A stretch of DNA of 64,000 nt from Aplysia californica (taxonomy: Eukaryota). The stretch is taken from assembly GCF_000002075.1 (NCBI RefSeq), contig NW_004797421.1, forward strand, positions 1,205,735 to 1,269,734, given 5' to 3'. Of the stretch, positions 1 through 64,000 are shown piece by piece. Each line of letters opens with the position of its first letter. The first letter of the stretch is position 1. The translations under genes and the position numbers were made by a program. Below the pieces are notes generated by a model. The model was not told the DNA's origin. It searched no databases and worked only from the letters and a program-made list of their open reading frames with translations.

Positions 1-255
1 AGCGGGAGGGCGGGTTAGTGACCTCTGGGTGACCGGCCCGCCGTGACCCGGTCACTCCATCGCCGATCCAACTAAAAGAGCGCTGTCTGTACGCCGTGTA
101 GTTATTATTTTTAAATTTTGTCTGCTTTAATTCATCTTATTGTTTGAAAAAGGTTTAGTTTCCCACTGCTCAATGAGTGTTCATCAAGTTTGGCCCGCAG
201 TCCAACATGTACTTCGCATTTGCCCCATCCTGAGCGATTGAGTTCAACAGCCCTG
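1..255. mobile_element. Right end of a hAT (Charlie-like) element
   Basis: TTTGGCCCGC subterminal motif and ...AGCCCTG terminus, followed by CTCTACAG (NTCTAGAN-like target). Confidence 0.5.
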
Positions 256-283
256 CTCTACAGCACCATCAAGAAAGACTCAC

Positions 284-3200
284 CAGGAAACATCCTCTCG
301 GGAAACTGAGTGATGTAAAAACTGAAGGCCAGACCTCCCAGCAAGTACATCATGGTCACCTTGGGGATAAACAGCTGACAAAACAAAACAAATAAAACAT
401 CGTTAATAGAAAACACAAAAACCCATATGACATCACGCAGTTACAAGCACCATAAATCTTACTAAACCACGAAACAAAAACAAAAAACTAAAACCTCCGG
501 TTTATGGAATCCAAGAAAGGAAAGAACAATGTAGAGCCACTCAATATGTGTGGCTGCACTTAAGCAATGTAAAGTGAATACAAAATCACCATGAACAGTT
601 AAACCTGACATATTATAATCAAGATTTGGAAAAGAATATTTTGAGATTTAAAAACAATATGTATTATACAGTGAGGAGAATTTGCTGATTACCAAAACAA
701 ATGTTTTAAATTATCAGTTTTAAAGAAATTTGCTAGAAAGTATTTTGCACTCCGTCATACTATGTTAGGTACTTATGCATATCTTTGCCTGTATTAGTCT
801 ACTATTTCCACTATGAATATGAATATTACTTTATCAACATAATATGACAGATATTTTTCTATCAGTTTTCATGAGCAAACGTCTCACCTTGACAAGCACA
901 GAAGACATTCCCCCATTCAAAACAATCCAGTGAACAGTAGGAATGATGCCATATGCCACTAAACCAACGTAGACGGCCATTCTTGGGTAGAACCACGCAT
1001 GAGTAAAAAATCTGGGGTGAAGTTGAAATCCCAAGGTGCACGCAGACAATATAGTGATAACAAACATGTAGACATCCCGCCATATCTGAAAAAGAATAAG
1101 AAGTGAGGATGGATTAGAAGAAAAACTGTGGTTACCTAGAAACTACTGAATCAAGGTATCAACACATGATGAGAAAACAGTGTCTCAGTTTACAGCAGTA
1201 TATTTCTTTGAGAAAGTGGACAACTCCTCTGATTAGCCTGACATCTGCCACATTTTTTTAAGGTTTGCTCAATGGCAGAAGTAAACTTATGTAGCTAAAT
1301 AAATTTCTTTGCAGCCCTGAAAAATAAACTGAACCCTATATAACTAAAACAGAAAGCAGAATCATATTGTATCAAATTTCTACCTGTAACAACAAAAGTG
1401 GGAACTTTATTAACAGACATATTTTTCATTACTTCTGTAAATACAATATTATTCCATATTCTCATTTTAAGAAGTATACGATACTTACATGGTTTTATTT
1501 GACAATAACAGTAGAACAAAATCTACAACAGTACAGATGGACACAAGACAAAAACATGAATTTGATTTTCCCATCTTACATATATTTGAAGATCCAGTTG
1601 GCATCAAAATTATTAAAGACAAAGCAATGGAAGAGTTTAGTAGAGGAACGAAGCAGGAAACAATAAACAAAAATATAACCCGAAATGGAGATGGGTTAGG
1701 TATAACAATAGGACAAGAAATAAAGAAGAGGTGGCAAGGTCGGGAGAAAGGGAGAGAGGGAGACAGATAAGGAGGAGAAGAGAGAAAAAAACAAAGACAA
1801 GACGTTAGGTATAGAAAGACATGTGCTGAACTCACTCACAGACGGACACAAGAGGTATAGGAAGACATGTGCTGTACTCACAGACAGACAGTAGAAGGCG
1901 TAATGCACGGCCGGCAGGTAGCAGCCGATGATGCCTATAGAGACACCCGTCATGTCCACGGCCAGCCAGCGACGACTGGCGCGCTCTGAGTGACAGCAGA
2001 ATATGTGGAAGCCCGTGGAGCACAGCATGCAGAACTGTGGGAGGGAGAATGTGATAGACCAGAGGTCAGGGGTTAACCTAATGGCCAATCATCATCTCAA
2101 ATTATTATTCATGATGGTCAACTCAGGTCTTGGTTTTCAAAAAAAGATAGATGTACTCGGGTATTGTCACAGGGACAACAGATAAAGCAGTTATGCGAAC
2201 ATTACACACATGAAAGTCGAGAGAATATACATGTAGGTGGTTGGCGGGTGCTCTGGTGTGGTTTTCTCCTTTTTTCCCATCAAACATCTATCGTGCTTAT
2301 CTCCCCTCCTTTTTGTGTTGCAAGTGCCGTAAAACACTTACTAAAACAAACAATCATTACACACATGGAAGCCAGTGGGGTACATTAGTCATTGGTGCTT
2401 GTATGCACAATGAATGTAATAACCAGGCATATTACAGCTTAGAATAATGCTACATCTGATCTGATTGGGAAATAGCTTCCATCAAAATTTACACATGATG
2501 AACAGTGACATATAACCAGCTTACAACACACTTCAGTATAAAGCCAGTAAAAGACCAAAACATTTTCTCTTGCGACAAAAGTTGCGACTGACCATAAAGC
2601 AGACGAGCCCGATGGTCATGATGAGGTGATCAGAGAAGGAACCCCCGAGGCGGGGCAACGTGATCAGGTTGTCCCACAGCAGCAGCAACAGGAAGATGAA
2701 GAACCCGCCCAGGTGGGACCAGATGTTCAGAGTCTCGTTAGACCAAAACAACAAGCTGGAGGGGAAAAAACACACAGAAAACAACTGATTGAATAAAATG
2801 ATCCTGCTCTGCTTCTTTTTTCACTTTCTACAAACTAATATTGATCCTCATTCCGTTGCATTAATATGATTATTTTAATCATGATCTTCAAGCATCAAAC
2901 ACATTGCAAGGAACTATTCTGTGAGGGGTACACAGCAGTACATTATAGGTAAACTACACTGCGTGCTGTTTCAAGCGCTCAGAGCCTGTGTACTTTAATC
3001 GGGGTTGAGCGCTATATAAATGTCATTTATTATTATTATTAAGTGTTACGATAATGGAAACTGGAAGATCTTTGATAACACAGCATAAAAAGTTTGGGAA
3101 CCAAGGCTGTAGGTTTTATGTGACCTTCAGAAGAAAGACAGCTTTGACACAACAGCAAAGAGCTAGGAAGTTTGATAATTGCAACTTGCTATACTGCAGA

Positions 3201-3872
3201 GGTTAAATTTTCATTATGACTTTCAACACACCTATCATTGACTCAATAGTCACTGTTATCCATTTATTATTTCAGGGTTGTTGTTTTTTACAGTTAAACG
3301 CTGAGCCAAAAGAATAACAGCTCAAAGCTATTTGCATATCCCTATCCTGTGAAAACCTTAATCTGTCCAAGACTGACAGATTTAAAAAATACTGTGTGTA
3401 TAAACAAATTCAGTAGAAATTGTTTAAGACGGCCATCCATTGGATGTCTTATACAGTGCCATTATTTATTTTTTTAATTCAGGGGGGGGGGGGAGTGGAC
3501 ATTCGTACAGGTGATTATCTTATACACGTGGCCGCTAGAGCAGGAGCAAATGTAATAATATATTAATATACATACAAAAAAAGACAAATACACCCACCTC
3601 TTCATACACAAGGAGAATGGCAACATTGATCTGTAGCCATGAACAACATAAGGATTTCCCTTAAGAAAATCTGGTATCTCATGGTACTTGAGCAAGGCAA
3701 TCTGGGAGTTATTGAGCTCACAAAGACCGGTTTGGCACGTCTCTACACCATTCTCATCAATCTCAATGTCAAGAATGTGATAGGAATCCGCCTCAAATTG
3801 TTTTGCAGAAGAGTATGTGGCACCCAATCGATTCTTGATAGAGCTATATCGCTCAGTAAAAGGTAATGACAT
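284..3872 (-). CDS. PAQR3: Progestin and adipoQ receptor family member 3 (PAQR3-like), 3'-partial (last exon lies beyond the left edge)
   Basis: GT-AG exons 3872-3598, 2755-2593, 2034-1882, 1085-888 and 374-284 join in frame. They give YHEIPDFLKGNPYVVHGYR...SNETLNIWSHL...CSTGFHIFCCHS...DMTG...FPERMFPG, the PAQR/HlyIII motifs closest to PAQR3. Acceptor at 3903-3905 upstream of the ATG; probable non-coding exon 1 donor near 5619. Confidence 0.92.
2233..2350 (+). mobile_element. ~175-bp retroposon copy with internal deletion
   Basis: Matches the consensus on the + strand; CATTACACACATG is duplicated on both flanks. Confidence 0.75.
2960..3041 (+). mobile_element. L2-type LINE/SINE 3' tail
   Basis: AAGCGCTCAGAGC...GAGCGCTATATAAAT followed by (ATT)n. 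Confidence 0.5.
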
Positions 3873-4584
3873 CTTGTCTGTTGGAGGCGACTCTTTCACA
3901 ACCTGAAAGTTAGCAAAATTCACAACAAATATTATGGTACCATGTATTTTAAATTCAAGTAGTAAAATAATATTTAACACAAATAATTCTAATCCAGCAT
4001 TCAAACAGACAGAAAAAGCTTTAGGCAGCTCCGTCACATCATTCTGGGCAGAGAGGAAAACTTTACTTGCCTTCTCGTCCATACAATTCCATTTAATTTA
4101 ATGACCATTGCTTTGATATTTTAAACATATTTTGCAGTAGCATTAAGTATGAAAAAGCATTGCCTCAAGGTTCTATTATAAAGCAACTTTCCTTCTCAGG
4201 TAAAATGCCTGGGGAAAAAAAGGGGAGGGGAAATCCCTCGCAGTACAGTCAAATAAAAAAAGTCTTTCAAATTATAATGAGCCTAAATAAAACAGTCCAT
4301 CAAACATAGAACTTTGCAAATCACTATCTTACGCATTGCAATTATAAATAATGCATTGAATATGATGTCCAGCATACAAAACTATTCACACATACACCAC
4401 AAAGACAGTAGACTGTGCCCAAGACCTCACACCTCACATTTGACACTAGGATGATGGAAAAAAAGGAAATTTTCAAACAGTTTATATCATTTTAACAACC
4501 CATCAAATCTCTATGTAGATCAGACTTTGATCTTCAGAGCGTGCACAGGACACCTACACACCAACAAGCGTGACATAATAAACA

Positions 4585-4832
4585 GAATTAATCCTATGTG
4601 GGAACCCCATTGAAGACACTGTGACTACCACGAGGATACCGTTAAACATCTTCTCCTTCATGGCCCAAACCTGGCAGTTCTTCGACGCAGGCTCCTACAC
4701 ACACCTACAGACTTACAAACCCTGCTCTACTCTGGCGTTGACCAGATAACAAGGACATGTGGTTACTTGAGGGAGGAATTGCGCTGCCAAGAGCGAAATG
4801 CTCGCAGCTAAAGGGATTTGAAAACAACAACA
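4585..4832 (+). mobile_element. 5'-truncated I/Nimb-group LINE 3' end
   Basis: Reading frame HCDYHEDTVKHLLLHGPNLAVLRRRLL...DLQTLLYSG...* (degenerate CCHC knuckle), followed by an (AAC)n tail. Confidence 0.65.
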
Positions 4833-5619
4833 TATCATAACAATACGGTTTGAGTTTGAAGACTTTTAATTTCCATTTCTTTTGCCAGGTGAAGTAAAAA
4901 GCTGCTGAGAAAAATCTTCATTTCATACCAGACTCTATCACTTTATAAGCCTACATTTTTATTGAGTAAAGTCACAAAAAGACAAATGGTTCTAATGTTT
5001 GCACTTCATGCCTTTCACAGGTGAACAGGTTGTAATAAGTTTCTTTGGCTTTGAACTGAGATTAGATCAGTCTCTGATAACTGTGAATAATAAAGGTATC
5101 CAATACTAAATATAATAAAAGAAATACCCCGACAAGCTTCTCATCCATTATTAAAGTAGGAAAGCGATCCGTTCACAAAAATATAAGTGCACTATTTGCA
5201 GACATTTGGTTCAAGTGTACAAGTACACAGTCTCCAATACACACTGAGAAAGATAATTTATCACTGATAACAAACATGATGAAAAAGTAAAAAGTCAAAT
5301 TCAAAGTACTTTTTTATCGTCATTTACATTATCATTATTATCTTTCTAAAATTTGGACAAGATAAAGACTGCAATCTCGACCACATCCAGAGTAAACTAC
5401 TTTACACTGTCATGAAACATGGATCTACTAGGCCTAAGCCTACCTACTATAAGACTCGACAGTTATTTGCTAACATAAAAACAATAGAACTACAAAAGTT
5501 GAAAAACCTTTCGTTCAAAAAAAAATCGTAATGAATGTTGGAGTGTGGTCCGTGGCTTCGTTGTGACCGATAACTTTATCTTATCTGTTGCGACATCTCC
5601 AAGCCTACATTTCACTCAC

Positions 5620-6289
5620 GTGAATATTATTTTCCCTTGTTGACTTGTAACTGAAAACAACTAGATCTATCTATGTTGCACCCATGGTTGATGGACGAGC
5701 GTTTACCGGTTGTACTCGTTAGGAACTTGTTCGATCCCCCCCAGACTTCGTTACATGGCGACGGGAAACAAAACATTGTCCAAGAAAGAAGAGGGGTGAG
5801 ACAATAGAATGATCTCCCCTGAACCGTTGGGGTATTGGATGAGACAGTATAGTTTTCGTTTTGTTCATGACTTAGAACTTCTTCTTCTTCCGCAGATCTA
5901 ATTAGATGCTCTTCAAAACAAAAACCTTTTTCAGACTTGACAATACGGACAGACTTTTAGATAACTTTTGCATTAATTTTTAAAGCTATTTTTGTTCTAA
6001 TCCAATTGACACCGGGACCGGTCCACTGGTAAGAAAACTAAGGCCGTGTTTTGACCAATCAGCGCTCAGATGTATTGCAGCAGTCCGAAGCCAAGACAGT
6101 TCCGGAATTCAGAATCCGGATGTTTTCTTTTTTTGTTTACTTCAGTTATTGCACAGAAGGCTGAGAGCACAGCAGTATAGTACAGGTGTTTGCTGTTTAC
6201 AAGGATCTGTACAAACAGACCAGGTCAATTGTATGATATTGTACCACCGACGAAACAAAGGACGTTTTGAAGAAAAGAAAAGCTTATCT
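5620..6289. promoter_or_regulatory. Putative bidirectional promoter between PAQR3 and LITAF
   Basis: Local CpG enrichment. Divergent donor sites at 5619 (-) and 6290 (+). CCAATCAG at 6055, CCGGAA/CCGGAT ETS-like sites near 6102-6122, and CATGGCG near 5754. Confidence 0.6.
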
Positions 6290-6574
6290 GTAAGTATAAT
6301 ACCATGGAGTCATGGAGGTGGAGAGTGAACGTTGCTTGACTTTTGATCTCGAACAAATACAAACTAAACTGAAGTGAATAGTTCTAATTCTAAATATTAC
6401 ATTATTAGACATTATTATTTTATTATAGATCTATTATTATTGATAAAATGGAATATGATTGAAAAAAAGTTTTTTTTTCCAAGAGTAGGCCTACCTGACT
6501 TATGAAACTTTGGCTTTACCCCTCTGAATGGGTTACCCATGTCCATGTCATAATTTACTACAGTACAGTCTACA

Positions 6575-6830
6575 GTTGGCCTACAGAAAGAACGTCCTCC
6601 GAAGCGGAAAGTCCGGGTTCGGGCCTCAGTTTGGACACAGATTTTTTGCACCCCCTCCTGCCCACCCAGCAGTAATCAGTTAATGGGTACCTGACTTCGA
6701 GTTGGGGAAATAAAGGCAGCGTGGAAAGGAATTGGCCACCCTACCACTATTTGCTGAAGGCCCAGGAAGTTGTCTTACTAACAAGACAATCCCCAATGAC
6801 AGGATCGGATGGGGAAACAACTTTTAAAGA
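6575..6830 (+). mobile_element. tRNA-derived SINE
   Basis: B-box-like GGGTTCGGGCC, followed by a conserved-domain-like CACCCAGCAGT...AATGGGTACCTG. Confidence 0.6.
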
Positions 6831-7518
6831 AAGATCTATGCCATATAGATCTAGATTCTATATGATAATGTATTGTTACTGGCGAGAATATGAAATTATA
6901 AACGAAACAGACAGACACTATGCACCACCCAATGGGCAGCTGGCCATTTAACCAATATATCTGTGCTGTGCTGTAGATATATTATTACTCAATCACTGCT
7001 ATGATTGGTATTGCGTAATATTTCATGAATATTATAGTATGGGCTATTTTTCATCTTTGACACACATACATTGATTTTTTTTAATGCATGCATAAAATCC
7101 TGGACCGTTTATATGTTGTGGATTGTTAATGACTTCCTGCATTCTTTGTTCTTCAAATAATTTGCTTCAAATGCAAAATCATATAAATAACTGAGGAAGA
7201 AAGCTTTACTTTTTTATGGGAACATGGTTCCTTCTTGACTGTTTGAGACCAAGTCTTGTCATATCACTCTTTTGGACTGTGCTAGATTTTTACAAGTTAT
7301 ATTTTTCTTTCTTTCCTTTGACATAGTCTGTGTCAATTCAGAACTACAGCTGCCTTGAGCTTGACAGGACCTCCATTTGTTTTTGTTGCCACCTTTACTT
7401 ATAGTTTATAAATTCAGTTGTTGGTTGCTGGGGTGGGGGGGGGGGCTGATGTATCCACAATCAGCTCCGTAGATAATTATTCTAACCTTTCAAAAATTAC
7501 TTTTCAGAGGTCTCAAGG

Positions 7519-9255
7519 ATGTCTGCTGATGCTCCACCACCTTACCCAGGGAATGAAAAAGGTGTGTTTTACAGTCCAAGTTTGTCAAATATTTAAGCTC
7601 TCCCATACATTAGCAAACTCCACACTGATGTTTCTGTGCAACATGTCTGTTTGGTGTTGTTGTATGGGGTCTTTAGAAAACTAGTCTGAACAAGAAAGTT
7701 TTGCTTCTATCTTCCATTTTGCACGTGTTGAAGGAGGATGACGGCTTTTGCTGTTGAGAAATCGATCGGCGTGTCCATCTGGGTAAAAGCGCTGCTGCTT
7801 CTTTAGCGATACTATCAACTTCCTCGTTCCCAGCTAGTCCAGCATGACCCGGAACCCACTGCAAGTGGATGGACGGTTGGAACATTGAAATACAGGTTTT
7901 GCAGATGCTGCCAGTTTGAGCATGCCACTTTTTCCAATTGGTTGGCGGGGCTGTATGAGAGGCACAACATTGCTGACCTAGAATCAGTCGCATTTTTCTT
8001 GGTCCCAAGCACGGGGATCTTAGGCGGAGACTGCTACTTAATGATAATGATTGCTTACTTGTTCCTGCCTCTGTCACCTTAAGGTGTGGAGCGCAGAAGC
8101 AAATGGCTTTCTCTTGTTTGTTTTATCGCCCTTTGCATGGTTATATTGTTTTTGTCCTTTTCTGTGACCTTTTCATGGGCCCACCTCTTTCTCTGTATCC
8201 ATCTGAACTCAGTAATCTCCGTACTGTAGTGTTATGGTTTTGTCATTCCCAGGCTATGGCCCACCGCCACCTGCTGCAGGATACCCCCCTCCCGGAGGCT
8301 ACCCACCCCCACAAGCGGGCTACCCGCCTCCCCAGCCCGGCTACCCCCCTGCACAGGCCGGCTACCCACCCCCTCCCCAGCAGGGGTACCCGCCGGCCCA
8401 GGGAGGTCCTCCAGCCCAGAACACGACAGTGGTGGTCACTCAGCCACCAGTCACTCTGGTCCAGACCTTCCAGGCCATCCCAGTCCGCACGTGCTGCCCA
8501 CACTGCCGGGCCGAGATCGTCACAGCCACCCGCTTCGAGAATGGGACATTCTCCTGGGTGGTCTGCTTCATCCTGTGCATCATCGGGTGAGTTCTCTGGT
8601 GTTCTCCTGTTTTGTTCTCAGGAAAAGCTGTCGCGATTCTGGATATGTCGTGTTATTGTTCAGGTTGGTGTAAAGGCCTTGAATGTCCTGCTCTCAATGA
8701 GGATATAAAATGTCAAAGAGGCAGAAGAAGACAAAAAAATTACTTATTTTGAGAATGTGAACTGATGGGTGACGAGGAAAAGTCAAGATTAACATACATG
8801 TGGAGGGTGCTACTGGCTACTCCTTTTACTACCTACTGTTGTTTCTGTCAGTGTGTCTTGCTCTTTTCCTGTACTAACTGACTGTCATTTTGTAGTTTTA
8901 GTAAGAGTTCTAAAGCTCTTAATACACAGATAGGTCTTAAAAGTGCCAAAGATTAGAGGTGATACTAAAGAGTAACTTACAAAGAAAAGGAGGAGAGATA
9001 AAAACAGTTCTGTCTCAGTGCGCTTTTCTTTACTCTAACAAATTACTAACAAACTTGAGTTTTCCCCGAATGGATTAAAATAACGACAACAAGAAATGTC
9101 CCAAGTCTCGTGTCATTAACAGTGAGAATGTTTTGTTCCCCGACAGATGTGTGCTGGGCTGCTGCCTGATCCCATTCTGCGTGGAGGGTTGCCAGGACGT
9201 GATCCACACCTGCCCCAACTGCCACCAGCACATTGCACGCTGGAGCCGCATGTGA
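7519..9255 (+). CDS. LITAF: LITAF/CDIP1-family protein (Pro/Gly/Tyr-rich N-terminus plus LITAF zinc-binding domain)
   Basis: Exons 7519-7561 (MSADAPPPYPGNEK), 8253-8586 (GYPPP repeats, CPHC, hydrophobic stretch) and 9147-9255 (CCLIPFC...HTCPNC...WSRM*). Splice phases are consistent. Probable non-coding exon 1 ends at the GTAAGT donor at 6290. Confidence 0.92.
7680..8080 (-). mobile_element. Decayed non-LTR retrotransposon fragment encoding RNase H (I/Nimb/Ingi group), in a LITAF intron
   Basis: Frameshifted pieces TDSRSAM... and IHLQWVPGHAGLAGNEEVDSIAKEA match RNase HI motifs. Confidence 0.8.
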
Positions 9256-11439
9256 GGGGATGGGGGAGCAAGCTGGACCTACAGCTGTTGGCGTCGAGTC
9301 GGATGACTTAAGTAATGGGAAACCTGTGTTTCAAGCTCGGATGACTTGACAAATGGGAATATGGTATCTGTATTTATTTGTCTTTTCCCCCCCTACACTG
9401 CTGGGAAGGGACTGCCTAAGGATTTTAACGTTCCAACCGAACAGGCCACAATATTTTGTATTACTTTTATTTACTTTGGGTTTTTTGGGGTTGTTTTGGG
9501 GTTTTTTTACATGTTTTTGGTTGACTTTCAAAAGAAGATGGGTTATAGAAATAATAATGGAAAAAGAATTACTTTTTTCCATCGTTATTGTAGCTATAAC
9601 AATTTATACTGTGATCATGAATCTTATATTCGCTATATATATATAAATCAAATGGCAGTTCCTCACTTTTCGTCTTCTTAAAGAAAACATGAAAGAAGAC
9701 GCCGTGTGCATATGAAGTCAGCCTCGCTACTACAAAACTATGCTCCTGTAAACAAATATTGTTAAATTGTAGTGCTCAACAATATTTCTGCTTCAGCATT
9801 ACAACCAAAAAATATTTATATCTTTGTCTTCTGCTAAGGTTAGCGACAAGTTTTTTTATCGTAATGAAAAGATCCCCTGGTATGGTTTGTGTCTGTTTTA
9901 TTCTTGTATCGAATGTTTGCATATTTCTTGGCTCTACTACTAGCCGGCAGATTGGGTACATTCTTGATCATTAGCACAAAGGTCACATTTAGTACTGGAA
10001 AGGTCATGAAATGTTGAGGCTTGTCTGTTGTAAAGCATTTATTTTAAAAAATTATTTAATGTTTGGAATCCTCTTAAGCATAATAGTATACTTTTTTTTT
10101 AAACGGTGCGCTTTTTTGGCCCCCCTGTACTAGATGAGGTCCAGGGGGATAAAGGAAAAAGGGATTTTTTACAACCTTTTTCACCAAGTTTTAGTGGAGA
10201 GCTAATAAGTGGATAGTTTTCTCCCATGTTTGAGTAGCTGTCATTCTTGTTTCTGGATGTGACTTCTCTGTGAGGTTTAGCCCATGCAGTAAATCTTGAA
10301 ATCCTCTTGTTTCTTATCCACATGAGCCCTTTAATGAAAGCCATTGGGACATTATTATGATAAAACACCACTGTAACGAGTGACCAAAACAAATCCTTTA
10401 TCTTTTATCATGGTGCAGGAGAAAGTTTCTTCCTTCTGTGATGTGTATGCAGCTCCCACGTTTCTTGCGTCCTACTTTGAGCTCTCTCTGTCTCTTTTTC
10501 TGTCTTAGTTTTTGGGGAGAGGTTTTCTGTAAATGTGTGGCTATGTTTAAGATCAAAAGCCAAGAGCTTTGTTAGATGTGTGTGCTGTTGTTTGCTGCAT
10601 GCAGTTTTGAATGTGAAGTGTGAGGCTCTATTGATTTGTTAAATTTTTACAGTTGGTGGGTTTTTTACTCTGGCTTTGCTAATTCGACTTGTCAAGCTGG
10701 TCCTTCACCATCTTATCTCCTGAGTAAAATGTTGTCCTTCTGAGCAATAGATCTGAAACTGTCACATGGTATTAGTGCGCTTATTGTGTAGAACATAAGT
10801 TTTTGATTTGACGCCTGCATGAGAAAGGATATTCACAATCACAGTTTCGCTAATGTCGTGTATTTCTACCCTGAAATTTCCTCCTTGCTTTCTCAGTTTC
10901 AAAAGGAGCTTCAGATTGAATTTCGAGCTCCAACTTTTGAATACCTAATTTTTTTCCCCGTCCTGTAAAGTTTGCTTTGAAGAGTTTTTTGGGGATTTTT
11001 TACATGACACTGTTTGTTGAAAGACCAACGACAAATGTACCAACAAATATAATTGACCATGACACTCATCCATTACATACTGTATGCACTCGCTTATAAT
11101 ACAAGGGATTTTTTCTTCTTATTGAGATCTAAAAATATATCACTTTTTTTTTAAATGTGCAGTACGGCTAGGATAGGGCCCATCCAAGGAGAAGTAATGC
11201 TAAATAAGATTTTTGCAGATTAAATCAATCTCGATACAGCAACCAACAACTGTCAAAGATAAGGCGCTCTATTTGATGCCCCCTCCTGTATGTCAGAAAT
11301 TCACCTCTTGTTTTATATACGAGTTGCATACAAAAATGGGCCAATTCTGGAATTTGAAGTAGGCCTACATCCCCTGTATAACAGGCGAGTATATATTATA
11401 ATGGTGTCTCCTCTGCAGCGATTTTTTTGGACATTGTCA

Positions 11440-11670
11440 GTCTGTTAAGTTGTGCGACATTTTAGCTCAGTTTTGTTCTCTCTTACTGAAAATGTGAAGT
11501 TGCGAGATTTTAGCACAGTTTTGTTCTCTGTTAGTGAAAATGTGAAATTGCGAGAGTTTAGCACAGTTTTGTTCTGTGTCTGTCTGCCTGGGAAGTTGTG
11601 ATATTTTAGCACTGCTTTTTTTCCCTGTCAGCCTGTGAAGATGTGACATTTTAGCATAGATTTGTCCTCT
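11440..11670. repeat. ~45-bp degenerate minisatellite
   Basis: Unit ...GTGAAGTTGCGAGATTTTAGCACAGTTTTGTTCTCT... Confidence 0.8.
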
Positions 11671-12059
11671 GTCGGCCTTTTGTCTTTGTGCCTAGGAAAG
11701 TTTTGCTAATATTCTTCAGTTTTGGTTTTGAATCAAAAGCGGCCTTCTGTAACTTTTTTGCTCATGGTGGCTGCCCTGACCTGTATTTCTGGGTCAGCTA
11801 GACTAGGTTGTTTATTCTTTTAGGCACTTACGCTTTGTTTATTATTGCGAACTTTTGGCTTTTCAGTATGAGATAAGGTTTGCTGAACATGCTGGCTTAT
11901 TAGAACTAATATACTTAAAGAACGTTATACCAAGTAACTTTCTGATTTTTAAATGAGTGTTATTGGGGGGAAAAGGAGTCAGTTTCTGTTTTCTTTTCCT
12001 TTTTTTTTTTTATTATTCACATTCCATTTAGGAGAAACTAAAGATGAGATGGTTGTTAA

Positions 12060-12430
12060 GACAAACAGAGTTGTAATTTCTGTACATGTACATCTCATGC
12101 TTTTGAAAGAAACACCATTGTTATTTCTGAACACATATCATTCTATCGAAACAAACAGCATTGTTATTTCTCTCACATATCATTCAATTAAAACAGTATT
12201 GTTTATTTGTGAACATGTATCATACAATTGAAACAAACAGCATTGTTATTTCTGAAAACATATCATTCAGTTGAAAGAAACAGCATTGTAATTTCTCTAA
12301 CATATCATACAATTGAAACAAACAGCATTGGTATTCTCCAACATTTCCTACAATTAAATCAGCATTGTTATTTCTGTACACACACATCTCCTACAAATAA
12401 AACAAACAGCATTGTGTCTTTATGTACAAA
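12060..12430. repeat. ~42-bp degenerate minisatellite
   Basis: Unit AAACAAACAGCATTGTTATTTCT...ACATATCAT. Confidence 0.85.
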
Positions 12431-15400
12431 TTATATTATATCTCATGCCTTTCTTTTTTGATAATGAAAAGTTTAGCTTGACCAAATCGACAGCTTTCTT
12501 TAATATTTGTTTTGCTGTTGTTGTTTATTTTAAATCAAAATATGGGAGTCCTTCCAAGTTAGATAAGTAATTTGTCTTCCCGTATTTCTTGAGAAGTAAC
12601 TTTGGCTTCCATCTGAGGCTCTAGAAAACTTGTGTTTATATTGTCGATGAATTTTGATTGGATGGGGTCACACTGTTCTTCTTCTCAGTCATCACTAGCG
12701 TTTAGTTCTTGATTTTTCTGCGGTGTCGTGTCGTCATGAAGTCATGTAAAGAAATACTTGACAGACATGACTTTACTGGATTATTTTGTAGGATTAGAGT
12801 ATACGGCTCATGGATTTCCTTAAATTCTCTTACATTTAGAGAATTTCAGTGGTCTTTCCTCATTTTTAGACAGCACTGTCGCTTAGTTAAATGCTAGGAT
12901 GGTTCTGTTTAAATGCAAGGGTGGTTTTGTGTAAATTTGCTAAGGTACTTTTTCTATTCCACATTGCCCGCAAATTTCTCAGCTAATATGTTTTGAGTTT
13001 TTATCAGATTCTCAACTGAACAGCTATTAGCTTTTTTTTACTGCCTGGTATTTTGTGGAATTCTCTAGTTCAATACCTCATTTCCTTTGTACTGGAGGCA
13101 TGAGTAGTCATGTTAGAGTTATGTACCTTTGCTAACGTAATTGGCCCTTTGCCAGGTAGGCTATAATAGATGCGAGTTACTTTTTTGCTACAAGTTATTT
13201 ATTGTAACTACCCACGCGGTTTTGTTCTGGAGGTCAGATTGGAGCTCTGGACTCTTCAGAGGAAGAGAAAGATCTTATATTTATATTCATATATATATAT
13301 ATATAGATAGATAGATAGATCGATGTGGTCTGCATGGTTTATTGTCTTTTGCGTTTTTTGTTGTTTTTTTTTTTTTTGGGTGGGGGGGGGGGGGGTCTTT
13401 TTGTTCTTCATTTCCTATATTTTTATGACAAGACTGAAACCACAATAGTGAACCAAGGTTTGTGAACATGTGTACCAGATTTTTTATATGAAGTGGAACA
13501 GTTTTATTTGTATCCCCTCTAAGTTGAGGGAGTGAGCTGTAGGTCACTCCATAGAGTTGTCCTATATTTTTCTCCACATTCCTACTTTGTACGTTCAATA
13601 CGCTCTGTATTCTTTATATATATATTTATATAACTTGGCTCGGCATAAACCCATTCTACATTTATCACCACCCACTGTTAGCATATCTCCCTGTCTTTGT
13701 GTTGTGATGACTTTGCTCTAATTAGAATGATTACTTCCTTTTTTTTTTACATGACAAAAATAATTTTGTGTTTTACGCACTGGAACAGGATTTTATGTTT
13801 TTTTATGGGAAGTTTGTCAAAGGGGTTGTTCTGTAAGGCCTGACTGTAAATTGTTCCAAGCACTGTTTGTGCTGCAGACAGAGCCTACAGTTTTTGTAAA
13901 ACATTATTTCCTCTCCTAATACGGATCTCAGCTGTAGATAATTTTGTGAGGTTAGAAAATTGTAGCTCTTGTCCGTCATCGCGGCCCAAGCAGGTCTACT
14001 TATGTCTTGTTTTCATTTTTATTTGTGTCGCAACGCGGTGGGATCGGGCGCTCGTCAGTTTTTGGGCATTTGGAGTTATTAGTATCATCTTAAAGTTTCG
14101 TCATTTGTCTTGCATTTGGCAAAAAAAATATCCATCTATCTTGAATAAAAGTCAAGATATTTACTATTGAAGAAATTACCAGTTACCTGGTGTTTGTGGT
14201 AAAATTAGCTAAAAAATGGCTGCCAAAGTTTGGTGCCTTCCAAAGCTTGAGAATGCTTGGAAATTACAAATTTAGATTTGTTGTGCCTTGGATCTATGTT
14301 CTTCAGTAAAAAATCCACACTGCATTGTGTTCTTAAATGGACTTGGAAGGTATTGAGATAAAAAAGAAAAGCAGAAATTAGAAAAAAACTGCTCCACGAT
14401 CAGAAAAATGACGGTTACCTTGATTACATTTTTTTTTTTACAAGCACCTGATTTCACCACACTGCCTCACATTATTTTAAAAAAAAAAAAAAACAAGTGT
14501 CTCCTGTCCATAGTATATTCACTTGTGATTCTTTAAATGTTACAATGTGGTTCTGTTGAGAACAAAAATTTGTTTGCCTTTTGTGGGGTTTTTAATGTTA
14601 CGATGTGATTTTTGTGGGGTGGAAAAAAAAAACATTCTCCGCAAAAAGCCGGATATCTTTTAGTTTTCTTGCTGCGCCAGTGTCCTGTTTTTTTATTTTG
14701 GTTTTGTAAAGCCTTAAAGGGCAACTGGGAGCTCTTGTCTGTTTGTACTTCCTACTGCTGGGTGCTGCAGAGATTCAGGAAGTGAAAATATGTTTGTTAA
14801 AGTGATGAAAGATAAATCAGCATTAATGTCGTATTATTTTACAAATCGTGTTTTGATTCTCTCCAACCGGTCTTTTATTACGAAGAAAGAAAAAAAAGAG
14901 CATATTTCAAGTAAAGTTTGACGTGATATATTTTTTATGAAGCTTTGTTGGTGTGCCTGTGATGTGAGGTGAAATGGTTGTATTTGACAAATGTTTCTTG
15001 TGGAGCGTTGGAAGCCCTGGGTATTTGAGCGGTTCTTGTGATGGGCTTTTATATTTTTCTGCGTGCGGGTTTTTTGTCTAGTCTTGTGTTTCCGTAGCCC
15101 TTGTTTGTACTCTTGTTGCCCAAGCAGCTAAAACTTTGCAGAAGCCTTGATCCTGCCTGGAGGTTGTAAGGAAAAATGTACATGTACTGTTGACTGTTGA
15201 CTCATTCACCTGCATATATATATATATATCTGTGGTGTTTCACATTCACTTTGGAGCGGAATTTTGCTTTTGAAAGAAAGACTCTTTTTTTTTTTTTTTT
15301 TTTTTTTGTTCCTTGATATTCCTGTAAAATTGTAGTTGTAGTGTGGTAATGTTGCTAAAGTTATGGTTTTGGGTTTTGCAACTTGCTTGTGGAAAAAAAA

Positions 15401-17512
15401 TTTTCTCACCGTTTATTCGTTTTCTGAACTTGTCACTGTAATGGTGTTTGGTGCTGTGCATTTGCTGCGTGGCAGACTCTTGATGGTTGTCTGTATCACT
15501 GGATATTAATTTCAATGCCTTAAATTCTTGTGATTGTCTTGAGAAGGCTGGGTCTTTCGTCTTTTGCTTGCCAGCTCTGTAGTCAGCTTCTTGTGTGTGA
15601 TCAGAGGTAAATTTGACCGAAATACTGAGAACGCGCTGATCATTGAAATATATATGTGTGCTTCATTCGTCAGGATTTGCTACGTTGGGTTTGAGCGGCT
15701 GCGGTATTTTTTATATATATATATTTGTCATTTCTGTTTTTCTGCATAACTCTGTGTAGCACAAACCCTTCCGCCTGAACTGTCTCGCTCTGTGTTTGCT
15801 TTTGTCTGTCTGTTTTTCTATTGTTTCTTGCCTGTCTTGTCTGTCCGTGTTTACAGTTGTCTGTTTGTCTGTCTGAGTTTTCTATTGTTTGTTTATCTGC
15901 CTATTTGTCTGTCTGTATTTGCTATTATCTGTCTGTTTGTCTTGTCTGTCTGTGTTTACAGTACAGTTGTCTGTTTGTCTGTCTGTGTTTGCTATTGTCT
16001 GTTTGTCTCTGTCTATGCCTGTTTCAAATGGCTGTTTTTAGGTTTGCGTGTGTGTGCCCTCCCTCTGTGCTTCTTTGTTCCAAGAGTGTAAGAAATTGTA
16101 AGTTACAGTTTAGCACCGTCATTAACACAGTTTAGGTCATTTAAGAGGAGGGCTACTTCAGCGCTGCCTGTGGTCAATGCGATCTGTGGCTGTTTTAATA
16201 CATTAGAGCAGAAAGGTGGACAAACTCAGAAGAGTTTCTTGTTTCTTCCTCTTGTGGGAATTGAACTATTGCCTTTCACACTGGTGGCAAAGAGCGTAAC
16301 CACCACACTCACCACAGATGTCGGTCTGATATCATGCTTCCCCCAAAATTCTCCTTCAGTACAGATTGACTGCTAGTGTTGTAGTAGTAGTAAGTAATTG
16401 CACCACCATTATTCCTGACACAACAAACCTCCACCCCTTATTTTATTTTTTTTCTCCTCACTCTCCGGAAGCTGAACTTTCTCTGTCTCTCTCTCTTCCA
16501 CTCTGATGTCTCTTCCACTTCCACCTTCTTTTTCTCTTCCCCCCACTCTGTCGTAATTGAAGTATTTTTGAGAGTAGACTATATCTCCTGATGCTCTCTC
16601 TCTCTCTCTCTCTCTGAATCTTCCCGCTCTCTCCCTCTCTCTCAATATCCCTCTCCCCCTCTCTCTCTCTCTTTCTCTCTCTGTCAATTTCCCCTCTCTA
16701 TCTTGTCTTCCTCCCCTCCCCCCCCCCCTTGGTGCTCCCACCCTCCCAGTGCCATGTTCTCCTACTGCTATACGGCACAGCTAAAGCATTAACTACTGTT
16801 TGAAAAATCTCCTCTATTTTTATATGGACAGAAATCTTAACAGCTGTTAAACCGTCACGAGTTTTTGTTTCATGGAATTATTTTTGTACTTAGAGAAAGT
16901 AAACGAATGCTGATAAAATCTTCATTGCTTCTATTTTATGAAGTCATTTTTAAAGAATCATCATATATATATGGAAGAACAGTTGAGGAATCTGTAGCAA
17001 CGAAAGACACTCGGGTCAAGAACTGGTGCTTGCTATGATTATTTTCTGCTATATATATATATATATATCTGTATTACTGCTGCAAAGCTGTGTTTCTTTG
17101 TTGGTGGACTTTTCCTGTTTCTTCCAAGTTTTTTTTTATGGGGAAATATTTGGCGGTGTAATGGAAAACTTTGATGGCCTAGACCATATTGTTGCTACTT
17201 TGCCATTGGTTTTTTTGTATTGTGGTGTACAGTACATTGTATCTTCATAGTACACGTCCGGTCGTACAAATGTCAGTTTTGACTCGACCTCCGGACAAAT
17301 AGTCACTGAACTAGCGCTTAATAAAGTTAGAGATGTTGTCTACGTCGTGCTTAATATCGCTGGAGCTCTGTTCTGTGTGATGACAGAAAGATTGTCGTCT
17401 GAAGTGTTTTATTTCTGTCAAAATAAATGTATACTTTTCGTCTTGTGCACTGATTCGGAACAATTTTGGGCAAGTTAAAAAATGTGGCTTACCTTGAAAG
17501 TTAAGATTAAAG

Positions 17513-17680
17513 CTGTCCCCGTCGTTTTATGCACACAAAAATTCTGAAAAGCCCAAAAATGTGAAATTATGCGATTCTGTTAATTTTAACCAAGAATAAT
17601 AAAGGAAATTAATCAGAAATTATGCAAAAAATGATCAAATTTTGCTAAATTATGCTGGGTGCATAAAACCACAGGGACAG
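17513..17680. mobile_element. ~165-bp MITE, copy 1 of 3
   Basis: TIR CTGTCCCCGTCGTTTTATGCAC / GTGCATAAAACCACAGGGACAG; near-identical copies at 18329-18482 and 33365-33543. Confidence 0.8.
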
Positions 17681-18328
17681 TTAAGAGATGGTGGCAATGG
17701 TGAACACAGTATGTGTTGTCCATTGTAGACCAGTCTGCTCCATTTGTATGTGGTGCCAAGCAAAGTATGATGATTATGATGAGTTGTTCTATCAATGATC
17801 ATAGTTTGAGTATGTGTACTTTCCTGTACGCAATGGATGATCAAGCATTGAGTGATCGTAGTTTGAGTATGGGGCTGTTCAAATGCAATCTAACACCTTT
17901 TTGGGGACATTTTGCCCCCCCTTACACTTTTATTACATTTGCCTGTACCCAACTCCCCACCCCCAAATCCCGCAATACTACATTTTTCGCTCATAATAAT
18001 ACTAAAACATTTATATTACAATTATTGTACTATATGCTTTAGATAATATTCATGAAAAGCATGCATACACACATACATGCACATAATAATAAAATATGCT
18101 GTTCTACATTCACTAAAAATTAACTGAGCAAATCATTCAAGCAAAATACGCTATTGCATACACTCATTTTTACAAATGAGGAAAAAAAATTGAGACTCAT
18201 GTCAGTGTCAAAAGCGCCATTAATAACAAATAAAACTAATTACAGTGGACTTCTGCTGATAAAGCCAACCCCTTGGGACCTAAAAGAAAGTGTTATATTA
18301 CATTGGTTCAAGACCCCCCCCTTCTTAC

Positions 18329-18482
18329 CTGTCCCCGTGGTTTTGCAAACTGAGCCCAAAAATGTGATGTTATGAGATTCTGTTAATTTTAATAAAGAAC
18401 GATAAAGGAAAATAATCAGAAATTATGCAAAAAATGATCAAATTTTGCTAAATTATGCGGGGTGCATAAAACCATGGGGACA
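18329..18482. mobile_element. ~165-bp MITE, copy 2 of 3
   Basis: Same TIRs and internal sequence as 17513-17680. Confidence 0.8.
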
Positions 18483-18759
18483 TTCTTACACTTTACTTAC
18501 AAGAGCCAAAGACCCCCCCCCCCCCCTCCCCCATTTCCAGGCGTAAGATTATATTTGAACACCCCCTATGTGTACTACATTACCATACTGTGTGGTAGGG
18601 TATGATCAAACGTTGAGTGATCATGGTGTGTTTTTGTTTTTCATTTTTCATTCATACCTTGAGAGCACAGTTTTGATTACTTTGTTGGGTCATGGTGCTG
18701 TTCTTGTTTTTTATGTCTTTGTGTAGAAAATTTTTCAACATTGTGTTAATGTGGATAAC

Positions 18760-18992
18760 AGACCAGTTGTTGAGTCGCTGGTTGTCGAATGACGCTGACC
18801 TAGTTTTCTGTCATACGTTACACCACTGGTTGTCAAATTACGCTGACCTAGTTTTCTGTCGTACGTTACACTACTGGTTGTCAAATGACACTGACCTAGT
18901 TTTCTGTCGTACGTTACGTCACCACTGGTTGTCAAATGACGCTGACCTAGTTTTCTGTCGTATGTTACGTCACCACTGGTTGTCAAATGACA
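18760..18992. repeat. 45-48-bp minisatellite (~5 units)
   Basis: Unit CACTGGTTGTCAAATGACGCTGACCTAGTTTTCTGTCGTACGTTAC(GTC). Confidence 0.9.
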
Positions 18993-19295
18993 CTCCCATC
19001 TACTTTCTGTCGCGTGTTCCATCTGTTGCTATATTTGTCCTCTCGCACTGTCCCGGCACCATCAGTCCCTCGCTCTACCTCGTCATGGTGTCTGCTTCTT
19101 CCACTTTCCTCCAAATTTTCCACTTTTTGGAAAGGAGATTTTTTTTCAGTAATGTGAAGGAAAAGGTAAGATGGTTTGTTTTGTTTTAAAAAATTTTTAT
19201 ACTTCCTTGCGGATGTCTACCATTTTCCTAACTCTGCTACTCTTTAAAAAGTCTTTATTATACTTTATAGCTTAAGTAAAGTATCATGTACATGC

Positions 19296-19327
<32 letters not shown>

Positions 19328-20127
19328 GGCCCTATGGTGGTCCAAATTTTTCAGGAACATATTAAGACAGAAGGCTGAGCGTGTACTTGATGTGTAGGGC
19401 AGTAGTGATGTGTAACACGCCCCTGCCCCCACAACAAGCTACAACACACCTCTGCTGTCTACATGATCTCATTTACAAGAACAAACAAACGAAAAAAAAC
19501 TAGAATATTTCTTAGGTCAATACTAATTATTTCTGATATAATATTGTGATTGTGATAACAGACGTACTTGTGATTAGAGAATGTTTCTTCTACGTGTCTC
19601 TGTACGGAGCTGGACCAACGTGTTACGAAATTGTCATATTTATTGATTATTGTTTACTACTACTACTTCAACAAATGTTTCTTGTTCGTGTCTCTGTGCA
19701 CACCTAGACAGAATTGTAACGGCATTATTATAATTTTATAATATAATTTACATTCTTATGTCTGCTGCACCAGTACCTTCAACATTGAAAAAATCTTCTT
19801 TCATAAATCCCTTTTGATTTTGATTTTGATATTGAGCTGTGCGTTGATGTGCGTTTCCAGCACAAGTTGTGAATTCCTAGCGGAAATGGAATCTCAGGGT
19901 TTTCAGATTGTTCTTTTAATCAACTTTTTTTCAGTTTCGATTACATCTGAAGGATTTTTGTCTGTTTTTAGAGTTGAGTGTTTGAGCCAGACTCTGTTTT
20001 TACCACAAGACTTGTTCACTTTTAGGTTGTTATTTCCCCTGTGTAACAACACAAGCTGCTATTTATTTGTGCTGTATATCTTCTAATAAACTCTTTGTAG
20101 CCCAATCTCTCACTGCGGTTCAGCACT

Positions 20128-20313
20128 TTTGTTTTGTTTTAGTTTTAATAAGAGTTTTACGGCACAGTAAGGTAATTTATATATAAGTGCCGAAGATTAG
20201 AGGTGTTACAAAAGAGTAACAAAGTAACAATCACAAAAAAGAAGGAGAGATAAGGACGATAAATGTTTGATAGGAAAGGAAGAGGAAACCACACCAGAGC
20301 ACCCTCCAACCAC
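20128..20313 (-). mobile_element. ~175-bp retroposon copy (a further partial copy at 20685-20800)
   Basis: Matches the family consensus. Confidence 0.8.
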
Positions 20314-22524
20314 TCTTATTTCAAAATGTTTGGCACTAATTGTGTTGAAAGTGCTGTGGTGCAACTCATACTAAAACTTTCTGTTAGTGAAATTGGCACT
20401 CACACGATTCCAGAGATGACAGCACGGCAGCCAGTTTGTTGCTATTTTTGCACTCCAAGGGAGACTAAATTCTTTTATGCTTTGGTAATCTAGTGGTTAG
20501 GTAATGGACTCGTAATCCTGAGCCTCATGAGGGTGCATATTTGGGAGTTGGAGGCTCAACTTGGCTTGACATTTTGTCCTCAGGAAAGGCTTTTTACGTG
20601 AATTTTCCTCACTTTACATTTACAGAGGTGAGAATGGGTACCCAGCTATAGTGTGCAAAAGATCATATCAGTATGTTAGTGGGGTTTTTTAGTTTTAGTA
20701 AATGTTCTACGGCTCTTGCAACACACTATGGTCATATAAGTGCCGAAGATTAGAGGTGTTACAAGAGAGAGTAACAAACACAAAAAGGAAGAAGGAGAGA
20801 TTTATTTTTTTATAGCAGAGGGTTTTACGGTGGGTGTCAACAGAGAAGTCTTTACAGGGAATCAGACTTAGACGTGACTCATTAATTTGTTACTCTCAGT
20901 GTGTTAAATAATCTTCATCTACCAGAGGTCTGAAGATTCCCATTTTTTTCTCCATACTCCTTTTTCGAGAGAATTTTGAGGAAAACTATCTTGGGGAGGA
21001 TTTTGAAGAAAACTCTTACATAAATTGGGGAGGATTTTTTTAATGAAAACTATTTTTGGTCAAGGGGTGGTTGGCAGGTGTGCGTTTCTGAGAAAAAAAA
21101 AAGTTTTTCTTGTGTCCAGACTTTAGTGACAATGTGTTGAAAAATCTAGTCCTGGGCTGTAGTTTATTGAGCAGAGAGAGGCTGAAAAAGAAGGAAAACT
21201 ATCCAAGGCTTCTGATTGGTCACCTCCAACAAGTAGCGAGCAACACACGGAAAGTCTGTTACAATATCATATAAGATATAACAACACCAAATCAAAACAA
21301 ATCTCGGGTAGTAGAAAAGTTTTCATCACAGTTTATTCCAACAACATTCTGTCTCACATCAGCACCATAATGAACGACAACAGGAAGAAAAACATCTTAT
21401 ACGTAGATCAACCGGGTAGACAAGGAAAGAAACAGCCAACAATTACAACAATGAGATTGACCTCCATTCGGTACCTGATGCTTGTGGTAGTACTAACATT
21501 TCATGCTACCGGTAACGTTTTTCAAATAGCATAAAGCTGTCCTTTTGTAAAAGTAAACTATACAATAACAAAGTTTTGAAGTTGTACGAGTATTATACAG
21601 TACATTGGACTTCTTACTCCAGCATTTGGGGGGTGAGAGGGTGAGTGGAGGGAGAAGGGTTTTTTAAAATCAAATCCAGAGGTAGAGTATACCAGCGACT
21701 TGTCAAAGAATCTTGGAAGCTGGAATGCAAGCAACAAAAGGCTTGCTATGGCCAGACAAAAAGTGGGTAAAAAGAAACTACTGCCACTGTCTGACACAAC
21801 ATACAACTTTCGCACCAAAGAACGACTACAAGTAAGTCCCTGACTATTGAACATAGCACACACCATGGATCAAACTTGCCAAATTCTATGAATTACAGAG
21901 TCCAATAGTATACAATCTAATGGCCACCTGCATAAAACAATCACCAGTACCAACAACCACTTCCCACTCCTGCACCAGCCCACTTGCATTTTTTTCAACA
22001 TTACAATTTCAACTGTCCAAGACAATCCCTCTTTTCCTCGACATCAACTGTGTATACTTTATTCAACACATCATGATAGGTGAAGAAATCATCAATTTAG
22101 CCGTGTGGTAACAAATTTAAAGCCTTCAAAAACAATTCACTTTCTTAGAAAGTACAAGAATGTTCAAATAAAAATATGTCTCTTTAAACATTTCTTTAAA
22201 TATCCCTTGAAATGTCTCATGAAATGTCCCTTGAAATCTTTAAATGTCTGTTGAAAAGTCTCTCTTCTAGGAAGCAAAATCTGCCGGGAGTTAAGAAGCC
22301 CTGAAACTAGAAATAACCACTCATAATATATCTGAGCTCCATCAACCAGCTACTCAAACTGCTACAAGAAACGTGAAAGTGGAAGGTCAAGGCACAAGAA
22401 TTTTCCAACAGACAACTGCCAAATCTCACCATGTCTCTCTTTGCACAAGACTACGCGCAGTCAGCGGTCAAAATCACTGGTAAAAAAAACAGTTATCGGA
22501 CAACTGCTTCCATTCAGTATCTGT

Positions 22525-22700
22525 TTTTTAGTTTCAGTAGAGGTTTTACAGCGCTCGCAACTGCATAAGGTCATATGAGCGCCAGAAGATTAGAGGTGTC
22601 ACAAAGGGAGTAACAAACATAAAAAAGAAGGAGGGGAGATAAAGACGATAGATGTTTGATAGGATAGAAGGAGCAAACCACACCAGAGCACCCGCCAACC
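22525..22700 (-). mobile_element. ~175-bp retroposon family, subfamily B
   Basis: Same consensus; TSD TCA(G/A)TATCTGT. Confidence 0.8.
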
Positions 22701-23357
22701 TCAATATCTGTAGTCTTGCTAGCCTTGAGCAATAAAATATACAAACATAACCTCATTTGACATTCATTCATGACAGTACAGAACTCTTATATATAGAATA
22801 TCATTATTATACTGTGAAAATAAGGTCATCATAAAATCATATTCTTATGGCACAGCAAAGCTCCTTCCTTCAAACTACAACGAATCGAAGAAAAATCTGA
22901 TTAATTCACCACCTATAATTTCTACAAGACAAACAGACTTTTTCAAACAACTAAACAGACTTTCCATCACACATCAAACATCTGACCCGCACAAAGGCAC
23001 ACTAACACCCAAACAACGATCTGTCTAATATAGAACTAACAAGTATTCATGATAAACACACAATATCTGGTAATCTCAATATAATGCCGTGAACGGTGTA
23101 GAGATGTCCGTACAGAGAATAGAGGTCCATAAGAAGAGACATGAATGATGAACGATGTCTGTGATAAAAAGAAAAGACAATATTTCCTGTGATAGAGAGA
23201 AAAGAGAACGATATCTGAATAGAGAGAATAGAATTTAACGATATCAGAGATGGAGAGAAGAGAAGGAAAAAACGGATAATGGAACCCACTAGCAGCAGAA
23301 CAAACTGTGACATTTCTTCTCTCAGTCTTACGTTACTCCACAGGCTTATTTGACATG

Positions 23358-23529
23358 TTTAGTTTTAGTAGTAAGAGTTTTACAGCACTTGCAACATAAA
23401 TAGGTCATAATGCTGATGATTAAAGGTGTTACAAAAGAGTAACATACAAAAAAAAGGAGAGATTGGGACGATAGATGTTCAATAAGCAAAAAGAAGCAAA
23501 CCATCCCAGAGCCCCCACCAACTACCCAC
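23358..23529 (-). mobile_element. ~175-bp retroposon family, subfamily A
   Basis: Same consensus; degenerate TSD TTT(G/A)ACA(T/C)GTTT. Confidence 0.8.
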
Positions 23530-24292
23530 TTTAACACGTTTGTGCAAAGGGCGGTCTGTAAATTTCATCACCGCAGAATGTCAGTGGCCATGCCCTCTAT
23601 TAAAAACGTGTTCTTCAGTGTTTGAGGCAGCGATTAAACTGACAAAACCACATTGGCAATTTGCAAAGTAAAAGTTAGGGTTATCCGAGGTAGAGAAAAG
23701 AAGAGAAAAACAGAAAAGTGAATCTACTATCACCACTATTATTGCTACAGTTATATCAATTATAATTATAGTTTTAAAAAGTCCATCTATATAATAACTT
23801 TTAGAGTGAAGAGTTTGTTGAGGTAAATAAGGAGACTTGTTCTTGTTTCAGGAAGCAACATCCCTGCACTCCGGACATATCCATTGATGCTCCGTTGCTC
23901 TCTCCAAAATGTTGCCGAGGGTCCTTCTACTGATTGTGCCAGTGCACATCTGGTTGAACGTTAAATAAGGAGACAAAATTGTCAAGTATTCTCACAGCAG
24001 ACACTTGCCTCAAGAGATCATGTATTAAAGCAGATATGTGTATGTAAACAGTCGAACTTGTCCTATCGGTCACTTGTCCAAGACAACCACTTCTCACTTC
24101 CCACTGCCCCTTATGCGTTTTTCTTTTATTATAATGACACTATTCAAATCCAGTTGTCTATGACAACCACTTTTCTCCTCAACAATGGGTGACCCTCCTG
24201 AACAATTTCAACTGTATACAATACCTTCAACGAATAATCATTTCAAAATGGAGGTAAAATTTTGACGACCAGACCTCTAGGAAGGCCCAGCA

Positions 24293-27200
24293 TTATCTAC
24301 AGGCAACTTGCAACATTTCCTCCACATTCACCAGCTTCTCCCGAGGTTTGCCGATTTTCTCTCCCGCTGCCATCTCAGCCATGTCAATTTTCTCCCAGTC
24401 TTCAAACGTCACAGCTGATGAGACGATAAAGAACAAACAATCAATTTATGAACGCTTCATTAACCCTCTCAACTAAAGAGACAATTAATTGCCGTGGGAG
24501 GAGAAAGAAATGTACTAATTTACTGTACAAACATGAGTACTCCTGATTAAAAGGGAAATTTGAGCATAGAACAATCAACATGAGTGAGTCTACTAACATT
24601 ACAACTAATCACAAGAAACATTAGACATGCTCAACAGTTCACAATCATTTGTTTGCTCAACTCTACTTTCTTTTCAAGAGCAAAAAAGGGAGAACGAGGC
24701 AGGTCACAATTAGTTATTCTAATATATTTTGCTTCAGGGAAGCTATTTCACATAACAAGTCTATGCTCTCAAAATCATCAACTACACACAGGTAGGAATG
24801 ATATCATAAGAGAATATTGTCAAGCCATCCAAAGTTTTCCGCCATGCCAGATGCAAACAAAGTTCCAATCATATCAACGGAAAGATTCGCCTTTAGGAAA
24901 ACTTAGTCATCCAAAATCAGAACTTTCTTCAAAGACATATAATAACACTGAATTCTACTAATAAGCCAGTGATACCAAATAACAACAGAACAGTACATAC
25001 CTTTGCTGCGTAACTTATTCAAGAGTTGGTCCCGACACCCAAGCTCCCTCCTGGCGACACGCCCATTGTCCAGGTCTTGCAGCACAGTGCGTCCTGTGTC
25101 AAACGCGTAGTTCATCGTGTCAGCTATAACCCCGACAGGACCTCGTCCGATCCAGCCCGTACAGTACAAACCTGACAACGGGAGACATTTTAGTCAAATC
25201 AAAGTACAGCACAAACCTGACAACATGAGACATTTTAGTCAAATCAAAGTACAGCACAAACCTGACAACATGAGACATTTTAGTCAAATCAAAGTACAGC
25301 ACAAACCTGACAACATGAGACATTTTCATCCAGCCAAATTACAATCGAACCTCCTCCAATGGCCACCTGTCTAAGACGATCACCTGTACAAACGACGGCT
25401 TTCATTCTTGCATTTTTTCTTCTACGTTATAATGACAATGTTCAAGATGCCCACCTGTCTAAGACGGCCACTTTTCTTCTCGACAATGGGTGGCCGTCTT
25501 TGACAATTTCAACTGAAGCAACATTTTCATAAGAGAAAACTTATTTCTAAAGAAATGCATTGCTCATCTGACACAATGACCTTAAATCCTCTCCTAACAC
25601 CCAACACCTTCTGTACCTCTCCCTATTCTGTACAACACATTTCCTGTGTAACTCTCCCTATTCTGTACAGAACACCTCTTGGACCTCTTCCTAAAATGCA
25701 CCTTCTGAACAATACATCTCTTGTACAGTACACCTCCTGCACAAAACACCTCCTGTAATTCTCCTTATTCTGTGCATGTAACAACAAGCCGGGCAGCATA
25801 GAGCACAACCTTATCTCACCTGGTTCTCCCTTCACTCTGGAGTCCTCATTGTCGATGATGTTTTTCCCCTTGCTGAAAGGCACGCTGGGGTCCAGAGGTA
25901 GACTTTTGTAGCCGATGCTGCGGAGAACCTGTTGTCAGACCAAAAAATGTCATATATTTGTCATTTATTACATACATAACTTAGGCCTTAACAAATCTTT
26001 TTAGTTTTAGTAAGAATTTGACGGCACTTGCAACACAATAAGGTCATATAAGTGCCGAAGATTAGAGGTGTTACAATGGAGTAACAAACACAAAAAAGAA
26101 AGAGGAGACTTAAAGACGATAGACGTTTGATAGGAAAGAAGGAGCAAACCACACCAGAGTCCCCGCCAACCACCCACTAACAAATCTTTGAAACCAAAGA
26201 AAATGTAAATATAACCATTTACTTTCATTTACAAAACATTGTTTTGGCACAAGGACAATTCCTATCATAATTAATGTGAAAACGAGAAGTTCTAATCCTC
26301 ACGTACATTTTGTCAAAGTTTTTTGTTCAAACTTCGGATTTACTTTTTAAGCTGCTTTTTACCAAAAATGGGGGGATATACTGGGAATTCCCACACAAAG
26401 AAATTACATATGGAGGGAAGACAAGAAGTAAGTATGGCTCTATGTGAAAATCTCAAAAACCTACCAATCCACAAGGAAGAATTTCCCTCTCATCAGTCGC
26501 CACAGCTTTCTGGCTCTCTAACGTCTCACCCTGAAAATTAAATGGCAAAACATTCAAAACCACATGTATTCCCATTCACAAACCTTCAAACACAAACATG
26601 TACACATAAATGAATATATAAATATATATAAATACAAACACAAGCTCACATACGTACACACACACATACACAAACAAACATGTATATACAAACATACACA
26701 CACACAAAGACAAGCACAAGCAACTACACATGCACACACACACATATACACACACTTACACACACAAACATGTATATATATACAAACATACACACACAAA
26801 GACAAGCACAAGCATCTACACACAAGCATCTACACACAAGCATCTACACACACACACACACAAAGACAAACACAAACATGTATACACACACAAAGACACA
26901 CCTGTAACCTATTCACCACCAGCTCAATGCCAGCGACATCCCCACCGGCAGAGGTCAGTATTCTCTGTGGGCTGCGACAGAAGTGAAGCGTCCACTCCTT
27001 GACCTCCTCTGACCCTGGCCTGACCGCAGTGCCCGTCTTGTGGATCAGCTCAGTCAGACGTCGTCGTGGCCGCGGCAGATCTGAACAAACAACGACAACC
27101 CGAGAGCTTGAATAGGCAGCAAAAGGGGGAGTTGAAACAGGCGACAAAAGTGGGAGCTAGAATAGACGACAAAATGGGGAGCTAGAATAGACGACAAAAT

Positions 27201-30200
27201 GGGGAGCTAGAATAGGTGACAAAATGGGGAGCTAGAATAGACGACAAAATGGGGAGCTAGAATAGATGACAAAATGGGGAGCTAGAATAGACGACAAAAG
27301 GGGGGGCTAAAATAGGCGACAAAAGGGGGAGCTAGAATAGACGACAAAATGGGGAGCTAGAATAGGTGACAAAAGGGGGAGCTAGAATAGGTGACAAAAG
27401 GGGGAGCTAGAATAGGTGACAAAATGGGGAGCTAAAATAGACGACAAAAGGGGGAGCTAAAATAGGCGACAAAAGGGGGAGCTAGAATAGGTGACAAAAG
27501 GGGGAGCTAGAATAGGTGACAAAAGTGGTAGCTAGAATAGGGGACAAAAGCAGGATCTGGAATAGAGGATTAAACGACAAAAGAGGGAGCTAAAATAGGC
27601 GACAAAATGGGGAGCTAGAAGAGGCGACAAAAGATATTTACAAAACAAATTAATTACATAATCAAATACTAACAACATCGTGGTTCTGAAATATCACTGT
27701 AACTACTTATTTACATCCACTTAGTCAATGATAGTCCGCTACGAATAAGATCCCTAACATGGCACCCGAAAAAGGGACACGAGACAAAAAAACAACAATA
27801 AAAAACCCAACCAAATGAATCTGAATCATCTATGAATGCTTCCTCAGTATGATCATTTTATCTGTGTTCATTGTCTGTGATTCTAATTGTTTTCAGAAGG
27901 CATTGGTATAGAAGCTCCAAAAGTAACTTAGCCACTCGAAAAACTTTTCACAATCATTGAGGAAAGACAAAATCCAACACTATCTTCAGCATCATCTTTC
28001 AGAAAAGAGAAACAGTCTAATAGTTTTTCTTCAAGTGTCAGATTTGAACCAGACAATCATGGTCTGACATTTATTTCTCTGTTCAAATGTTTTCTAAAGA
28101 AAACAACATATATATCTTGATCTTTCCCCGACAACCATCTATTCAAGTTCTCTAAGTAAATTATTCTCGGTCTACCTCTGCCTCTTTAACAACTATTTTT
28201 TTCATGAGAGTAAGATGTTCAAGACTTTCTATCGATTCAAGTGTTCTTGGACATGAATTTACCCCTTCCCAATTTGTTTTTGATTTTTGACTGTCTCATG
28301 CAGGGTTTTTTCTTTTCGTACCACTCCATCCATATCCTATCACAAACCTTTGATAATTTTATCCAGTCCCTGGACGTCCTGAGGAGAGATGACGGGTCGT
28401 GTCCCAGGAAGTTTGACCATCTCCCGCAGCTCCTTGATGGTGAAGGCCACCTGCAGCGGCCCGCGGCGGCCCACCAAGTGAACACGCTTCACTTTGCTTC
28501 TCCGCAGACAGTCCAGAGCATGCTCCGATATGTCTGTTTTCTGACAGACGAAATAAAACACACTCAGTTGTATTTTCTTTATCAAAGATCATTAAGGTAG
28601 TTTTTGTTTTAGTAGAGGTTTTACGGTGCTCGCAACTGCATAAGGTCATAAGAGCGCCAGAAGATTAGAAGTGCTACAAGAGAGTAACAAACATAAAAAA
28701 AGAAGTAGGAGAGATAAGGATGATAGATAAGCAAACCACACCAGAGCACCCGCCAACCAGTGAGGTAGTGAGGTATCTACAAAACAGTTCATGAAAAAAT
28801 CTAAGAAAATGAAGATCTCATACAGCAATAAAACAAAACCAGAACACGTCATACTGAGGAGATTACAAGACTATAATTTATACTATCAGCCTGTTTGTTT
28901 GTCTGAATAATAGTAACTCATAAACAGACTGACAGGATTACAGTAAAACCTGATAACACAGTAGGAAGACATGGAAGAAAAAAGCAGAACAGTGGCAAAC
29001 TCTAGGTGTGTGATTCCCAAGCTTCTGCTTTGTCTTATAGTCAAGTGTACTCTCACAGCAATGGTGTCCTCTATGAAGGTGAACAGCTGGAAAACAATCA
29101 AGTCAATCACTTTCAAAAAGATAAACTAAGACAAATTGTGTCTGTGCAAAGAATATGCAGCCTGTAAGAAGATTAGTATTTAATTTAGTTCATTATAAGA
29201 AAATACACCTGTCAAAACACTAATTTTTCCAATTTACCCACGTATGACTTTTTCCTCTCATTGGCACTCAAAAACCTAGGAGCATATAAACATAAATACA
29301 AACAAACACACAGTATTTTTTTTAAAAATCCAAACCTCGAGCATGTTGATGGGAGTGAGTAAAATCCTGGCCACATCCAGCGCCACATTGCCATGCCCCA
29401 GAACAACGGCTGACTCACAGTCCAGGTTCACTGGCAACTGAAAACGTTGAAGAAAATATAATTGTGGTTTGATTTCTATCATCAAACAAGTTATCCACAG
29501 CTGCAAAGAGAGAGGTTGAGTTTTTGTACGAGAAAAAAAAAAAGAACCAAACCGGACCGAACATACCCCTAGTAAGAAAATCTAGCTACTGCCCTATTAT
29601 GTTTCCAAACAAATAACTATTGAATCCAACACAAGTTCTGGAAAACAAATAACAAATCATGAAAACTTATTGATCAGTTTTCAAGCTTTCAGGAGCATAA
29701 ACCTAGCATCAACATTATGACTAATAGCGGTACATAACATAGTCCGTTGTTTGAAGGAAAAACTTGTTTGTGTGAATATGAATCAATGTGACATTTATAA
29801 AACATCAAATCTAAGCAAAAATCCAGACATCTATCCATCTCAGATTGGTATTGACATCCCTATAATTAATGAATATGCAAACTTTTACAATGAAGTTGGA
29901 CAAACAATATGAACAGAAGTGACAGTTTAAGAAATGTTATTTTCCAATATGTGACACACAAAATTTTGTCAGACACGAAGTTCTCTATTCACCATTGTGG
30001 ACAAAAGCAACACTGATCCAAAAAGAGAAATAAAAAACAACAAATAAACAAATCATGATAGAAAATAGGTCAAACCAACACACGTCTTTATCCTCAGGAA
30101 GGCCGTTGTACCACCCAACAAACGACTTTGCCGATATCACGTTAGGTAAATCTTCTCCGGGAACCCCCAGTGTCCGGTCTTCTGCTGCCCCGTAACACTG

Positions 30201-33039
30201 AGGAGAACAGTACAGAGGCTCATGAGTCTTGTATGTACACAGTTCGCCTCTCAGTATTAGTTTAGTTTTAGTAGGCCTAGAGGTTTTACGGCGCTCACAA
30301 CTGCATAAGGTCATATGAGCGCCAGAAGATTAGAGGTGTTACAAGAGAGTAACAAACAAAAAAAAGAAGAAGGGGAGATAAGGATGATAGATTTTTTATA
30401 GGAAAGAAGGAGCAAACCACACCAGAGCACCCGCCAACCACCCACACCTCTCAGTCTGAGGTACCGGTTTCAAATCTGTTTTGTACTTGCACAACTACTA
30501 GTAGGACAACACAACCAAAAATAAAATATATAATATTGCTCAATAAATGAATAAAAGTATCAGAACAAGAAGTATTAGGTTATTGGAAAGGCAAGAAACT
30601 ACAGACCTTGAAACACGAAAAAATAAATAAATAAAATTAGTAAATTAATTAAATACATAAATACAAAAATACATAAATAGATAAAGAAAGAAAGAAAGAA
30701 ATCAATCAATCAATCAATAACTCTGAATATCTCTAACATAAGAAAATAATAACAATCACATTACAACCTTTTGCTTCTTCTCTTAAGAATAAAAGTGTAG
30801 AAAATTCAACAGAAGATAAAAATGTCCATTAAAAAGACACGCTCTTTTATAGCACATGATGTTGTACAAGAGTACAATCTGTAGCAATTTCATCAGAATA
30901 TTTCCCTTGCAATGAACTCTACCTGTACTTATAGGATTAACAATATTTTTAGCAGTACATGACTATCAAGTATCAGCTGCTAAGAATAAAGATTTGATTT
31001 ACTTACCAATATAACGGCAGAGTAAGCATTTCGAAGCTCTTGCAGAGAGACATCCCTACCAACTTCTATGTTACCCAAGAAATTGCATCTCTCATTCTGA
31101 GCAGTTTGGGTAAAAGTGTGAATAACGTTCTGAAATTGTAGACAGATTGATAAATAACATGAAGAACATGCTACTGCCAAATAAATGTCTTACTCTTACT
31201 CTTATTTTTTCCCTAAAATTCCTGTATAATCTTTTCATTGTCAGCCACTTTTTCAACAATTTCAGTGTGATGAAGTTGGTACATCATTTTCCAGAATGAG
31301 CCAGTTATCGAGGATATCATCACTGTTGCAGGAAGAACAAGTAATTTCGATGGTTTCTGCTAACTCTGTTAAGCAAGGTGAAACAAACTTACTCTTTTTT
31401 CAACAGTGATCATGTACATTTCTACTCAGCAATAAATTTTCTCTCCTGCATTTAAAAAATGTTTAATAATAAGAGCACAGAGACTGCGTCAAGAATAACC
31501 TAAGAACACCATCGAAATGTTAAGATAATTTTACTGTCAGTATATACACTTAAAATGATAGAGCAGTCATTGTTTTTTAGTACTAAAGATTCATGTTCTT
31601 TCTATCCTTCTATGGGTAAGGGGAAGACCGCTATACCCTAGACACATCCAGTGATGAACAAGAATCTTGAATGAATGTAAGACTAAGTCGTAAGACTACA
31701 ACAATCATGAAAGTAAGACTAAGTAAGACTACAAGAATCATGAATGCAAGACTAAGTAAGACTACAAGAATCATAAATGTAAGACTAAGTAAGACTACAA
31801 GAATCATGAATGTAAGACCACATGAACCACAAATGTTAAGATGACACAAATTATAAATGGTATATTCGGTGCCCATAGGAGGATCTGTTCAGTTCGGCTT
31901 AGTTTGGTTTCTGGTTGCTTCAGTGCACACTATAGATAGACCAACTGCCCAAACCGAAACAAGCAGCCATGAAAACAAAAGAATTTGTTATAGAAGGTCA
32001 TCATTGGTTTTGTCAGTTTTGCCCCTCCCGTCAGTTTCGCACTCCCATGTGGGACAATCCGGCTAACCCAAAACCGAACTGAACCGATGAGGCCAAAGGG
32101 CCCCGCCAATAAGACCACACAAACCATAAATGTTAGATGATACCAACAGTACCTTAACTTCAGGGTGATCAGGGGCCACACCGTATCTCACCAAGCCAAA
32201 GGGAACAGGAAGTTTTTCATACACATCTACGACAAGACCAGGGTCACCCTGCAAGATTTACATAAACATGGAGGTTCTTTTTTTGTTTGAGAAAAGAGAA
32301 GCATATAAGGGCACAATTAGTTCATTTACTCATAGCTACAATATGGTCATTTTTTCATATAGCCCAAAGAAAATGACAGACTGAGACAACAGAGAGAAAG
32401 GCAAAAAGTAAGACACACCAGTGGCACCCTCCAACCACTCACAGGGTTGTTTGTCTTGCTAGTTTTTTTTTCTCTCAGTACATGAGTAAACACTACAACA
32501 AACTGTTGGTCAGGGTCATACCCTAAGCCATGGAAGGGCTATCTAGACAAAACACTTTCTGTATATCTAGCCATTTTCTTTTTATACTTTAGTTGTACTA
32601 TAACTATTGCAAGGTTTATTAAAGAACAACAAATTTTGCCTCAGCTGCCAAAAGCAATTTTCAAAAATCATTTTCTTTTCAAGACATCAATATGTTAACT
32701 ATTTATTCATGTTCTGCAAATTTCTGTTGCATACAAGGCAACGTTCAGAGTTTAGGTCTACTTTATTCTAAATATCAATGCTTTAGACACGTTTATCATG
32801 CTAATGCTCACAACAATGTGGAAAATCTTCACCTTGAGCAGCTGCTGTGCTGTGTAGTACCCAGCAGGTCCACTGCCAACAATCGCCACACTGTGCTGTG
32901 GGCCGGACTGGGAGCTGTGTCGCCTGAGTGCAGGGGTCAAAAGTTGCAGGAAACATTTCTCTGGTTGAGACTTGGAGGCACAAACTGAAAACCTCAAGAA
33001 CTTGCCCAGACACAATGTTGCTTTCCTGCGTGCTAACAT
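24293..33039 (-). CDS. FDXR: NADPH:adrenodoxin oxidoreductase, mitochondrial (ferredoxin reductase)
   Basis: 11 coding exons: 33039-32833, 32248-32153, 31129-31007, 30197-30084, 29437-29336, 28540-28348, 27080-26902, 26530-26465, 25928-25820, 25171-25001, 24414-24293. Motifs: [10 protein letters not shown] (FAD), [39 protein letters not shown] (NADP), [41 protein letters not shown]. Arg-rich N-terminal mitochondrial presequence. Confidence 0.96.
25159..25328. repeat. 45-bp tandem repeat (~4 units) spanning the FDXR exon 10 acceptor
   Basis: Unit GTACAGCACAAACCTGACAACATGAGACATTTTAGTCAAATCAAA. Confidence 0.95.
25340..25515. mobile_element. Tigger-like MITE family (related copies ~24048-24215, ~57448-57623, ~21910-22050)
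   Basis: CAGTCGAAC-like...TTCAACTG ends and repeated GGCCACCTGTCTAAGAC motifs shared between copies. Confidence 0.65.
26001..26177 (-). mobile_element. ~175-bp retroposon family, subfamily A, full copy
   Basis: GTGGGTGGTTGGCGG...ACTAAAACTAA, flanked by the 12-bp TSD TAACAAATCTTT. Confidence 0.85.
27105..27632. repeat. 25-bp minisatellite (~21 units) abutting the FDXR exon 7 acceptor
   Basis: Unit GAGCTAGAATAGACGACAAAATGGG. Confidence 0.95.
28602..28760 (-). mobile_element. ~175-bp retroposon family, subfamily B
   Basis: Same consensus with an internal deletion; probable TSD AGGTAGT. Confidence 0.8.
30256..30446 (-). mobile_element. ~175-bp retroposon family, subfamily B, full copy
   Basis: Same consensus; 9-bp TSD CCTCTCAGT. 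Confidence 0.85.
31660..31820. repeat. ~33-bp minisatellite
   Basis: Unit GAATGTAAGACTAAGTAAGACTACAAGAATCAT. Confidence 0.85.
31865..32110. mobile_element. Degenerate MITE with (AACCG)-type subterminal motifs
   Basis: Inverted GTTCAGTTCGG / CCGAACTGAAC and several AACCG/CGGTT motifs. Confidence 0.45.
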
Positions 33040-33364
33040 TTTCAGGGACACCTTCCTTTAACCGCCGTCACTTGTCTTTATTTTACTCCTGCACGGAAGA
33101 GACAACAGTTGCCGAAACAACTTTCAATTAAAAAAGAGCAAGTATTTTTCAAAAGCTTTAAAGAATGTTTATTTATGTCTAGAAAGACTAAGGTTAAATG
33201 CACGTAACAAAAATAAAATTTGTATGAGAAGACTCTCCTGTCTTTCGAAGCAAGACAGCTATCCTTTTATAATATCAAGGCCAAGGCGAACTTACAATCA
33301 CTATTTTCTCAAAGTTACATTTTCCCTGGGGCCACACAGGCCACACCTCTTCTGAGGTGTAAAG

Positions 33365-33543
33365 CTGTCCCCGTCGTTTTACGCAAGAAAAATTCTGACA
33401 TTATGCAAACTGAGCCCAAAAATGTGGAATTAAGCGATTCTGTTAATTTTAACAATGAATGACAAAGGAAAATAACCTGAAATTATGGAAAAAATGATCA
33501 AATTTTGCTAAATTATGCGGGGTGCATAAAACCACTGGGACAG
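33365..33543. mobile_element. ~165-bp MITE, copy 3 of 3
   Basis: Same TIRs and internal sequence as 17513-17680. Confidence 0.8.
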
Positions 33544-34257
33544 ATAATGGTTACTTGTACTTGTAAGCTTTTCATCACTGTAAGTGAAAGATATATGAAT
33601 CGGTATTCCTTTACTTTCCCTCCCATCTCACACTTAGCTACCAGTTGTCCATATCTCCATATATATATTTATATTGATGCCCTGAATATGAATATAATTT
33701 ACTTCATTTCATTCGCAAATGAATAGTTTTAAAATATTTTATGGCTCTTTTTTGGCTCCATACTCTAAAAGTTCAAGAAGAAGGGGAAACAGGAGGCAAG
33801 AAAAAAAGGAAAAAGAAAGAATAAAAGAAAAAAATGAGAGTGAAGAACTTTTTAACGCCCTCACCCGTTTGGTCTGAATAATTTACAACCCTTCTACCGT
33901 CGTGCAAGAGCATTAAATTGTCTCGTGCGCGTGTCTCATTAAATTTGTACACGCTCTCATAATTTATTGTGTGCAGGCAGAGAGTGAGAGGCCAGCCATC
34001 GTTAAGTGTGTAAACAACGAATGGTGCGGCCAGCAGTCGGTTCCACATCTCGCTCCGTAGCGTCAGTAGAGAGCCTTTTTTTTTTTTTACTGGAGAGGCG
34101 GAAAATGTTTTTACATTATTATTTTTCGTTCCCAACAACATGTGGTAAGCCACCAAGGGCCTAGGCGATTTTATCGGCCTGCGAGAGGTCAGGGGGGAGT
34201 CCTCACCTCATGACCACACTGGGGTGGGAATTCTCACCAGGGGGGGTAGGGTGAGAA

Positions 34258-34402
34258 TAGCGAGACATGGGTTATTCTCAACCCGTAGTGAGACATGGGT
34301 TATTCTCACCCCGTAGCGAGACATGGGTTATTCTCACTCCATAGCGAAACATGGGTTATTCTCCCCCCGTAGCGAGACATGGGTTATTCTCACCCCGTAG
34401 CG
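34258..34402. repeat. 28-bp tandem repeat (5 units)
   Basis: Unit TAGCGAGACATGGGTTATTCTCACCCCG. Confidence 0.9.
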
Positions 34403-34514
34403 CTAATTCGTTTCAAACTAGACATCTAGATCTAGAATCTAGTCTAGAATCTAGATCTAACTTTCGAAATAAGTTTTGAGTTAAACTAATAATTACTCAA
34501 CTCAGGACTAGATT

Positions 34515-35017
34515 GTAGTGTTAATGGTGACAGAGTGACGCTGTGACAACTAACGCGGCGTTAATTGCGCACGTAGCTCTTTTACTTTGATGATTAGAAT
34601 CTAACATCATCTAGATCTACCATTTCCGCGTTGCTTTCCAGCACGGTGGTCCTATCTAATCTCCGCCCATCTCCGGCTGACCAGTAAGGCTTTCTAGTGC
34701 AGGCATTCAAATCTTACGACGAATTTGACAAAGCTTTTGCTAAATTTAAAGATGAAAATTTTGTTGCCTTTAGGAAGAAAGTCATCTGAAACAGTTGAGA
34801 AGGCGAACTTAAAGTGTGTGGCAAAAATCCACGAAAAGACTTTCTGTACAGCAGAGGTGACTTTATCTGTACACATTATAGACAGCCAAAATATTGAGAC
34901 AACAAATATTACAACAAAACATTAGCAGCATATAGCAGCAACAAAAACCGCTAGGGGCAACACCAGCAACAACAACAACAACAAGAAAAGAGCTGCGACT
35001 GTCTTTGTTAGTTTGGT

Positions 35018-35053
<36 letters not shown>

Positions 35054-35190
35054 ATGTATGTGTGTTCGCGTGCGCGTAGGCGTATAGTTATAAGGCCATA
35101 TAAGCGTGTGCAGTTTGTGTGTGTGTGCGTATGTGTGTGTCTGTGTGTTTGAGTGTGTGCGCATGTGTATGTACATTTGTATGTGTGTGC

Positions 35191-35278
<88 letters not shown>

Positions 35279-35466
35279 GTATATGAGTATGAGTGTAGTA
35301 TGTGTGTGTGTGTGTGTGCATATTATGTGTGTGTGTGTGTGTGTGCATATTATGTGTGTGTGTGTTACTTTTTTCTTTATAACTTCTTTTTCTGTCACAG
35401 ACTCACTCTGTCGCAATTAACGCCGCGTTAGTTGTCACAGCGTCACTCTGTCGCAAATAACTCTAC
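34515..35466. mobile_element. Non-autonomous TIR element with decayed MULE/ZSWIM3-like N-terminal coding remnant
   Basis: 41-bp perfect inverted repeat (34529-34569 / 35412-35452) that extends imperfectly outward. Internal frameshifted remnant AFKSYDEFDKAFAKFKDENFVAF...SSETVEKAN...LYSRGDFICTHY, plus (TG)n/(GA)n arrays. Confidence 0.7.
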
Positions 35467-35899
35467 CGATATATGTAATGTAGTATGTAGATCCTATACT
35501 ACGTCACTCAGTTAGGTTAGCCTCAAGAATAATGGGTATTATCAGGATTGGGCCACAATAACATAGAAACAAAAACAACATAAGGCTTGTGTGCAACAAT
35601 GAAAATAAAACAGGCCTAGCCTACCAAAAAGCATACCGTTTCTATTAGGTTAAATGAAAGATGTCATCAGATCTTGGCCCCTACTTTCGTTTTCCACCTG
35701 ACCTCTGCTGTGCGTGTGTGAGAGTGCAGCATGTAGGCTTGGCTCAGGCTAGATCTGATTCAGAGATTAGATTTCTCTACTGGACTGATCGAGCTGGCTT
35801 TGCTGATTGCTCAGTCGGCCTATTCAGTGATCGGACTTATGTTTTTGGGTCATGTCAAAGGTCAAAAGTGATTCATAGGTCAAACGTCATTTCTTTTTC

Positions 35900-36156
35900 A
35901 ATTGCTAAAGTTCTATTATAAACCTCAGTCTACATCTGACGTGTGATCAATATTTTTCACACAAAAATTGAGACCTGCAAATAAAATTATTTGGCGGATG
36001 ACAGAATTTGTTCTTTTCATCCTCAATTTCCTCATCGCATTAAAGAAACCGGAAGTCAACTCGAGCGCCATTGGAAAAAGCCGTCGTTGAAGCGAAGGAA
36101 GTTTCCGGCTTTACAGCAGAGAAGAGAAATCGTTTTCTCCGTCATATCAATTCAAG
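35900..36156. promoter_or_regulatory. RhoGDI promoter / non-coding exon 1, probably shared head-to-head with FDXR
   Basis: ACCGGAAGT ETS/GABP site at ~36048, CGCCATT YY1-like motif at ~36066, donor AAG|GTAATA at 36156/36157. The first coding exon of FDXR has an acceptor at 33089-33091, so it needs an upstream non-coding exon. Confidence 0.55.
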
Positions 36157-37258
36157 GTAATAATTGGTGATTCCATTAGTTAAGCACCATTGTATTTTCC
36201 TACTTGAAAGCCACAGTTTTTGTGTTCTAGGCTTAAATATCTATTGTTGCCGTCTAGGCTTTTCCGAGATCATTTAGAATCCAGACGTCTCAAATATATT
36301 CAACTTCCTGAATCATCTTCCTTGAGTCTGAGTTTGAGTTTGAGGGGAGAATCACATTTGACACAAGATTTGATATGTGCTCTGTGATCAGAGGCTTTAG
36401 TATTGCAGTATAATCCATAAAGTCGAAGCAGCTGTAGGTTTATTTTATTATGATTGTTATGTTGTTGTCTTGGATATGAACATTGTTTACAGTTTGGTTG
36501 ATGGAGGGTTAAACTTGGCTACTTTCTTTGAGTGTGAGTCAAGGGGGAGATTCAGTGATGTCACTTAGGAGGCATTATATAATAGATCTAGGCCTAATGT
36601 CATTGCTTATTTGTCTGTGGCCTGAACTGAGGCTTGTATAATGAATATTATTCCATCAGCTAGATTATCATCATTTTGTTAGCCTAATGTTTAGTTGGAT
36701 TTGTCATTATCATAATTTATAAAAGGAGAAAAGCAGCCTCTAGTCTCTAGTCTAGTGCCCCCCCTCGAAACAAAATGTCTGATGTTGACTAAGATACAGC
36801 TCGGCTTGCAGCTCAAATACCTCTCATCGCCCTGTGTTCTTTGGTCGTCTTGGCTTCTTTTTCCCTTTGCATTTGCAGATTCCAGTTTAAAGCTTGCCTT
36901 GTTTGTGATAGTTTCTGTTGGCTTTCAGAGTATGACTTATCTGTCTCCGTTGTCTCTCAGGATTACTTCTTCCAAAGGTTGCTGGTGTGATGTCTGCCAG
37001 AGTTCTAGGTTGCTGATGGTGTCTACCCAGCATATTTTCTGTCTGTTACTCTCTTGTAACACCTCTAATCTTACAGCCCTTATTGTGGTGCAAGTGCCTT
37101 AAAACTCTTACTACCATAACTAGAAAAAGAATCCGAAGACACGTGTTAATGAATGCCTAGATTCTCCTAGTGCTTTTTCTGTGTCTAGTGTCTCCGCTTC
37201 ATGCAGCAGCGCTGGTGTCGCACAGCTGTCAATAATTATGTCTTGTTTGTTCTTGCAG

Positions 37259-40200
37259 ATGGCTGAACAAGAACAGGTAGCCCCAGAAGTGCAGGGTGAG
37301 GAGGAAGAAGAGAACCCCAACTACAAACCACCTGCACCCAAAGCCCTAGATGAAATCGTCAGCGCAGATGCTGAGGATGAGAGCCTTAGAAAATATAAGG
37401 AAGCGCTGCTTGGTGGTGGACTGGCTGGGAATGTCATTGTAGGTCAGTTGTGTTTCCAACGTATCTTATTCTTTCTGTTCCCCCTGATAAAGCTGGGGGT
37501 TATTCGACTGCAGGTTCTTCAAGCTGTATTGCAACTGATTTTTACGTATGTGAACGTTTTTCCTACTCTGTAGGGTCCCTTGCCTTCAGGAAGCCACATT
37601 CTGCTTTCAAAGGTACTGTGTGTATATTATAGGTACCAGAAACTAAATTTTCAAAGCAGCTGTGTATGCCAAATTTATCTGTTCCGTATATGAAAGGCCT
37701 ATCTTCTGTGAATTTTTATACCATTCTTTAACCCCTCAGTCAATTTTTAAGAAAATGGTAGCTTTTTAACTCATTCGCTACGCCGAGCCGTGGGGGCGGC
37801 GCGGCTAAAGTGCCGTCAGTAGGCTAAGCTGCCCCCGGCGGCGCGAGAACCGATCTTCAATTTTAGTTTAAATTCTATTCCAATCCACATATCCATGTTA
37901 AAATAAAGGTCATAATATAATGTTGACTTCCGGGTCAAGCATTTCCACTGAAAATCGGAAATTTAGATTCAGTTTTGAAACGCGATTTCGTAGTTTATCT
38001 TACTTTGTTTTATCGCGATGCCAAAATTATAGCCCGGACACCAGTTTTTGTAATTTTACACAACAAAATCTATCATTATTTTGCCCACTAAAGAAGTGTA
38101 GGACTCTTTTTTATAATATTGATACGATTGGACTCATATTGCCAATACACTGTTATTGAGAAATCAATATTTTTGAGTGCTAGATCTAGGTCTAGATCTA
38201 GATCTAAATAGTCAAAATATTTTTTTCTCCCCAAAATCACTACTTTTTTTATGAAATTACACAAAAAGTGCCACTCAAGACATGTATAGGTGTATTCCAA
38301 ATGCAATTCTGAATAATTCCATATAAGTATAAGATACGAGCGGGTATTTTTCTGTTTGTGATCATTTTTGAAGATTATAAAAAAATTTTTTCAATATCGG
38401 ATGTTATGTTCAAAATGTACAACAAATATTATGGAATGTAGGTAATTAAATGCAAACTTTTCAATATTTTCCAGTTCTATACTCATTTATGGTTATTTTG
38501 ATGTATCATTTGACTAGGTGCAAACATATTTTTTGAGTTTCACTAAAAGATTATAAATTTTTTATTTCCAAATTTTATCCGCATCCAATCAAAACTGTGT
38601 TGCATAATCGTCTCTTACAGGAACCAAAGTTGAAAAATACATAAATAAACATTACAGATGTATTCTACAAACCATACTGAAAATATTGGTATATAATACG
38701 TTGATATTTATTTGAATTTGTGGCCCCAAAGACCTTTTAACTGCCCACTAGCCATCATCTCTTTCGCTCTCCCAAAAAAAATTCATCCACAAGCCGAAAA
38801 TAATACGTAGCGAATGAGTTAAATATGATCACCTATTGCTTAAGTCGCTAACTGGCTGCAATCCCAGGTTTGACAGATAATGAAAGAGTACTAAATTCAC
38901 CAAACATTCACATTAACAGAGTACAATAACTATAACATAGATATGGAGCCTAATTTTTTTCAAGACTGTCAGATCATTACAAATCAGTACTTTTTTAACC
39001 TCAAACACGATAATCTGTCTTTATTTAGATAAAAACACCGAGTGCTATCCCGGCCTATGCCGCACCGGCCCCTGCGGCGAGGGAGTCGTCTCGTACGCTG
39101 TAGTGTACTTTAGTGTACTAAGTGGGGGGGTCACATACTTTCCGAGTTTTGCGGATGGACTGATGCAAAATAATTCCAAGCCGATTGCTTTATTCTAATA
39201 GAAAATGAACTACTCTTTCTATTGGTACCTTTTTTGAGCCGGTATTTTACATATTTCGTTTTTAAAAATGATCTTTGAAAACTTGAACGGTGTTTTTAAA
39301 GGCCTTGTATTTAAACGCCAAAGGCCAAAAATATACCATTGGGAAGCCCTTTCAAAGCTCTACAGTTCTCCGCCAATAAAAAGACGGTATTTAATTATCA
39401 ATCTCTCAGCAAAGCATTTGAATGCATGCATGTACATTTTTTAACCAGCTGACCGCGAGGGGCTTCGCTTTCCATTGCGATTCTTCAGCTCCAAATAATG
39501 GGATATATAAACAACTTACACCATTGTAACGAGGAAAAGCTGCACTTTTACAAGGTGTTTATAGCATTTGATGTTTTATAACGAAAGAGCAAAGAAACAG
39601 CAATCTGATTTATCCCGATTTCACCGAAACCACGAGCTCGGAAGGCGGTGAGGCCATGTGTACACTACCTAATATATATATATATATTTTAATACTTACT
39701 AGAGTATTTTCAATTTTGATAGGAATAGATTTTAATTTTTGCCCTGGTTTTGGCTGAAACCTACTCATCAATCCTAGGACCACCCAGGGATCTTTAACTT
39801 TAACGTTGGCAACTTGCATAGGGGTCCTCCAAGACTTTTCGCCTTTGTCTGAGAAAGCTAGGTGTTAGATCTTACCTACTTTATGCTTGGACGGCCAGGT
39901 CTGGCTCGGTTTTGAATAGACCAGGTCTCAACGTGCTGTTTTCTTAGTTGGAATATAGTCCTTCTGCTGACGTTGAATGATCAAGGGTTACATAAACGCA
40001 GACTTAAACTTCATAAAAATCAAAGAATAAAAAAAAAACCTGCCAGGTGGTAGGGAAAAAAATCTGAATGTTCTGGGGGGGGGGGTTCATAGTGGTGCTG
40101 TGAACACATTATGAAGCACATGAAGCACAAAAATTTTACTTTTTTTCTTTACATTACCTACTGTTCAGAGTACGTTGTACTATCCTATGAAAGATGAAGT

Positions 40201-42928
40201 GTAAAGGCTTAAAAGACTAGATTTTTTACTCAATCAAAAAGTGGTAGGCCTACCTTTCTTTTGATAGCCAGTATATAAGTGCCAGATAGAGAATCTGGGT
40301 TTTCAAAGAAAATACTATGTGAACAGTTTTTCAATGTACCCATGATGTAATTCACAGCTGACATTTTTTAAAGATTTATAAGCCTGTAAACTTTATATTT
40401 TCTGAAAATTGTGTTGCACCCAGATTATATCCTTATAAGGTACTATGTCTTTGTTTCAAGACTTCCTTATATGCTAATAGAGTCCTATTGCATTTATTTT
40501 CTTCTCACTTTTTTTCCTCTCTATTCTCCAGATCCGAACAACGAAAAGAAGGTCATTGTCCAGAAGCTGTCTCTGCTTGCAGAAGGAAGGGACGAAATCT
40601 TCATTGACCTCACAAGTATGTAGCTCAAGTGTTACATCTTGCAGACTTTTGAAAAATGAAATATTTGCTGTAATCTTTCCACCAGGTTAATTACAGTTCG
40701 TTGTTCATTGATTTTTGTTGGGGGGGGGGGATAATTTCAGTTATATTGGTGATATTTTCTGTTCTCTGGAAAAATGTATTGTTAAAATCAGGAACGGTAG
40801 TAATGAACCAAGAAGTAAATACAGTATAACATGGATAGCTCGAATTCGTCGGGACCAGCCTCTGTAGTTCAAGGAATATATGAACAATGAAAACAAGGGG
40901 GGAAAACGGAACCGCTTGCACAGTTCGACGGATGCATGATTTCGAGTCTTCTGTGTTCGACCTGTGCCTGTTATACTGTAGTATAAGATTTAATGTAGCC
41001 TTTCTTGTACCATAAAGGAAAGTTTTAATAGTTCTGTCAACGGTATATGAGGGGGGTTTTTTTCCTTCTGAACAATCAAAATGAAATAGTTGACTTGTAT
41101 GACATTAAAATTAATTGTTCTTTCTCAGCTAAGACACTAGTTAGATTTCAGCTTGGCTTTTTTTGGTTTGTTTGAGATATTGTGATGATGTCAATTCTCA
41201 ATGTATGCACTCAGCTTGATAGAAAATCTAATGACTTTTGAGTTTTTTAAATAACCTTTTAAGAAATAATGTTCACAATTTGTATGCTACTTTGGTAACT
41301 ATGTTTACGTTTTTGTTCCTCAGGACCTGAAGATGAAATCAAGAAAGAGTGTTTTACTCTGAAAGAAGGCTGCAAGTACCAGATCAAGATCTACTTCTAC
41401 GTGCAGAGAGAAATTGTGTCGGGTCTGCGATATGAGCACAAAGTCTACAGGAAAGGCATCTCAGGTAAGTACCAAAAAGATCTGTGTGTTCTCCAACAAT
41501 TGCCTAGATTCCAGCAATTTTTCAGCTGAATTTTATTTTCCCTTTTTTTTAAAATGACTTTATAAAAAAAAAACAGTCCATATTTTTGCCGCTGAGGGTT
41601 TCAAGCCTGTTGTGTTATATTTGTGGTGTGTCAGCAGTTGTGTCTAGTGATACAGACATCGCACTTGTAGTGTGTTAAAAATTGTATCCCGGAATTCCAT
41701 GCCTATTTATAGTAGTGTCATGTTTTTAGGTCGAGGATTCTTAGCATGGATACCTTGCCCTTTTGCTATGCACCCCAGAACACTATGTCCTGTTTCCACG
41801 GACACGTGTATTTTGATGTGGGGTATGTGATCTTCTCAACATTGCTGAACCTGAACCCAAGAGAAACAGAGCATGTTTTACATTTCACGGAGTGGAGTTT
41901 TTTCAGCGCATAAAACATGTAGTTACTAATGTCCTGTCTTCTTGTGTGTATGCGTGAGTGCACCATACCTTTGTAACATCCACTGCCATTGTAAATGACA
42001 AAGACAAAAATTTCTCCTTGTGAGATGAATAAAAATTGTCATTGTCTCTGTAGCCCGATCTGTAAGGAAGTTATAGTTTGAAGTACAAGAAGTTCGTGGC
42101 AGAAATCCCTGAGAGTGGAGTGGCAATTGACAGTTTGTGTTTGTTTTTTTCTCATATTTTTGTTCATGTTTTATAATAGTATGATATTTTTATAGTTATA
42201 GCACTCCATCCTGATTAAAAAGCACAGCCTCTGGTCGCTTTGCTTTACATACAAGAAAAAAAAAGATTTTTTGTTAGGTTTTTTTTTTTTTTTTGTTTTG
42301 TTTCCATTTATTAATTCATACCCCCATTCTGTTTGTTTTTTTGTCTTAGGCCATTCCCAAAGGGAAGATATTAACATGTTCTTATGCACAGTAGAATTGT
42401 AAATGGGCTGATTTATCAATGCCATGCTCATACTGTGCTGGAACTACATAGGGGGAACTGCTGGTTTTTCTTTCCTCATCCTCACTATCGTCATTTTTTC
42501 TTTACTTTTTTTTGTTTTTGTTTGTCACTCTCTTTTTAATTGCTTTTTTTTCGAGGTGCCTTTATAGTCGAAGCAGACTGTGTGCTGTTGAGGCTAGAGA
42601 GGTGAGCAGAGTAAGCCCGATTCCCCGTTTAGGCTTCTTTGTTGACATCCACCCCTTGGCGCTCTTTTGACCTTATGCAGTTGCATGTTCCACAAAACCT
42701 TACTAGAACAAACTTTTTTTTTCCTTTGTGACAGTGGACAAGATGAAGCAGATGATGGGAAGCTATGGGCCAAAGACTGAACTCCAGTCCTTCACTACGC
42801 AAACAGAGGACGCCCCTTCTGGTCTTCTCATGAGAGGAGATTACAAAATCAAGTCAAGATTTGTGGACGATGACCAAAACGAATATGTGACATGGGAGTG
42901 GCACCTCGCTGTCAAGAAAGACTGGTGA
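37259..42928 (+). CDS. ARHGDIA: Rho GDP-dissociation inhibitor (RhoGDI)
   Basis: Exons 37259-37442, 40532-40615, 41324-41464 and 42735-42928 are in frame. Motifs: NYKPPAPK...DAEDESLRKYKEALLG, FTLKEGCKY...VQREIVSGLRY, MMGSYGPK...EDAPSGLLMRG...FVDDD...WEWHLAVKKDW*. Non-coding exon 1 ends at the donor at 36157. The symbol reflects the invertebrate pro-orthologue of ARHGDIA/B/G. Confidence 0.95.
37770..38818. mobile_element. Non-autonomous piggyBac-like (TTAA) DNA transposon in a RhoGDI intron
   Basis: Perfect 13-bp TIRs CTCATTCGCTACG / CGTAGCGAATGAG, flanked by TTAA on both sides; no transposase ORF. Confidence 0.85.
40822..40978. mobile_element. Tc1/mariner (pogo/Tigger-like) MITE
   Basis: TA-CAGTATAAC...GTTATACTG-TA termini and internal TTCGA motifs. 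Confidence 0.75.
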
Positions 42929-45900
42929 TCGCACCTCTTGTCCACTAGCTAGAGCATTGCTTTCATGTACAAAGGTTACTTGTTTTTTTGTTCTAATTGT
43001 TGTCGTTTTGTGACGTTTTTTTTATGTGTTTTCTTTTAAAACCGTCTTTGTAATGAGCTTCCTCAGTCTTTGAAAGCCCCTACACAATAGTACAAAGCCA
43101 TTCAGCATTTTTATCATTTTGGGCCAATAGATTTACGTGTCTTCATTTTTTCATGAGAAATGGTACAAAAGTGGTCTAGTCTCTGAGCCCCTCTCACCGT
43201 ATGATTGATATACACCTACAGATTTGTAACTTAGTTTTTATATTTTATACATGTTGTTTGGTTTTTTGGGGGGGTTTTTTATAGTGGTGTATTGATGAAA
43301 TTAGAAACACATTTGTGTTGGTTTTTGCTACTCAATTTTGTTCCAGTTGACCTAAATGTAGGCTGCAGCATGAGTCAGTGTGATTTGTGTGTTTGCTGAG
43401 GCCAGAATTCTGTACATCTTTTGTAACTGTTTGTGCAAAAAGTCTGTACCTGATAATACATGTCATGTCATAATATACTTTGTGCCAATTAGGTTGGAAA
43501 CATTGAAATGTTCAGTTTTCCTGCACTCAAACGCTGTGCACATGGGTTGTTTTTTTTAAATTGGGGTTTGGTTTTTTTCCCCATTTCAGTTTCAGCTTTC
43601 TTGAGAAAAGTTTTTTTTTAGTCATGTATTTTGCTGTCTTCATGGTTTTCTATGTGCAGTCTTGATGACCAATATGTGCATACAGCCATCAAAAGAATCC
43701 AGCTCGAGATTAATTCAGAGATTTTCTTGTGAAGGCGCCTTTGTTGCTATACTGTCAGTGTTTTCTTCAAATATATATAGAATTTATTTTCTTTTCATAT
43801 GGGGATTTACGATGCATATTTTGCACACCATCTCAACATATCCGACATTGCTCTCAGTGTGTGAGTTCTGGGAGGCATCTTGTTGTAGGTTTAGTTTTGT
43901 ACAAAGTTTTGGTATACGTGTCATGTGTTTTGTAAAGAAAAAAAACTAAGGCAAACAGATGGAGGGTTGTGTAAAGGTATGTTGTCGGGAAATGCACGTT
44001 TCAACTGCAATGTGAGTGAGATCACAGCGTTTGGCTGGTAGTGGTAGGATTTGCGTGTGTGTTTGGTTTGGGGTTTGTTTTGTTAGGGGTTTTTTCCTAC
44101 AGCAAACCAAGAAGAATTGAGTTGATAGCAGTACACATGAAGTCATGAAGTATGTCGTGTAGGTCAGTCTACTGAGAAACCAGGGCTCTAGTTTTAATTT
44201 ATCCCCTTCTTATTGTGCACCATTATCTTGTCCTGACAACAAAATGGTCCTGGAGATGGCCGAGAGACTGCTCTGGCATTTCAACTGCAAGACCTGATGT
44301 TCCTTGTGAACTTCACATTTCATTGATATTAACAATAGAACAAAGGTGCATTCCAGTTTTTGTTTCGAATGTTTGGTCTCCTTAAATCCTCGTAGGGAAG
44401 AATCAGACTGTCTTAAGTATGCTAGATTTTTAAAGTTATTTCCGCTTTACAAACTTTGACAAATGGCACAAAAAAACTGTGGCTGTTTTTTATTAGAAAA
44501 AAAAAAATCCTTCTGTAAATTTACTAGCAAGATTGTTCTGGTGTGTTGGAGCTAGCGCGTGTTGTGCTGTCCCATTACGTCGATCGTGTGCCGTGAAGGC
44601 ACCGTGTTCGGTCCTTCTCTCATGTTTCAGCTGTAGACCTTCTGACCACTGGCCCATTCACCATGTAGAGAAAGGGCTTCAGCATGGTGGTCATATCTTC
44701 ACTATCATTTTCCTCTGGTCAATTCAATAATCTCCTGTACGTCACTTTTGTTCTCATTTTCCACTGCTTTTATCTGCTATCATGTTTTTACAGCTATGTT
44801 ACAGCTGCACATAGCCTATTTTTGTACGGACGTGCCTTTTTTCTACTCTGATTTCTCAACATAATCTTTAAGGTAAGACTAGTTTAAAACTCATCAGGTA
44901 CAAAGCTGCTTTTTTTTTTTTTTTTTCCCCCCTTCCCCTTCCCCCTTCCTTCATGAAAGAAACATAATATTGAGCTTGGCTGTTTTGACATAATCATTGA
45001 CTATATATATCTATACTATAATTATAATGCTGTCTTTTCTCACTGCTGTTTCTTGTACTGTCAACTGTGCTGTGCTGCTTCTCTCCCCTCAAGCCTGGCT
45101 TGACTTTTCCCTTCACAAATTGTGCAGCAGTTTTTGCATTCCCAGTCTCTGGGTCTGACCATTAAACGAAACAAACAAAAAAAAAACCTTACCCAATACG
45201 CATTTTGTCTTTGCTTTTGCTTGTGAGCCCATGTGGATTGAAAACACATCATGTCCGTGTTAGTGTTGCCTTTTGAAAATTGCTGCTTTTTGGTTCAGTT
45301 CTACTATTGTGTGTTTTAATTTGGGGTTTTTGGGGGGGATTTTTAAAACAATGTTGCTGTTCAACATGTCGAGCTAGCTCAAACACTTTTCTGGCTGCAA
45401 ATAGAAAGTGTCGGACAGAGCAGGATCTATAGAGGCAGGTGTCCCCGCATTTTGTAAGGCAGCCACCATCTTACTGAACTAACTTCTAGTTCTATTATGC
45501 AAGAATTTGCTGGCTTTGTCAGACAGGTTTCGCTTTCATCATCTTGTCTTCATGTGCATGGAGAATACATATGATATATATATACACACTTTTCAAATGT
45601 TTCACAACTCTGCCTTTCGGGTTTTCTTTGTTTTTTTATTTCTGTTATTGTTACAACTCTACTAGCATTAGCACTTAGTTCTAGCCTGTTCATTGGCTCA
45701 AGTTTTTAGTGTCCAAACTATGCCTCTTTCTCTTTCTTTTCTGTCTCTTACTGGAACTCTTTCAATTTTGCTCTATCATTTGTCTAATCTTATCTGTTTT
45801 TCGGTCTGCCTTCTGCAAGTTATCTGGAAAAGTCGTGGTGGAAGTAATGAGGGAAGATCAATAGACTTGAGCTATAAACACTCATGTCTGTCACTATCAA

Positions 45901-46549
45901 GGGTCTACAGCACCTTCCTGTCCCGTTAGGAGGTGCGAGGTGAAGTCATTCCTGTGGTTCAGTGAATTTGTTTTATAGAAGCTTGAATTAAGGGGGGAAA
46001 TGGATCTGAAATAGGATTGAACAGTGGCCATCCAAACTGGCAGGAGCAGAAAACACTCTTATTTTCGTACAAAGTGAAAGGTTGTCTGTGTTAGTAGGGT
46101 ACACCTGGGTAGACACACTGTGTTGGTAAACGGTTGTGTATAGTGGCGTCAGTAGACTACTGTATTTTCTGGCCCACAAAGTCATGGGGTAAGCTTGGTT
46201 CAGTTACAATTTTACAGCGCTAACAACACCATTAGGTCATCGTATACTCTGCAGAGCCTTTAGCTGGAAAGGAAGGATTCGAAAGCAGGAGCAGAAAATT
46301 GAGATTAGGAAAAGAAAAGTCCAGAAGAGATATATAGTATAATATGGGGAAACTCACACAGTGATGACTTGTGAGTGTATTCCCCTTATGAACCCAAGTG
46401 TGACTGCGTAAAGTTTACCCTTCTATTCTAAGCGCATACCCCAAGCCTCAGTGTGCTGTGGTGTAAATCGAGCAGTCAAGCCAAAGCAGCCCAAAGTACG
46501 GGTCCTGTAGACTCGGGTCGACTTGTTACATTTTTAATACAACAATTTC

Positions 46550-46742
46550 TGGTTGGCAGGTGTTCTACTGGTGTGGTTTGCTCTCTCCTTCACTATCCGT
46601 CAAAATCAAGCATTTGTTGTCCTGATCTCTCCTCCTTTTTTGTGCTTGTTACTCTCTTGGGAAACCTCTTTACTCTAATCTTCAGCACTTTTATGACCTA
46701 ATTGTGTTGCAAGTGCCATAAAACGCTTACTAAAAACAAAAA
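46550..46742 (+). mobile_element. ~175-bp retroposon copy
   Basis: Matches the consensus on the + strand. Other partial copies lie at 8887-9003 (-), 37035-37115 (+), 42658-42712 (+) and 48533-48625 (-). Confidence 0.75.
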
Positions 46743-47349
46743 ACATCTTCTATTCTTCTACTTGTGTACTATCCACTGTCCAGTTATATGTTCCACAAGA
46801 TGTGAACTCTTGTCTTTTGCGTGCGATGGCGAAGGGCCTTGCACAGCTGCACCACAATGCTAACAAGTTAAAGTTAAATGGACTTTACTTTTCCGATCCA
46901 GCGGCCATCTGGGTTCCAGCCCTTCGGCCTGTCGATATGTCAAAGAATGAAGTTAAATTTTAAATGGACAACAAGCTCACAGTACCCCATCCTTAGCCAA
47001 AATAGCAAGTTTCTTAGTTTTAATCCTGCCTAACCTCGGAAAGTAGAAGAGAAGGGAAAGTGCAACAACTGCATGTGTACATGTACGATGAATTGAACTG
47101 TTTAGTGGTTAACCCTATCCATATGCCCTGGGGTCATTTTGTACCCCCAGTGTTGTATTCTTCGTTTTAGAATACTTCTACTTCTAGTACGAAGATCTCT
47201 TTGAAACTTTCAGTATTTCTCAAAAAATCATTTTGACAGACAGCTATGCAAAGCGTACCGATCGGATTAATGAGTAAATATCTTGTGATTGTGAAAGTGG
47301 TGGCACAGAGTTCCCCACATCGTATGGATACGATGTAAAACAAGACGTA

Positions 47350-47640
47350 CTGATAGGGTTGAACTGTTGGGCTCATAACCAAAAGATCTTGGATTCGAAC
47401 TAAGTCTGGGGGCCTCATGTTTATCCTTGGGAAAGGCACTTCACAATTTTCCTCACTTCACCCAGTGAGAATAGTTACCCAGCTTTAGACTATAGACATC
47501 AAAAGATTGCGTTTCTTGGTCTCCAAGCTGGTAATCAGATGCTTGCACTGTAAGCATCCCACTCAACATTAAGCTCAATGTGCTTTATAATCTGAGTGGG
47601 GAGTGGAATATGCACTACAGATAATGCTATTTATTATTTT
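47350..47640 (+). mobile_element. tRNA-derived SINE with CORE-like domain (related copy ~20490-20650)
   Basis: GGATTCGAAC B-box, TCCTTGGGAAAGGCACTT...TCCTCAC...ACCCAG, and an ATT-rich tail. Confidence 0.6.
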
Positions 47641-47919
47641 TTAACAATTTATTCTTGTCTGTGCATGGGTTGTACATCCTGTAGTGTTCGGTTCGTCTGT
47701 TCGCAACAATCCTAGCTAGCTTTTGTTATTCCATGGATGGAGGTAAAAGATCCCACACGCTGACTTCCTGTTCTCATTCAAGTGGTTCAAGTACATGTAG
47801 CCTATATGGGTGTAGTTGATTCATTTGGCACTTTAGGTACTAAACCACAGACTCTAGCGTTTCATTCATCTGTCTGTGTCACTTTTTCTGTGCCTTCCTG
47901 ACTCCTGTGACTGCTGTTG

Positions 47920-48094
47920 TTTAGTTTTAGCAAGAGTTTTACAGCACTTGCAACACAATAAGGTCATTCAAATGCTGAAGATTAGAGGTGTTACAAGAGA
48001 GTAACTTACACAAACATGGAGGAGAGATCAGGACGATAGATATTTGACAGGAAAGAAGGAGCAAACCACACTAGAGCACCCGCCAACCAACCAC
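47920..48094 (-). mobile_element. ~175-bp retroposon family, subfamily A
   Basis: Same consensus; 11-bp TSD GACTGCTGTTG. Confidence 0.85.
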
Positions 48095-48239
48095 GACTGC
48101 TGTTGCAAGTGCTCTCTCCCTTCCAAACCACCCGTGTGTGTCCACATCTATTAAATTGTATATCTATGCAACGAATATTGGCGGTGTACACTGAAACGTT
48201 CAACAATGGTATTTTTTCAACTTGGCACACAAAATGCTT

Positions 48240-48410
48240 CCAGCTCATTTGGTATCGTGCAGGACTACAAAGCAGATGGCCCTGGTTCGAATCCTCTACG
48301 GGCTGGGTGCTCTTGAACTTGGATGTTTTAAAGAGGTTTTGAGGCTCTCTGCCTATTTGGCTTGGTCCTACTAAAGACCATGGACTAAAGGACCCACCTC
48401 TTAAATAACA
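48240..48410 (+). mobile_element. tRNA-head SINE
   Basis: A box AGCTCATTTGGT and B box GGTTCGAATCC, but no complete cloverleaf acceptor stem. Confidence 0.55.
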
Positions 48411-51400
48411 GATTACAATGTTGAAAGGGGCATTAATTAAATCTGTACACAACGCAAGCACAGGAGGTAAATGACGTACTTAATTAAGTTGCACACAGCA
48501 TACAAACGCCGAAAATTAGTAGAGTCGCTCGAGTAACATACAAGGAACAGGAGGAGAGATAATGAAAATACAAGTACATGTATGTTTTGACAGAGGAAAG
48601 GAGCAGCAGCCGCCAACCACCCACACAGGAGAAGGTAAAGATAAGTCGCAACTAGTCACCACAAGTACTTCTGTTCTTTTGTTCCCATGACTAAATAGTA
48701 AAAAGAAGTTTAACAGCACATGTAGTATGAAGTGAAATGGGAAAAAAGCAAGAGAAAAATAAATAATCTAGGAGCTCTCCAACCACTTGCATCATGCATG
48801 TACTACAAGTACCAGGGTACAACATAATAGAAAAAAAAAGCACCCTGCACCACACTTACTCATTAATGGCAGCACGCACACAAACACAAAAAAACACGGC
48901 AAATAATACAAACATGAGCAATCACCAGGGATAGTTTTTCATATTTTTATTGCAGTCACTCCACTTCATCAGGCCAAATACACAACATACAAATTGTAAG
49001 TTACAGTGCCTTATTCATGGGTCTCAAAACTGTTCCAACCCTTTCACAAGACTCCGTAAATCTCCCTTCCCTTCCCTTCACATTCACTACATACGCTCCA
49101 TGAAATAGGCTCCGGGGCAGCAAGATATTAACAATCTATTTCATTAAAACACAAGAATGAAAAACGAAAATGGGAGAGAGCAAAAAATGTAGCAATACGC
49201 TGAAAAATAACACCATCTCTACAATATGAAAACTCTGAAACATGAGAAGAACGCATGAAGAAAAAAAAAAGAATGTGGTGTGGGAGGGAAAAATATTGAA
49301 AAAAATGTAGATTTGATAATCAAATGGCGTGTGTTTAGTTAAGAGTATCCAAAAAGAAAGTAGAGACCACCTACCGCCAGTGGTACTCACCACACACAGA
49401 TCTAGAGGGACTTGTCAAGCCACACGGTCCCCTTTTATAGCAAACCATGCCGCGGGGCCTCGCAGACACATCAGAGGAAAGAGAGAGAGAAAACAAAAGA
49501 CCATGGATTTAGTACCACAGTAGTATGCAGCCACCTCAACCACAAAACACATACACGCACGCCTACTACTCTAAAGACTGCATTAGTATCACATCCACGT
49601 TATAGGAATGGTAGCTAGCTGTCCAGAAACCAACATTCAAGTGTTACTGTTACATATATTATATGAGGTTTGTCTGGGGGGCGGGCCATGGTAAATCTAT
49701 AGACCTATCTATCTACACGTTTATTATCTCTGTATATCTGAGGTAACGAGTGTCGCCATCCAATGTGGGGGTGCCAGAACCACACAGTACAAACATATGA
49801 GCATGCCCTGGTACACACCCCGTCTTTTCCGCAGTTAGTTCTAGTTCTACATTCCCGGAGAACACCAGCAAGGGGGAGGGCCACCATCCAAGAGATGTGT
49901 GCACCAGTCAAAGAAACAACAACAGCAGCGCTGTGTTTGTAGCGTGTGATAGATCACCCAACAGCAGAGAAAAGATTTGCTGTGACACTCGCTTCCGACC
50001 AAAAAGAAAAAATCAAATTAAACAAAGCTGTAGACCTATTGGGTCACAGCACACAATATATCATCTCTCTCTCAGCATAAAATGTCAGGGCCTAATGCTC
50101 AACGCCTTCACCACTACTGTCTGTCAATGTCAGGAGTCAGAATACAAGACCTGTACGTACCACCCAGCACTGAGTCAGCACACACACCACCCAGCACCGA
50201 GTCGGCACAGACCATCTAGCACCCGTGTCACCACCACCGGTGGGGGCCGACATGTGCCCAACAGCGAGACAACAAAACTCTCGCTGTGACACGGGGAAAG
50301 GAGACAACTTCCTCCAACGACTACTACGGTACATGACGTGATGCCAACCATGTGTGCTCACAATTCAAACTCAAAGGAAAAGATGTCACCAACCACAGCA
50401 CCGTGAACTTTCACTTGACCTCACCATAAGCAAAGAATCATGAAAAACTCTGATAATTAATCATTATCCATTCGACTCACCTTTTACTTTTTCCCCCACT
50501 TACCTCCAGCAGTTTCCAATACAAAATCTCCCAAATCCACGACTACATCCATCTATAACTTACAAACATGTTAACGACATTAGCATAACACCTATGCTTC
50601 TCTCATCGGGGAACTTACTTGGCAGTGTAACTGAATTCAAAGGATGTGGTCCCTACCACGCATTGTACATTGTCTCAATGGCACCGATTTCTTACGCCTG
50701 AAAACTGAAAAACACGAATCTGATAAAAAAGAATCACTATTTTTAATATCTCAAAAAGAAAGTAAACTAAACAAGGAACAAAATTATTATTTGAATTATC
50801 AAATTTATATGAGGGCCCAATGCAGCTTACGAGCAAAACTGATTTTTTTTCAAATACACAAATGTCTTCTATTTCATTTGAAAAAGTCAAAAAAGTATCA
50901 ATCAAGTCCAAAAGAGGCTACAACAATGATAGTGCATAACAGGAAAACCAGTGCAATGGGTCATCACCAGGAGTGAAAATAGCGATGGTACGGTGAAAGA
51001 TGAAATTGTGAGACATGTCTAACCTTGTATCCTGGACAGCCGAGGCACACTCAACACCCAATCATGTATCCAAAGCTAATTACGGGTATCTAAACGCATC
51101 ATCGCCGCAGACTAGGCTACACTCCCCCCATATTCCCCATCATCCTGGCCACTCATATCTTTTTTATTTTCATGGGTAGCTGCACTATATCATTACGGTT
51201 AACATTTCCAGTTTTTCACAAAACCCACAGTGCTTACCCTAAAAGACTGTTCGTTCCGGTAGAAAACGGTCAACCTATCCGTAATAACGTGTTTTAAAAA
51301 AGTCCAATGTTCACGGTGCCGGGTGGGAGCCCAGAGGCCCAACAGCACAGCGGCTGTGACAACTTCTTCCCCTCACTTGAGATCAAAAACAAGTCCACAA

Positions 51401-51803
51401 AACCAAGCCAACAACACACACACATTATGCACACCGTAACCCCACACGACACGTCAACGGCTCTCATCGCCAACAATTGCGTTGGGGGCAACAGCGCTGC
51501 CCAACAGCCAGCAGCTAGCTGTGATGAGGCCAATCAAAGCGTGGGACATTTGGGACACGGCAGCGACGGGAATAAACCACAATGTGAGAACATCAAGAGG
51601 GGAGAGAGAGAGCGAGAGAGAGCACCAACCTTTGAAACAACGTCCATTGAGAGCACCCGGCAACAAAACCCTCAACCACAGCAAACCAGGTACATACGAC
51701 TAACCTTTGGCCTGACACACTCACACACACACACTTCAGTCTCTCGTGTCAATAAACAAGGAATACACATGATCTAAACCAAGGCTTGACACACACACAT
51801 ACA

Positions 51804-51809
<6 letters not shown>

Positions 51810-51893
<84 letters not shown>
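51810..51893. repeat. (CT)n microsatellite in the ZNF207 3'UTR
   Basis: Perfect dinucleotide run. Other simple repeats at 15790-16020 (TGTC-rich), 16590-16690, 26590-26900 (CA-rich) and 35010-35365. Confidence 0.95.
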
Positions 51894-51895
<2 letters not shown>

Positions 51896-52730
51896 GCAGC
51901 TTACCGTCCATCCCGCCTCAGAGCAAAATAGATATGTACAATCTCCCAAACATTAGAAAATCCACATGTTAAAACTTTCTATTGCGTCCATCAGAGTTGC
52001 CTTTGAAAAAAAAAAACTTAAAAAATAAAACAAGCCTCCCTAATTTTTAAAAAATGGACAAAATGAAGAAATCCCAGCACTTACTTGGCAACTGAAGAGA
52101 CCATCCATATGTACAGAAGCATACAATCCATCTTCACTCATTCTTTCTTTTTATACATGTAAGCAAGAGAGATTTAAAATAAACAAACAAAAAGAGAAAA
52201 AAAACAAAAACAATTCTTTTGAGCTTTGAAACATTCAACAAAAGTGCGTTCCACTACAAGAGATGGGTCAAAGGTCTCTCCAACAGGACATTTACACGTT
52301 TCTATCAACAATGGTACCAACTCTGTTCAATGAAGCTGCCAACATCAGATTTAAAAGGTGACAAAGTATCATTAAAATCATGAGATACAAAAATGAGAAG
52401 AGAGAAGGAGGTGGTGGGGAGGTATGCCAATTCATGATGATAACAACAACATATATATATATACATTATACATCAACACATAGTCTAATTGTTGTGGTAA
52501 AAAAAGTACTTGGCTGCCCCTGCCCTACAGAGCAGTCTAGGATCAAGATTACAAATTTCTTTTCAGAAAAAGCGGTCGACTTCATAAACTTCAATTTCTT
52601 TCCCAGCTCAAATCAATTTTCCTTCATTTGGCAGATGACACAATTCTGCCTCATCTTACTTCACAGCAATGCCTTTTCATTTCTCCTTTCTTTGTGGCCT
52701 AGATGCCTCGTACCACCATCAACAAGTAGT

Positions 52731-55700
52731 TTAGTTGAAGGGCCGCGGTCCCGGCCCGGGCCCTCTCATGTTCATGTTCCCCTGGAACGGCATCCCATTC
52801 ATGGGCCTCATGCCCATCCCCATGCCCATCCCACCCCCCATGGGCGGCCCTCGAGGCCCGTGCCCAGGCATGCCCATTCCTCCCATGTTGCCCGGTGGGC
52901 CTCGCATCATGTTGTTGCCCATCATGGGACCGCCGGGCATCATGCCGGGCCGAGGGGGACCTCCCATCATGCCTGGGGACACACAAGAACAAACATGGGA
53001 GCATGAGTTACACAAGTGCTAGAACCATTGCTGGTAACTTTTCAAAGCCACAATACAGACTCTTTTCAGAAGGTCAACATGGGACAAGTATCCCCACCCC
53101 TTCATTTACACTTTTCTGCAGTCAATATTTAAAATATAAAATGAACCTATTTAAAATAGACCTGCAACAATAATGTCAGAAATTTTAAGAAAAGATCTCT
53201 CCGATTAATTTACAGGCTTCATTGTTCTCATTATTATCGGCAAATCCAGCCTTAAAAGTTCACAAACACCTCTTCAGAATCGGCAAGTCCTTGAGGAGCA
53301 ATAATACACAAAAAAAGAGAATATGTATCTTCTGATACAAAAACAGACCTCCGTAGTCTGACCCTCAAAAGCTCATGAAATACGTTTACATACTGGTTGG
53401 CAGCTATGTAAAACCAACCACTGGACAATGCTGCACAGTACCCAAAAACCACAGAGAGTTGACCCAGTCCCAACTACCTTATTGCATAATTCCATCCTTG
53501 GAGCACAAAATAACAATCCTTTAGTTTCAACTAGCTAAAATTTTAAAGTACTTAAACCTTTCCATTTACTTCCAAAGAAAAGTTAGTCCTTATGTAATTA
53601 CTGACAACCTGTTGCTACTGTAAATAATTTTCTTGTCACACAGTCAAATAAAAATGAAAAGCTTCAACACACAAAGATTACTATATTTCAACGATCTAAA
53701 GATGTAGATAAAAATCCATTTCTTACTCTACATTTGTAGTGAACCAAACAAGCTCTCCATTTTCCTATGCATAAAACAAAATAATCTGTTCTATATGTGA
53801 ACATGAATTACTCTTTCCTTTCCTCCAACCAACATATAGTTGAACTATGTGCTGTCTAAAACAGAACTGTCAATATCTTCAAAATTAAACAAGAAAAACT
53901 TTTTTCCAAAGTTGATGGTGAAGTTATGACTGTCAGAAAATATTTATACTTACAGTTACCAAATTCCTAGCAGCTTCGACCTCCCACCAACAAAACACTG
54001 ACAGCGCACCCATGTACGCGCACAAGAAGAAACACATACACACACACACAAAGAGTACTCACCTCCTGGCATCATGTTGGGACCGGGACCTCCCATGCCC
54101 ATACCCATATTCATATTCATGCCCATGCCACCCATGTTCATTGGGCCACCCGTCTGCATGGGAGGGCCCCCTGACTGCATGTGGGGACCCCCAGCCTGCA
54201 TAGGGGGGCCCCCGGCCTGCATAGGGGGTCCTTGTGCCATGGAAGTGTTCACCATCCCTGAGCTGGCAATCATGGACTCCATCAGGTTGCGCTGGTACTT
54301 GGGCAAGTTAGCCCGCAGTTCTTCCTGTAAGGAGACGGCACGCAGGTTACAACGAGGAAAGCCACCTCACTCAAGTCTAAGGGCTCAAACTTAGGGCAGC
54401 TGTATCTCACAGCAGCCTTACTGGACCTTTGCTTAAAACAGGACAAGAAAGCAGTACGATACTAGCTTTCACACCTGTGCACTGACTAGTCACTGGCTAC
54501 CTGTAGGTGAGGCCTACAAACTCAAACCTCTGATAAAACAAATGTCATGAGATATCTGCAATCTATGACAACATGTATAATTCAACATTTCAGTATGTAC
54601 TCCCAGCAGCTTCTTGCGAGAGTGGTGACTTTATGAAACAAACTACTACAGTAAATCCTTTAAAAAAACCTGGATAAAAACAATAATGTAAAATTGACAT
54701 GAGGAGAAGGAAGGCAAGAGGCAGTGAAGAAAAGAGGCATAGAGGTAAGCAAGAGAGCAATATTCATCAGCTGAGAGCAAACACAACACAGAGTTTAACG
54801 TCTCCAGTCCCCCCACAACCATGTCAGTAGAAAAACTTCACTAATAAAAACGCAGTATTGAAAAATGGTGTGAAATGGCATAGGTTTAACACCCCCATTC
54901 AACACTTAGAAACAGTAATGTTTTCATGATACCTTACAAACTCACAAAAGTATGTGTGCATTATAACACGATACAACTTTCTACACAGTCAGGAATTATT
55001 TCCGAGAAGCAAGCCAAGAGAGTAAAACAACTAGTAGGGTACATAAGTTAAATTGTCACATGCATGATCGCGAGTACTTGAGAAATAAGATAAGTCTTAA
55101 GTTGCAAAGTTCTCACTTACATTTTACCGCAGGGAATCCACATGTACTACACACTAAAGAAAGCTCATCCACCAATTTACTGTTTGGGGAAAACAACTAA
55201 TGAAAATCAAAGGTAAGTGATGCACACAGTCAAAATGATCACAGCTCAAATAAACATACACAGGAATCAGTCCAAAAATATAAAGGCAAAGAGTAAGTAA
55301 TTAAGCAATTTTGTAGTGTGTTAAAAATGGGCTTTGTGACAGATGAATTAACCGTGAGATCTACCAAAAAAAAAAAATTGAGAACATGTATGCAAATCAC
55401 AACTACAAAAACAGATATTTAATTTTAATTCTTTAAAAAGCAGCGCGTATGTAGAAATTTCTAGGGATTATCTGCACTCGAAAAGATATTTCTACACTGT
55501 GCTCACATGTATGTGCAGCTCATCCGATAACATTGTACAAAACAAGAAGGCCAGAGAGACGGGAACTAACCTTGGTCAAGGACTAACCTTTAGTTACGTA
55601 ACCTCCAGACGAGGACACAGACAGACGCGACACTAGCCCCGCGGTACTCACCAGCGAAATGTCCTCATCAGGGTGCACTAACTTAGATGTCAAACCTGAG

Positions 55701-58700
55701 GTAGACTCGGGCTTCTTGATGGTCGGGGCGCCCGTGATGGTGGCCGAACCCCCACCACCGGCGCCACTATTGGAGGACACCACCGAGGCCGCCGCGGGGA
55801 ATGTGGGTCGCCCGCCACCCGCGGCCGTGGAGGTGGCAGTGCTAGACTGTTAAAAGAATATGTTTTAGTGTTAGTAAAAGTTTTACAGCACTTGCAACAC
55901 AATAAGGTCATACAAGGGCACAAGACTAGAGGTATCACAAGAGAGTAACAAACACAAAAAAGGAAGAGAGATCAGGACAATAGATGTTTTGGGGGTTTTT
56001 TTAGTAAGAGTTCTACGGCACTTTCAACACAATAAGGCAATATAAGTGCAGAAGATTAGAGGTGTCACAAGAGAGTAACAAACACAAAAAAGAAGGAGGA
56101 GAGACCAGGAAGATAGATGTTTGATCGGAAAGAAAGAGCCAACCATACCAGATCACCTGCCAACCACCCACAAAAGAACATGTGAGGAGGTTGTGATTAG
56201 GCTGTTGTCTATGAAGAGCTAGCAGTAGTCTCGCCTCAACAGAACACAAAAACAAACCTAAAGAGATGTGATTTGAATAAATAGAAGCACATCAATCTGA
56301 AAACAGCCATTTAGTACCCACATAAAGTGAGACAAACTAACAGAAACAACAGAGTAACAGAAAGAAAGACAGGGAGTAGGACCCACCGGCATATCGAATG
56401 TAAAGCATAAGACTCTGTCATAGCTCATCTAATTTTTTTAACATATATTTTTTTAATTCAGCAAGTGACACATAAGACTATGTCTCCTTGTGCGCAACGC
56501 GATGTTCTGTTGTGAGGTGTGTATCCTTATGCGCAATCACATCATGCCAAAATTTTCAGCCACGTGCAACAAAACTGTCTCCTTATGCACGACTCGACGT
56601 TTAGACTCGTGCGACTGGCAATTTACAGAAGAGAGACAGTGGCAAATTTTAATGTCAAGATGGACAAGGAAGTACAAAGTCCGTCAGACGGGAGTTCTAC
56701 AAGCTGCTGACATTTTTATTCCATACAAGGCCAATCCCTTGCAAGTCCTCCTCCTCCTCTTCTTCCTCCTCCTCCTCCTGCTGTCCGTTAAAAATACAAA
56801 ACAACAAGATTAGATTCACAAAACTTACATTGGGTCCAATTAAAGATAAACACACACACACACACACACACACACCACACCACACACGGGGTGTCGACCA
56901 TCACTCTTGGCTAGGTATTTTGACCAATGGTGATGCTCTAAACGTGCTACACCCCCAGTCTGTCGCACGCGACAAGACCCTCGATTGCTACATGGACCCA
57001 TCGCAGGCAACGGTCGCGTGCGACTAAATGTCTAAGCGACGGTTTCTTAAAAATCTTACTTGATTGATTTTAGAGCGGCAATGAAGAGGTCTAATGGTGT
57101 AAGATGTTCCCTCTATTCTGCTGATGCTTGAAGTTGAATATGCTGTGTGCTGTCTCCTCTCTCCACCCCCACCCCTCCCCGTGTTATTCCGCCCCCCACC
57201 CCCCCCCCCCCCCCACAAACTCTTGCTGTTGTCTGCTGTCCCCTACCTGTGCTGCTGCAGGGAAGAGCGGCCTGCTGGCCCCAGGACCCTGAGGTCTGGA
57301 CATGTTCATGGGGTTCATGGGACCCATATTGCCCATGCCCGGCCGCATCTGTTGATTCACCGGTCCCATGTTGCCCGCCATTCTGAGGGAGAAACAAGAC
57401 AATCTCAGTTTAACACACATCTGTGACACACAAGTGTATGACGAATGTACAGTCCAGTTTGTCTAAGACAGCCACCCATTGTCAAGTGGTTTTCTTAGTA
57501 GGATGTCATACACAAGTGTCATTATAATGGTAAAAAAAAATAATTTTAAAGCACAAGGAGGCAAATGGTCATTTGTTCAAGTGATTGTCTTATACAGGTG
57601 GCTGTTCAAGCAGGTTCTGCTGTACTTTCATTTCAGGCAAGAAAAGGTGAGTTCACCTAGACAATGTGATCTGCTATGTGAGTGAGCAAGTACAACATTC
57701 ATTCAGTCCCAATGTAACATTCCTCAAGACACTACAATCAAAAGCAAAGAATTTGTCCCCTTGCAAGACCCCCCCCCCTCCCACCCACTACAAAGGATGA
57801 AAATAATTCTGAACCCTTACAAATTCATCTCAACGACTTATATGCATTGTCAACAAGATTTGTTCCCATCTGCCCTACAATAGCCAAAACACTGTCAGGA
57901 TCCTAAATCATACAAAGGTTATGCCCAGGAAACACTATCAGAACTTTTACCAACCACACAGGGAAAGAAAATATAACACATAATCACAATATCAACAGTT
58001 TGTAGGAAAAAAAATTTTCCATCAGAACTTACCCCATTGGGCCCATCGGACCTGAAAAGGCAAGAAAAAGAGAGAAATTAAGTTTCATTTCATACACTGA
58101 TTCACATACAAATAGTACAAAACAGCAACTTGCTAAACACATCCTTTCCTAATTCAATTACCAATAATTCAGTTACTGAGTGCTCCCAAATTTCAAATCA
58201 CAACAAGATGACAAACAGCATATGTCTTTGATCACCATACACAAAAATTAAAAACTCCTTCGCTTTGAAACCTAGGCTCAAAAGCACAAATTCCTCTTTC
58301 CTTTCAGATGAATACATCCCTCCCCCCCCCTCCCAATCAAAAACAGCAAGATATAGCCTCTTTTACAACAGAAAAATACCGCTTTTGTTACAAAACACAT
58401 AATTAGAGAAAGGGAGGCTAATCATGGTTCCACACCTAAACCACTACACCAGCATTCCCCAGTCACATCCCAAAGCTTAGAAAAAGAAATCTACAAAACT
58501 CAGTCAGCACCAAAGGTGATCGTTACAATCAATATATGTTTTCACTGCAGACCAGAACACTTTTCCACCAGACATCAGATAGAGTAAACACCTAGCAAAT
58601 TTCCCACACACCATGGCACCAGACACAGATCTCACTGTCCTACTGTCACAGAGCACTAGAAGTCTATTCCATCAGACATCACATGCACATCAACCCCCAC

Positions 58701-61700
58701 CCTCTCCTCCTCCATTATGGGGCCGGCCAGGGCTCACATCTCATTATCCTTCTCAACTACAAGTTTATTCAACCCAATATTGAAAAATACAGGAAAAAAA
58801 CTTACCCATTCCCCCCATCATAGGGCCGGGCACAGTCCCCATTCCTCCCTGGGGCATCATGGGATTGGGTACCCCCGCCCCCATGGGACCCATCATGGGA
58901 CCACCGGGCACCATGGGCCTCATGCCCGGAGGAGCAAACGGCATCCCTGGCTGGGCGGTGGCTCCTGGCATGCCGTTCATCATGGGAGCAGCCGCCGATG
59001 GAGGGGGGTTACTGTTGTCGTCAGAGTCACCCTCGTTGGCAATGTCTGCGGCTGAAATACCAACGAACACATTCATCAGAGACAGACATACATGCGTACC
59101 GTAGTGCTCATTACAAAGACAACTGACCAGATACAAACTCGCCGAGGCAAGAAAAATTAGTAACTCTGCCTGACCCCACAGTTAACTAATGCAATATGCA
59201 AGACCAAAAACATAGCATAAAAACCTGTCTGTATAAAAAAAAACCTAAAATGTAATAATCAAGCAAAGATAAAGATAAAATAGTAAATCAAACATTCCAC
59301 CAAATTCAATAAGGCCAGAACAAAGTCACAACCCACTGAGCGACAGTAGTTGTAGAACACATGGAGCTGTGAAAAGACACAATAGACCATTCATTATTCA
59401 GATACCACACTCCAACCTTCTTTTCTTTATTTTATCCCACATTTCAATCAACACACTGAAAAAAGCAGTGCTGCCATTTTTAATCCATTAATACGCAAAG
59501 AGCAGCTAAAATGTTTCTAAGTCAGAGGCAAACTCTGAATGAAAATACTTTCATTCTTTCATGAACGGCATGCAGATGAAGAGTTTTAAAGAAACAACAA
59601 AATCATGTGAATCAAAAAGCAATCAAAAAGACATTTCAACTTACCTTTCTTGCTTTTATTCTTTTCATGAGCTTTGACATCTTCTTCTGGTATTCCTTCC
59701 ATTCCATAGATCTCAATCTCTGTATTACATCGACCTGGTAAACTGTTGGGAACTTTGTCAATCTTTTCCTTGTGAACCTGATCAGAAAATATTAATAACT
59801 GTGAGGAACTTCACCAATCTTACTTTCACTTTCACACTTTCCATTCCAACTAAAATAGTCAAAACATTGAATTACACATTGGCAACACTTAACACAACTT
59901 GAACAGGGAATATCCCATGCTCACAATTTGTTTAGTTCCACTTTTCACTGTGATGCCCTTCAATATATAAATTTAAGCTTGAAAATTCCAAAATTTACAA
60001 GGGCAGAAGAAACTAGTGCCAGCGAATATAGTTAATGTACACGAAAAATTAACACTGGCATACAATTATACAGACATGAAGCAAAACAACAAACCCACTT
60101 CTTAAAACAATCTCTACTCTACGTAAGACAGAAATCAGTCTCCTCTTTATACGTGAAAACATGGACTTGACACAGTTCCATTTAACTACTACTTTTCAAA
60201 ATTGGATGAACATCATATTCCATGACAATTCCTTAAACTTCAACAGCAAAAATGATACGAGACTGCCGCCCGATAATATAGTAAAAATACCATCCAAAGC
60301 ATTTTTTCCAACACAAACAAAATAAATCCCCCCCCCCCCATCCAATAGACATAATCTGTGGCAAAATACAAACCTGCATGCAATGAATTGCTAATCCAGG
60401 TCCTGTGTACAGTTTTTTATAGCAAATGTGACATTTGAAATGTTTTGCCTTTTGGTGCTGAATCAAGATCTTCTCATCATCAAATTCTCTGTTGCAATAC
60501 TTGAAAATGGTCAAGGAGAGTTACCAAAACACTCGAAAATATCTTTCACACAAATTTGTGTAAAAAAATTATTTGCCATTATATCACAACAAAGAAGAGG
60601 CCTAAAGTTAATTGCAAAAATCAAACGAAAGCTCAATATTGACAAGAAAAAAGATAAGAAAACAGGTAATTTTTACCACAAAAAGGACATTAGTTTAGTT
60701 TAGTAACAAGAAAGTGTTTACGGTACCATAACAAATTACATTAGCCCCAAAATTTAAAAGAAACTTTCTTTTCCCACTTTATAACAATCAAGTTACGACT
60801 ATTTTCAAAGTGATGAGTGATGAACCAATTCATTGCTCAAACCAGTGAGATGTCTAGATCACAATCGAAATTCCCCTTACTAACATCATCAACTGCATCG
60901 AAGATTCCTTTCATTCACCATTTTGCCAGTCCTAATCCTCTGATCTATTGATTTCGGTAATGTCAATTACAACGCCTACTACTCTCAATATCAAGTATCA
61001 AACCAACAAACAATAACATCTTGCAAGAAAACACAGCTTGAGCTAATGCTTAGGTAACATTTATCAAGTCATTTCATATCATTTGTTTACGTGATATATG
61101 ATTTCCAAGTGTTATCGCCAGCAATTTAATCGCTGATGATGATAAAGTGGTACTGATGAGATTGAGAGGTTCCTACCAAGCTTGCGTGGTTTGCTTTCGT
61201 GTCAAAAACACAGCAAGCTTCCTATCTTTAACTTACAAAAAAAAAACGTTCAGTGCCAAAAAGAAAACTGAATAATATAAAACTAAAATGCATGTGTTGT
61301 AGTTTTACCAGTTTTCTTATTACCTTTAATTTAACGTTAACTTTTTAACCCCCAAATTATCTTCCACGATTTGATGGAATTTTTTTCAGATCTCGTGAAA
61401 CACATTATAACGGGAGATGACAAAATATTATTAAACAGTTAAAACTGTGTCAAAGTGAAAGAGGAAGTAGTTTTCTAACACTCCCGAGTCAAAAATAAAT
61501 CTTTCCTTTTTAAGAGATTGTAAATTATTAGCTGTAATACTTCATGCACCCTCCTGCAATCTTCAGATGCTGGAACCATCCACTCAGGGACCAGGCGAGT
61601 TTCACTGGATGCTCCCTCCCATCGTCAACTCAGGGAGAATTTAATCTTTAAAGTCTGAAAGCACTAGTTTTCTGTTTCTATTCTTAAAAATTAAAATCTG

Positions 61701-62384
61701 AGTTCGAAACAATTACAAACAATGCCGTCCAAATCCAATTAACTGACATCCGGATGATTCAGTTTCAGTTTTAAGTTTTGGGCAGAAATTCAAACTGAAA
61801 GTGGAAAGATCTCGTCTTGAAGCAAATATGAAAGCAGTCAAAAAAATGAAGAAAACTGACAATTTATGTATGGCATATTTAATTGAAAGGCAACAACAAT
61901 ATAGACATGGCATGGTTCCATGGATCTAGATCTAGAACTAGAACAGAACTACTAGATTCCTAGATCTAGACTAGACAGAGCTTCAAGACTGTCGCTACTC
62001 CGCTACTCCAACTTGTACCCATGCCATTGACCATTCAGTTTTCAGGACCATTGTCACTGATACATTTCAACACTTTTGAAGTTATAGTCTCACAATTTCT
62101 TTCTATCATTTTTAGCCTAGTGATGTTTGAACTTCAGATGGCGACACTCTACGATTCGATACCAATGTTGTGTTATAATGTTCAACCATCGTGACAAGCG
62201 ACTCCCTGTACCTGTACTGTCGTGTTGCCAGTGCCAGTTGATAGCCTGCGCGGGGACGCTGACAATCAACATGTGAGTGTCCCCCCCCACGTAAAAACAA
62301 AATAAAAACAAATACAAAAGCAACGAGTTAGGAAAAAGGATATCAGCACCATGGCTTCATCTGCTTCTTCTTCTTACGTCCCAT
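52731..62384 (-). CDS. ZNF207: BUB3-interacting and GLEBS motif-containing protein ZNF207 (BuGZ)
   Basis: Exons 62384-62344, 60500-60374, 59777-59645, 59051-58806, 58051-58033, 57382-57247, 55846-55652, 54324-54063, 52972-52731. Sequence [40 protein letters not shown]...[20 protein letters not shown] motif [16 protein letters not shown], and M/G/P low-complexity regions. Confidence 0.96.
55863..56171 (-). mobile_element. Tandem dimer of the ~175-bp retroposon
   Basis: Two head-to-tail copies (55863-55990 and 55996-56171) inside one TSD AAAAGAA(T/C)ATGT. Confidence 0.85.
60501..62343 (-). other. U12-type (minor spliceosome) intron 1 of ZNF207 with AT-AA termini
   Basis: 5' end ATATCCTTTT (U12 donor consensus). 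Branch site TCCTTGAC followed by CATTTTCAA|G. The conserved Trp codon is split TG|G. Confidence 0.88.
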
Positions 62385-62500
62385 GGCTGTCTTGTTTTCT
62401 CAAATCACACAGCGTTGTCAGTGCGTAATTTCGACTTTGAGACCAATATGGCGGAGGAGGGCTGTTTCCGTTTGCGACTTGGATGCTACTTGTTCTAAGT
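62385..62500. promoter_or_regulatory. ZNF207 5'UTR / core promoter
   Basis: CpG-rich stretch directly upstream of the ATG, with AATATGGCGG (YY1-like) and TTTCCG motifs. Confidence 0.5.
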
Positions 62501-63221
62501 CTAATAGGGTACTGTTCCGCAATCGAGTATCTTGACAAAGCATTGATGTCTGCTTACTGTGATAAGGCCGAAGATTTGGCCTGACGTGGAATGGAAAATA
62601 AAATGTTGATAGATATTTACGAAGTTGTGCATGCTCAATAGATTGTCAATGAAAAGAATAGACTGAATAGACTTTGCATCCAAATATGATTGACGAAAAT
62701 CCAAAGCCTCCTATACAGTGTATTTCCCCCAACGAGGTCTTCTATTAATAAGCGATTGAACCGAGCAGAATCTTCTTCGACTTCAGATAGATTTAGTCCT
62801 TTTTTAAAACTTTGAATATTTTTATCGAGGTAGCTGTAAAAGGTGTCATGAGCTCTAAAAAAGAACAATTTGAACTTGGTTCGACGTGTAGCATAATAAG
62901 AGATTTTAGAATTGCTTGTAGTGAAACACAGCTCGCTTCAGTTGCTTGTGACCTACTCGGAGGCGGAACAGCCCTCTGATAAATTACGGAGCGAAGCGAA
63001 TGAACGCCGACCGTGGCAAAATATACTGGAAAAGTAAGGAGTGTGTTCTCCTTTTCATAAGTTCGCAAAATGAAAGTTCCACTTTTCCCTTGTAGCCTAC
63101 AACAATAATTTTTTTTTTTTTTTTTATTTTTTTTACAATGTAATAATAATAATAATATTAATAATAATAATAATAATTATAATAATAATAGTATTAACTT
63201 ATGTATTTCAAATGTAGTTTT

Positions 63222-64000
63222 ATTCCTTTACTTACTTTTACCTTTTTCTTCCGCTTGTACCCTGGGGTGTCGCGGGGAGACACAGGTGTCTGTCTGCAGC
63301 AAGTCGTATGGCCTGTAGGAGGGACATCCCATGATCTTTAAGGGTGTCTGCCACAGATTCACTCCATCGTCGCCTTGGTCTTCCTCTGGCTCTCCATCCA
63401 AAATATTTCATGTTGTATCCTCTCAGAGCTGGATGGTTTGAGGGCATCCGCGTGAGGTGTCCGAACCACTTGACCTTTTGTTTTTCAATGTGTGGTAGGA
63501 CTGGTGTTGCTCCCACGGTGTCCCTTATGACTTCATTTTTAATTTTGTCTCTTCTTGTTTTGTTGACCGCTCTTCTTAAGCATTTCATCTCGCATGTGAC
63601 CAGTTTCCTCTCTAGGGCTTTTGTTAGAGTCCATGTCTGGCACTGATATGTGAGCGTTGGAAGGAAAATGGCGTTGATGAGCTTCACCTTGGTGCTCATG
63701 GGGATATTGGAATGTTTCAGGAGAGGGCCCAGTTGGTAGCTGACTGCGTTGGCTCTCTGGCATCTAGTCTCTATCTCTCGATCTAATTTTCCATTTTCTG
63801 TGAAAATGCTGCCCAAGTATTTGAATTCTCTGCTTTGTTTTAGTTGGGATCCATTGATGTTGATATCCACTTTACCTGGTCTCCTGCTAATTGTCATGAC
63901 TTCGGTCTTGCTTATACTGATCTTCATGTCATATTTTTCGCAGCTCGCATTTAGTTGGTTTATATGCTCCTGTAGCTGAGTCTTGTTGTTAATCATTGCC
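63222..64000 (-). mobile_element. RTE-clade non-LTR retrotransposon, 3' end (C-terminal part of the RT ORF)
   Basis: Uninterrupted 252-aa ORF: MKISISKTEVM, FKYLGS, LTYQCQTW, EMKCLRR, WFGHLTRM, RARGRPRRRW. Ends in a short (TAAG)n-like tail; runs off the window edge. Confidence 0.92.

What the first reader, a model, noticed from the sequence alone, without database searches (positions are those of the whole stretch)
60490..62350. ZNF207 intron 1 is a U12 intron that needs AT-AA ends; an AG 1 nt downstream gives a frameshifted 25-aa product
Seen: exon 1 ends ...TGG TGC TG, followed by ATATCCTTTT. The 3' end reads TCCTTGAC-CATTTTCAA|G TAT TGC AAC. Established: ATATCCTT and TCCTTRAC are the U12 donor and branch consensus, and PWCWYC is the conserved ZNF207 zinc-finger start. 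Restoring the Trp codon requires the intron to end in AA, not AC or AG. Splicing to the adjacent AG gives [25 protein letters not shown]. Inference: either a rare AT-AA minor intron, or a one-nucleotide 3' splice-site switch linking minor-spliceosome fidelity to NMD control of a mitotic regulator.
Basis: partly seen in the sequence, partly recalled or inferred. Interest (0 to 1): 0.8.

Follow-up and report, generated by a model that had tools for sequence, protein, structure and literature searches.

The report
Conserved AT-AA minor intron in ZNF207
The first intron of this animal's (probably the sea hare's) ZNF207/BuGZ cell-division gene is removed by the minor spliceosome at unusual AT-AA ends; RNA reads and a distant relative confirm it, but this intron subtype is known and nothing points to a regulatory switch.

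Summary
Intron 1 of the single-copy ZNF207 gene (62343-60501, minus strand, 1843 nt, phase 2) has a U12 donor and branch site that pair with the genome's own U11 and U12 snRNAs, and it ends in AA. RNA shows exactly this joint (4 raw reads in 2 runs, one transcript contig from another study). DNA-like contigs of another sample agree at both ends, so it is no assembly error. A deeply diverged relative also has AT-AA, and a third species has the AA end. Other orthologues end in AG; human and fly are GT-AG. So the intron changed from G-type to A-type in this lineage and was kept. AT-AA is the commonest non-canonical minor-intron subtype in animals (823 introns, 1.1%). The NMD-switch idea is unsupported: exon 2 must start with G (Trp codon), so any AA end has an AG one base later; no AG joint was listed; the 25-aa product is not conserved. 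Read depth was low and NMD would hide that product, so minor slippage is not excluded. The scan noted other U12 introns in this genome, not this one.

The parts
62344..62430 (-). ZNF207 exon 1: 5' UTR from at least 62430, ATG at 62384, 41 coding nt ending in the first two bases of the Trp14 codon
   Evidence: transcript contig of run X18 covers 62344-62430 with no differences; single copy in the genome
62334..62343 (-). U12-type 5' splice site, A-type (ATATCCTTTT); positions +4 to +10 pair with nt 2-8 of the genome's U11 snRNA (6 Watson-Crick pairs, 1 G-U)
60501..62343 (-). Intron 1, 1843 nt, phase 2, AT-AA ends
   Evidence: RNA joint 60500/62344 in runs X21, X22, X18
60510..60517 (-). U12 branch site TCCTTGAC; predicted branch A at 60511, 10 nt before the intron end; pairs with the genome's U12 snRNA with the A bulged
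   Evidence: branch position inferred from the consensus, not mapped
60501..60502 (-). 3' splice site AA (the used site)
   Evidence: RNA joint; no difference in the contigs of run X5
60500..60501 (-). Overlapping AG made by the last intron base and the first exon-2 base; use would shift the frame (25-aa product); no use seen
60374..60500 (-). Exon 2, 127 nt, C2H2 zinc-finger region, 95% identical to a named fish ZNF207 (P0119)
   Evidence: single copy; RNA-covered
59645..59777 (-). Exon 3, 133 nt, after an ordinary GT-AG intron of 596 nt
   Evidence: RNA joint skipping 596 nt
52731..59051 (-). Exons 4-9 (59051-58806, 58051-58033, 57382-57247, 55846-55652, 54324-54063, 52972-52731), all GT-AG introns; GLEBS-like motif across exons 7-8; about 466 aa in all
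   Evidence: model inferred from sequence; only the exon 3-4 joint has RNA support (loose end of X18)

Best explanation
This is the ancient minor (U12-type) intron 1 of ZNF207/BuGZ, constitutively spliced at AT-AA ends. Shown: the intron is removed exactly from 62343 to 60501 and the message stays in frame; its donor and branch site are complementary to the genome's own U11 and U12 snRNAs; AT-AA is shared with a deeply diverged relative. Inferred: U11/U12 recognise the donor and branch site, and the 3' end is set by distance from the branch A plus the contact between the first and last intron bases, where a first A accepts any last base (AT-AN). Inferred history: the ancestor was GT-AG; both terminal G's became A in this lineage, probably through an AT-AG step. 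In that step the intron would have ended AG|G, and the last G then changed to A. The AG one base downstream is a by-product of the obligatory G of the Trp codon.
For: RNA joint with AT..AA ends in 2+2 raw reads and in a contig of depth 82.9 from another study; no other intron-1 joint listed. Second sample agrees at both terminal bases. U11, U12, U4atac over their cut-offs and a CENATAC/CCDC84 match in the genome; pairing. L006/L019 (two haplotypes of one other species; third codon positions 25/42 identical, intron not alignable) are AT-AA; L005 has the AA end. L007 is GT-AG; L008, L009, L013, L014 end in AG. The residue read through from the intron just before YCxR is R (from AG|G) in 110 fragments, K (AA|G) in 1, T in 1. 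Human and fly intron 1 are GT-AG U12 (PMC2831892 Table 2). A 5' A can splice to any 3' base (PMC4176328).
Against: Only 4 raw junction reads, both runs from one study. The AA lies 10 nt from the branch A, one short of the 11-13 nt optimum (PMC3584512), while the AG lies at 11. U6atac was not found (only 45 candidates were scored, so absence is not shown). Dependence on the minor spliceosome was not tested. The orthologous contigs carry no species names, the donor is on the contig for only two other species, and the small tree is weakly supported, so one origin or several is open.
Confidence: 0.88

Rival explanations
1. Regulated switch: the minor spliceosome chooses between AA (full protein) and the AG one base later (frameshift, NMD), tuning BuGZ levels.
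For: The AG lies 11-13 nt from the branch A in all three AA species (11, 12, 13). The stop is 89 nt upstream of the next junction, so it could trigger NMD. U12 3' site choice is known to be error-prone (PMC3584512). AA has been kept over a long divergence.
Against: No AG joint listed. The AG is forced by the Trp codon, so its conservation carries no information. The slip product is 25 aa here and 76 aa in L006. The same review says it is unclear whether alternative U12 3' sites are regulated or errors.
Confidence: 0.06
2. Both terminal A's are edited to inosine in the pre-mRNA, so the spliceosome reads a canonical GT-AG minor intron.
For: Both changes from the ancestor are G to A; editing of AT-AG and GT-AA splice sites is reported in human (PMC4176328 Table 2).
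Against: No duplex stronger than background at either A, in the window or in L006 (10-85% of random intron A's do as well). No inverted repeat covers either base. AT-AA needs no editing to be spliced.
Confidence: 0.02
3. Assembly error or rare allele: the true end is AC or AG.
For: Draft assembly in 4332 pieces.
Against: Contigs of another sample show no difference at 60501 or 62343, and another species has the same ends on both haplotypes.
Confidence: 0.01
4. The A-type ends are kept by selection because they make the intron slower and CENATAC-dependent, so retention (not a shifted 3' site) limits BuGZ output.
For: A-type minor introns, AT-AA included, depend on CENATAC and are spliced less efficiently (PMC8280824); a CCDC84 match exists in this genome. 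This can hold alongside the best explanation.
Against: Almost no intron-retaining reads in the two polyA runs (low depth). Neutral trapping explains persistence equally well, since going back needs two changes.
Confidence: 0.1

Closest known systems
A-type (AT-AN) U12 introns, AT-AA subtype (e.g. human/mouse RASGRP4, FLJ21106; PMC1557818 Tables 2-3; PMC10639083 Table S1)
   Same: AT donor with TCCTT, TCCTTRAC branch site, short distance to the 3' end, AA end.
   Different: Described AT-AA cases are either conserved as AT-AA or alternate with AT-AC or AT-AT between human and mouse. Here the orthologues are GT-AG, so both ends differ.
ZNF207 intron 1 of human and Drosophila (CG17912), a GT-AG U12 intron (PMC2831892 Table 2)
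   Same: First intron of the same gene, U12 type; orthologous loci fetched here show the same position inside the Trp codon.
   Different: Ends are AT-AA, not GT-AG. The vertebrate U12/U2 twintron in ZNF207 (PMC3564746, PMC8329584) was not seen here: no nested joint in the RNA (low depth).
U12 subtype switches between GT-AG and AT-AC (PMC3584512)
   Same: Change of both terminal bases at a conserved intron position; said to be rare because the AT-AG step splices poorly.
   Different: The end point is AT-AA and the likely direction is G-type to A-type; the review names AT-AC to GT-AG.

Membership tests
U12-type (minor) intron | 5' splice site RTATCCTT complementary to U11 | tested here: met
   ATATCCTTTT at 62343; 7 pairs with the genome's U11
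U12-type (minor) intron | Branch site TCCTTRAC complementary to U12 | tested here: met
   60517-60510; pairs with the genome's U12, A bulged
U12-type (minor) intron | Short distance from branch A to the 3' end, no long pyrimidine tract | tested here: met
   10 nt here; 11 and 12 in the other AA species; 10-13 in AG orthologues. One below the 11-13 optimum.
U12-type (minor) intron | Minor spliceosome present in the organism | tested here: met
   U11, U12, U4atac over cut-off; CCDC84; U6atac not found, search not exhaustive
U12-type (minor) intron | Splicing depends on U11/U12/U4atac/U6atac | not testable with these tools
   needs knock-down or oligo block
AT-AA subtype | Transcripts join the exons at AT and AA, with the genomic bases confirmed | tested here: met
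   joint 60500/62344, no slide ambiguity; second sample agrees
Unproductive splicing coupled to NMD (regulatory switch) | The frameshifted isoform is made at a measurable level | tested here: inconclusive
   none listed, but listing needs 3 reads or a contig and only 4 raw junction reads were seen; 0 of 4 allows up to about 53%
Unproductive splicing coupled to NMD (regulatory switch) | Conserved feature beyond what the protein requires | tested here: not met
   AG forced by the Trp codon; stop position differs between AA species
Unproductive splicing coupled to NMD (regulatory switch) | Isoform rises when NMD is blocked and changes with condition | not testable with these tools
   no such data on hand
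ZNF207/BuGZ | N-terminal C2H2 zinc-finger region | tested here: met
   40/42 identical to a named ZNF207; word-search hits named ZNF207
ZNF207/BuGZ | GLEBS motif for Bub3 binding | tested here: inconclusive
   [13 protein letters not shown] seen across exons 7-8; recognised from own knowledge, not scored against a model

The most novel reading that the evidence does not exclude
After the GT-AG to AT-AA change, this lineage uses the AA/AG pair as a one-base switch, or the weaker A-type ends as a CENATAC-sensitive brake, to tie BuGZ dose to minor-spliceosome activity, and this is why AT-AA was kept in deeply diverged species.
Probability: 0.08. Interest if true: 0.55.

Novelty: new member of a known kind. 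Interest (0 to 1): 0.22.

Why it matters
It is a clean, RNA-supported natural example of a minor intron that changed both terminal bases (GT-AG to AT-AA) at a position kept from fly to human. That is useful for studies of subtype switching and as a natural substrate for testing how a first-base A chooses between AA and an AG one base later. It also warns annotators: aligners that force canonical ends would frameshift or truncate this gene. It does not reveal a new mechanism.

Tried and rejected
Assembly error: rejected. A second gene copy or other exon 1 or 2 that bypasses the intron: both exons are single copy. Other 3' ends within 25 nt: none keeps the conserved residues. Nested major intron as in vertebrates: four U2-like donors exist but no RNA joint uses them (low depth). 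Editing rescue: no supporting structure. U6atac search: no hit. Naming the species of the orthologous contigs: no names given. Three look-ups returned no DNA. A third protein search added no further AA-type fragment. Two primary papers (PMC1370826, PMC60238) were not held; their results are cited through PMC4176328 and PMC3584512. The large representative search was not used, since the protein was not in doubt.

Full report
Observation. On the minus strand the ATG is at 62384, exon 1 ends at 62344 after two bases of a Trp codon, and the intron opens ATATCCTTTT. The branch site TCCTTGAC lies at 60517-60510 and the intron closes TTTTCAA at 60501; exon 2 starts with G at 60500. Scanning all 3' ends from 60512 to 60486, only the AA end restores the conserved W-C-W-Y-C-N start. 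The AG one base later gives a 25-aa product. The joint chance of both motifs at these two fixed places is about 1e-8. Exon 2 is 40/42 identical to a named ZNF207, and exons 1 and 2 are single copy in the genome. No tool named the species.

RNA and DNA. One laying of reads gave the joint 60500/62344, skipping 1843 nt with AT..AA ends and no slide ambiguity: 2 reads in each of two polyA runs (one study) and a transcript contig of depth 82.9 from another study, which matches exons 1-3 without a difference. No other intron-1 joint was listed; two further joints inside the intron come from run X5 at a repeat, with 24-letter sides. Contigs of another sample (X5; labelled a possible RNA run, but covering the introns evenly) span both intron ends with no difference at 62343 or 60501. 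The AA is therefore genomic and used. The limit: a joint is listed only with 3 reads or a contig, contigs drop rare forms, and 0 of 4 reads allows an AG share up to about 53%. NMD would further hide that form.

Machinery. U11, U12 and U4atac score over their cut-offs, and a CENATAC/CCDC84 match is present. U6atac was not found, but the search scored only 45 candidates. The donor pairs with the genome's U11 over 7 positions, and the branch site pairs with its U12 with the A at 60511 bulged.

Orthologues. Exons were searched one by one. Many hits are genomic read-throughs, whose residue just before YCxR reports the intron end: R (AG|G) 110 times, K (AA|G) once, T once. Fetched loci: L006 and L019, two haplotypes of one other species, have a 5.1-kb AT-AA intron. 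That species is far from ours at the DNA level (third positions 25/42 identical, intron not alignable) but closest in protein (1 difference in exons 2-3). L005 has the AA end with a full U12 branch site; its donor is off the contig, and its exon 2 protein matches the AG group, so it may be a separate origin or an early branch. L007 is GT-AG; L008, L009, L013 and L014 end in AG. Human and fly are GT-AG U12 at intron 1 (PMC2831892). The simplest history is GT-AG to AT-AA in this lineage. The contigs have no species names and the tree is weak, so the depth and number of origins are not fixed.

Mechanism. Shown: precise, in-frame removal at AT-AA, and complementarity to U11 and U12. From the literature: minor introns are defined by donor and branch site, with an optimum of 11-13 nt to the 3' end (PMC3584512); a first A can splice to any last base, preferring C (PMC4176328); the first and last intron bases contact each other at exon ligation (10.1101/212811). 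Inferred: the first A pairs acceptably with a last A, which lets AA at 10 nt win over AG at 11 nt; AT-AG is described as disfavoured. Inferred route: GT-AG to AT-AG to AT-AA.

The switch idea. Trp has one codon, TGG, and the intron splits it after TG, so exon 2 must begin with G. Any AA end at this position therefore has an AG one base downstream; its presence and its conservation say nothing about regulation. The slip product is not conserved: 25 aa here, 76 aa in L006, and a one-base slip would also give 25 aa in two AG species. No read showed it. I put a regulated switch at about 6%; some stray slippage is likely, as U12 3' choice is error-prone. Editing of both A's back to a GT-AG-like form is known for other splice sites but has no structural support here.

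What is known. AT-AA is the commonest non-canonical ending of minor introns in animals: 823 introns, 1.1% of conserved minor introns (PMC10639083), with named human and mouse cases (PMC1557818), and it is grouped with the CENATAC-dependent A-type (PMC8280824). I found no paper on this intron in this lineage; public intron databases could not be checked. The new part is the instance: a double-end subtype change at an ancient intron, kept in at least two distant species.

Verdict. Real, spliced as predicted, a new member of a known kind. Interest 0.22.

Noticed in passing
L020:100-150 (ENA contig, distant animal): The same ZNF207 exon 2 is preceded by AC, with a TCCTTGAC about 40 nt upstream and a pyrimidine tract between; donor not on the contig. 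Possibly another change of this intron's ends, or a different 3' site.
   Followed up: partly
L005:344-380: AA end in a species whose exon 2 protein matches the AG group, hinting at more than one origin of the AA end or an older origin.
   Followed up: partly
window 63238-63996, minus: 252-aa open frame that looks like the C-terminal part of a LINE (RTE-like) reverse transcriptase, 0.9 kb upstream of the ZNF207 start; recognised by eye only.
   Followed up: no
window 61433-61616: Repeated element inside intron 1: contig depth rises about tenfold and many contigs run on unlike the window.
   Followed up: no
window 58033-58051, minus: 19-nt coding micro-exon (exon 5) in the inferred model, needed to keep the frame; no RNA check.
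   Followed up: no
window 59654, minus: Five reads end in poly(A) plus adapter within the A-rich end of exon 3: internal priming or a short early-polyadenylated form.
   Followed up: no
window 59661: All 8 raw RNA reads show T for C (+ strand) in exon 3, while two contig sets match the assembly: most likely an allele of the sampled animals.
   Followed up: no
   Followed up: partly
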